The notes under the pieces were generated by a model. That model was not told the origin of the DNA. It saw only the letters and a program-made list of their open reading frames with translations, and did no database searches. Below are positions 1 to 7,142 of a stretch of 7,142 nucleotides of DNA, in pieces. The position numbers were made by a program, and so were the translations under genes. Each line of letters opens with the position of its first letter. Positions within the stretch are counted from its first letter, which is position 1. Source of the DNA: a virus (lineage: Duplodnaviria > Heunggongvirae > Uroviricota > Caudoviricetes); the IMG/VR virus record IMGVR_UViG_2740892219_000009, positions 1 to 7,142 of that record; one strand, written 5' to 3'.

Positions 1-11
1 CGGTGGGTTAC
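1..11. repeat. 3' half of a hairpin (cggtgggttac) identical to the 3' arm of the lipoprotein terminator at 3983..4004; cut by the window edge
   Basis: The 11-mer cggtgggttac at 1..11 is identical to 3994..4004, where it forms the loop end and 3' arm of the hairpin gtaacccac-ttcg-gtgggttac. The 5' arm of the copy at the window edge would lie outside the window. Confidence 0.4.
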
Positions 12-47
12 CCCCAAACGAATCGGAAAATCGATACTGGAAAAACT

Positions 48-179
48 CTAACTCGGTGGCCAGTTTTTGTTGACCACTTCATAGCCGTGGTTACGTGTCG
101 GTTGTCGCCCATTATCCGTTCCTTCTGACCACGCCAACATATCGAGGAAGGCTTTACGCTGAGGATTAAGATTTTGCAT
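48..179 (-). pseudogene. N-terminal fragment of a lambda R-type endolysin (lytic transglycosylase), 43 codons then an in-frame TAG
   Basis: Translating the minus strand from ATG at 179..177 gives MQNLNPQRKAFLDMLAWSEGTDNGRQPTRNHGYEVVNKNWPPS*. The first ~35 residues match the conserved N-terminus of lambda R endolysin (NQRKAFLDMLAWSEGTDNGRQ.TRNHGY, including the catalytic-Glu motif WSEGT). Similarity is lost right after NHGYEV and a stop follows at 50..48. The start overlaps the holin 3' end by 14 nt and has a GGGGTG Shine-Dalgarno. Too short for the ORF track. Confidence 0.55.
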
Positions 180-471
180 TTTTCACCCCTGTCAGTCGTT
201 CCCAGAAGTACGTCAGTGCAACCGAACCCATCGCACCACTAATCCCCGCTGTCGCGAGAATCATGTAAATACTGAATCCACTTTCGATGCTGATCAGGCC
301 ACCAATAACACCGGTGAATCCTGATACCACTATTTGAGCCAGAGCATTTATCCAACTCCACGTTGCTTTACTCTGCTTCACATCTATCAGGTAGCGGACC
401 AGACCGCCCCAACCTGCGATGATCAGCAAAACGAGCCAGAACGCTCCGGCAAGGCTCTCTTTTTCGTGCAT
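166..471 (-). CDS. Holin, about 101 aa with three predicted transmembrane segments
   Basis: Track ORF 166..585 (-); the likely real start is the ATG at 471 (MHEKESLAGAFWLVLLIIAGW...). Three hydrophobic stretches (AGAFWLVLLIIAGWGGLV, WINALAQIVVSGFTGVIGGLI, FSIYMILATAGISGAMGSVAL) are followed by a charged C-tail. It sits immediately upstream of and overlaps the R-type endolysin start, downstream of the Q candidate and late promoter. The start has no obvious Shine-Dalgarno, so the exact start is uncertain. Confidence 0.7.
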   Translation of the reverse strand: MHEKESLAGAFWLVLLIIAGWGGLVRYLIDVKQSKATWSWINALAQIVVSGFTGVIGGLISIESGFSIYMILATAGISGAMGSVALTYFWERLTGVKNAKS

Positions 472-782
472 ATGAATAGCCAATGTTTCGCCGCCGACAA
501 AAGGCCGGGACGTTAAATGACAGAAAGTTTGTTCACGAGGTAATTTAACGACAAAGCACGAGGTTAAAACTCCCTCAAAGACCAAAGATAAAAAAGGTCT
601 ACGCTGTTGGTTTCAGAGTTAGTTGCAATATTTCCTGATTATCCTAAGCTGAGTTCTGACTCACCAATTCAGGATGTATTTCAAAGAAGGATGATTAGTT
701 AGATTAATTAAAAAATCTATAAGGGCTCATGAAGAAAGCTAGAAAAAAATCAAATTAACGAACCAAAGCATTGGAAAAACAA

Positions 783-1094
783 ATGAAAGCAATTCAAATA
801 ACTTTAATATTATTACTGTGCAGCACAATCACTGCATGCTTTGCCTCCGATTCTGAAGGAAAATATGTTCAAGGTGACTGCATCACGGCTAACGACTCAA
901 GTTACACTTGGTTTGGTGAGGTGGCAAAAGTAGAAGCCTACACATATATCACTGGTTTTGCCGGTCCAAAGTACATCCTTTACTTCCCTTATTACAAAGC
1001 TGACTCTGTAGTTTTTGAACCTGAAATCGAAAATCACACGATTAAGGTTCCCTCCCGTTACTGTCAAAATATTAATAACGCTTTATCAAGATAA
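783..1094 (+). CDS. Small secreted protein or lipoprotein of unknown function (about 103 aa) in the Q-holin gap; AT-rich moron candidate
   Basis: Track ORF 771..1094 (+) begins at a TTG; the ATG at 783 gives MKAIQITLILLLCSTITACFAS..., a typical signal peptide with a possible lipobox ITA-C or an AXA-type cleavage site. The mature part has two Cys. The gene is visibly AT-rich compared with its neighbours and lies on the strand opposite to late transcription. No family recognised. Confidence 0.55.
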   Translation: MKAIQITLILLLCSTITACFASDSEGKYVQGDCITANDSSYTWFGEVAKVEAYTYITGFAGPKYILYFPYYKADSVVFEPEIENHTIKVPSRYCQNINNALSR

Positions 1095-1155
1095 GAAAGA
1101 ACCAAAACCACGATTATTAGATTTGTGCTCAAATTCACAATTATTGTGTACTATC

Positions 1156-1192
1156 TTCAAAGAATAAGCCCAAGGCTTTAAACCTCGGGCTT
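1156..1192 (-). terminator. Intrinsic terminator candidate on the minus strand (tR'-like), about 50 nt downstream of the candidate late promoter
   Basis: Minus-strand RNA would form a 10-bp stem AAGCCCGAGG / CCUUGGGCUU (one G-U pair) with a 7-nt loop UUUAAAG, followed by AUUCUUUGAA. On the plus strand the same dyad has an A-C mismatch and a weaker U-tail, so it may also act weakly for the plus-strand moron gene. Confidence 0.45.
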
Positions 1193-1247
1193 GAATTTGG
1201 ATTACTACCAGTGCGTACAACATTGGCAAAATATCAGATTTACATGA

Positions 1248-1276
1248 AATATATGCTTTTTAATCCAGTTTTGCAA
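1248..1276 (-). promoter_or_regulatory. Candidate sigma70 late promoter (PR'-like): -35 TTGCAA, 17-bp spacer, -10 TATATT
   Basis: Read on the minus strand: TTGCAA (1276..1271), a 17-nt spacer, then TATATT (1253..1248). Both hexamers are 5/6 to consensus with optimal spacing. The -10 lies 7 nt past the Q-candidate stop codon and the predicted start site (about 1241) is upstream of the hairpin at 1192..1156. This matches the lambdoid arrangement Q - PR'/qut - tR' - lysis genes. Confidence 0.4.
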
Positions 1277-1949
1277 TATCTTGCTGTGAAAATGTCGCCT
1301 TTTGTTTTGAACGTGTTCTCGTTACCAGCAATAAAGCTTCGCTATCAAGCTGTAGAAAAATGCGCTTCATTGCAACCCAGCGTTCAGTGAATGTCTCAGA
1401 CCAGTTTTTTGATGTCACTCCCACCAGTGATGCCAGCTCCTGGTATTCATAGGTCTCACGCCCTGCCAGTTCGCTCTTCACATCCTGTGCTGCCAGCCAG
1501 ATTAACGTCTTCAGGCGATCCAGTGTTTTACCTGCAATTTTTCTGGTACCCAACAGAGCCTTAAACTCGCTCCATGCCCACTGCGTTATGGCAACCTGAT
1601 GCTCCCAGCGAATATTTTCACTGTAACTCCACAGCAACCATGCTTTCTGATGTTCATCGAGAGACAAAATCGCACGCCGCCATGAAGAGGTTGAAAACTC
1701 GACCGAACTGACCAAGGCGACAGATGAACCTTTTGCGTACGACTGTTTACCGGAAATCGGCGGATTATCCAGCGTAATCATCTTGCCAGTTACCTCATCC
1801 AGAATGCGCGGCTTCTTTCGTTTATATGTACCAGTATCAAATTGTGCATGCTCCAGCCAGGCTTCAAGCTGGCCTTTCGTTGCTCCGCTCAAATCAGCGG
1901 TAGCCACCATGAGTTGCTCGCGGACATACTGTAAATATTGGATATTCAT
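1260..1949 (-). CDS. Putative late-gene antiterminator in the Q position (229 aa; not the lambda zinc-finger Q type)
   Basis: Track ORF with ATG at 1949 preceded by AAGGAG at 7-nt spacing; its start overlaps the ylcG-like stop (ATGA). It sits between rusA/ylcG and the late promoter and holin, exactly where lambdoid phages carry Q. The protein contains no cysteine, so it is not a lambda-type Q; assignment is positional. Confidence 0.5.
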   Translation of the reverse strand: MNIQYLQYVREQLMVATADLSGATKGQLEAWLEHAQFDTGTYKRKKPRILDEVTGKMITLDNPPISGKQSYAKGSSVALVSSVEFSTSSWRRAILSLDEHQKAWLLWSYSENIRWEHQVAITQWAWSEFKALLGTRKIAGKTLDRLKTLIWLAAQDVKSELAGRETYEYQELASLVGVTSKNWSETFTERWVAMKRIFLQLDSEALLLVTRTRSKQKATFSQQDIAKLD

Positions 1950-2086
1950 GCGGCAGCTCCTTTCAGCGTTTTGGCGTAATTCTTCAGTATCCGGTAATCG
2001 GTCAAAACAGAACCGGGAAAACTATATAAGCGCAGACACACCCAGCGGCGGCGAAGACGTTCTGCCATATAAGACTCAAACATCAT
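1946..2086 (-). CDS. ylcG: YlcG-like small protein (46 aa) between rusA and the Q candidate
   Basis: Hand-translated from the minus strand: [46 protein letters not shown]. The start overlaps the rusA stop (ATGATG over TGA) and the stop overlaps the Q ATG. Size and position match the small ylcG ORF of DLP12-type prophages as I recall it. Too short for the ORF track. Confidence 0.5.
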
Positions 2087-2445
2087 TCATCTCCCAGTTC
2101 AGTGATGGTCAGCTCCAGCTTCCCACCTTTGGTAACGGGCATCTTCACAACGCGGTAATCAACGACCTGAGCATCATCCAGCCAGAAACCTGCTTTGGTG
2201 AGAGCGTCAAAAGCGGCTTTTTGCAGATTATCCAGGTCACGGCGACGGCGATCCGGCATGTGGCACTCAATGCGGATTTTCACAGGAATAGCCAGGCCGA
2301 TATCCAGCATTGCGTTTTTAATGATTTGGGCGACGTTATCGCGGTATGCCTGCCCCTCTGCGCTGATATGCGTGCGTCCGCGATTATGGCGGTAATAGCG
2401 ATTATTGCTCGGCGGCCAGGGTAGTGTGATGCAGTAAGTATTCAC
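2083..2445 (-). CDS. rusA: RusA Holliday-junction resolvase (120 aa, GTG start)
   Basis: Track ORF 2083..2508 (-) is over-extended upstream; the GTG at 2445 overlaps the ybcO stop (GTGA). The sequence [24 protein letters not shown]...[38 protein letters not shown] is near-identical, from recall, to E. coli RusA, including the acidic catalytic cluster. Confidence 0.9.
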
Positions 2446-2732
2446 GCCTTGATTACCCCTTCTTTCAGCCAGATAACCAGTGTTCTCGCCATACCTTCCA
2501 GCGCACATTCTTTTGCATATCCAGCGTCAACAAAATGCGTGCGACGGTCGATTTCGTCGTGGCAGGCAGAACATGCAATGGTGGCAATCAGGTCTGGCGG
2601 TTTGGTACCGGTGCCGCACAATCCAGTCAGCCGGATATGTGCCAGTACAGACGTTTCAGGGTTGCCATTACATACGCCAGGGATTCTTACCTGGCATTCC
2701 CGACTACGCGCTGCTTTTCTCAAATCAGCCAT
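2442..2732 (-). CDS. ybcO: YbcO-family (DUF1364) putative zinc-binding nuclease (96 aa)
   Basis: The start at the internal ATG ([24 protein letters not shown]...) is preceded by AAGGAGG at 5-nt spacing inside the ninE 3' end. A four-Cys pattern (C-x7-C ... C-x2-C) is present. Track ORF 2442..2771 is an upstream extension. The position between ninE and rusA matches the DLP12 order. Confidence 0.8.
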
Positions 2733-2895
2733 GATTCCTCCTTGCTGCCAGTCGCAACCATTTTTTATCAACCAGGCTGGCGGTATATCCGAGCAGTGTT
2801 GGTATTTCGGAAGGCTTCAGCTCCGGTTTACGCTTACGACGATTTGGTACTCTGTAGATGTGTCCGCTCATGACACGAATAAGTGGTGTAGCCAT
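2725..2895 (-). CDS. ninE: NinE-like protein (56 aa)
   Basis: Hand-translated from the minus strand: [56 protein letters not shown]. The ATG at 2895 overlaps the ninB stop (TAATG) and is preceded by AGGAGG; the stop overlaps the ybcO start (ATGGCTGA). Too short for the ORF track. Confidence 0.7.
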   Translation of the reverse strand: MATPLIRVMSGHIYRVPNRRKRKPELKPSEIPTLLGYTASLVDKKWLRLAARRNHG

Positions 2896-3350
2896 TACGC
2901 CTCCTGCTTGTCGCGCAGCAGCTGGAACTCGCAGCTCTGCGGAATAGTCAGGTGACAGCCAATATTCATCGCCCAGGCTTCAACCTTACACAGGAAGACA
3001 TACATCTCTCCGGTATCAAGATCGGAGGTATGGCGTAACGACTGGATCGTAGTAATTTCACCGGTTACGACATCAACCAGGTCTTTGGTTTCATAACCGA
3101 GGTATGTGTGTTTGAGTGCATCTTTTACCCATACTGCAGTAGCGAACGTTTTACCCCTGCTGATGAGGTACTCACTGATTTCGCTGTACCACATGTGGCT
3201 GAGTGCATTCTGGGAAAGACTGCGTCTCTCGCGCCACGGCTTAAGCACCATGCGAAAGCATTTACCGTCCTCCAGATAAGGCTGGATCTGCTGACCGATA
3301 GCGGTGAAGTTACCGCGATGCAGTTTGATGCCATCTTGTGGGAGGTTCAC
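2895..3350 (-). CDS. ybcN: NinB/Orf-family recombination protein (YbcN-like, 151 aa, GTG start)
   Basis: Track ORF; GTG start at 3350 with a GGAGGT Shine-Dalgarno 5 nt upstream. The motif [23 protein letters not shown] resembles the lambda NinB core (RNRSLDQNRKLW...). It is the first gene of the overlapping nin chain. Confidence 0.8.
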
Positions 3351-3555
3351 GCTTCACCTCCGCAGAGGTCAAACGCTAGATGCAAAGAATTGCAGGTGCA
3401 TTTCTGCATCTGTGAAGGGAGAAGAGAGTTTGGATTGTATGTGCGCATAAACGTCCCCGTTTAGCGCAACCCCACCGCCGGGTGTTCAGGCCGACAGCAG
3501 AAGAATTTTCTCTTATTGATAATTGAAAATCAAAAGAATTTTATCGGTAAATGAT

Positions 3556-3584
3556 GTGATCAGATAAGAACCACATGATAGAAT
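3556..3584 (+). promoter_or_regulatory. Candidate promoter for the lipoprotein gene: extended -10 TGaTAGAAT with a weak -35 GTGATC
   Basis: TAGAAT at 3579..3584 is preceded by TG at 3576..3577; a weak -35 (3/6) lies 17 bp upstream. It sits about 37 nt before the ribosome-binding site AAGGA and the ATG at 3621. Confidence 0.3.
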
Positions 3585-3620
3585 CCGCCGGATTTTTTAG
3601 TGTAACAAAAGGAAAAAATA

Positions 3621-3977
3621 ATGAAAAAAATGTTGGCTGTCGCATTGGCAACCCTTTTGCTGACCGGATGTACCGTTCGTGTAGCAGACCTTACTGTAGC
3701 CAGTACAAAAAACTATAATTTAAATGGTGGTAAATTTTACAAAGGAAAACGCGTAACTGCAGAAGATAGCTATCCTGTTATCATCTTCCCAACAGGTATT
3801 CCCAATGTAAAAACTGCTGCCGATCGTGCAATCGAGCAAGACCGTTGCGCTGTGGGTCTGACTGACGTTGTTGTAACACAACTTAACCAATCATTCCTGG
3901 TTGGTAAAATTGGTTTACGTGTTGAAGGGAATCTCATTATTGACCGCAGCCTTCCTGGATGCGAAAACGCAGGATGA
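3621..3977 (+). CDS. Lipoprotein (118 aa), probably a divergent Bor/Iss-family member
   Basis: The N-terminus MKKMLAVALATLLLTGC has a canonical lipobox (LTGC) and is nearly the same as the lambda Bor signal peptide. The mature region shows patchy Bor-like similarity by eye (KTAADRAI..., VVTQLNQSFLVGKIGL versus Bor VKTETQQTFVNGLLGF). It is divergent from ninB and followed by a strong terminator. Confidence 0.65.
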   Translation: MKKMLAVALATLLLTGCTVRVADLTVASTKNYNLNGGKFYKGKRVTAEDSYPVIIFPTGIPNVKTAADRAIEQDRCAVGLTDVVVTQLNQSFLVGKIGLRVEGNLIIDRSLPGCENAG

Positions 3978-3982
3978 TGATA

Positions 3983-4010
3983 GTAACCCACTTCGGTGGG
4001 TTACTTTTTA
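3983..4010 (+). terminator. Rho-independent terminator of the lipoprotein gene: 9-bp stem, UUCG tetraloop, U-tract
   Basis: gtaacccac (3983..3991), ttcg (3992..3995), gtgggttac (3996..4004), then ttttta, starting 6 nt after the TGA stop. It is unidirectional; the minus-strand side has no U-tract. Confidence 0.75.
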
Positions 4011-4111
4011 TCTAAATCATATGTGCAGCCAACAAACAATATACAATTTACTCTAAATAGCTGTGGCAGCATTCTCTAACTTAATATTTATTCCGAAACA
4101 GAGTTAATTAT

Positions 4112-5638
4112 TTAAAAATAAACTTCCCCATCAATCATATACCTGAGAGTACTTATCGCCTGTTGGGCAGATATTATTTTCATCAAAGGATAGTGTTTAA
4201 AAACAATACCATTCATAAAATAGATATCACATGTTTTGTTATCTGTGTTTATTATAATTTTTTCGAATGTTTTATAAGCAAGTGTACGACATAATTCCCG
4301 CCCATTTTTACTGGTTAAATCAATGTCATGGAAATCACCAAGTGTACTTACACCTTTACTCTTCAAAGTTTTTAATGATATAGAAACCCTTCGCAATTCT
4401 TTATCTAATACTCTAATTTTTTCTGCTATAGCGGTAACTTCAGGTGCAACAGATAATGCAACAATTAAATTATTAATTTTCATCTGAAGTTCAATAACTT
4501 TCAATTCCAGAGTTTCATTAACATCTTTCTTATTTTCAACTGGTTGGATTTTACTACAATTAAAAAGCAATTCATTAACTATATTATAGTCAACCAAATC
4601 TCTTCTTATTGATGGCCTGTTACATCGATGCAATCTTCTCATCGGGCAAACATAATAGCCGTGCAAGCTTCCTGATACTGCATTAACAATCATAGTATTA
4701 CCACAAGCGCCGCACTTCATAACTGTTCGCAGTAGATTTATCAACATAGGATTCTTGCTACTATTGCTAATACCAAAAGGTGCCAGCCGAATTTCCTGCA
4801 CAGAGTAAAACAAATCATCTGATATCACTCTGGGATAATAGTCAGCGATTTCAATTATTCCCTTCCCTCTTGCACGATATGAAGGTACGCATATACCTAT
4901 CAGCGCTTTATTAGCTAATAATTTTTCAATTACAGAAGGCCCCCATGCACTTTCTTTTCCTGAGAAATTCTTTATAGCATGATCATTTAAATACTTAGCA
5001 ATTGCATTCAAAGAGCGTCTTTCCATCCTTAGTTTAAAAATCAGCTCAATCGTTTTCACCCTGTCAGGGTCTAAGACAAACGACGTTCTTTTTTCATCTA
5101 ATGAAAGCCATCTCGGGCAAGATGCCGTCATAATCGTACCTGACTCCATTGCATCTTGTCTTTTTTTCTTCCATGATAATTTAACTCGGCTTGACTTTAT
5201 CTCGCTTTCTTCATTGGCTCTTTGAGCTATAAGTATTGCTTTTATTAATGAATATGGTTCATTTAAAGAATCAATATTATAAGTTGTATTATCGCACAGA
5301 GTTATAACATCAATACCATGATTTAAAATCAGTTTCAGGCGTTCAATCGCCTCACCGACTTTTTCTCTTGAAAGTCTGTCCAGACTTTCAACTAGCAATG
5401 TAGTTCCTGGCAATATACAGCCATGCTCTATGGCATCTAAAAATTCCGAAAAAGCTCCTGACTGTGCATGCTTTCCATTGAATGCGCTTAACCCCAAATC
5501 TTCATACGTTACGGTATCAAGGTAATAATCACTATTTACCTTTAGCCATTCAGTAATAAGCCTTCTCTGACGGTTTAATGAATCACCAGACATCTGGCTT
5601 GGTGATGAAAATCGCATATATGCTATGGCTTTTTTCAT
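4112..5638 (-). CDS. Large serine recombinase (508 aa; resolvase-type catalytic domain, recombinase domain, Cys-rich zinc ribbon)
   Basis: The N-terminus MKKAIAYMRFSSPSQ...GDSLNRQ...LLVESLDRLSR carries the serine-recombinase catalytic motifs. The C-terminal half has the zinc-ribbon pattern KCGACGN...YYVCPMRRLHRC and a coiled-coil-like region. ATG at 5638 has an AGGTG Shine-Dalgarno. The gene is visibly AT-rich (roughly one-third GC by eye, against over half in the nin module). Size and context recall the DLP12 putative recombinase ybcK, but identity is unverified. Confidence 0.85.
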   Translation of the reverse strand: MKKAIAYMRFSSPSQMSGDSLNRQRRLITEWLKVNSDYYLDTVTYEDLGLSAFNGKHAQSGAFSEFLDAIEHGCILPGTTLLVESLDRLSREKVGEAIERLKLILNHGIDVITLCDNTTYNIDSLNEPYSLIKAILIAQRANEESEIKSSRVKLSWKKKRQDAMESGTIMTASCPRWLSLDEKRTSFVLDPDRVKTIELIFKLRMERRSLNAIAKYLNDHAIKNFSGKESAWGPSVIEKLLANKALIGICVPSYRARGKGIIEIADYYPRVISDDLFYSVQEIRLAPFGISNSSKNPMLINLLRTVMKCGACGNTMIVNAVSGSLHGYYVCPMRRLHRCNRPSIRRDLVDYNIVNELLFNCSKIQPVENKKDVNETLELKVIELQMKINNLIVALSVAPEVTAIAEKIRVLDKELRRVSISLKTLKSKGVSTLGDFHDIDLTSKNGRELCRTLAYKTFEKIIINTDNKTCDIYFMNGIVFKHYPLMKIISAQQAISTLRYMIDGEVYF

Positions 5639-5904
5639 GTTGACACCTGCTAATGCATACTTTTATAAACCTTAGCGGCGAGTTATAATTTTGTTTAATT
5701 TTTATTTAAAAAGACAATCGAGATCACATTTTCTTAAATATACAACAAATACCCCATAGCAATTTGCTGCCACATAAATTCACAGACACAAAAGAATATA
5801 GTGTATAAGCAGCCTAAAAACATTTATCAACAGTATAAAAAGAAGTTCGTTATCAGTGAATTGTTCTGTGATTGGGGATTATTGAACTTCTCGATCGAGA
5901 ATAT

Positions 5905-6198
5905 TCAGAACCCAGCGGGGGAACTCTTTGGCCACAGGAGTTCGTGCGAACATGACGATCCGTTGGTCTCCCCGAAGGCTAAATACTCGAGACGCCTGCA
6001 TTCCACGAGGGTGGTCACTTTGCCCCCTCCTATCATCATGTCTGTAAATTCATCTGAGTGACGAGAGTAAATGCGCTTAGCTGCGTTATCGTCCGCATAT
6101 TCCATTGCTAAACCAACTTCAGTGGCAGTAAGCCAAATTCTGTTGTTGTGGCAAATCGGGGTAAACGTCGTTTTGTGGAATGCTAATTGAGTAGTCAT
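5905..6198 (-). CDS. BRO-N / antirepressor-N-like domain protein (97 aa), possibly a truncated N-terminal fragment
   Basis: ATG at 6198 has a GAGGTG Shine-Dalgarno at 5-nt spacing. The motif F.K..FTPICHNNRIWLTATEVGLAMEYADD...SDEF resembles the BRO-N / P22 Ant N-terminal signature (F.F...IR...DGEPWF.A.DVA..LGY...D.DEK). The ORF ends where composition switches to AT-rich, and there is no C-terminal domain. Confidence 0.45.
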   Translation of the reverse strand: MTTQLAFHKTTFTPICHNNRIWLTATEVGLAMEYADDNAAKRIYSRHSDEFTDMMIGGGKVTTLVECRRLEYLAFGETNGSSCSHELLWPKSSPAGF

Positions 6199-6222
6199 AG
6201 TATCACCTCATCAGGTTAACAA

Positions 6223-6255
6223 TCACCACCAACGACGCCAATCGACAGGTGGTGA
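6223..6255. other. Inverted repeat with 8-bp stem (tcaccacc ... ggtggtga) and 17-nt spacer, upstream of the BRO-N-like gene
   Basis: Arms at 6223..6230 and 6248..6255, inside a GC-rich ORF-free stretch about 25 nt upstream of the BRO-N start. Could be an operator or an RNA hairpin. Confidence 0.3.
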
Positions 6256-6561
6256 ACTGTGCAAGGTTGGCGTAACCGGCTACACAAACCCGGCGCTTCC
6301 GAAGAAGCCCTCACACAGCCCACCATAATTTGGGCGTAGCCGCGCTTAGCGCATAAAAAAACTGCTTAACGCGGTATGCGTTGAGTAGTGTTCCGGGACG
6401 CCAATCCCGTGTGCCGATTTTGCGGCAACACAAAGAATTAGCCCCAGTGAATGGTGGCGGTCAACCGCAGTCATTCATTCTCATAATGTGATCACCATCA
6501 CTCAACAGGTTCCAGAAACCGCTCTATCATACTGACTTTAAACAGTTTTTAGGTGTTAAAT

Positions 6562-6948
6562 ATGTGGTTTATAGTATTAATAGCTATCCTGATTATTGCC
6601 GCTTTCGTTTTTAAAAGCTCCAAATCCAAAAATCCACCTTCGCAACCAGTTCGTACTACTAAAAAAATAAAGGCACCCACACATAAAAAAACGCAAACTA
6701 ACTATAGTTATAGTACCGATATCATTGAGTTAGATATAACTTATCAGGATGCGAAGGGCGAAATCACTAATCGCCATATATCTATCATAAAATACGACCC
6801 TTCAAAGAAAAAAATATATGCACGGTGCCATTTAAGAAAAAGCATGCGAAGTTTCTATATTGATAGAATATTAACCGCAATAGATATTGAAACTGGCGAA
6901 ATTCTTTCAGATCTCGACGGGTATATATCAGAAAGAATAAACTATTAA
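6562..6948 (+). CDS. Small membrane-anchored protein (128 aa) with a WYL-like C-terminal domain
   Basis: Track ORF 6553..6948 starts at a GTG; the ATG at 6562 is preceded by AGGTG at 6-nt spacing. The N-terminus WFIVLIAILIIAAFVF is a single transmembrane helix, followed by a Lys/Ser/Thr-rich linker and a beta-rich domain containing KIYARCHLRKSMRSFYIDRI, which resembles the WYL-domain core (WYL.A.C......R.FR.DRI). The gene is AT-rich. Confidence 0.6.
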   Translation: MWFIVLIAILIIAAFVFKSSKSKNPPSQPVRTTKKIKAPTHKKTQTNYSYSTDIIELDITYQDAKGEITNRHISIIKYDPSKKKIYARCHLRKSMRSFYIDRILTAIDIETGEILSDLDGYISERINY

Positions 6949-7142
6949 CATTCAATATATTTACCCCAAGCATTATGTGCCGGGGCATGTAATTATATGA
7001 CCATTGATAATTCCATTTTGTAAATATTTAGGTTGTCATCAATGATAGTGCGTTTACTTTTCCATACACAGCCAACACTCGTTTCATCGCGACACTCTGG
7101 CGACACTCCTTAAAAATCAGGTTCGTGCTCACCTTTCCTTCC

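Follow-up and report, generated by a model that had tools for sequence, protein, structure and literature searches.

The R-type endolysin gene of a DLP12-like prophage in Escherichia albertii E2675 has, in all likelihood, been interrupted by the simple insertion of an IS911-like element, and the contig that carries the prophage breaks within that element. Read from its sequence, R is inactivated in this strain, and the missing remainder of R, together with the missing Rz/Rz1 genes, is a limit of the assembly and not evidence of loss. A first-pass annotation of the same DNA had described the decay of a lysis cassette, in which an intact holin was left without a functional endolysin in a cryptic element. 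That this copy of R is non-functional stands; the decay does not, and its place is taken by what looks to be a recent insertion at the end of a draft contig.

Among the about 15 billion proteins of the collection searched, the exact 43-residue product of the interrupted gene occurs on one contig alone, BBVT01000064.1 (GCA_001514865.1), and the window, that is the whole stretch of DNA analyzed here, is the entire 7142 bp of this contig. Accessions BBVT01000001-119 are those of Escherichia albertii E2675, a raven isolate from Japan (PMC5797873), whose draft is among 26 drafts built from MiSeq reads with Platanus (PMC4700944). The features of the window on which the argument depends are collected in Table 1.

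Table 1. Features of the 7142-bp window, from left to right; coordinates are positions of the window, and L021 is the related uninterrupted locus in chromosome CP117637.1
Feature	Position	Strand	Basis or remark
IS911-like right terminal end (IS3 family)	1..81	+	80/81 bases equal to annotated IS911 end
OrfB transposase, last 23 codons and stop	2..73 (tga 71..73)	+	translation GGLPPNESENRYWKNSNSVASFC, then stop
Chimeric 43-codon ORF, MQNLNPQRKAFLDMLAWSEGTDNGRQPTRNHGYEVVNKNWPPS	48..179	-	R residues and tail read from IS911
lambda-R-type endolysin, 5' fragment (codons 1-32 and 2 nt of codon 33)	82..179	-	gapless alignment to L021 begins at 82
Holin, 101 aa	166..471	-	Pfam Phage_holin_3_3, E 7.5e-22
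103-aa ORF with signal-peptide-like N-terminus (MKAIQITLILLLCSTITACFA...), moron position	783..1094	+	between Q and holin
Terminator-like hairpin	1192..1166	-	consensus match downstream of Q
Candidate late promoter	1276..1248	-	consensus match just downstream of Q
Antiterminator Q, 229 aa, regulator upstream of the lysis cassette	1260..1949	-	Pfam Phage_antiter_Q, E 2.6e-96
ren-like gene, 3' part (last 37 codons)	7028..7142	-	right contig end

The left edge of the window is the right terminus of an insertion sequence. When positions 1..81 were compared with positions 2001..2081 of a locus of E. coli ST2747, 80 of the 81 bases were identical, with one difference, and the match to the IS911 copy annotated there, a 1249 bp element at positions 833..2081, stops on the final base of the element (...GTTGACCACTTCA). 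IS3-family elements have ends of the form 5'-TG...CA-3' within a terminal inverted repeat, and the terminus at position 81 of the window is the canonical ...CACTTCA, in which the terminal CA of the family is present. Inside the element, the translation GGLPPNESENRYWKNSNSVASFC with its stop is identical to the C-terminus of the transposase of the ST2747 copy; this stop codon lies 8 bases before the IS911 end, and the transposase reads rightwards, on the plus strand and opposite to the lysis genes. The complete IS911 transposase, OrfAB, is made by a programmed -1 frameshift that joins orfA and orfB. The IS terminus was matched with E 6e-35 in 28 Gb of E. coli genomes, and a 90-bp query gave 5627 hits in 2841 of these genomes, with up to 24 per genome and many of them on plasmids; the annotation beneath the best hits was 'IS3-like element IS911 family transposase'. 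The terminal inverted repeat, the CA end and the sequence identity place the segment in the IS911 group of the IS3 family. Copies annotated as ISEc52 match the terminus at 95.6%, and the name IS911 is used here, on the 81 bp of the element in the window, for IS911 or a very close isoform. What the segment has in common with the IS911 of Escherichia and Shigella is the terminal 81 bp, the OrfB C-terminus and the join to the target on the last base of the element; it differs in that the window shows the last 81 bp alone, one base off the reference copy. The hairpin fragment formerly reported at the window edge gives way to this element: positions 1..200 hold one inverted repeat, the 7-nt pair AAAAACT/AGTTTTT. 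As a separate observation, bases 2082..2089 of the ST2747 locus, beyond its best-scoring IS911 copy, read TAGCCATG and positions 82..89 of the window read TAGCCGTG, and the match runs past the IS end; this most likely reflects how far one copy in thousands can extend by chance, and no target preference.

To the right of this terminus the window is prophage DNA. An uninterrupted relative, found via the recombinase protein of the window, lies in the complete 4.87-Mb chromosome CP117637.1 (L021), where an unbroken run of holin (101 aa), R (158 aa) and Rz (145 aa) represents the empty site. The alignment of the window with this locus begins precisely at position 82 and extends to 7142 without a gap, with 98.84% identity. 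Alignment to an intact R, which the first-pass annotation had proposed as the way to find the breakpoint and any inserted element, thus locates both, the insert being IS911. The breakpoint in R is at 81/82, on the IS911 end, after nucleotide 98 of the gene (codon 33); a breakpoint in this gene had been correctly predicted, although it had been placed at 50..70. Intact E. coli endolysins annotated as 'glycoside hydrolase family 24' match the window rightwards only from position 76-79.

The open reading frame that crosses the breakpoint, previously described as an R-type endolysin frame that overlaps the holin and ends at an in-frame TAG after 43 codons, has exactly this extent, and it is chimeric. 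Its residues 1-33 are identical to the N-terminus of the intact R alleles in loci L014-L021, so that the alignment of the fragment to R-type endolysins holds; codon 33 (Tyr, TAT) is completed by the first base of the IS, and a tail of ten codons, EVVNKNWPPS, is read from the IS911 inverted repeat before the TAG, which appears as cta at 48..50 on the plus strand. The start of this frame overlaps the holin stop by 14 nt, as R does in intact cassettes and in the E. coli O157 annotation. Similarity to lambda R had been said to end exactly at the TAG, but it is lost after residue 33, 10 codons earlier. The same distance bears on the idea that the endolysin gene is continuous and carries only a point nonsense mutation, or a sequencing error at 48..50 beyond which it continues in frame. 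The in-frame TAG that such an explanation needs is there, but R similarity stops 31 nt before it, and from that point the sequence is that of IS911 in 80 of 81 bases; we give this explanation practically no weight.

What is left of R was compared with the lambda R lysozyme, a lytic transglycosylase (PDB 1AM7) of the S-R-Rz/Rz1 cassette, with which the L021 allele aligns end to end (E 1.4e-99). The window keeps the first 33 residues, homologous to those of lambda R and including the residue that aligns with Glu19, and it keeps the position of the gene directly after the holin; it differs in that the gene is cut at codon 33, with about 125 of the 158 residues absent from the reading frame. In place of a complete catalytic domain of about 158 aa, 33 residues of R remain in frame, and no Pfam family matched the 43-aa chimeric product. 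As far as its letters tell, the R remnant is a gene fragment and not a functional lambda R-type endolysin, and since a 43-aa peptide lacks the rest of the lysozyme fold, no murein-degrading activity would be expected from the gene.

The holin, in contrast to its neighbor R in the earlier description, had been called intact, and this was borne out: its match covers positions 2-78 of the 78 of the Pfam profile, a full-length family match in an intact reading frame upstream of the endolysin. The identical holin protein is indexed in 30833 blocks of a public collection, and all 10 loci listed have an intact endolysin of 158 aa after it. The related loci L022-L025 have a holin of another type, Phage_holin_3_1, where the window has Phage_holin_3_3.

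Contigs built from short reads break where unique sequence meets a repeat. The left end of the contig sits 81 bp into multi-copy IS911, and the right end lies in the ren-like gene, parts of which also occur in other lambdoid prophages; its 37 codons in the window encode the same residues as the C-terminal end of the 103-aa gene that follows P in L021. Both contig ends are consequently in sequence common to other mobile elements, as would be expected if the assembly broke at repeats, and the remainder of R and Rz/Rz1 are absent from the window because the contig stops 81 bp inside a multi-copy IS. The absence of Rz/Rz1 had been noted before, and none is found within the 7142 bp; its reading as a loss is not upheld, as the contig terminates in the IS, inside a repeat, before they would be reached. 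In the relatives, the spanin gene directly 3' of R is either an Rz of 145-155 aa or one of the DUF2570/LysC-type genes.

A contig of this kind could also be suspected of an assembly artefact, in which the last 81 bp were misjoined to the R fragment and R is intact in the genome. The window is indeed a contig of a short-read draft and has a repeat at its end, and contigs often break in R genes: the 43-aa product falls in a cluster, from a clustering at 90% identity in which lysozyme fragments, N-terminal ones included, group among themselves, that holds 41 short lysozyme fragments. However, the last nucleotide of IS911 is precisely where the join lies, as expected from transposition and not from a random chimera. 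Furthermore, the 14 of these 41 members that were read, short 'lysozyme, partial' products checked for the same junction, are all plain contig-end truncations that keep the native ...GYDV..., and none of the 14 continues into IS sequence. We regard an artefact as very improbable.

The comparison with uninterrupted relatives also bears on the age of the event. Over positions 82..1200, which hold the R fragment, the holin and the moron, the window is 100% identical to loci L016 and L017, both with intact cassettes, and shows one mismatch to L021. This identity to intact cassettes, together with a chimeric product unique to the contig, points to a recent single insertion; the insertion of IS911 in R looks recent and strain-specific, and no sign of gradual decay is apparent. 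Over the whole alignment with L021 there are 82 mismatches, of which 74 fall in 1795..2900, from the N-terminal part of Q through ybcO, and one in 82..1794; judged by this distribution, 1795..2900 contains a sharp mosaic recombination joint of the type usual in lambdoid phages. In L021 itself, positions 18496..21421 run from a Nu1-like small terminase gene through a DUF2971 gene to FI, with no large terminase, portal or capsid gene called between Nu1 and FI, and the L021 prophage looks defective in its morphogenesis region.

A second disrupted R was found in locus L019 (GCA_949766965.1, positions 7700..9400), where the same R gene contains, near codon 98, another IS3-family element that gave no nucleotide match to IS911. 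R DNA borders this element on both sides, the flanks overlap by 4 nt and an N-terminal R fragment is left. The two cases share the R family, the neighboring moron and holin and the presence of an IS3-family element within R; they differ in the element and in the site, and in L019 both junctions are visible. The L019 insertion is independent of that in the window, so IS hits in the R-type endolysin recur, and with R DNA on both sides it indicates that simple insertions in R do occur. In the phage collection the only near-identical hit was Escherichia phage PhiR47_2 (PV340567.1, L030 2120..2595), at 97.9% with 49% of the query covered; its record splits 'lysozyme R' into two CDSs, which suggests a frameshift or a stop in that record.

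The event that we propose for E2675 would have begun with the transposition of an IS911-like element of about 1.25 kb, of the IS3 family, into R after nucleotide 98. Translation of R would then run from codon 33 into the right inverted repeat of the IS and meet the TAG ten codons on, yielding the 43-aa peptide, and the assembler, unable to cross a multi-copy IS, would have ended the contig 81 bp inside the element. The 3' part of R, Rz/Rz1 and the late genes would follow beyond the IS, possibly on another contig; most likely, the insertion is a simple one and the R remainder and Rz/Rz1 lie about 1.25 kb further on. Insertions of IS911 and other IS3-family elements are bordered on either side by a short direct repeat, 3-4 bp of duplicated target. 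For the present insertion the prediction is TAG (plus strand) as the duplicated sequence and ...AATAACGTCG-TAG-TGAAGTGGCACAC... as the far junction, with TGAAGTGGCACACTGAATTTGG as the IS911 left end; in the form ...AATAACGTCG[TAG]TGAAGTGGCAC..., this junction would lead on into the rest of R and Rz/Rz1. A simple insertion with a 3-bp duplication would put the R remainder in frame with GTG codons of the IS left end, and a product started at such a GTG would be without Glu19.

The predicted far side was searched for in two collections. In the species-representative genomes, a far junction made of R sequence, a gap of 0-8 nt and the IS911 left end had no match, and neither did the observed junction GTTGACCACTTCATAGCCGTGGTTACG; since the window's own junction is unmatched there, this collection appears not to include strain E2675. 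Eight predicted R-remainder products, obtained from two in-frame GTG starts in the IS left end and four R variants of the closest relatives, with both gene call and R variant guessed, were absent from the protein collection by exact look-up. That the far junction was not recovered would fit a deletion or an inversion associated with IS911, in which the IS adjoins unrelated DNA at its other end; R beyond the breakpoint, Rz/Rz1 and perhaps late genes would be lost or relocated, leaving a holin-only remnant, which comes nearest to the cryptic, lysis-defective element of the first-pass annotation. IS3-family elements mediate adjacent deletions, and the related L021 prophage, without the terminase large subunit and the portal-to-capsid genes, indicates that the lineage can be defective. 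However, nothing in the window demands such a rearrangement, the failed searches are blind to the other contigs of E2675, the cassette beside the IS shows 100% identity to intact ones and the comparable insertion in L019 is simple; we consider the rearrangement unlikely. Further removed still, and in our opinion quite improbable, is a reading in which an IS-mediated deletion of the R remainder, the spanins and the late genes left a Q-controlled holin-only module, 100% identical to functional copies, that the host might use as a switch for non-lytic death or release.

The remainder of the window is that of a defective lambdoid prophage of the DLP12 type, whose gene set we take to be ybcK, ybcN, ninE, ybcO, rusA, ylcG, Q, holin, lysozyme and Rz. 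Upstream of the lysis genes, and on the same strand, are Q, rusA, ybcO, a YbcN/NinB-like gene and a 508-aa serine recombinase, and the gene order from serine recombinase to Q to lysis genes is the same as in the DLP12-type prophages of E. coli. The one adjoining icd in E. coli O157:H7 is about 92% identical over 64% of the window. Differences from the DLP12-type prophage are the moron, which in the window is the 103-aa ORF on the opposite strand, the neighbors of the recombinase, the host, which is E. albertii, and the disruption of R by an IS. The exact 103-aa moron protein is indexed in 119 blocks and lies between Q and the holin in all 7 loci listed; Pfam gave no family for it. Three small genes by the recombinase stand where the E. 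coli O157 prophage has emrE-type cargo, and the genes flanking the recombinase are a 118-aa lipoprotein-like ORF (3621..3977, plus strand), a 97-aa ORF (5905..6198, minus strand) and a 128-aa ORF with a sub-threshold WYL-like hit (6562..6948, plus strand). The promoter and terminator sites of Table 1 belong to classes whose number in the window is not above shuffle expectation, and their assignment as PR' and tR', the arrangement expected to drive the holin and R, is a positional one.

Q-dependent late transcription would start downstream of Q, pass the holin and enter the R fragment. In lambda, R mutants with a functional holin and no endolysin show killing without lysis. By analogy with this lambda biology, induction of the E2675 prophage would lead to cell death through the holin but not to lysis, unless an endolysin comes from a co-resident prophage, and the lysis cassette is probably lysis-defective.

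IS disruption of prophage genes is commonplace in Escherichia and Shigella, and an IS911-type insertion in a prophage R gene is an already known kind of event. As the case illustrates, a gene that looks 'truncated' where a draft contig ends may owe this to an IS junction together with a break in the assembly, and should not be taken for gene loss or cassette decay; the relevance of the case beyond annotation hygiene is slight. For E2675 it provides a prediction, namely that the prophage in the window would be unable to lyse its cell with its own endolysin, as a routine example of inactivation by an insertion sequence.

Follow-up and report, generated by a model that had tools for sequence, protein, structure and literature searches.

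What occupies the gap between the late antiterminator gene Q and the holin gene of a lambdoid prophage when the open reading frame (ORF) found there runs against the late operon, and what might its product do for a lysogen? Enterobacteria owe much of their phage resistance and many virulence traits to accessory genes that a prophage expresses in the lysogen. The majority of those known have been found through recognisable variable sites, and the gene described here is one more such cargo. It lies in a 7,142-nt stretch of IMG/VR record IMGVR_UViG_2740892219_000009 (positions 1 to 7,142), which was analysed as a whole and is hereafter called the window. A preliminary description had read the ORF as a signal-peptide protein at a moron site, and the claims made there are taken up below together with the results that bear on them.

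The Q-holin interval and its AT-rich cassette

The window covers that end of a lambdoid prophage where the genes for late regulation and lysis lie, the phage operons being on the minus strand. A 103-codon gene for a predicted exported small beta-barrel protein of 103 aa (783–1094, plus strand, stop included; ATG at 783, TAA at 1092–1094 in the ORF list) sits between Q and a LydA-type holin gene and is antisense to both, and the coordinates, strand and neighbours agreed with those first reported for it. Q (1260–1949, minus strand, 229 aa) matched PF06323 with an E value of 2.6e-96, and the holin gene (166–471, minus strand; PF16083, E 2.4e-21) was delimited as the 101-aa protein called in relatives (L001–L007), the mechanical ORF reaching 585. 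An endolysin remnant was located at 48–179 in the ORF list, and beyond Q the ORF list and Pfam matches gave YlcG, RusA, YbcO, NinE and a NinB-like gene. IS911 in the endolysin gene makes the window prophage lysis-defective; the ORF at 783–1094 is nonetheless intact. A tRNA search of the Q-holin gap of the window returned none.

Base composition set this interval apart from its surroundings. The ORF, described at the outset as AT-rich, had a GC content of 38.1%, and the cassette that contains it (597–1160, plus strand; 564 bp, made up of the ORF plus 186 bp upstream and 66 bp downstream) had 35.5%, against 48.0% and 49.7% in the flanks. In 200-bp windows, GC content was 31–41% across the Q-holin interval versus 47–54% on either side. 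The boundaries of the cassette, 596/597 and 1160/1161, were obtained by comparison with E. coli N3 and O157:H7 prophages. Q and holin genes 93–97% identical to those of the window are present in N3 and in several O157:H7 and O55:H7 prophages, and BLAST similarity to these prophages was restricted to 76–596 (76–560 for N3) and 1161–2100. In an O157:H7 prophage, ~99 bp of unrelated DNA stand where the window has the 564-bp cassette. No match to the cassette was found by blastn, even at word size 11, in 5,426 complete RefSeq E. coli genomes, pathogens included; only the late-promoter leader next to it, at 1161–1259, was common, being 95–99% identical in 826 E. coli genomes.

The term moron denotes an extra gene that has been inserted in a phage operon and is expressed independently (PMC2629481). 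The DNA at 597–1160 is present or absent at the same position among related phages, N3 and the O157:H7 prophages being without it, and its GC content (35.5% against 48.0% and 49.7%) is unlike that of the surrounding phage genes. Judged by these sequence comparisons, ORF 783–1094 is a genuine accessory gene of lambdoid prophages by the published definition, its expression in the lysogen being putative, and the earlier view of the Q-holin gap as a moron site acquired a discrete extra cassette as its substance. The comparisons further showed the cassette to be self-contained and AT-rich, inserted just past the tR' hairpin of the late promoter and pointing against late transcription.

An undescribed protein family and its genomic settings

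A word-indexed single-sequence protein search returned only the protein's own cluster, with ten near-identical members from E. coli, E. fergusonii, E. albertii and another Escherichia species. In an assembly collection, 119 blocks were indexed as containing the identical protein, and 24 contigs were read that carry it. Exhaustive phmmer against 1.84 billion representatives (50% clustering) recovered homologues that the word-indexed search had missed, 40 proteins at E ≤1e-3 with 30–53% identity, and the orphan status suggested by the first search was dropped. These homologues, nearly all ~95 aa long, align over their full length around the core KYxxGDCITPxDxxYSWxGxYAxVEA...YxLxFP...IExxTxKV...C. 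Profile searches of a 5.8-billion-protein collection expanded the set to 55 and then to at least 107 clusters (90% clustering), all of them named 'hypothetical' or nameless and none with a Pfam domain.

Searches of curated families gave no match in Pfam, PHROGs, NCBIfam, PADLOC or the PDB sequence profiles, and the defence and exclusion families of PADLOC and PHROGs included none for the window protein or for its homologues at L013 and L019. A tblastn search with the window protein and the L015 homologue found no homologue in 50,697 phage records, and the literature, searched by topic as well as by accession, gave no account of the gene. A relationship to the other lipoprotein of the window was rejected. 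The preliminary description could place the protein in no family, which stood for the curated collections but not for the protein world at large: by the sequences recovered, it is one member of a gammaproteobacterial family that has no annotation and comprises at least 107 clusters. The remote-homology and structure-based searches proposed there ended in a family of homologues, with no curated or significant structural match.

Codon alignments were made of the window gene with nine homologues from prophages and viral contigs. Between the window gene and its relatives synonymous sites were saturated, with amino-acid identity still at 63–68% for the closest eight, and dN/dS, taken only from pairs with unsaturated synonymous sites, was 0.085–0.15. 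The start codon of the relatives, ATG or GTG, falls at the same aligned position and is preceded by AAGGA, and the Shine-Dalgarno sequence of the window ORF is weak (GGA). The alignments show ORF 783–1094 to be under purifying selection.

The genomic settings of the homologues were examined by scans that covered IMG/VR and GTDB genomes. The identical protein was found at seven non-redundant loci, in all of them antisense between Q and the holin gene; terminase and portal proteins at these loci were HK97-like or lambda-like, and the replication modules differed. Homologues with 59–68% identity were found at L013–L018 and in Citrobacter (L021), and others with 43–46% identity at L019 (44% in the tblastn match) and L020 and in Marinomonas, Colwellia and Alteromonas. 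At L013–L019 and L021 the gene again separates Q from the lysis genes and runs antisense to them, as in the window, and homologues from Enterobacter ludwigii (56%) and Yersinia ruckeri (47%) occupy the same antisense slot. The flanking genes are far from uniform: the Q proteins fall into three unrelated families (PF06323, PF03589 and PF06530), the holins into at least four (PF16083, PF05106, PF16931 and PF16080/PF04971), and the endolysins include GH24, PF00959, GH19 and SAR-type enzymes. Relatives also carry a tRNA gene or a DNA methyltransferase gene in the same Q-holin gap, and in Y. ruckeri the methyltransferase gene lies between the homologue and tR'. This survey of the locus across prophages, another check that had been suggested, showed that prophages of Escherichia, Citrobacter, Enterobacter and Yersinia have kept the antisense slot through exchanges of their Q, holin, endolysin and virion modules.

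Several distant members of the family were chromosomal with no phage genes nearby (L008, L009, Marinomonas L022 and Serratia L033), and one was found in a Vibrio parahaemolyticus island with a primase. Comparison of gene neighbourhoods revealed no recurring neighbour genes around the chromosomal homologues. Because these distant members, from marine Gammaproteobacteria and Serratia, are chromosomal and lack a phage context, the family fold may have a cellular role in which phages need not be involved.

Predicted export, fold and transcription

The N-terminus of the window protein, MKAIQITLILLLCSTITACFA|SD, has a lysine at position 2, a 15-residue hydrophobic stretch from I4 to A18 and a c-region of small residues, and the best 11-residue Kyte-Doolittle mean in the h-region was 2.64. 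Rule-based analysis recognised in it the n-, h- and c-regions of a Sec signal peptide with a site at C19-F-A21|S22, and a hydrophobic segment precedes the conserved core in 83 of the 86 distinct family members. The signal-peptide call is based on the rule-based analysis and this family-wide conservation together, and the clear signal peptide of the preliminary description was upheld by both. We infer that the 103-aa precursor is exported by Sec, with residues 1–21 (783–845, plus strand) as its signal peptide.

A possible lipobox had been remarked in the same region. The PROSITE PS51257-like pattern [LIVMFWSTAG](2)-[LIVMFYSTAGCQ]-[AGS]-C, which in a lipoprotein should follow an uncharged stretch and have its Cys invariant among orthologues, does match at T-I-T-A-C19 of the window protein, and also in L014 and L020, but among the eight closest relatives the cysteine is replaced by glycine in two (L015, L018) and preceded by asparagine, which is disallowed at −1, in three (L013, L016, L017), so that the motif, present in the window protein, is not conserved across its clade. 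The closest relatives instead keep a [C/G]-x-A-S c-region without a conserved cysteine. Since the lipobox cysteine is unconserved in them and [C/G]-x-A-S is common to all, a signal peptidase I site is the more parsimonious reading, and we favour such a predicted site, with Cys or Gly at −3 and Ala at −1, as the common denominator in the clade. Most likely, signal peptidase I would cleave after Ala21 to release a soluble periplasmic protein, and the mature product (846–1091, plus strand) would comprise 82 aa, with a mass of ~9.3 kDa and a pI of 4.9.

Alternatively, the product may be an outer-membrane lipoprotein, processed by Lgt and LspA at Cys19, passed to Lol sorting with Phe at +2 and tethered under the outer membrane in the manner of Cor, Llp or Bor. 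The lipobox I-T-A-C19 together with K2 in the n-region of the window protein, the matching L014 and L020 proteins and the clear lipoboxes in 22 of the 86 family members are consistent with this reading, as is the location of the lipoprotein moron Bor, which at L003, L004 and L007 flanks the lysis cassette at its far end and has the same orientation. We nonetheless hold it to be the less likely reading, and the lipobox to be doubtful, in view of the Gly and Asn substitutions around Cys19, of the [C/G]-x-A-S kept by the closest clade, which is compatible with a signal peptidase I site, and of the Ala-x-Ala-type sites in most of the family; nor was there profile similarity to Bor outside the signal peptide (hhalign probability 1.9%) or a Pfam Bor match.

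For the periplasmic protein favoured above, AlphaFold2 (AF2) with a 49-sequence alignment gave a model with a mean pLDDT of 83, rising to 94–97 over residues 31–90. The model consists of a low-confidence helix at residues 3–18 (the signal peptide), a linker, a beta-rich core and a short C-terminal helix, and its core (residues ~28–90) is read as an SH3-like small beta-barrel, a five-stranded fold of the kind that superposes on SH3, Tudor or KOW domains. A single-sequence AF2 model of the window protein (pLDDT 40) was set aside in favour of the aligned one. Foldseek searches of the AF2 model against the PDB and the viral BFVD set found nothing significant.

The earlier count of two cysteines applies to the mature protein (Cys33 and Cys94), the precursor having four (13, 19, 33 and 94). 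Cys33 and Cys94 are both retained in 79 of the 86 family members; retention of this kind is the expected look of a structural disulfide in an exported protein. According to the model and the alignment, the product would be an acidic SH3-like beta-barrel of ~9 kDa in the periplasm, with Cys33 and Cys94 probably oxidised to a disulfide.

Transcription signals were found on both sides of the gene. A PR'-like promoter on the minus strand (TTGCAA-17-TATATT, 1276..1248) overlaps the end of Q and is followed by a 12-bp GC-rich hairpin (1192..1166) whose minus-strand tail, ATTCTTTG, is T-rich, as in a terminator; the late promoter region, with a putative short leader RNA ending at the hairpin, occupies 1165–1276 on the minus strand. 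From the terminator scan and folding energy, which was −19.6 kcal/mol on the minus strand (z −4.4) and −17.4 kcal/mol on the plus strand (z −3.5), the hairpin at 1166–1192 would be the tR'-type terminator of the short PR' transcript and, on the plus strand, the probable terminator of the ORF. Because its plus-strand tail, GAATTTGG, is not T-rich, termination on that strand may be leaky. The stop codon of the window ORF is 72 nt before the hairpin, whereas in relatives (L013–L018, L021, L031 and L032) fewer than 10 nt or so lie between the ORF stop and the equivalent hairpin, that of L016 scoring as a terminator on both strands. The leader at 1165–1244 gave a full-length but sub-threshold match to Rfam isrJ (25.1 bits against a gathering score of 37). 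Since the small RNA directly after Q in Gifsy-1 is IsrK, not IsrJ (PMC4825925), we did not adopt an IsrJ identity and take the match only as a sign of a putative short terminated leader.

On the upstream side, a standard scan of the window for sigma-70 promoters gave no site above threshold before the ORF. The best site of a lax hexamer scan, at 7/12, was a weak candidate promoter at 695–723 on the plus strand (−35 TTAGTT at 695–700, a 17-nt spacer and −10 TATAAG at 718–723). Its −10 aligns with a TAAAAT that is conserved in seven relatives and was called promoter-like on the plus strand in L017 and L031, where it ends 30 nt before the ATG. The AT-rich cassette makes H-NS silencing plausible.

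PR' is constitutively active, and in lysogeny its transcript is terminated immediately downstream (PMC7547250). Given the anatomy of the window, PR' transcripts in a lysogen would stop at the hairpin, 72 nt short of the 3' end of the gene, and the gene itself would be read from its own weak candidate promoter and terminate at the same hairpin. Upon induction, Q-modified polymerase would cross the gene in antisense and should shut it off.

Possible functions and known counterparts

The best explanation of the whole, to which we assign a probability of about 0.5, is a moron that is expressed in the lysogen and silenced by Q read-through, and whose product is an exported, disulfide-bonded barrel with a role at the envelope. 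A predicted exported binding-type fold, an antisense slot kept across genera, independence from the surrounding modules and non-phage homologues fit a lysogen-expressed envelope protein. The module independence, the cross-genus antisense slot and the non-phage chromosomal homologues also speak against two other roles, regulation of lysis and a Cor-like block of the receptor used by the phage itself, the latter further because the identical protein rides with different virion modules. Speculatively, the barrel could be a binding module for a component of the lysogen envelope, such as peptidoglycan or a protein of the periplasm or outer membrane. If one function is to be named, our tentative and speculative choice as the likeliest would be protection of the lysogen at the envelope by exclusion of superinfecting phage; similarity to exclusion or defence proteins was sought in PADLOC, PHROGs, BFVD and the PDB, with none found.

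A fitness or virulence role unrelated to phages is about equally likely. The gene would then encode a conversion factor without phage exclusion, conferring serum resistance of the Bor/Iss type, envelope-stress tolerance or host interaction, and the exported barrel would bind a host or environmental ligand or a component of the bacterial envelope. The family members in non-phage chromosomal contexts in Marinomonas, Colwellia, Alteromonas and Serratia point to a general envelope function, the carrier prophages have unrelated virion modules, and the gene is intact in a window prophage that IS911 in the endolysin gene has left lysis-defective. Set against these points are the lack of similarity to any known virulence or fitness factor in curated and PDB searches, the inconsistent neighbours in the chromosomal contexts and the absence of the cassette from the 5,426 complete RefSeq E. 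coli genomes, pathogens included. Like phage exclusion itself, this role can be put forward only tentatively.

Returning to the lysogen-expressed envelope protein, a more far-reaching version of this reading, offered with greater reserve, can also be drawn. The window protein may represent, in Escherichia, a so far undescribed family of SH3-like barrels, exported and disulfide-bonded, that was captured once by Enterobacterales lambdoid prophages and kept as a fixed antisense moron at PR'/tR'. It could provide a new envelope protection, for example a receptor or DNA-entry block against heterologous phages, and its expression would follow the choice between lysis and lysogeny, to which the shared tR' hairpin and convergent Q-dependent transcription would couple it.

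We consider it improbable that transcription itself is the selected function, with convergent transcription into tR', PR' and Q damping leaky late expression and the protein being secondary. Such an arrangement would suit the strict conservation of the antisense orientation and the ORF stops directly at the tR' hairpin in L013–L018, L021, L031 and L032, and in the window the weak plus-strand tail of the hairpin makes read-through towards PR' and Q plausible. However, strong purifying selection on the protein sequence, the cysteine pair, the signal peptide and the confident predicted fold show that the protein itself is selected, and the gene stands apart from tR' both in Y. ruckeri, where the methyltransferase gene intervenes, and in the window, where the distance is 72 nt.

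It is more improbable still that the product acts from the periplasm on the lysis cassette next to it, as an antiholin or as an inhibitor of the endolysin comparable to T4 RI or a periplasmic lysozyme inhibitor, and would set lysis timing or block leaky lysis. The gene does adjoin holin and endolysin genes in every prophage locus, and its product is a predicted periplasmic protein of ~9 kDa. Transcribed against the late operon, however, it should be silent while the lysis genes are expressed, and the chromosomal homologues have no lysis genes nearby. Moreover, since at least four unrelated families are represented among the holins beside it and the endolysins are as diverse as GH24, PF00959, GH19 and SAR-type enzymes, one binding partner is unlikely. 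Finally, the reading of ORF 783–1094 as a chance ORF in an AT-rich spacer, which the missing curated family match, the poor single-sequence AF2 model (pLDDT 40) and the weak Shine-Dalgarno sequence (GGA) and promoter of the window might have suggested, is refuted by the phmmer homologues, at least 107 homologous clusters, a dN/dS of ~0.1, a pLDDT of 83 once an alignment is supplied, and the start position and Shine-Dalgarno sequence conserved in relatives.

As a single 564-bp cassette, the window gene is a well-defined target. A phenotype would make it a new domain family and a new exported lysogen effector, and if there is no phenotype it would be one more conserved hypothetical moron.

Among known systems, lambda Bor (PF06291) shares the most features of layout, being likewise a small exported protein of ~100 aa whose gene adjoins the lysis genes and is antisense to the late operon. 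The prophage expresses Bor, and in L003, L004 and L007 its gene lies in the same orientation on the opposite side of the same lysis cassette. The window gene differs in its position on the Q side, directly after tR', in its lack of sequence or profile similarity to Bor beyond the signal peptide, and in the unconserved lipobox of its family. The Bor/Iss profile (PF06291) gave no Pfam match, and hhalign of the family against L003 Bor returned a probability of 1.9%, over the signal peptide only, on which a relationship to Bor was rejected.

A second comparison is with the cargo of the Q-holin gap in other phages. The stx genes are co-oriented with the late operon. Like stxAB, tRNAs and other genes, the window gene occupies the variable insertion site just downstream of PR'/tR', where Shiga toxin is controlled by Q antitermination of PR' (PMC7547250). 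Because of its antisense orientation the window gene cannot be expressed in that way, and unlike Shiga toxin it has no A-subunit partner. The StxB subunit (PF02258 / NF041704) was rejected as a relative, its matches being at the level of the signal peptide only (15.9 bits against a cut-off of 203; E 0.0098 and 0.074).

With respect to the fold, PsaE, NdhS, the CarD N-domain and the KOW, Tudor and CAP-Gly barrels share 6–20% identity with the window protein at Foldseek E values of 0.095 or worse. All of these SH3-like barrels are cytoplasmic or eukaryotic, and none has a signal peptide or the Cys33–Cys94 pair; the modelled likeness is one of fold and need not reflect homology. T4 RI and Spackle are periplasmic proteins of ~100 aa that bind holin T or gp5 lysozyme and so control lysis or exclude superinfection. 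Both are helical, whereas the window protein is a predicted beta-barrel, has no sequence match to them and comes from a different, prophage context.

Cor (phi80, N15 and HK022) and T5 Llp, small exported phage proteins that act at the envelope by blocking the FhuA receptor, provide our preferred functional model; Llp is a Cys-containing lipoprotein of similar size. Morons as a kind are already known, and the protein family is new to description: by analogy, the window gene comes closest to lambda Bor in its layout, may resemble Cor or Llp in its action, and is a member of none of these families.

Companions of the homologue in related loci

Between the homologue of the exported-protein gene (window 783-1094, + strand) and the holin, the prophage or viral locus L017 carries a gene for tRNA-Thr (CGU) that lies on the strand of the late genes (5858-5932, − strand), and in our reading of the alignment the upstream regions of three further such loci (L013, L014 and L016) and of the Citrobacter locus L021 contain putative degraded tRNA genes. 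No tRNA gene was found in the corresponding space of the window. In L021 (3248-4300, − strand) and in the two Yersinia ruckeri loci L027 and L028 (4339-5385 in both, − strand), the Q-holin gap contains, besides the homologue, a gene for a methyltransferase of about 350 aa; the Y. ruckeri products belong to PF01555 (N6/N4 DNA methyltransferase), and the Citrobacter product is named solely from its sequence. As a methyltransferase gene and a homologue thus occur within one Q-holin gap, several cargo genes accumulate at this site.

In Vibrio parahaemolyticus (L029 and L030, 4001-4285, + strand), the homologue (52% identity) is co-oriented with its neighbours in an island whose genes include those for a primase (Toprim/DUF5906) and an HNH protein; this island is another kind of mobile element than the lambdoid prophages.

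Within the family, residues 1-25 of the L013 homologue (6001-6285), corresponding to its signal peptide, gave a weak, non-significant match to the Shiga-toxin B-subunit model NF041704 (E 0.0098), and one member of alignment A1 gave a similar non-significant match to PF02258 (E 0.074). Both matches most likely reflect chance similarity of signal peptides.

Flanks of the lysis genes

The window opens (1-78) within one end of an IS911 element (IS3 family), these first ~78 bases having 100% identity to copies in >2,600 E. coli genomes, and the remnant of a GH24 endolysin gene lies at 48-179 on the − strand. Because similarity between the window and related prophages begins at base 76, this gene breaks off after codon 43 of 158, and the window's prophage is probably lysis-defective.

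In three prophage loci whose protein is identical to that of the window (L003, L004 and L007), a gene for Bor (PF06291; 4138-4431, + strand) is oriented like the main gene on the opposite side of the lysis cassette, and the lysis genes of these loci are thus flanked at both ends by antisense exported-protein genes.

Further genes in the window

Another AT-rich gene that runs opposite to the phage operon lies in the nin region (3621-3977, + strand); its 118-aa product has a clear lipobox (LLLTGC; Pfam LPAM_1) and matches phrog_7441, a PHROG of unknown function (E 1e-67); comparison of this protein with the main gene's family revealed no relationship. Also inside the nin region, an island of 27-41% GC includes the gene for a large serine recombinase of 508 aa (4112-5638, − strand; Resolvase, Recombinase and Zn_ribbon_recom), and the same gene is present at ~90% identity in loci L004 and L005. 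The 131-aa protein encoded at 6553-6948 (+ strand), which is hydrophobic near its N-terminus and WYL-like in its C-terminal part, matches the PADLOC model PDLC03787 (RTasWYL-YodC, DRT; E 6e-9) and, weakly, Pfam WYL, and its gene may be a defence-associated accessory gene.

The PR' leader and the adjoining cassette end

The 3' untranslated part of the AT-rich cassette contains a perfect palindrome, CACAAT-T-ATTGTG (1136-1148), which overlaps a promoter-like site on the − strand (1140..1113). On the same strand, the stretch at 1165-1244, spanning the PR' leader and the tR' hairpin, gave a full-length but sub-threshold match to Rfam isrJ (25.1 bits against a gathering threshold of 37, E 0.037). 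IsrJ is an sRNA of the Salmonella prophage Gifsy-1, but the leader is not equated with it here, since the sRNA located directly after Q in Gifsy-1 is IsrK, not IsrJ (PMC4825925).

Follow-up and report, generated by a model that had tools for sequence, protein, structure and literature searches.

A predicted late control region of the phage 82 type in a caudovirus prophage, and the place of the Salmonella small RNA IsrJ in related phages

Late promoters of phage 82 and comparable systems

The Q antiterminators comprise three families that have a common function and genome position without a common sequence, and one of these, the Q82 family (PF06323), is separate from the family of lambda Q (PMC9388147). 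Work on pR', the phage 82 late promoter, goes back to 1980, and the short RNA that it gives is a known product; phages 21, phi80, 82 and P22 are described as making antitermination-regulated short RNAs from their late promoters (Sy et al., PMC7547250). The 82 Q-binding element is located between the -35 and -10 hexamers (PMC4914094). The wild-type initial transcribed region of 82 pR' opens with AAA and carries a pause element that is nearer to TATAAT than the element of lambda and has an extended -10; GCC occupies the discriminator position at +15-17, and the major pauses fall at +25/+26, where position +25 is naturally a U (Bird et al., PMC5001585).

Here we analyze a stretch of 7,142 nucleotides from a caudovirus prophage (hereafter the window; positions 1 to 7,142 of IMG/VR record IMGVR_UViG_2740892219_000009). 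Judging from sequence comparison, the minus-strand region directly behind its Q gene is very probably a late control region of the phage 82 type, consisting of pR', a sigma70-dependent pause element and a late terminator. As such the element is already known: it is an ordinary, near-identical copy of the intensively studied 82 late region, and the prophage would carry the standard phage 82-type late switch, a classic model of sigma70-dependent pausing and Q antitermination. What goes beyond the known is the junction of an inserted cassette in the U-tract of the terminator, a convergent orphan gene within that cassette, and the apparent identity of the Salmonella small RNA IsrJ with a Q82-type late-promoter leader.

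The closest comparison is with phage 82 itself, with which the window shares a near-identical Q, the -35 region, the AAA start, the pause element, the GCC and the U at +25, so that a short terminated RNA is expected; the differences are an altered U-tract and the cassette, of about 590 bp, that follows the terminator. Phage 434 (OL657226) likewise has a Q82-like Q, the same -35, spacer and -10, an annotated paQ/CII box, and a terminator annotated just past Q. However, its pause element reads TGgTATGTT, it has no first leader hairpin, and its terminator begins at +28, leaving a leader of about 55 nt. The predicted region would resemble the lambda PR'-qut-tR' system in its constitutive promoter, its sigma70-dependent promoter-proximal pause, its candidate Q-binding element (QBE) between -35 and -10, its intrinsic terminator and its Q-dependent read-through into the lysis genes, but there is no sequence homology between the two. 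The Q proteins are unrelated (PF03589 in lambda, PF06323 here), the pause lies at +16/17 in lambda and is predicted at +25/26 here, and the lambda leader is 194 nt long against a predicted length of about 83 nt here. StxS, too, is a short RNA that arises in lysogens when the late transcript terminates prematurely, but its Q and promoter are of another family, it matures by processing of a longer leader, and an Hfq-dependent function has been demonstrated for it (PMC7547250).

The Q gene, the promoter and the pause element

The Q antiterminator gene occupies positions 1260-1949 on the minus strand and encodes a protein of 229 amino acids without a single cysteine. Among Pfam families the protein matches only PF06323 (322 bits), not the lambda-family PF03589, and among PHROGs it matches PHROG 304 (360 bits). 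It is 92% identical to the Q protein of phage 82 (record X92588), the two genes being 93.7% identical at the nucleotide level, and the genes upstream of it are collinear with X92588: ninB-like orf151, ninE-like orf56, ybcO-like orf96, rus/rusA, orf45 (ylcG) and then Q. The initial annotation had supposed that this Q candidate acts at the adjoining promoter even though it lacks the lambda-type zinc finger. The supposition is borne out insofar as the protein is, by sequence, an orthologue of phage 82 Q, and the remark about the zinc finger is true as well. Absence of a zinc finger is a trait of the Q82 family, to be expected in a protein with no cysteine, and is therefore no argument against Q function. 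The protein has neither PF03589 nor the zinc-binding motif; the system is lambda-like in its working, yet not a member of the lambda-type Q/PR' system. A sequence search for relatives of this Q protein with a solved structure in the PDB found none.

The predicted late promoter overlaps the 3' end of Q. Its -35 hexamer, TTGCAA (1276-1271, minus strand), is palindromic and sits in the last codons of the gene, ahead of the last sense codon, GAT (1265-1263), and the stop codon, TAA (1262-1260). The stop lies inside the 17-nt promoter spacer (1270-1254), which by analogy with phage 82 would also contain the Q-binding element. The -10 hexamer, TATATT, follows at 1253-1248, located by a pattern scan and by conservation, and the predicted transcription start is an A at 1241, 7 nt after the -10 and about 20 nt past the stop codon. 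The transcript would begin AAAUCUGAUAUUUUGCCAAUGUUGUA, with AAA first. This start agrees with the features published for 82 pR' (PMC5001585) and is the one that the initial annotation had predicted for the minus strand. The same source had spoken of a near-consensus promoter 7 nt past the Q stop. The distance stands, in that the -10 begins 7 nt past the TAA, whereas "near-consensus" is generous: the two hexamers match the consensus at 9 of 12 positions, and promoter-like hexamer pairs of such quality number 19 in the window against 17.1 expected from shuffles. Because such pairs are equally frequent in shuffled sequence, the hexamers alone are no evidence; what supports the predicted promoter and terminator beyond chance is homology and conservation.

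Homology can be followed directly as far as the phage 82 record extends. Compared with the last 40 nt of X92588, the stretch from -45 to -19 differs at one base and that from -35 to -19 is identical. X92588 stops at the Q stop codon, and past this point the match to 82 pR' runs through published descriptions and relatives in place of a direct alignment. When +1 is set at 1241, the positional features published for 82 pR' (PMC5001585) are found in four of four cases over 1241-1217. The initial AAA corresponds to AAA at +1 to +3; the extended -10 to TG at +6/+7, together with the -10-like hexamer to TATTTT at +9 to +14; the discriminator GCC to GCC at +15 to +17; and the U at the pause to a U at +25. 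The predicted sigma70-dependent pause element, TGaTATTTT (+6 to +14) followed by GCC, occupies 1225-1236 on the minus strand, and the promoter-proximal pause is predicted, from the published numbering, at 1216-1217 (+25 and +26). A search of the full-text literature for the literal sequence TGATATTTTGCC returned only unrelated papers.

The same elements recur widely. Of 5,426 complete E. coli genomes, 851 (about 16%) contain segment 1161-1300, with 95-99% identity. For a more distant comparison we assembled 25 loci from other species of Enterobacteriaceae, whose Q proteins are 60-74% identical to that of the window, along with 80 close viral contigs; an alignment anchored on the start site contained 24 distinct sequences with Q proteins 60-92% identical. 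All of these 24 loci share one geometry of promoter, Q 3' end and start, and TTGCAA hardly varies among them. In the transcribed region, T+4, G+7, T+9, A+10 and T+14 are invariant and form the motif TGnTAnnnT, which is carried by 102 of 110 loci. The bases of this motif are those that matter in sigma70 recognition of an extended -10. The comparative set amounts to a map of natural mutations for the Q82-type pause element, in which TGnTAnnnT is invariant while spacer, leader and terminator vary freely.

Nine loci (L036, L046, L047, L050, L056, L081, L083, L102 and L107) form a subgroup of close relatives that keeps the promoter and the pause element, diverges directly behind the pause site, from about +26, and has no hairpin of the terminator type in the first 170 nt after the start. 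On the strand opposite Q, TTGCaatatcTTGC at 1271-1284 fits the CII-binding consensus TTGCN6TTGC and overlaps the palindromic -35 hexamer; paQ is annotated at the equivalent place in phage 434, and the first TTGC repeat is not retained in the more distant relatives.

Terminator, leader RNA and the inserted cassette

Shortly downstream of the pause site lies an intrinsic terminator, tR' (1158-1192, minus strand). Its stem-loop spans 1192-1166 (+50 to +76), begins 49 nt downstream of the start and reads AAGCCCGAGGUU-UAA-AGCCUUGGGCUU; 6 of its 12 pairs are G-C and its loop is 3 nt long, and the tail AUUCUUUG (1165-1158, +77 to +84) has 5 U in 8. The minus-strand hairpin, with a folding energy of -18.6 kcal/mol (z = -5.1), is the best terminator-like site of the entire window. 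The strong hairpin with a U-rich tail that had been noted roughly 50 nt past the predicted start is therefore present. No further strong minus-strand terminator was found between 1160 and the start of the holin gene. Weak Rfam matches over the hairpin, among them MicC and Thr leader, are far below threshold and were set aside as reflecting a generic terminator, and a literature search under the native terminator name, t82, yielded nothing relevant.

The leader RNA is predicted to measure about 83-85 nt, with its 3' end near 1159-1157. The short minus-strand transcript of about 85 nt proposed earlier accords in length with the published features of 82 pR' (PMC5001585). As an 85-nt RNA the leader folds at -26.8 kcal/mol (z = -4.0), and the minimum-free-energy structure includes an optional first hairpin at 1205-1229 (+13 to +37), whose 5' arm contains the pause-associated GCC (+15-17). 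In many relatives, those of the IsrJ type among them, a hairpin of another sequence takes its place, and 434-type leaders have none.

Of 54 distinct homologous leaders, 48 have a terminator-like hairpin; the same search is positive in 5 of 54 shuffles and in 1 of 51 control pieces from within Q. At least 26 different hairpin sequences with T-rich tails were found, ending at +48 to +79 or, in two loci, at +114. The fact that terminators without homology to one another replace each other at a fixed position strongly indicates that selection acts on termination itself. The hairpin type of the window is present in 35 loci, and its natural stem variants keep the pairing only in the Q-sense (minus-strand) RNA: a C to U change in the 5' arm gives a U-G pair (15 loci), a C to U change in the 3' arm gives a G-U pair (11 loci), and in 2 loci the 3'-arm change is accompanied by G to A on the opposite side, which restores an A-U pair.

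From these features we propose the following course of events. Host sigma70 RNA polymerase would start constitutively at A1241 from pR'; sigma70 would then re-bind the extended -10-like TGaTATTTT (+6 to +14), and the complex would pause at about +25/+26. Without Q, the polymerase would resume and terminate at the hairpin and U-rich tail (+50 to about +84), releasing a leader RNA of 83-85 nt that would be the counterpart of lambda 6S RNA. With Q, the Q82-family protein would bind the spacer site and load onto the paused complex, which would become termination-resistant, read through the terminator, run antisense across 783-1094 and enter the holin and lysis genes. The observations are the sequence features, which fit published 82 pR' and are conserved, and the fold of the RNA; from them we infer, for this copy, promoter activity, pausing, the efficiency of termination and a dependence of read-through on Q. 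Activity of this prophage copy is not assured, given signs of rearrangement elsewhere in the window, where ant looks truncated and a recombinase gene seems to have been inserted. The PR'-qut-tR' logic suggested in the initial annotation is borne out at the level of sequence by the Q82 orthologue, the promoter, pause and terminator features, and their conservation.

Homology to other Q82-type prophages ends directly past the terminator stem and resumes at 574. Between these points lies an inserted cassette of about 590 bp (575-1165), which stands in place of about 120 bp in relatives and has no match in the 5,426 complete E. coli genomes. Its junction falls in, or adjoins, the U-tract, and the tail has thereby changed from UUCUGUUU, found in all other loci with this hairpin, to AUUCUUUG, found only in the window and in a metagenomic contig (L084). 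Termination might be somewhat weaker with the altered tail.

The cassette carries a plus-strand accessory ("moron") gene (783-1094), convergent with the late operon, whose 103-amino-acid product has a signal peptide and two conserved cysteines. Pfam, PHROG, NCBIfam, tblastn against phages and the E. coli genomes gave no match from which to assign it to a family. The gene is 100% identical in L084, and a Citrobacter prophage (L022) has a homologue of 68% identity at this site, likewise convergent but behind a different tR'. That homologue at the same site indicates that the gene is real and that the site is a recurrent insertion point. Beyond the cassette, the first late gene that read-through would meet is the holin (166-471, minus strand; PF16083, PHROG 785), and it follows from the geometry, as had been pointed out, that read-through transcripts would cross the plus-strand moron gene in antisense before reaching the holin at 471-166.

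IsrJ, alternative readings and other features of the window

IsrJ is a virulence-associated Salmonella small RNA of roughly 74 nt that was detected by primer extension (PMC2330248) and is highly transcribed in lysogens (bioRxiv 10.1101/787010). A leader homologous to the one predicted here has thus been seen as an RNA, which favors the phage 82-type reading. In Gifsy-1, where the match to the Rfam IsrJ model (RF01393) reaches 100 bits, the sequence reads TTGCAAAACTGGATTAA-N9-TATATT-TTATGTAAATCTGATATCG, with the same -35, Q 3' end, -10 and pause element as the window, and the Gifsy-1 AntQ protein (STM2617) is 71% identical to the Q of the window. In 7 loci an above-threshold IsrJ match (38-100 bits among the relatives) begins 16 nt past the stop codon of Q, which is the same offset as in the window. 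The window itself gives 25.1 bits at 1165-1244 on the minus strand, under the threshold of 37. It resembles IsrJ in its place relative to the TTGCAAAACTGGATTAA / TATATT promoter, in its 5' end (UGUAAAUCUGAUAU) and in its terminator of the AAGCC...GGCUU type, but the middle hairpin of IsrJ is unlike its own.

Judged by this comparison of sequences, the Q82-type late operon of Gifsy-1 appears to have IsrJ as its pR' leader. The literature on IsrJ, IsrK and StxS, as far as we searched it, contains no description of IsrJ as a late-promoter leader. If the identification is true, the IsrJ promoter falls under the logic of AntQ antitermination, which may change how the regulation of IsrJ is read.

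IsrJ sits at the place of the Q82-type pR' leader in Gifsy-1 (L109, NC_010392, 1487-3127), with the same promoter and a remnant of the Q 3' end, and likewise in L005, L008, L010, L012, L015, L026 and L027, at about 3706-3785. In Gifsy-1 a module of about 840 bp, isrK-C4-orf45-anrP, lies between the AntQ gene and the IsrJ promoter.

Several other readings of the region have to be weighed against the phage 82-type interpretation. Promoter-like hexamer pairs are no commoner in the window than in shuffles, and a pR' that matches at only 9 of 12 positions could be one of the chance matches, or decayed remnants, to be met in an AT-rich intergenic region. Because positions are conserved across genera, the pause bases are invariant, terminators are replaced by non-homologous ones and the features fit published 82 pR', we hold this reading to be extremely improbable, and conservation rules out a chance promoter in particular. 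We also think it unlikely that the hairpin at 1166-1192 serves mainly as the terminator of the plus-strand gene 783-1094, or bidirectionally for both convergent units. That gene does point toward the hairpin and ends 72 nt before it, the stop codon of its Citrobacter homologue abuts the tR' T-tract of that phage, and the antisense strand is also terminator-like in 26 of 54 leader regions. However, the hairpin is older than the cassette: it belongs to the block common to the 851 E. coli genomes, which have no cassette, and homology breaks only after it. The plus-strand fold, at -13.1 kcal/mol, is also weaker than that of the minus strand, because a G-U pair turns into an A-C mismatch; on that strand the hairpin is followed by GAAUUUGG in place of a U-tract, and the natural stem variants are G-U compatible in the minus sense only. 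On the strand asymmetry and the position of the homology break we reject a primarily plus-strand terminator; the hairpin may have a minor, weak bidirectional role for plus-strand transcripts.

The short leader could instead be a trans-acting regulatory sRNA of the lysogen, like IsrJ of Gifsy-1 or StxS of the Stx phages, and this too we regard as improbable. The weak IsrJ match in the window and the true matches at the same position after Q82-family genes are in keeping with such a role; IsrJ has been reported to affect invasion and effector translocation (PMC2330248), and the pR'-tR' product StxS has regulatory activity (PMC7547250). But the window falls short of the gathering threshold of the Rfam IsrJ model, the middle part of the leader is not conserved between the window type and the IsrJ type and is missing altogether from 434-type leaders, and the conserved bases are exactly those for promoter and pause function at the DNA level. 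The interrupted U-tail here would moreover be unfavorable for Hfq binding. A combined proposal, in which the leader of about 83 nt forms one family with IsrJ and perhaps acts in trans on host genes in lysogens, while 783-1094 is silenced by, or interferes with, antisense late transcription, is speculative and in our view has little likelihood. We therefore continue to favor the reading of the region as a late control element of the phage 82 type.

Elsewhere in the window, 6245-6440 on the minus strand matches the Rfam families C4 antisense RNA (75 bits) and isrK (52.7 bits), and it matches the a1/b1 target at 32 bits, under the gathering score of 46.7. C4, isrK and a1/b1 at this position make up an antirepressor control module resembling immI of P1/P7, situated upstream of the nin region, and it is the same module as that found between antQ and IsrJ in Gifsy-1. 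A 97-amino-acid ORF (5905-6198, minus strand) matches only the N-terminal part of Ant antirepressors and is followed by a large serine recombinase of 508 amino acids (4112-5638, minus strand). This suggests that the ant gene was truncated by insertion or rearrangement. Within 3621-4005 (plus strand), on the strand opposite the nin genes, a gene for a 118-amino-acid lipoprotein (PHROG 7441) is followed by a clean terminator at 3982-4005 and is probably another accessory gene.

Follow-up and report, generated by a model that had tools for sequence, protein, structure and literature searches.

A phage 82-type Q antiterminator gene and its predicted qut site in a lambdoid, probably defective prophage

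Gene content of the window

The window, which is the whole 7,142-nt stretch of tailed-phage DNA analyzed here (positions 1 to 7,142 of IMG/VR record IMGVR_UViG_2740892219_000009), carries a gene Q on the minus strand together with upstream genes of the nin region and downstream lysis genes (Table 1). The Q open reading frame (ORF) is intact, starts with ATG, and encodes 229 amino acids followed by a stop codon. The product contains 0 cysteine, 3 histidine, and 10 tryptophan residues, and this count confirms the cysteine-free 229-residue protein described in an earlier reading made without database searches (here called the sequence-only reading). The stop codon of the ylcG-like ORF shares 4 nt (ATGA) with the Q start, an overlap as expected for a typical translationally coupled phage gene.

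Table 1. Predicted genes and regulatory elements of the window, in order of position
Feature	Position	Strand	Basis
Truncated lambda-R-like endolysin, 43 codons	48..179	minus	Alignment with a 158-aa E. coli GH24 lysozyme
Holin, first late gene downstream	166..471	minus	PF16083, E = 2.4e-21; PHROG 785 (holin), E = 1.1e-39
Opposite-strand ORF, 107 aa, signal peptide and possible lipobox (…STITAC)	771..1094	plus	
Strong intrinsic terminator tR', hairpin 1192..1166 and U-rich tail	1156..1192	minus	Terminator scan, RNA fold
T (U in RNA) at +25 pause site	1217	minus	Matches 82pR' description
Initial transcribed region, +1..+25, AAA start	1217..1241	minus	Sequence, PMC5001585 landmarks
GCC at +15-17	1227..1225	minus	Matches 82pR' description
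Extended -10-like sigma70 pause element TGATATTTT (TG-A-TATTTT), +6..+14	1236..1228	minus	Matches 82pR' description
PR' -10 hexamer TATATT	1248..1253	minus	Promoter scan; conserved in phage alignment
17-bp PR' spacer AACTGGATTAAAAAGCA, expected location of the Q82-binding element (QBE)	1254..1270	minus	PMC4914094 placement
PR' -35 hexamer TTGCAA, within the last Q codons	1271..1276	minus	Promoter scan; same in phage 82 record
Q gene, Q82 family, late-gene transcription antiterminator, 229 aa	1260..1949	minus	ORF, PF06323, PHROG 304
Shine-Dalgarno sequence AAGGAG of Q, 7 nt upstream of the start	1962..1957	minus	Sequence read directly
ylcG-like small gene, directly upstream of Q	1946..2086	minus	NCBIfam NF033498 YlcG, E = 6.3e-19
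rusA	2083..2508	minus	NCBIfam, 270 bits
ybcO	2442..2771	minus	Pfam search
ninE	2725..2895	minus	
NinB/YbcN-like gene	2895..3350	minus	PHROG 72
Predicted lipoprotein, 118 aa, lipobox LLTGC, LPAM_1	3621..3977	plus	PHROG 7441, E = 1e-67, end to end
Large serine recombinase, 508 aa, YbcK-like; Resolvase, Recombinase, and Zn_ribbon_recom domains	4112..5638	minus	
Antirepressor remnant, two overlapping ORFs in different frames (5905..6198; 5879..6001)	5879..6198	minus	
C4 antisense RNA	6245..6330	minus	Rfam RF01695, 75 bits, gathering-level
isrK Hfq-binding sRNA	6355..6427	minus	Rfam RF01394, 52.7 bits, cut-off 50
131-aa ORF, N-terminal hydrophobic segment	6553..6948	plus	Part of PHROG 6785 (unknown function)

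The order of the genes leading to Q, namely, ninB/ybcN-like, ninE, ybcO, rusA, ylcG, and Q, equals that of orf151, orf56 (ninE-like), orf96 (ybcO), rus, orf45 (ylcG), and Q in the phage 82 record X92588.1, which bears out the earlier placement of this gene in the Q slot by synteny. The listed RusA (141 amino acids) and YbcO (109 amino acids) products are longer than expected from the family models and from the proteins annotated in E. coli (120 and 96 amino acids, respectively). Their true starts are probably internal, in RusA at a GTG, and would give the usual 4-nt overlaps.

The remaining part of the window contains several features beyond the nin genes. The C4 and isrK RNA matches are arranged in tandem, share the strand of Q, and are immediately upstream of the antirepressor remnant. 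Each of the two ORFs in this remnant aligns with the N-terminal third of anti-repressor (Ant) families of phages (PHROG 245, 5060, and 2127), and the region resembles an ant gene that has been frameshifted and truncated; the recombinase gene comes next. The segment of the early/nin region that holds the recombinase gene is markedly AT-rich (GC content of about 29 to 40%). The lipoprotein ORF lies between the recombinase and nin genes and is read in the opposite direction, and PHROG 7441, which it matches, is of unknown function. The 131-aa ORF also shows a match to the WYL domain that fails to reach the cut-off for acceptance (E = 0.007).

Family assignment, cysteine content, and predicted structure of Q

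Three Q families have been described, Q21 (PF06530), Q-lambda (PF03589), and Q82 (PF06323), which share their function and genome position without obvious sequence similarity (PMC9388147). In the Pfam search, Q matches PF06323 (Phage_antiter_Q) with an E value of 2.6e-96 and a score of 322 bits, compared with a cut-off of 25, and the alignment places Q residues 4 to 220 on profile positions 1 to 217 of 220. In addition, Q matches PHROG 304, "anti-termination protein Q-like," with an E value of 1.1e-107. No other family, including PF03589 and PF06530, was found in the Pfam search at an E value of ≤0.1. The profile comparison with the three Q families that was proposed with the sequence-only reading therefore returns Q82 only, which is an antiterminator family. 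Of the two affiliations that reading had offered, the 82-like one stands and the 21-like one falls, and its statement that the protein is not of the zinc-binding lambda-Q type holds.

Among phage records, the best tblastn match of the Q protein is X92588.1, described as "phage 82 Q antiterminator" and encoding the type member of PF06323, with 92.1% amino acid identity over 229 of 229 residues and no gaps, and the next matches are those of Escherichia phage PhiR47_2 (90.0%) and phage 434 (88.6%), which are Q82-type proteins of complete phages. The DNA of the two genes is 93.6% identical, with 24 synonymous and 18 nonsynonymous codon differences, a pattern that is compatible with purifying selection. 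None of the 18 amino acid substitutions in the present Q falls at a family-invariant or near-invariant column. A search of a large protein database yielded 2,743 homologs, the top one (96% identical) being from E. coli, and PF06323 is present in all of the 120 best listed. More distantly, AntQ of the Salmonella prophage Gifsy-1, a member of the same family, aligns with 95% of the present Q at 71% identity. In contrast, lambda Q (PF03589) shows no detectable sequence similarity to the present Q, and neither do Pseudomonas aeruginosa AlpA and phage 21 Q (PF06530).

At a typical cysteine frequency of 1.15%, about 7% of 229-residue proteins would be expected to contain no cysteine, so the lack of this residue in Q is not statistically striking. 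Phage 82 Q, likewise of 229 residues, contains 0 cysteines, and 74 of the 120 closest among the 2,743 homologs are also cysteine free, with distant full-length representatives of the family (17 to 64% identity) containing 0 to 8. In an alignment of 66 diverse family members, no column contains cysteine in more than 32 sequences, and the three columns richest in cysteine alternate with Ala/Ser, with Thr/Val/Ala, and with Leu/Phe/Val, a pattern more suggestive of buried residues than of metal ligands. The idea of a cryptic but conserved metal site in Q82-type proteins was therefore rejected. The zinc ribbon of lambda-Q forms an "arm" that contacts DNA and the zinc-binding domain of RNA polymerase (PMC9388147), and this cysteine-based arm belongs to lambda-Q only. 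A cysteine-free protein is thus normal for the Q82 family, and the puzzle of a Q without cysteine is resolved because the zinc ribbon is used by the lambda-Q family only.

Neither the Q sequence nor the 66-member family profile gave a significant match when searched against all PDB chains, and the profile search retrieved no lambda-Q or Q21 chain even at an E value of ≤10. Its sole match, a TetR helix-turn-helix aligned with residues 157 to 201 or so of Q, is nonsignificant (E = 1.4). To our knowledge, Q82 is the only Q family without an experimental structure. An AlphaFold model of Q built from the 66-sequence alignment has a pLDDT of 88.9 and a pTM of 0.76, with a well-defined helical domain at residues 81 to 227 and a less certain part at about residues 20 to 80. 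In the model, residues 168 to 190 or so look like a helix-turn-helix, with helices at 168 to 175 and from 179 onward and G-V-T between them. The structure prediction envisaged with the sequence-only reading thus gave a confident model, and its three top Foldseek matches are AlpA and lambda-Q chains, at an E value of about 0.14 that is not significant alone. This outcome agrees with a remark by Wen et al. (PMC9371919) that lambda-Q and 82Q, as modeled by AlphaFold, are similar to AlpA, save for a zinc finger inserted in lambda-Q. A shared ancestry of the Q82 helical body with lambda-Q and Pseudomonas AlpA, with the lambda-Q zinc ribbon as an insertion, is possible at a little under even odds. 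If it is true, the "three unrelated Q families" would in part be one divergent superfamily.

The late promoter region downstream of Q

The late promoter of phage 82, 82pR', has been described in detail. Its transcript begins with AAA, its -10-like pause element is nearer to the consensus than that of lambda and has an extended -10, a GCC "discriminator" is found at +15-17, sigma70 is engaged at a transcript length of 21, and the pause occurs at +25, where the natural 3' base is U, compared with +16 in lambda (PMC5001585). The QBE, which is needed by 82Q, lies between the -35 and -10 hexamers (PMC4914094). In the window, +1 was set at the first A of AAA (position 1241), and the transcript then begins AAAUCUGAUAUUUUGCCAAUGUUGU. 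With this numbering, the region downstream of Q carries every published 82pR' landmark at the expected offset and is a predicted qut site. The comparison is based on the published landmarks and on phages 434, PhiR47_2, and others, since X92588.1 ends at the Q stop codon; the -35 hexamer and the first 11 bases of the spacer are identical to those of that record.

In the phage alignment, the -35 hexamer is invariant in six phages and the 17-bp spacer is nearly invariant across six Q82-type phages. Hardly any base varies in the whole block from -35 to about +25 among six phages whose Q proteins are 65 to 92% identical to the present Q (65 to 90% for the five aligned with the window). The similarity breaks off just beyond the pause site, where each phage continues with a hairpin terminator of its own, that of phage 434 differing from the present tR'. 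The window and PhiR47_2 share 94% identity over the stretch that begins at the 3' end of Q and includes the terminator hairpin, and the hairpin itself is identical. The tR' stem has 12 bp (6 G-C pairs) and a 3-nt loop and is followed by UUAUUCUUU, ending about 85 nt from +1. The fold of the leader RNA has a z score of -3.26 and beats all 200 shuffles; the terminator that had been called here from the sequence is thereby confirmed.

The same region contains a second potential site. The sequence TTGCAATATCTTGC on the plus strand (1271..1284) fits the CII-box consensus TTGYN6TTGY, as a consensus match only. This candidate shares bases with the PR' -35 hexamer on the strand opposite to Q, and in the phage 434 record the corresponding position is labeled as a CII-binding site, together with a paQ -35.

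By analogy with the 82 system, sigma70-RNA polymerase would start at PR', a promoter that overlaps the 3' end of Q. Region 2 of sigma70 would then rebind the extended -10-like element, and the complex would pause at +25. Q bound to the QBE in the spacer would contact the beta flap-tip and load onto the paused complex, aided by NusA. Traveling with the polymerase, Q would cause tR' to be ignored, so that the lysis genes could be read. Terminator read-through, binding to the flap-tip of the RNA polymerase beta subunit, and stimulation by NusA have been reported for 82Q (PMC4914094), and we infer these properties for the present Q from its 92% identity to 82Q.

State of the prophage and use of Q

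The operon that Q would control differs from that of a complete phage. Both holin matches begin at about residue 39 of the listed ORF, and the E. coli homolog has 101 amino acids, which is likely also the length given by the true holin start. Only the first 36 or so residues of the endolysin fragment are lysozyme-like. Similarity of the window to E. coli prophages begins at position 76 to 112, leaving the first 75 to 110 nt or so unmatched, and the cut endolysin and the unmatched left end are likely a prophage deletion or boundary. The distance from Q to holin is about 790 nt, compared with about 310 nt in PhiR47_2. The part from tR' to holin (about 680 nt) includes foreign DNA of low GC content (35 to 38% at 586..1165) with the opposite-strand ORF. 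A blastn search with 586..1165 found no match in 5,426 complete E. coli genomes, and the product of the ORF has no match in Pfam, NCBIfam, and PHROG; from its sequence, this stretch is a moron-like insert. Read-through dependent on Q, if any, would cross the insert antisense to the ORF. Compared with DLP12-like prophage regions of E. coli, the whole window can be matched over 64% of its length at an identity of only 92 to 93%, so the host is probably a relative and not one of the completely sequenced E. coli. An exact-match scan of representative genome contigs with 41 nt of the insert gave no match. Taken as sequence, the element is probably a defective prophage in which Q and the qut site are intact and the controlled operon has decayed. 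Q here may no longer serve the lytic program, because the endolysin is cut to 43 codons and an insertion-bearing stretch of about 680 nt precedes the holin gene.

A comparison can also be made with the Gifsy-1 prophage, in which an isrK-orf45-anrP module controls the Q82-family antiterminator AntQ (PMC4825925), for which global toxicity has been reported. As in that module, an isrK-like sRNA and an antirepressor remnant are present here. Unlike in Gifsy-1, where isrK is found just downstream of antQ, it lies about 4.4 kb upstream of Q on the same strand in the window, and the antirepressor gene is frameshifted.

The gene at 1260..1949 is most likely a Q82-family late-gene antiterminator, essentially a phage 82 Q allele, in a lambdoid, DLP12-like, probably defective prophage, with a probability of about 95%. 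The sequence-only reading had also allowed that an unrelated protein merely sits at the Q position. The lack of cysteine and of any sequence match to solved structures is all that speaks for this, and the full-length identity to the biochemically characterized phage 82 Q, the PF06323 match, and the predicted cognate 82-type qut site directly downstream contradict it, so the chance that it applies is negligible and it was rejected. Membership in the Q21 family, or descent from lambda-Q with loss of cysteines, was likewise rejected and is extremely improbable, given the lack of PF03589 and PF06530 matches and of such PDB chains at the thresholds given above. Q has no cysteine from which a zinc ribbon could be formed, and the qut layout, with its pause at +25 and its extended -10-like element, is that of phage 82 rather than that of lambda.

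A different alternative accepts the assignment to Q82 by descent and holds that Q is now an idle remnant, either unexpressed or with nothing useful to antiterminate. Its setting gives this some weight: the present gene, unlike phage 82 Q, sits on a chromosome within a prophage remnant whose lysis cassette is truncated, the similarity to E. coli prophages stops near the left end, the antirepressor gene further upstream is frameshifted, and the region resembles a DLP12-type remnant with a ybcK-like recombinase. Against this, the Q ORF is of full length, has a good ribosome-binding site, and is coupled to ylcG, neither the qut site nor the terminator is damaged, both being near-identical to those of the complete phage PhiR47_2, and the substitutions relative to phage 82 lean synonymous. 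An idle Q is thus rather unlikely. This alternative concerns present-day use and not identity, and it is compatible with the assignment of the gene as a Q82-family antiterminator.

The present Q belongs to a known family, is itself known, and has no unusual feature, and the value of its identification is a correct annotation and little beyond. Whether 82Q forms a closed nozzle is a question that has been posed for the family (PMC9388147), to which this allele adds nothing special. The 794-nt cassette of Q, qut site, and terminator, counted as present at a coverage of at least 80%, was found in 1,152 of 5,426 complete E. coli genomes, where the highest identity was 96.8%. The window thus carries the standard phage 82-type Q/qut/tR' switch that about one in five complete E. 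coli genomes contains.

What the first reader, a model, noticed from the sequence alone, without database searches (positions are those of the whole stretch)
3980..5905. AT-rich large serine recombinase segment between the nin module and a BRO-N gene that ends at the junction
A complete 508-aa large serine recombinase sits in a segment whose composition is sharply lower in GC than the flanking nin module and the BRO-N ORF. The BRO-N-like ORF stops at the point where composition changes (about 5900), and the other flank is the lipoprotein terminator. This pattern fits a secondary recombinase-driven insertion, or a resident recombinase of unknown role (inversion or excision switch), inside the prophage. 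Large serine recombinases are not the canonical lambdoid integrase, and neither the target sites nor the function can be read from the sequence.
Basis: partly seen in the sequence, partly recalled or inferred. Interest (0 to 1): 0.6.

Follow-up and report, generated by a model that had tools for sequence, protein, structure and literature searches.

The report
YbcK recombinase gene in lambdoid prophage
The AT-rich segment carries the Escherichia albertii copy of ybcK, a conserved "second" large serine recombinase that about a quarter of E. coli genomes carry in the same variable spot of lambda-like prophages; ordinary phage mosaic recombination put it there, not its own activity, and its biological role is still unknown.

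Summary
Window 4112-5638 (-) encodes an intact 508-aa large serine recombinase (LSR). It lies in DNA of 34% GC between blocks of about 50% GC, and the neighbouring BRO-N gene is cut off at the boundary.

The gene is not new. It is the orthologue (93-94% aa identity) of E. coli K-12 DLP12 ybcK. ybcK is present in 1421 of 5426 complete E. coli genomes and in inducible lambdoid phages, which also carry a tyrosine Int/Xis. It always sits between ren and ninB and is co-oriented with the early-right operon.

The "segment" is a composite of three parts: a lipoprotein moron (3608-4010), a linker, and the ybcK module (4095-5842). The BRO-N gene is the antirepressor of a C4/isrK-controlled module. Here it is a dead fragment, truncated at 5842|5843, frameshifted, and carrying a nonsense codon.

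I found no duplicated att core, no conserved terminal repeats, no empty site, no orientation variants and at most two copies per genome. Recombinase-driven insertion is therefore not supported. Mosaic replacement in the ren-ninB hotspot is the better reading.

YbcK itself looks functional. All 86 copies examined are intact, dN/dS is 0.06-0.07, and the catalytic Ser/Arg residues and four zinc cysteines are invariant. Its sites and role remain unidentified.

The parts
4112..5638 (-). ybcK orthologue: intact 508-aa large serine recombinase. Layout: catalytic domain 1-126, alpha-E helix 128-166, recombinase domain about 178-285, zinc-ribbon domain about 300-360 with coiled coil 370-427, and a C-terminal alpha/beta part 444-508.
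   Evidence: ORF. Pfam PF00239, PF07508 and PF13408. PHROG 95 'integrase', 2e-116. 93-95% aa identity to E. coli YbcK. Invariant R9, S11, Q15, R23, Q24, E84, D87, R88, S90, R91 and C309, C312, C331, C339 across 35 homologues down to 27% identity. Profile hits to SPbeta SprA, A118, phiC31 and Bxb1 integrases. AF2 model with pLDDT 80, whose best Foldseek hits are full-length LSRs. dN/dS 0.06-0.07.
5639..5842 (-). Conserved 5' leader of ybcK (GC 0.29). It is homologous to the untranslated region upstream of K-12 ybcK, which contains a Rho-dependent terminator. The ylcJ small ORF found here in E. coli has lost its start in the window.
   Evidence: About 90% identity to E. coli over the roughly 125 nt next to the ATG, while the synonymous divergence (dS) of the gene is about 0.4. 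The tybcK terminator is described in PMC4150792. K-12 map with ylcJ. No minus-strand ORF of 40 aa or more lies here. The RNA fold is not unusual, z = -0.25.
4095..4111 (-). Short 3' tail of the ybcK module. Homology to E. coli copies ends here.
   Evidence: BLAST extents run 4095-5843 against ML35 and Perceval. Downstream breakpoints of 86 copies cluster 0-50 nt after the stop codon.
5842..5843 (.). Mosaic joint: the ybcK leader (position -205) is fused to nt 357 of the 609-nt antirepressor gene.
   Evidence: Alignments. The same joint is present in all 11 window-type loci.
5843..6198 (-). Antirepressor (BRO-N / Rha / Ant-like) pseudogene. Only the N-terminal 357 of 609 nt remain. Lesions: a 1-nt deletion in the G-run 6009-6011 and a CAA->TAA change at 5879-5881.
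   Evidence: 92% identity to the intact 'Rha protein' gene of phage PhiR26_1. The two ORF pieces, 5905-6198 and 5879-6001, hit consecutive parts of the anti-repressor PHROGs. The frameshifted 97-aa ORF is called in 8 of the 10 independent contigs shown, and all 11 window-type loci carry the same Rha fragment at identical 91.877% identity.
6245..6440 (-). Regulatory RNAs of the antirepressor module: C4 antisense RNA (6245-6330), isrK-like RNA (6355-6427) and the a1/b1 target region (6390-6440).
   Evidence: Rfam: C4 75 bits (gathering score 45), isrK 52.7 bits (gathering 50), c4-a1b1 32 bits (below its gathering score of 46.7).
4011..4094 (.). AT-rich linker (GC 0.31) between the lipoprotein cassette and the ybcK module, specific to this lineage.
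   Evidence: It is not covered by homology to E. coli ybcK loci or to other lipoprotein-cassette loci. GC.
3608..4010 (+). Independent lipoprotein moron: RBS, 118-aa lipoprotein gene 3621-3977, and intrinsic terminator 3982-4005. It is transcribed against the operon.
   Evidence: LPAM_1 lipobox. PHROG 7441, 1e-67. Terminator. 79 other IMG/VR contigs carry the gene at about 75% nt identity, with homology confined to 3608-3982/4010 and no ybcK. No megablast match in complete E. coli genomes.
2895..3350 (-). ninB/ybcN-type gene: the first gene of the conserved nin block and the downstream border of the variable region.
   Evidence: Weak Pfam NinB hit. 94% nt identity to the Perceval and PhiR26_1 nin blocks.
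7028..7142 (-). 3' end of ren, which forms the upstream border of the variable region.
   Evidence: Translation ends in a stop at 7028. Homology to ren of ML35, Perceval and PhiR26_1. Gene order in L004.

Best explanation
What it is. The window is contig BBVT01000064.1 of Escherichia albertii E2675, read on the reverse strand. It covers the early-right/nin region of a lambdoid prophage. The recombinase is the E. albertii orthologue of E. coli ybcK (cryptic prophage DLP12). ybcK is a resident accessory gene of the variable ren-ninB region of lambdoid phages. It is co-oriented with the pR delayed-early operon and lies next to other accessory cassettes.

How it got there. In this lineage the ybcK module (4095-5842) and a separate lipoprotein moron replaced the 3' part of a C4/isrK-controlled antirepressor gene and the ORF downstream of it. 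The mechanism was ordinary phage mosaic (illegitimate or homeologous) recombination. The recombinase did not insert itself.

How it most likely works (inferred, not shown). YbcK is a catalytically competent LSR. A dimer would bind each of two short, non-identical sites. The two dimers synapse through the coiled-coil of the zinc-ribbon domain. Ser11 makes staggered double-strand breaks with 5'-phosphoserine links, and subunit rotation exchanges the strands in one direction.

In the lysogen the gene would be kept off by its AT-rich leader, which in K-12 holds a Rho-dependent terminator. It would be transcribed when N-type antitermination carries pR transcription through the nin region, that is, after infection or induction.

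Its sites are not in the window and are not the prophage's own attachment sites. I therefore read it as a selected 'second recombinase' cargo gene acting on other DNA. The target is unknown.
For: Identity and source:
- The window equals BBVT01000064.1.
- That accession series belongs to E. albertii E2675 (PMC5797873).

Orthology with ybcK:
- 93-95% aa identity and the same 508-aa length.
- The leader is conserved.
- The position between ren and ninB matches K-12 DLP12, ML35 and phage Perceval.

Prevalence:
- 1421 of 5426 complete E. coli genomes carry it, and 1510 of 1511 places are chromosomal.
- It is in 12 sequenced lambdoid phage records.

Second recombinase:
- Perceval has a tyrosine Int and Xis.
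- DLP12 has intD.

Composite, mosaic anatomy:
- The BLAST breakpoints are at 4095 and 5843.
- The lipoprotein cassette occurs independently elsewhere.
- Among 86 copies there are 2 upstream and 10 downstream context classes.
- The PhiR26_1 antirepressor cassette is flanked by 104-nt direct repeats of the sequence upstream of ninB. This is the kind of boundary sequence through which cassettes can be exchanged.

Functional enzyme:
- 86 of 86 ORFs are intact.
- dN/dS is 0.06-0.07 at dS up to 0.47.
- The catalytic and zinc residues are invariant.
- The fold is that of an LSR.

Regulation:
- A Rho-dependent terminator lies in the K-12 ybcK leader (PMC4150792).
- No intrinsic terminator follows ybcK on its own strand. 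This is consistent with read-through towards ninB and Q.
Against: - No recombination site, partner site or directionality factor was identified, so the enzymology is inferred from family membership only.
- Expression through N antitermination is inferred from gene position and from K-12 data on the homologous leader. It was not tested in this prophage.
- The integrase of this particular E. albertii prophage was not seen, because the loci stop about 10 kb upstream. 'Second recombinase' therefore rests on analogy with Perceval and DLP12.
- One curious pattern is not fully explained by random mosaicism. In E. coli a C-terminal fragment of the same antirepressor gene (from nt 298/299) lies just downstream of ybcK. 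In the window an N-terminal fragment (to nt 357) lies just upstream. This leaves a small opening for an old insertion into that gene.
Confidence: 0.72

Rival explanations
1. Self-insertion. A minimal LSR-only mobile element (ybcK plus its ends) integrated site-specifically into the antirepressor gene. Later deletions removed one half of the target in each lineage.
For: - The right joint lies inside the antirepressor gene.
- E. coli loci carry the complementary C-terminal fragment of the same gene about 110 nt downstream of ybcK.
- The two breakpoints are only 59 nt apart (nt 298/299 versus nt 357).
- Homologues in other genera are solitary genes in cargo positions of prophages and plasmids.
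Against: - The two fragments overlap by 59 nt instead of abutting. Serine recombinases make no target duplication, and no locus has both fragments.
- No att-like repeat or conserved terminal inverted repeat was found.
- The 10-nt inverted repeat TGTGGCAGCA (4062-4071 / 5765-5774) is absent from E. coli copies, and its left arm lies outside the conserved module.
- The upstream flank is identical (ren-emrE-ylcJ) in 78 of 78 E. coli-type loci while the downstream flank varies. That is the pattern of recombination, not of independent insertions.
- At most 2 copies occur per genome.
- Compared with the ybcK-less arrangement, the window shows a replacement, not an insertion.
Confidence: 0.08
2. Internal switch. 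YbcK inverts or deletes a segment inside the prophage, for example to gate Q or the antirepressor.
For: Serine recombinases of cryptic prophages can act as invertases with phenotypic effects (PinQ, PMC12529663). The gene lies between regulatory modules.
Against: - It is an LSR, not a small invertase.
- No inverted or direct repeat of 25 nt or more lies around it in 5.5 kb of the fuller locus. The only exception is one weak 26-nt pair at 77% complementarity, with one arm inside the ybcK coding sequence.
- The orientation relative to ren and ninB is the same in every annotated ybcK locus inspected and in the 10 identical-protein places shown.
- All 78 E. coli-type loci share the co-linear ren-emrE upstream flank.
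Confidence: 0.04
3. Decaying relic. An integrase remnant picked up by recombination, with no present function.
For: - In K-12 it sits in a cryptic prophage and is transcriptionally silenced by a Rho-dependent terminator in its leader (PMC4150792); a polyphosphate/Hfq prophage-silencing paper (PMC10954037) also mentions ybcK but was not read.
- Its neighbour in the window is a pseudogene.
- No sites were found.
Against: - 86 of 86 copies are intact.
- dN/dS is 0.06-0.07 across dS 0.1-0.47.
- The active-site and zinc ligands are invariant.
- It is kept in inducible, plaque-forming phages.
Confidence: 0.05
4. Conflict gene. YbcK is kept as cargo because it acts on foreign DNA, such as competing phages, satellites or plasmids. 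It would do so by recombining or cutting at a site they carry.
For: - It occupies hotspots that otherwise hold exclusion or defence cargo: Ren, PD-lambda-1 in PhiR26_1, and a WYL-domain protein next door.
- Homologues sit in the other classical cargo position, after the tail-fibre genes, in Atlantibacter and Yersinia prophages.
- It is a single gene under strong purifying selection.
- There is a precedent that LSR activity at an att site can be turned into a weapon between a phage and its satellite (PMC9638900).
Against: - There is no PADLOC match.
- No published phenotype was found.
- The argument is guilt by association only, and no target was identified.
Confidence: 0.11

Closest known systems
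E. coli K-12 YbcK (b0544), 'putative recombinase' of cryptic prophage DLP12, and its copies in lambdoid phages such as Perceval, 4A7 and Lambda_4C10
   Same: 508 aa; 93-95% aa identity; conserved 5' leader; same place (ren ... ybcK ... ninB) and same orientation; low GC.
   Different: - Upstream neighbour: in E. coli it is always emrE-ylcJ. In the window it is a truncated antirepressor gene, and ylcJ has lost its start.
- Downstream neighbour: in the window it is a lipoprotein moron that gave no megablast match in complete E. coli genomes.
- The allele is deeply diverged at synonymous sites (dS about 0.4).
Phage serine integrases (SPbeta SprA, A118/LI Int, phiC31 Int, Bxb1 Int)
   Same: Domain architecture and predicted fold: catalytic domain, recombinase domain, and zinc ribbon with a coiled coil. 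The catalytic Ser/Arg set and four zinc cysteines are also shared.
   Different: - Sequence identity is only 14-19% over the structural alignments with full-length integrases (21% to the A118 C-terminal fragment), and single-sequence phmmer finds no PDB chain at 1e-3.
- The gene is not at a prophage end next to attP.
- Related host phages have a separate tyrosine Int (Xis intact in Perceval, a pseudogene in DLP12).
- No att sites or directionality factor are known.
LSR transposases and mobile-element LSRs (TnpX of Tn4451, TndX of Tn5397, CcrAB of SCCmec)
   Same: They belong to the same enzyme superfamily. Homologues of YbcK occur as solitary genes in varied replicons.
   Different: No discrete element ends, no terminal repeats, no multi-copy spread and no variable upstream flank were found. 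The comparison with these named elements rests on general knowledge of them, not on a test here.
Accessory ('moron') cassettes of the lambdoid ren-ninB hotspot, e.g. PD-lambda-1 in PhiR26_1 and the alpha/beta hydrolase in Perceval
   Same: They share variable presence among otherwise collinear phages, low GC, sharp homology breaks at gene borders, and a location between conserved replication and nin modules.
   Different: ybcK is co-oriented with the operon and has no terminator of its own, unlike the lipoprotein moron beside it. It encodes a DNA recombinase rather than a typical envelope or defence protein.

Membership tests
Large serine recombinase (serine integrase) family | N-terminal resolvase-type catalytic domain with the nucleophilic serine and the conserved Arg/Asp/Glu set | tested here: met
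   PF00239, 1e-18. R9, S11, Q15, R23, Q24, E84, D87, R88, S90 and R91 are invariant in 35 homologues.
Large serine recombinase (serine integrase) family | Recombinase domain followed by a zinc-ribbon domain with four zinc ligands | tested here: met
   PF07508, 7e-15, and PF13408, 2e-8. C309, C312, C331 and C339 are invariant.
Large serine recombinase (serine integrase) family | Coiled-coil insertion in the zinc-ribbon domain, and an overall LSR fold | tested here: met
   The AF2 model has helices 370-397 and 402-427. The top Foldseek hits are full-length SprA, phiC31 and Bxb1 (E 1e-18 to 1e-12). The profile hits SprA at 4e-23 and A118 at 5e-17. This is a prediction, not a solved structure.
Large serine recombinase (serine integrase) family | Unidirectional recombination between two defined sites | not testable with these tools
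   No sites were identified. This needs a biochemical or in vivo assay.
YbcK orthologous group (DLP12-type) | High identity over the full length, a conserved leader, and a position between ren and ninB on the operon strand | tested here: met
Prophage integration module (integrase next to attP at a prophage end, with excisionase or directionality factor) | The gene lies at the prophage/host junction and is the element's integrase | tested here: not met
   Phage DNA lies on both sides in the window and in all 86 loci. Perceval and DLP12 have their own tyrosine integrases. The integrase of this E. albertii prophage itself was not seen.
LSR-driven transposon or insertion element | Discrete, recurrent ends in unrelated targets; terminal inverted half-sites; multiple copies or a circular form | tested here: not met
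   There are 2 upstream classes only, and the upstream flank is constant in 78 of 78 E. coli-type loci. No inverted repeats are conserved. There are at most 2 copies per genome. The circular form cannot be tested here.
Small serine DNA invertases (Pin/Gin/Hin) | About 190 aa with a C-terminal HTH, acting on inverted sites that flank a nearby segment | tested here: not met
   The protein is 508 aa with LSR C-terminal domains. No flanking inverted sites were found.
Known anti-phage defence systems (PADLOC-DB v2) | Match to a model of a known or candidate defence protein | tested here: not met
   No family matched at E <= 0.01.
P1 immI-like / isrK-type antirepressor module (for the neighbouring 'BRO-N' gene) | A C4-type antisense RNA and its target region upstream of an ant gene | tested here: met
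   Rfam C4 scores 75 bits (gathering 45) and isrK 52.7 bits (gathering 50). The downstream ORF pieces match Ant PHROGs. The ant gene itself is inactivated.

The most novel reading that the evidence does not exclude
YbcK is an active LSR that lambdoid phages (and, in other genera, other prophages and megaplasmids) keep as single-gene cargo for a role other than integration. It would be made only when the phage is active, and it would recombine or break a site carried by competing phages, satellites or plasmids, or by the host. That would be a recombinase used in conflict between genomes rather than for the element's own integration.
Probability: 0.12. Interest if true: 0.65.

Novelty: already known. 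Interest (0 to 1): 0.24.

Why it matters
As a sequence feature this is ordinary: a known, annotated gene family in its usual place, flanked by typical mosaic joints.

The wider point concerns ybcK itself. It is one of the most common uncharacterised recombinase genes in E. coli-group genomes (about 26% of complete genomes). It is under strong purifying selection, and it is retained by viable phages that already have an integrase. Even so, no substrate or phenotype was found in the literature searched.

A defined role would be useful for phage biology. It might also supply a new Gram-negative serine integrase for genome engineering.

The E. albertii allele adds a second, independent genomic context and a deeply diverged sequence for comparative work. 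It also shows that emrE and ylcJ are not obligatory partners.

Tried and rejected
1. Shared att core. I compared the window joint with the ML35/Perceval joint in the antirepressor gene. The breakpoints are 59 nt apart and overlapping, so I rejected this.
2. Terminal inverted repeats. A perfect 10-nt repeat flanks ybcK in the window, but it is not conserved in E. coli or in 9 other homologue loci. I treat it as chance.
3. Empty site. No record in E. coli complete genomes or phages joins the window's flanks. The lipoprotein cassette occurs elsewhere only as an isolated gene at 75% identity.
4. Conserved non-coding motif around homologues of other genera, as a possible binding site. None was found.
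5. Structured leader RNA or a known RNA family in the ybcK leader. There is none: z = -0.25 and no Rfam hit there.
6. Defence-system membership. No PADLOC hit.
7. Single-sequence search of the PDB gave nothing. A family profile was needed.
8. Finding the integrase of this exact prophage by walking left with a neighbouring protein. The IMG/VR scan was swamped by E. coli relatives and did not return the wanted contig.
9. Literature. Papers mentioning ybcK deal with expression, Rho termination or tolerance screens. None deals with recombination.
Full report
OBSERVATION

The window holds a complete 508-aa ORF at 4112-5638 on the minus strand. It matches the three Pfam domains of large serine recombinases (LSRs): Resolvase 1e-18, Recombinase 7e-15 and Zn_ribbon_recom 2e-8.

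The composition contrast is real.
- The finding's interval 3980-5905 has GC 0.341.
- The ybcK coding sequence has GC 0.349, with GC3 0.275.
- The nin block 1351-3450 has GC 0.503, and the block 5843-6471 has GC 0.498.

The ORF at 5905-6198 is BRO-N/Ant-like. It has no Pfam hit, but it matches anti-repressor PHROGs at 3e-13.

WHERE THE WINDOW COMES FROM

The same protein is encoded on 21 public contigs. One of them, BBVT01000064.1 (7142 bp, reversed), is the window itself. That accession series belongs to Escherichia albertii strain E2675 (PMC5797873).

Read on the minus strand, the gene order is:
- ren (3' end 7028-7142);
- a WYL-like ORF on the opposite strand;
- C4/isrK RNAs;
- an antirepressor fragment;
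- ybcK;
- a lipoprotein gene on the opposite strand;
- ninB, ninE, ybcO, rusA, ylcG, Q;
- an opposite-strand small ORF, then the holin.

The fuller locus L004 shows the usual lambdoid early region upstream: exo, bet, gam, kil, cI, cro-like, O, P.

WHAT THE RECOMBINASE IS

It is the orthologue of E. coli K-12 ybcK (b0544, 'putative recombinase' of cryptic prophage DLP12).
- Identity is 93-95% aa over the full 508 residues.
- The 5' leader is conserved.
- The place and orientation match K-12, strain ML35 and the sequenced phage Perceval. In Perceval it is already annotated as 'Large serine recombinase; DLP12 ... YbcK homolog'.

The 1749-nt module 4095-5843 is found in 1421 of 5426 complete E. 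coli genomes. It occurs once or at most twice per genome, and 1510 of 1511 places are on chromosomes. It is also present in 12 phage records.

Perceval also has a tyrosine integrase and excisionase, and DLP12 has intD. YbcK is therefore a second recombinase, not the prophage integrase.

IS THE ENZYME INTACT?

- In an alignment of 35 homologues down to 27% identity, the catalytic set (R9, S11, Q15, R23, Q24, E84, D87, R88, S90, R91) and four cysteines (C309, C312, C331, C339) are invariant.
- A single-sequence search of PDB sequences found nothing.
- The family profile hits SPbeta SprA (4e-23), A118 integrase (5e-17), phiC31 and Bxb1.
- An AlphaFold2 model (pLDDT 80) shows the catalytic domain, the long alpha-E helix, the recombinase domain and a zinc ribbon with a two-helix coiled coil (370-427).
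- The model's best Foldseek matches are full-length serine integrases.
- All 86 copies I collected are uninterrupted ORFs.
- dN/dS against E. coli alleles is 0.06-0.07, at dS 0.37-0.47.

The protein is thus under strong purifying selection.

ANATOMY OF THE 'SEGMENT'

It is composite. BLAST against ML35 and Perceval gives homology exactly over 4095-5843.

To the left of the module:
- an 84-nt lineage-specific linker (4011-4094);
- then a discrete lipoprotein moron (3608-4010) with its own terminator (3982-4005).

That moron is found in 79 other IMG/VR contigs at about 75% nt identity. Homology there is confined to the gene and terminator, and none of those contigs has ybcK. It has no megablast match in complete E. 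coli genomes.

To the right, 5843-6471 is 92% identical to the region of phage PhiR26_1 that holds an intact 609-nt 'Rha' antirepressor gene and its upstream DNA. Only nt 1-357 of that gene remain in the window. The copy also has a 1-nt deletion in the G-run 6009-6011 and a CAA->TAA change at 5879-5881.

The true joint is 5842|5843. The frameshifted 97-aa ORF is called in 8 of the 10 independent contigs shown, and all 11 window-type loci carry the same fragment at identical nucleotide identity, so the frameshift is not a sequencing error.

Upstream of the fragment, Rfam finds:
- a C4 antisense RNA (6245-6330, 75 bits against a gathering score of 45);
- an isrK-like RNA (6355-6427, 52.7 bits against 50);
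- the a1/b1 target region (6390-6440, 32 bits, below its gathering score).

The 'BRO-N gene' is therefore the ant gene of a P1 immI-like / Gifsy-1 isrK-like antirepressor module, and it is now dead.

WAS IT INSERTED BY THE RECOMBINASE?

The evidence says no.

1. Replacement, not insertion. Compared with the ybcK-less arrangement in PhiR26_1 (ren, PD-lambda-1, C4/ant, a 510-nt ORF, ninB), about 1.07 kb is missing and 2.3 kb of composite DNA has taken its place.
2. No repeat at the joints. The joints carry no duplicated core or repeat. The only notable repeat is a perfect 10-nt inverted pair (4062-4071 / 5765-5774). Its left arm lies outside the conserved module, and it is absent from E. coli copies and from homologues of other genera.
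3. Pattern of flanks. Among 86 copies there are only two upstream contexts. All 78 E. coli-type loci have ren-emrE-ylcJ, and the four window-type loci have the ant fragment. There are ten downstream contexts, whose breakpoints cluster 0-50, about 270-280, about 410-420 and about 480 nt past the stop codon. A constant flank on one side with variable cargo on the other is the pattern of recombination within a hotspot, not of repeated insertion.
4. No structural variants. All 10 places shown for the identical protein have the same order and orientation.
5. A likely route for exchange. In PhiR26_1 the ant cassette is bracketed by 104-nt direct repeats (89% identity) of the sequence upstream of ninB. 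Such a boundary sequence allows cassette exchange by homologous recombination.

ONE PATTERN LEFT PARTLY UNEXPLAINED

In most E. coli loci, ybcK is followed, after about 110 nt, by a C-terminal fragment of the same antirepressor gene, starting at nt 298/299. It is annotated 'P22AR C-terminal domain-containing protein'. In the window, the N-terminal fragment (to nt 357) precedes ybcK.

The two fragments overlap by 59 nt, and no locus has both. A clean serine-recombinase insertion is excluded, because that chemistry makes no target duplication. Still, the repeated association with one gene, near its domain boundary, could reflect an old event. I give the self-insertion rival 0.08.

REGULATION AND LIKELY MODE OF ACTION

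The roughly 125 nt upstream of the ATG are about 90% identical between E. albertii and E. coli, although synonymous sites have diverged by about 0.4. In K-12 this untranslated region contains a Rho-dependent terminator that keeps ybcK off (PMC4150792).

The leader has no unusual RNA fold and no Rfam match. No intrinsic terminator follows ybcK on its own strand.

From its position in the pR operon I infer that ybcK is silent in the lysogen and transcribed when antitermination is active. This step is inferred, not shown.

The chemistry is inferred from family membership: synapsis of dimers on two short sites, Ser11 phosphoserine intermediates and subunit rotation. The sites are unknown.

They are not the prophage ends. 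Nothing conserved was found next to homologues of other genera.

CONTEXT OF MORE DISTANT HOMOLOGUES (40-60% IDENTITY)

- Atlantibacter: the last gene after the tail-fibre genes of a prophage, 540 bp from the 3' end of ssrA.
- Yersinia: between a lambda-like tail/autotransporter region and the end of a P2-like prophage.
- Kluyvera: near dinI and a umuC/dinB-family (Y-family) polymerase gene.
- Citrobacter koseri: on a conjugative element.
- Pantoea/Duffyella: a solitary gene among metabolic genes on megaplasmids.

In every case it is a lone gene in a cargo position with no recurrent partner. This is compatible with a selected accessory role, possibly in conflict between genomes. One precedent is that LSR activity at an att site can be weaponised (PMC9638900). 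There is no PADLOC match, and no published phenotype was found.

VERDICT

This is the already annotated ybcK gene in its usual hotspot, in a new host species and with new neighbours. It is flanked by mosaic joints, one of which killed an antirepressor gene.

What remains open is the unknown function of a very common, strongly conserved second recombinase of lambdoid phages. This window does not make that question more tractable than K-12 already does.

Noticed in passing
window 6245-6440 (-): Rfam finds a C4 antisense RNA (6245-6330, 75 bits), an isrK-like RNA (6355-6427, 52.7 bits) and the a1/b1 target region (6390-6440, below its gathering score). They lie just upstream of the 'BRO-N' gene. 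The neighbour is therefore the ant gene of a P1 immI-like / Gifsy-1 isrK-like antirepressor module.
   Followed up: partly
window 5843-6198 (-): The antirepressor gene carries three independent lesions: truncation at nt 357 of 609, a 1-nt deletion in the G-run 6009-6011, and a CAA->TAA change at 5879-5881. All 11 window-type loci carry the same fragment at identical nucleotide identity.
   Followed up: yes
window 6346-6474 (-): The small ORF overlapping the isrK/a1b1 region is 42 aa in the window and in CP117637.1, but 85 aa in sister contigs (L005-L009). The two versions differ by 4 substitutions and one 1-nt gap over 700 nt. It may be the icd/orf45-like leader ORF of the module, truncated here.
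   Followed up: partly
window 6472-7060, ORF 6553-6948 (+): A third AT-rich island (GC 0.33) lies between ren and the antirepressor module. It encodes a 131-aa protein with an N-terminal hydrophobic stretch and a WYL-like region. PADLOC models RTasWYL-YodC (6e-9) and WYL (2e-5) match it. It is transcribed against the operon, so it is a candidate moron or defence accessory.
   Followed up: no
window 3608-4010 (+): A lipoprotein moron (118 aa, lipobox, PHROG 7441) has its own terminator at 3982-4005. 79 other IMG/VR contigs carry it at about 75% nt identity, with homology limited to the cassette. It has no megablast match in complete E. coli genomes.
   Followed up: partly
window 601-1350, ORF 771-1094 (+): Another AT-rich island (GC 0.36) lies between Q and the holin, the classical moron position. 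It holds a 107-aa ORF whose N-terminus looks like a lipoprotein signal (LLLCSTITAC). It has no Pfam, PHROG or PADLOC hit.
   Followed up: no
L003 (phage PhiR26_1) 3824-3927 and 5758-5861: 104-nt direct repeats (89% identity) of the sequence upstream of ninB bracket the whole C4/ant plus 510-nt-ORF cassette. They are a likely substrate for cassette exchange by homologous recombination in the ren-ninB hotspot.
   Followed up: partly
L001/L002 and most IMG/VR E. coli loci, about 110-435 nt downstream of ybcK: In E. coli, ybcK is usually followed by a 99-109-aa ORF that is the C-terminal (P22AR_C) part of the same antirepressor gene, starting at nt 298/299. This overlaps by 59 nt the N-terminal fragment that precedes ybcK in the window. 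No locus has both fragments.
   Followed up: yes
phage records; L002 8574-8906: In the phage collection, emrE (an SMR efflux pump) occurs only together with ybcK; the same 12 records carry both. In 78 of 78 E. coli-type loci the upstream flank is ren-emrE-ylcJ. The window shows that ybcK can exist without emrE.
   Followed up: partly
L021 (Atlantibacter) 8001-10432; L023 (Yersinia) 8001-10232: Homologues at 55-59% identity are the terminal gene after the tail-fibre genes of prophages. In Atlantibacter the gene lies 540 bp from the 3' end of the tmRNA gene, with no tyrosine integrase in between. I could not decide whether these copies act as integrases.
   Followed up: partly
window 5832-5860 (-): A sigma-70-like site (TTCACT, 17-nt spacer, TATACT; 9 of 12 matches) spans the mosaic joint, with the -35 element in the ant fragment and the -10 element in the ybcK leader. 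The number of such sites in the region is no higher than in shuffled sequence.
   Followed up: no
L017: A 253-bp contig filed under Alkalicoccobacillus porphyridii encodes the first 70 residues of YbcK at 94% identity. It is most likely contamination of that assembly.
   Followed up: no

Follow-up and report, generated by a model that had tools for sequence, protein, structure and literature searches.

A frameshifted antirepressor-like gene remnant at a mosaic joint in an Escherichia albertii lambdoid prophage

Introduction

The closest described systems to the locus considered here are the immI region of phages P1 and P7, arranged as c4-icd-ant, the CI RNA of P4 with seqA and seqC, and the isrK-orf45-anrP genes of Gifsy-1 in Salmonella. 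The C4-type mechanism of P1 and P4 is well-established (PMC4825925). In Gifsy-1, IsrK opens the ribosome-binding site of orf45 in trans, AnrP is produced by way of translational coupling, and antQ lies upstream of isrK (Hershko-Shalev et al. 2016, PMC4825925).

Intact members of the gene family to which this locus belongs encode proteins of 202–204 aa. Examples are the E. coli prophage "P22AR C-terminal domain-containing protein" WP_021568450.1 (204 aa) and the "Rha protein" XSB42083.1 of Escherichia phage PhiR26_1 (202 aa). They are made up of two Pfam domains, Bro-N at residues 17–100 (40.4 bits) and P22_AR_C (PF10548) at residues 110–180 (58.8 bits in locus L001). Many phage relatives match the BRO-N part only (residues ~1–104), which is joined in them to other C termini. 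The PHROG label of the family is "anti-repressor Ant," and it is from this label and from annotation that the BRO-N/P22AR_C subfamily takes its putative antirepressor name. Inactivation of a phage repressor by the downstream protein is likewise suggested by annotation labels, and the gene at the present locus is a pseudogene.

A further point of reference is the cryptic DLP12 prophage of E. coli K-12, where the recombinase gene ybcK is preceded by emrE and ylcJ, the latter a 49-aa ORF, and followed by ybcL. Phages 4A7, Perceval, D2, and others likewise carry ybcK homologues.

The DNA analyzed here, termed the window, is a stretch of 7,142 nucleotides that makes up the whole of contig BBVT01000064.1 in assembly GCA_001514865.1. 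The accession series BBVT01000001-119 belongs to Escherichia albertii strain E2675, which was isolated from a raven in Japan (PMC5797873). The original prediction, made from the letters alone, drew attention to a short BRO-N-like ORF ending near a compositional boundary. It was taken to be either a C-terminally truncated gene that marks an insertion junction or an intact single-domain protein. We describe below how this locus compares with the systems above and the order of its decay.

Genomic Setting

The window covers part of a lambdoid prophage, its early-right/nin region, with transcription running along the minus strand, and the truncated gene, referred to here as ant, occupies the variable region between ren and ninB. 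The features discussed are collected in Table 1.

Table 1. Features of the window and of related loci (positions without a locus name are those of the window)
Feature	Position	Strand	Remarks
End of ren	7061–7142		
AT-rich block with 131-aa ORF	6553–6948	+	
isrK-C4-ant cassette DNA	5843–6471	-	Common to ~1311 E. coli genomes and phage PhiR26_1
isrK-type sRNA (RF01394)	6355–6427	-	52.7 bits against a gathering score of 50; marginal
C4 antisense RNA (RF01695)	6245–6330	-	75 bits against a gathering score of 45; model positions 1–87 of 87
36-aa ORF (predicted)	6216–6326	-	Overlaps C4, with its end 17 nt upstream of the ant ATG; in the position that orf45 has in Gifsy-1
Leader between C4 and ant ATG	6199–6244	-	Second GAUUGGCGUC copy (6243–6234; a2/b2-like C4 target) and GAGGUG ribosome-binding site
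Antirepressor-like gene remnant, entire	5843–6198	-	Codons 1–119 of ~204; 92.4% DNA identity to WP_021568450.1-type genes
97-aa ORF	5905–6198	-	ATG start; stop at 5905–5907
C-run with 1-nt deletion	6009–6011	-	CCC, against CCCC in intact homologues; -1 frameshift after codon 63 (…KVTT|)
Nonsense codon TAA in restored frame	5879–5881	-	CAA (Gln106) in intact homologues
Recombination joint	5842/5843		ant codon 119/120 to ylcJ codon ~4; GC/AT boundary; 2–4-nt microhomology (CTT/CTC); also in L007, L014, and L017
ylcJ remnant	5695–5842	-	Lacks the start and about the first 4 codons; 7-nt indel and in-frame stops
Large serine recombinase gene (ybcK homologue)	4112–5638	-	Intact, 508 aa; ~90% DNA identity to E. 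coli and phage ybcK
Lipoprotein gene	3621–3977	+	
ylcH/ybcN (ninB-like), ninE, ybcO, rusA, ylcG, Q antiterminator, first lysis genes			In this order below the lipoprotein gene
Frameshifted ant genes	L010:4001–4608; L012:4001–4608; L013:2644–3251; window 6009–6011		
ant 3' fragments beyond ybcK	L005:3595–3906; L003/L004:3906–4066		Overlap window 5843–5901
Cargo of the slot between ren and the ant cassette	L001:6969–8864; L002:7170–8672; L009:4052–5068; L010:1686–3188; L012:2906–3253; window 6553–6948 (+)		

Several neighboring segments vary in their own right. What lies in the slot between ren and the ant cassette differs from relative to relative (a NACHT protein, PD-lambda-1, DUF4041, SNIPE/T5orf172, and VCH_CASS14), and in the window the slot contains the 131-aa ORF, which has a hydrophobic N terminus and a weak WYL-like match (Pfam E = 0.007; phrog_6785); the slot looks like a hotspot for defense or accessory genes. 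Positions 3524–4094 have a GC content of 38.9% and encode a 118-aa lipoprotein (LPAM_1 signal; phrog_7441, full length). This block has no megablast match among 5,426 complete E. coli genomes and ~77% DNA identity to Klebsiella phages, and, adjoining ybcK as it does, it is apparently a moron that was acquired separately. A segment covering a 33-codon ylcH-like ORF lies just upstream of ybcN (window 3380–3468, extending to 3534) and is duplicated, with 86–92% identity, beyond the ant cassette in the E. coli and PhiR26_1 loci (L001/L002:6773–6861, extending to 6927). The same segment is the left crossover of the cargo exchange described below, and it may be a handle for homologous recombination in cassette exchange. 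Finally, a weak isrJ-like Rfam match (1165–1244 on the minus strand; 25 bits against a gathering score of 37) sits just downstream of the 229-aa Q antiterminator gene (1260–1949); in Gifsy-1, isrJ is in the same locus as isrK and anrP.

Lesions of the Antirepressor-like Gene

The predicted ORF and its good ribosome-binding site are both present, the latter being a GAGGTG Shine-Dalgarno sequence 5 nt before the ATG. The window contains many spurious antisense ORFs that are longer, such that a length of 97 aa is not in itself above chance, and the origin of the ORF in a gene is therefore established by homology and not by length. Of the nine candidates from a protein search with the 97-aa sequence, every one was a short or frameshifted fragment, and the intact 204-aa family was not among them. 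That family was reached instead through DNA searches, in which window positions 5843–6471 showed ~92% identity to a segment carried by phage PhiR26_1 and by ~1311 of the 5,426 complete E. coli genomes. The window shares with these loci, besides this identity, the ren-nin position, the upstream isrK and C4 RNAs, the start codon, and the ribosome-binding site; it differs from them in a -1 frameshift, a nonsense codon, and the loss of the 3' part that encodes P22AR_C.

As called, the ORF has no match to Pfam Bro-N (PF02498) at E ≤ 1, and it was this failure that led to an analysis in three frames. Codons 1–63 (6010–6198) are authentic BRO-N N-terminal sequence, whereas codons 64–97 (5908–6009) read the second half of the same domain out of frame. 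Scored separately against the Bro-N gathering score of 25.6 bits, residues 1–63 reach 12.8 bits and a second-frame ORF of 40 aa (5879–6001, minus strand) reaches 15.4 bits, the latter bearing the C-terminal Bro-N signature "FSLRG…MFARTPVAKEF.RWVL.ILD." When the deletion is repaired, the conceptual product passes with 31.7 bits (residues 17–100, profile positions 8–93 of 96), and the domain in the restored frame runs on to codon 119. The BRO-N motif of the original prediction is thus real for the first 63 codons, and the ORF that was supposed to carry it is not recognized by the profile.

A tblastn search with a 204-aa homologue gave the same picture, with residues 1–63 aligned at 6198–6010 and residues 64–119/120 at 6010–5840 in the next frame, internal stop included. 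Residues 121–204 are absent from every frame of the window, as is the P22_AR_C domain (PF10548). The third lesion, seen in an alignment with two intact genes, is the complete loss of homology after codon 119, at 5843/5842. This coincides with the sharp compositional step that had been noted near the ORF, from a GC content of 49.8% in the isrK-C4-ant block (5843–6471) to 34.2% in the ybcK block (4095–5842). The last residues of the ORF had been thought to run into the AT-rich flank. In fact, all 97 codons lie within DNA homologous to the antirepressor-like gene, the step falls 62 nt past the stop, and the tail is a product of the frameshift.

Over the first 119 codons, a simple Nei-Gojobori count between the window and intact alleles gave Nd 16.5 and Sd 9.5, compared with Nd 0 and Sd 9 between two intact alleles at an equal synonymous distance. 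Selection on the window copy therefore appears to have been relaxed, fitting decay, although part of the nonsynonymous excess could reflect allele divergence rather than decay, because no intact copy of the E. albertii-type allele was found.

Taken together, these observations make it very probable that the ORF is what is left of the 5' end of a dead antirepressor-like gene of ~204 residues, in which a frameshift and a stop came first and the 3' half was lost later at the joint with the ybcK block. If made, the 97-aa product would carry about two-thirds of a BRO-N domain, its last 34 residues being junk, and would be expected to have no antirepressor function. A residual role of the 63-residue BRO-N fragment, or of the transcript, may exist.

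The Upstream RNA Cassette

The DNA preceding ant encodes two structured RNAs, isrK and C4, and the pair is found before ant in all five related loci tested (L001, L002, L010, L012, and L015), in which C4 scores 72–75 bits and isrK 58.7–60.7 bits. A third Rfam match, to c4-a1b1 at 6390–6440 on the minus strand, overlaps isrK and is below threshold (32 bits against 46.7).

The 10-mer GAUUGGCGUC occurs exactly twice in the window, in the hairpin loop of isrK (6406–6397) and in the leader between C4 and the ant ribosome-binding site (6243–6234); GATTGGCGTC, likewise, is found only at 6406–6397 and 6243–6234 on the minus strand. C4 itself contains, in a conserved single-stranded stretch, ACGCCAA (6273–6267), which is complementary to both UUGGCGU repeats. 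It is therefore flanked on both sides by complementary target repeats, the downstream copy being next to the ribosome-binding site of ant. The proposal that these are C4 targets is based on the exactly repeated 10-mer and its 7-nt complement, and not on duplex energies or on the c4-a1b1 score. The predicted duplex of C4 with isrK is more stable than that of shuffled sequences (4 of 500 shuffles as good), and that of C4 with the leader is no better than mononucleotide shuffles (112 of 500). The 251-nt leader as a whole folds more stably than shuffles (z = -3.3).

The similarity to Gifsy-1 is one of layout. An isrK-family sRNA, a small ORF, and an antirepressor-like gene lie on one strand, with the start of the small ORF ~100 nt after the 5' end of isrK in both cases. 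The predicted small ORF is 36 aa long here compared with 45 aa in Gifsy-1, the antirepressor gene here is a pseudogene, and the cassette lies between ren and ninB, whereas the Gifsy-1 genes follow antQ. With P1/P7 immI and the P4 CI RNA, the locus shares a full-length C4-family RNA and complementary GAUUGGCGUC repeats on both sides of it. It differs from immI in having no icd homologue and in encoding a BRO-N/P22AR_C protein rather than P1 Ant1/2, and any regulation here would be by analogy. Within these terms, the comparison shows that the ant gene once belonged to what is, by analogy, an antirepressor cassette of the P1 immI/Gifsy-1 IsrK type, with the order isrK-C4-(small ORF)-ant. In such a cassette, the C4-type antisense RNA and the IsrK-type sRNA would together control translation of the antirepressor, as in P1 immI and Gifsy-1. 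Both RNA genes appear to be intact in the window and may still be expressed.

The ybcK Joint and the Order of Events

The neighbor across the compositional step is an intact homologue of ybcK. The encoded protein has the expected three domains of a large serine recombinase, namely Resolvase (PF00239, 68.2 bits), Recombinase (PF07508, 55.5 bits), and Zn_ribbon_recom (PF13408, 35.1 bits), and is classed as an integrase (phrog_95). Homology of the window to ybcK loci extends from 4095 to 5843 and ends 7 nt inside ylcJ, which is why ylcJ is left without its start and about four codons. Compared with DLP12, the window thus shares the 508-aa ybcK, with ~90% DNA identity, preceded by sequence still recognizable as derived from ylcJ. 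It differs in that a break inside ylcJ joins the block to ant, in that emrE is missing, and in that ybcK is followed by the lipoprotein gene rather than ybcL. A sigma-70-like match on the minus strand (5832–5860; TTCACT-17-TATACT, 9 of 12 positions) straddles the joint, with the -35 element in ant DNA and the -10 element on the ylcJ side. Six promoter-like sites were found in comparison with 4.9 expected from shuffles, so there is no enrichment, and the match at the joint may be due to chance.

The order of the lesions is revealed by other contigs. A near-identical 97-aa protein, P0001, is encoded on four further contigs (L014–L017). In two of these, L015 and L016, identity to the window is 99.1% between positions 7142 and 5843 and stops exactly there. 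Both contigs share its CCC and its TAA, and yet they retain the full P22AR_C-coding 3' part of the gene. Beyond ant they encode two other ORFs, of 58 aa and 210 aa (phrog_5712), before rejoining the window at 3468, upstream of ybcN. In terms of coordinates, L015 1546–2857 (1312 nt) is replaced by window 3469–5842 (2374 nt). Because both lesions are present in these contigs with the 3' half intact, the frameshift and the nonsense codon are older than the truncation. The joint itself recurs: L007, a Logan assembly made independently from the strain's reads (run DRR017170), shows 100% identity to the window across 5358 nt; L014, from another strain, has the same ant-ybcK joint with 98.8% identity over 5.2 kb; and L017, a metagenome contig, also spans it. 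In L014, ybcK is called as two ORFs (1484–3011; 408 and 94 aa), such that the recombinase gene is decaying in that lineage.

These observations can be rationalized in terms of two steps. In the first, visible in L015 and L016, a 1-nt deletion in a run of four C and a change of CAA to TAA killed the ant gene. In the second, an exchange of hotspot cargo replaced the 3' end of ant and the two downstream ORFs with the lipoprotein gene, ybcK, and the clipped ylcJ. One crossover lies in the conserved ylcH/ybcN-upstream segment, at window ~3468, and the other is the joint of ant codon 119 to ylcJ codon ~4, at window 5843/5842, which is probably illegitimate. The coordinates of both are observed directly; the mechanism of recombination is read from the sequence, and the joint most plausibly arose by illegitimate recombination during lambdoid phage module exchange, with YbcK as a passenger.

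A recombinase gene adjoining a truncated gene, at so sharp a GC/AT step, raises the question of whether the joint is instead an attL/attR-type site made by YbcK, a ybcK-borne element having integrated into ant. Further encouragement for such a view comes from E. coli Z217-4 and phages 4A7 and Perceval, in which a 3' fragment of ant (from ~residue 100) lies downstream of ybcK, as an intact 99-aa P22AR_C-only ORF in Z217-4 and in decayed form in the two phages. However, the 3' fragment overlaps the 5' fragment of the window by 59 nt instead of abutting it, and no genome with both ant pieces flanking ybcK was found, so that a single conservative insertion is unsupported. Because the joint clips ylcJ, it lies inside the conserved emrE-ylcJ-ybcK block and is not the end of a mobile unit. 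A search around the ybcK block (4095 and 5843) for inverted or direct repeats, att-like symmetry, and target duplication yielded only short, chance-level matches. A serine-integrase attL/attR site would be expected at the end of the mobile unit, with imperfect dyad symmetry about a crossover dinucleotide and with the element abutted by both halves of its target; the joint differs, being inside ylcJ, lacking repeats and the 3' half of the target, and representing a replacement relative to L015. No ant remnant lies beside ybcK in K-12 DLP12, an exact junction 29-mer has no match in 185,579 GTDB species-representative genomes, and searches of 5,426 complete E. coli genomes did not recover the junction. 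Integration by YbcK is therefore very unlikely, and the joint at 5843 is not to be taken for a recombinase att site. The idea of a C-terminally truncated gene at an insertion junction survives in its first half, the truncation at the AT-rich recombinase joint; a clean insertion junction it is not, given the clipped ylcJ, the lack of repeats, and the replacement of cargo.

A Recurrent Frameshift

Decay followed by module exchange accounts for the locus, and its C-run deletion is not unique to it. The identical CCCC to CCC deletion occurs on three allelic backgrounds. P0003, a 79-aa protein of E. coli-type alleles that carry it, appears in 46 blocks of the collection; in L010 and L013 the deletion is the only difference from the intact L002/L009 allele; and L012 represents a third allele, 48 mismatches away, with the E. 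albertii type ~55 away. H19, suspected of carrying the frameshift because a second "hypothetical protein" is annotated there, was found to be intact. The shared deletion could reflect a recurrent hotspot, selection against the antirepressor, or short-patch conversion.

A more elaborate proposal would be that the recurrent CCC deletion is a selected off-switch for a potentially lethal prophage-induction gene under IsrK/C4 control, and that in E. albertii the isrK-C4 leader and dead ant have additionally been co-opted as a riboregulated upstream transcription unit for ybcK. We regard this as speculative and unlikely.

The same recurrence on three backgrounds and many contigs could be held to favor a functional switch, resembling phase variation or acting through ribosomal frameshifting, by which the gene would be conditionally expressed. 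This is highly improbable, since efficient slipped-strand switching needs a run longer than 4 nt, the site lacks an X XXY YYZ slippery heptamer, the restored frame of the window still meets TAA at codon 106 with the C-terminal domain missing, and nonsynonymous changes have accumulated. Sequencing or assembly error, in which case the true product would be a 105-residue BRO-N-only protein ending at the TAA, is less credible still: a 1-nt homopolymer change is a classic type of error and the TAA falls just past the end of the BRO-N domain (residue 100), but the NCBI assembly has CCC, as do the assembly that Logan made independently from DRR017170 and four more datasets (L014–L017), and it is because of this recurrence in several datasets that the lesions are considered real and not artefacts of assembly.

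The other possibility raised originally, an intact and naturally short single-domain BRO-N protein of ~97 aa, can be dismissed almost outright: phage relatives that share only the BRO-N residues do exist, and P0001, at 97 aa, is 99% identical with the same C terminus, which is formally the kind of homologue named as evidence against truncation, but the ORF fails Pfam Bro-N, its residues 64–97 are out of frame with the second half of the domain in the next frame, and P0001 does not speak against truncation because it is the same pseudogene allele, followed in L015/L016 by the rest of the gene in the other frame.

Conclusions

Ordinary prophage decay and mosaicism have left the ORF as a pseudogene remnant beside a mosaic joint, within a prophage hotspot, and the gene family, the RNA families, and the neighboring recombinase are all already described. 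The ORF should be annotated as a pseudogene fragment, with a frameshift, an internal stop, and a missing C terminus, and not as a 97-aa BRO-N protein; beyond annotation, its significance is small. The recurrent homopolymer frameshift may be of interest to those who study the domestication of prophages. Because the states before (L015 and L016) and after (the window and L014) are both known at ~99% identity, the locus can be dated, and it provides a tidy case in which prophage decay preceded an exchange of cargo at the ren-ninB hotspot. It also illustrates that regulatory RNAs, in this instance isrK and C4, can outlive the protein gene that they control.

Follow-up and report, generated by a model that had tools for sequence, protein, structure and literature searches.

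In P1, the C4 RNA is excised from a leader transcript, its 5' end being generated by RNase P. Its short a' and b' sequences pair with a2 and b2, blocking ribosome binding and preventing antirepressor synthesis, and heteroimmunity arises from differences in these short sequences. The CI RNA of P4, with its seqA and seqC sites, follows the same concept, in that a small RNA processed from a leader base-pairs with two copies of its target, one upstream and the other downstream. Instead of blocking an antirepressor, P4 CI makes transcription of the replication genes terminate prematurely, and the likeness is taken from the description of the system, not from its sequence. P22 sar, another small antisense RNA, likewise blocks the translation of antirepressor (ant) mRNA, but its transcription is from the strand opposite that of its target, which makes it a true cis-antisense RNA, and it is unrelated in sequence and structure. 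P1 c4 has been described as acting by antisense pairing in the region of the ant ribosome-binding site (PMC12197685). In the Salmonella prophage Gifsy-1, a short terminated leader RNA binds the C4/orf45 region in trans and turns on antirepressor translation (PMC4825925). This locus also yields STnc1160, a processed RNA of ~80 nt (Hershko-Shalev et al. 2016, PMC4825925). IsrK has been called a structural homologue of seqA, and STnc1160 has been likened to CI (Hershko-Shalev et al., PMC4825925). The published model lays stress on activation by short IsrK, not on repression by the C4-like RNA (PMC4825925).

The window analysed here, the whole of a 7,142-bp stretch of phage DNA, carries a relative of the P1 and Gifsy-1 systems. 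On its minus strand, 6471..6199 is identified as a C4 cassette, the P1/P7-type immunity-I RNA module common in lambdoid prophages (probability about 0.95). Taken as a whole, the locus is explained best, and with high confidence, as an RNA-only immunity module of the immI c4 type, first described in P1/P7; this copy is probably in decay. It is considered the same module as P1 c4 and the Gifsy-1 isrK locus because Rfam matches and the order of parts in relatives are shared. Positions of its parts (Table 1) were transferred from P1, the record of which annotates a1, b1, C4 (77 nt), a2, b2 and icd-ant, through an alignment of the relatives (A2).

Table 1. Features of the C4 cassette and its surroundings (window positions; minus-strand features are given 5' to 3').
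Feature	Position	Strand	Remarks
AT-rich spacer	6472..6552		G+C 0.37; unshared with relatives; megablast matches (E. coli, phage) end at 6471
GTGATCAC	6488-6495		sole 8-bp palindrome in the stretch; 1 observed vs 1.29 expected in shuffles, P = 0.73
-35 hexamer TTGACC	6464..6459	-	candidate promoter element; aligns with TTGACG/TTGACA of six relatives
degenerate -10 TAATTC	6440..6435	-	at the position of TATATT in relatives
+1 of leader	about 6429	-	predicted
IsrK / c4-a1b1-like leader sRNA	6429..6355	-	two hairpins and Rho-independent terminator
leader hairpin 2 stem	6409..6406 / 6397..6394	-	a1 in loop; 98.6% paired in alignment
a1 UUGGCGU	6404..6398	-	loop of leader hairpin 2; perfect complement of a'
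b1 (A)CUACUCAA	6389..6381	-	exact direct repeat of b2; 8 perfect pairs with b' of closest relatives
IsrK terminator CCGC-GUUAA-GCAG + U7	6374..6355	-	U-run corresponds to A-run 6355-6361
GCGCTTAGCGC palindrome	6342-6352		in spacer between terminator and C4; unconserved
C4 antisense RNA, RF01695 (Rfam match)	6330..6245	-	75 bits, GA 45, E 8.8e-14, model positions 1-87/87
C4 RNA proper, 77 nt	6324..6248	-	ends placed from annotated P1 C4 ends
b' UUGUGUAG	6287..6280	-	loop of C4 hairpin 2
a' ACGCCAA	6273..6267	-	single-stranded junction after C4 hairpin 2; complements a1 and a2
8-bp inverted repeat hairpin	6255..6248 UCACCACC / 6230..6223 GGUGGUGA	-	C4 3' strand pairs downstream; a2 in loop
a2 UUGGCGU	6241..6235	-	6 nt past C4 3' end
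Shine-Dalgarno GAGGUGA	6209..6203	-	read from sequence; position conserved in alignment A2
antirepressor AUG	6198..6196	-
b2 (A)CUACUCAA	6195..6187	-	antirepressor codons 2-4; exact repeat of b1
Bro-N antirepressor pseudogene	6198..5843	-	frameshift yields a 97-aa product

The window is the nin region of a DLP12-like lambdoid prophage. Its phage genes all lie on the minus strand, in the order ren 3' end, cassette, 97-aa ORF, ybcK-like large serine recombinase, NinB/YbcN-like, RusA, YlcG-like, Q and LydA holin. It takes up the entire 7,142-bp contig BBVT01000064.1 of GCA_001514865.1. Whole-window megablast against complete E. coli genomes gave coverage of at most 64% at ~92-93% identity, with no near-identical copy. 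The part with the cassette, 6150-6471, is matched in 308 of 5,426 complete E. coli genomes (identity up to 93.8%), where a 202-aa 'P22AR C-terminal domain-containing protein' is encoded downstream of it.

The cassette falls within a stretch (6199-6552) that the initial annotation had singled out as GC-rich, against otherwise AT-rich non-coding DNA, and free of open reading frames. Both observations hold. G+C is 0.50, compared with 0.31-0.42 in the other intergenic stretches of the window, and each of the six frames contains at least three stops, the longest open run being 49 codons. The GC-rich portion is limited to 6199-6471 (G+C 0.538), and the remainder, 6472-6552, resembles the other spacers in composition. 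A promoter for the WYL-like gene on the far side could reside only in this AT-rich part, where a promoter-like TCAACA-17-TATCAT at 6502-6530 (plus strand), facing that gene, is no better than chance. Searches among genome contigs found no match to the exact 25-mer 6484-6508 and no relative of the WYL-like protein. The GTGATCAC sequence reported near 6490 is present, but occurs at chance frequency and lies outside the part common to relatives; its candidacy as an operator or Dam-regulated site was dropped on these grounds. The suggestion of a regulatory region for the two divergent flanking genes is partly right: the GC-rich part serves as leader to the Bro-N antirepressor gene on the minus strand, and is not a region common to both flanks.

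Covariance models give the GC-rich part its identity. An Rfam scan of the whole window returned three matches, every one on the minus strand. The C4 match extends over the full model, and its score is close to that of the functional phage copy in PhiR26_1 (74.8 bits). The C4 segment has a minimum free energy of -41.9 kcal/mol (z -4.64 relative to shuffles), and in the corresponding fold a 17-bp closing stem encloses two 5-bp hairpins and a single-stranded junction, which is the shape of the family. Upstream, isrK (RF01394) matches 6427..6355 (-) at 52.7 bits, a narrow pass of its gathering score of 50, compared with 55-80 bits in close relatives. The overlapping match to c4-a1b1 (RF03163) at 6440..6390 (-) reaches 32 bits and stays under its gathering score of 46.7. 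The whole-window scan gave no match to P22 sar, and searches for tRNA and tmRNA found none. C4 is followed on the same strand by the antirepressor ORF, which starts 50 nt past the C4 3' end and is presumably co-transcribed with it.

A structured non-coding RNA was among the options that the initial annotation had raised, and two Rfam families above their gathering scores, the stability of the fold and the covariation in 18 homologues described below bear it out. There is very little chance that the stretch is instead the remnant of a protein-coding gene, GC-rich from its former coding and devoid of RNA function. Such an origin would fit a G+C content like that of the window's coding DNA, the stops in all frames and a neighbour that is truly a pseudogene. 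However, two RNA covariance models score over their thresholds, both the structure and the intermolecular complementarities co-vary, and the same non-coding cassette stands ahead of intact antirepressors in viable phages, including P1, phiV10, VT2-Sakai and SfV. The degraded-gene option therefore fails for 6199-6471. The nucleotide search that had been proposed for finding such a remnant returned, from both phages and E. coli, the same non-coding cassette ahead of antirepressor genes.

The arrangement is shared across phages. Fifteen phage relatives were compared (TL-2011b, phiV10, Tyrion, phiv142-3, cdtI, Stx2c phage, PhiR47_1, YYZ-2008, VT2-Sakai, P27, 118970_sal3, ST64B, 2H10, SfV and PhiR26_1), besides the P1 immI region and Gifsy-1. 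All 15, as well as Gifsy-1, have an above-threshold isrK match ~25 nt 5' of the C4 match, and in all 15 an antirepressor gene follows the two matches or is annotated over them; in PhiR26_1, the same cassette precedes a gene annotated as 'Rha protein'. At the leader position of P1, c4-a1b1 scores 51 bits, and isrK scores 35 bits, which is under threshold. In Gifsy-1, the C4 match (34214..34131, 69 bits) lies between isrK and STM2616 (AnrP) and coincides with the published orf45/STnc1160.

Within the window, the parts, their order, their folds and the co-varying complementarities between them are established. Two copies of GACGCCAATC, complementary to 6267-6273, and two copies of TTGAGTAGT are present, and both the repeats and their complements in C4 were recovered independently by a repeat finder and by an ungapped helix listing. 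RNAduplex predictions of full-length C4 against long flanks produced unrealistic end-to-end duplexes, and the ungapped helix listing was used instead, together with a comparison of cognate and non-cognate pairs. The P1 sequence reads in the same way: hairpin 2 has b' as its loop, and the single-stranded junction that follows this hairpin is a'. The 8-bp-stem inverted repeat noted at the outset is perfect and, like its relatives' counterparts, conserved with compensatory changes (YYZ-2008, UCGCCACC/GGUGGCGA; P1, CCUGCCACC/GGUAGCAGG). In the predicted fold, the hairpin that it forms, which displays a2, competes with the C4 closing stem. This competition recalls the alternative structures A and B of Gifsy-1 (PMC4825925).

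A mechanism modelled on the studied homologues can be proposed for these parts. One promoter would drive a leader consisting of a terminated IsrK-like sRNA with the decoys a1 and b1, then C4, and then the operator sites a2 and b2, which surround the antirepressor's ribosome-binding region. The 77-nt C4 RNA would be cut out of transcripts that read through the terminator, and once free would pair, via its junction a' and loop b', with a2 and b2. This pairing would block initiation of antirepressor translation and so keep the prophage repressor safe, while the short a1/b1 RNA would compete for the same C4 sequences and could relieve the block. RNase P processing, repression of translation and the activating role of the short RNA would carry over to the window from P1 and Gifsy-1; activation by the short RNA in Gifsy-1 is what an a1/b1 decoy would be expected to do.

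The covariation analysis suggested earlier was run on an alignment of 18 cassettes including P1, with Gifsy-1 scanned separately, and both the structure and the intermolecular pairings co-vary. The tested structures come from the window row, an advantage to them in the slid controls, and the aligned cassettes are related to one another, so that shuffle counts are not probabilities; read in this light, the intramolecular structure (C4 and leader hairpins) has 93.2% of cells paired, against 82.5% in shuffles, with 18 compensatory pairs, none of 500 shuffles as good and slid registers at 40-49%, and the a1-a' helix is 96% paired over the 18 sequences, with five of seven pairs changed on both sides, again none of 500 shuffles as good and slid registers at 27-54%. 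The three C4 helices supply 14 of the 18 compensatory pairs of the tested structure, the closing stem and hairpin 2 each being 100% paired and hairpin 1 97.7% (18 sequences). Leader hairpin 1 is present in the fold, but as specified its outer pairs are out of register in the alignment (66% paired). Tested jointly, the a'-a2 helix and the 8-bp inverted repeat are 95.8% paired with seven compensatory pairs. Separately, cells of the a'-a2 helix are 88.9-97.6% paired, with four of seven pairs changed on both sides, and the inverted repeat is 96.5% paired over 18 sequences, with three compensatory pairs.

The pairing sites fall into specificity classes. Five classes of a' occur (ACGCCAA, AGACCAA, GUGCUAA, UUUCCAC and CUGUCAA), each matching its own a1 and a2, and the ACGCCAA/UUGGCGU class of the window accounts for 13 of the 18 sampled cassettes. 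The b' loops are more diverse, with 14 distinct sequences that each match their own b1 and b2, that of the window with a mismatch. Cognate b helices average 8.1 and 8.8; when non-cognate partners are combined, the averages are 4.5 and 5.3. The alignment itself shows the three-way compensatory changes unambiguously.

The pattern of variation also bears on whether part of the cassette is a small coding gene. An ORF of 36 aa that begins at a conserved AUG (6326..6324) and ends at 6216 might be the counterpart of Gifsy-1 orf45, with its translation coupled to that of the antirepressor, though this is improbable. The AUG, which lies within UUAUGGUGGG, is invariant in the 18 cassettes, and an ORF is annotated at the same position in VT2-Sakai and P27. 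In Gifsy-1, mutation of the orf45 start or an added stop lowers AnrP activation (Hershko-Shalev et al., PMC4825925). However, variation follows the pattern of an RNA, with compensatory pair changes throughout, and a review of the Gifsy-1 work remarks that orf45 is conserved at the nucleotide level but variable in amino-acid sequence. The 5' processing site of P1 C4 is likewise marked by the invariant UUAUGG, and in the window the downstream gene is frame-shifted and truncated, which leaves no partner for coupling.

Against the promoters of E. coli 95-3322, PhiR26_1, YYZ-2008, VT2-Sakai, P27 and Gifsy-1, which formed the comparison set for the -35 hexamer, that of the window appears impaired. 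The distance from -35 to -10 is 18 nt in every compared relative. The -10 of the window matches the consensus at two of six positions, with a C at -7, and is followed by a gap of 5 nt to +1, compared with 6-7 nt in relatives. A consensus promoter scan found no minus-strand promoter at the -35/-10 site of the cassette. A weak -10 can still fire. Further upstream, an unconserved TTGAGT-17-GAGAAT (6505..6477, minus strand) could replace the degenerate promoter.

The terminator is also weakened. Its stem carries GCAG (A at 6363, giving a C-A mismatch) in place of the GCGG of relatives, and the hairpin has a predicted stability of -1.5 kcal/mol, compared with -5.9 and -6.2 in relatives. The A-run that the initial annotation placed after a palindrome near 6340-6365 is the U-tail of this minus-strand terminator. 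The palindrome itself, GCGCTTAGCGC, exists but is not conserved: the closest relatives carry GCGCTAAGCAC (minus strand) at this site and other relatives differ more. It probably arose through one substitution, and as a functional hairpin it was dropped, since it is unconserved in relatives.

The second contact of C4 is altered as well. The b' of relatives is UUGAGUAG, which forms eight perfect pairs with both b1 and b2. The window b' has a U rather than an A at 6284, producing a central U-U mismatch with both sites and a helix of 3+4 pairs instead of eight. The b' helices are intact in 17 of the 18 cassettes, the window being the sole exception, and its b' duplex is weaker by 2.5-4 kcal/mol. 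Moreover, b2 overlaps the Shine-Dalgarno in most other cassettes, while that of the window lies after the AUG. With an interruption in the b' helix, and with b2 past the AUG rather than on the Shine-Dalgarno, the b' contact may be non-functional in this copy.

The target gene carries three lesions. One C is missing from the C-run at 6011..6009, and this 1-nt deletion results in the frame-shifted 97-aa product. In the original frame, a TAA at 5881..5879 replaces the CAA of relatives. Homology to the antirepressor ends near 5843, beyond which AT-rich DNA and the serine recombinase block replace its 3' part, so that the P22_AR_C domain is missing. The full-length relative combines Bro-N and P22_AR_C. 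Compared with Pfam, the unrepaired 97-aa product has no match; after repair of the frameshift, the N-terminus matches Bro-N at 31.7 bits (cut-off 25.6). The 'BRO-N-like gene' of the initial annotation is therefore right as to homology, but, judged from its sequence, the 97-aa ORF is a frameshifted, prematurely stopped and 3'-truncated antirepressor pseudogene. A separate assembly of the reads yields the same 97-aa product, and a sequencing artefact is unlikely since the gene has three independent lesions.

Compared with the two closest relatives, the window thus has six differences at functional positions (the -10, the terminator, b' and the three antirepressor lesions), the comparison being with these two only, at 92-94% identity. 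Because of the degenerate -10, the weakened terminator, the b' mismatch and the three inactivating lesions in the target gene, the cassette is on balance read as a decaying relic rather than a working switch. It is possible, though unlikely, that it instead still works in trans as an immunity element, with C4 repressing the antirepressor mRNAs of other phages of its a' class, whether co-resident or incoming; the IsrK-like RNA could act on those mRNAs too, which would explain why the RNA part was retained. C4 is intact, with a score of 75 bits and all stems paired, its a' class is common to 13 of 18 cassettes and the P1/P7 system is trans-acting by design. Nevertheless, the -10 is degenerate, and b' is mismatched to the only b1/b2 sites known for its class. 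Given that b' differs in nearly every phage, cross-reaction would depend on the 7-nt a' by itself, and the window, which spans one 7.1-kb contig, brings no second prophage into view. A more speculative extension, regarded as rather doubtful, is that the RNA cassette outlived its own antirepressor by providing cross-immunity in trans, through its C4 or its IsrK-like RNA, against other lambdoid phages of the common ACGCCAA class, with U6284 as the first step towards a new specificity instead of a sign of decay.

Relic or not, the element resembles the P1/P7 immI region (RF01695, RF03163; clan CL00128) in the order of its parts (promoter, a1, b1, C4, a2, b2 and gene), in the inferred 77-nt length of the RNA, and in a long closing stem with two inner hairpins, where the junction contains a' and the hairpin 2 loop contains b'. 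In both, a2 lies just past the C4 3' end and the downstream gene encodes an antirepressor. Unlike P1, a plasmid prophage, the window holds its cassette in a lambdoid nin region, without an icd-like ORF between C4 and the antirepressor and without a recognisable C1 operator. Its b2 is at codons 2-4, not on the Shine-Dalgarno, its a'/b' pair is ACGCCAA/UUGUGUAG where P1 has CUGUCAA/CACUAAC, its b' is mismatched and its target gene is dead. With the Gifsy-1 isrK-orf45(STnc1160)-anrP locus (RF01394), it shares the isrK match, a C4-family RNA ~25 nt downstream and then an antirepressor, in a lambdoid prophage with the Q antiterminator nearby and an isrJ-type element in both. However, the Gifsy-1 cassette is located past Q, where it controls the ORF6N-domain protein AnrP, whereas that of the window lies ahead of the nin genes and is followed by a Bro-N protein. 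Gifsy-1 has TTGACA-18-TATATT as its promoter and an intact terminator; in the window both appear impaired.

The element is therefore already known, represented by curated Rfam families, by near-identical counterparts across hundreds of E. coli genomes and by homologues in P1/P7 and Gifsy-1 that have been studied experimentally. Its differences from P1, namely the lack of an icd-like ORF, b2 at codons 2-4, the Bro-N/P22_AR_C gene and the location in a nin region, are class-level variation. Since AnrP of Gifsy-1 is an ORF6N protein while the gene in the window is Bro-N, the RNA cassette is a portable module that stands ahead of unrelated antirepressors. In annotations, C4 antisense RNA plus IsrK/a1b1 leader is the proper label for the stretch, and Bro-N antirepressor pseudogene that for the 97-aa ORF; for this locus, the result means little beyond annotation. 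For the family, it identifies Gifsy-1 orf45/STnc1160 as a C4-family RNA and IsrK as the a1/b1 leader of that cassette. Because the Gifsy-1 locus is a C4 cassette, the models of repression in P1 and of activation in Gifsy-1 describe the same module, though a 2025 review still treats the two systems separately. The a'/a1/a2 and b'/b1/b2 triplets also allow lambdoid prophages to be typed simply, from sequence, by the immunity specificity of their antirepressor control.

In Gifsy-1, isrK and the C4-family RNA appear to be components of a single module. A C4-family match lies 25 nt past isrK and falls on the published 'orf45'/STnc1160 (Table). Rfam leaves isrK out of its C4 clan, and IsrK and c4 are entered as unrelated items in a 2025 review (PMC12197685).

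Both RNAs are overlapped by annotated protein-coding genes in several relatives. In phage cdtI (L006), a CDS of the antirepressor/Rha/'transcriptional regulator' type (821-1969) spans the isrK and C4 RNAs, and the same overlap occurs in relatives L008, L011, L013 and L016 (SfV); all five CDSs are annotated as starting hundreds of bases upstream. The 382-aa frame of cdtI is genuinely open through isrK and C4. For these RNA-spanning antirepressor CDSs the gene call has probably been over-extended, the real start being the ATG past b2, the downstream target of the C4 b' loop.

Pairing of the hairpin-2-adjacent junction a' with its downstream partner a2 is broken in one of the 18 aligned cassettes, that of SfV, where a1, unlike a2, matches a' perfectly. 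The 5' flank of C4 in the window nearly repeats the 3' strand of hairpin 2 together with the beginning of a', and P1 carries a comparable UUACGCCC ahead of C4; this repeat copy may be part of the processing substrate. Further upstream lies an imperfect palindrome whose centre is the -35 element TTGACC of the predicted cassette promoter. The palindrome is not present in the two closest relatives, and could represent an operator or a chance occurrence.

Features of the cassette, its surroundings and related phages (GA, Rfam gathering score)
Feature	Location	Strand	Details
Imperfect palindrome	window 6448-6477		14-nt arms, 11/14 complementary, 2-nt spacer
isrJ (RF01393) weak match	window 1165-1244	-	25 bits, below GA 37
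a2 site UUGCCGU	SfV (L016) about 1300-1310		one mismatch vs own a' ACGCCAA
C4-family match	Gifsy-1 (L020) 34131-34316	-	69 bits, at 34214..34131; on 'orf45'/STnc1160
ybcK-like large serine recombinase	window 4112-5842		508 aa; Resolvase, Recombinase, Zn_ribbon_recom domains
128-aa protein gene	window 6562-6948	+	N-terminal hydrophobic helix; sub-threshold WYL match
Direct repeat CGGCUACGCC / CGGUUACGCC	window 6333-6342 vs 6269-6278	-	

A weak isrJ match immediately follows the Q antiterminator gene (1949..1260). It opens with UGUAAAUCUGAUAU, 14 nt identical to the isrJ consensus, and continues into a GC-rich hairpin and U tail; in Gifsy-1, isrJ scores 100 bits and sits between anrP and the tRNA/lysis genes. 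The window match may correspond to a short terminated RNA from the Q-controlled late promoter.

A rare moron-like gene, encoding the 128-aa protein, separates ren from the cassette and is carried on the other strand. Its product, which scores 16.7 bits against WYL (cut-off 21.8), was found in just two contigs of a large contig collection, with no relatives in GTDB representative genomes. On the other side of the cassette, the ybcK-like recombinase sits within an AT-rich block (GC 0.27-0.41) that starts at the point where full-length antirepressor homology ends; this block looks like an insertion or replacement event that deleted the 3' half of ant.
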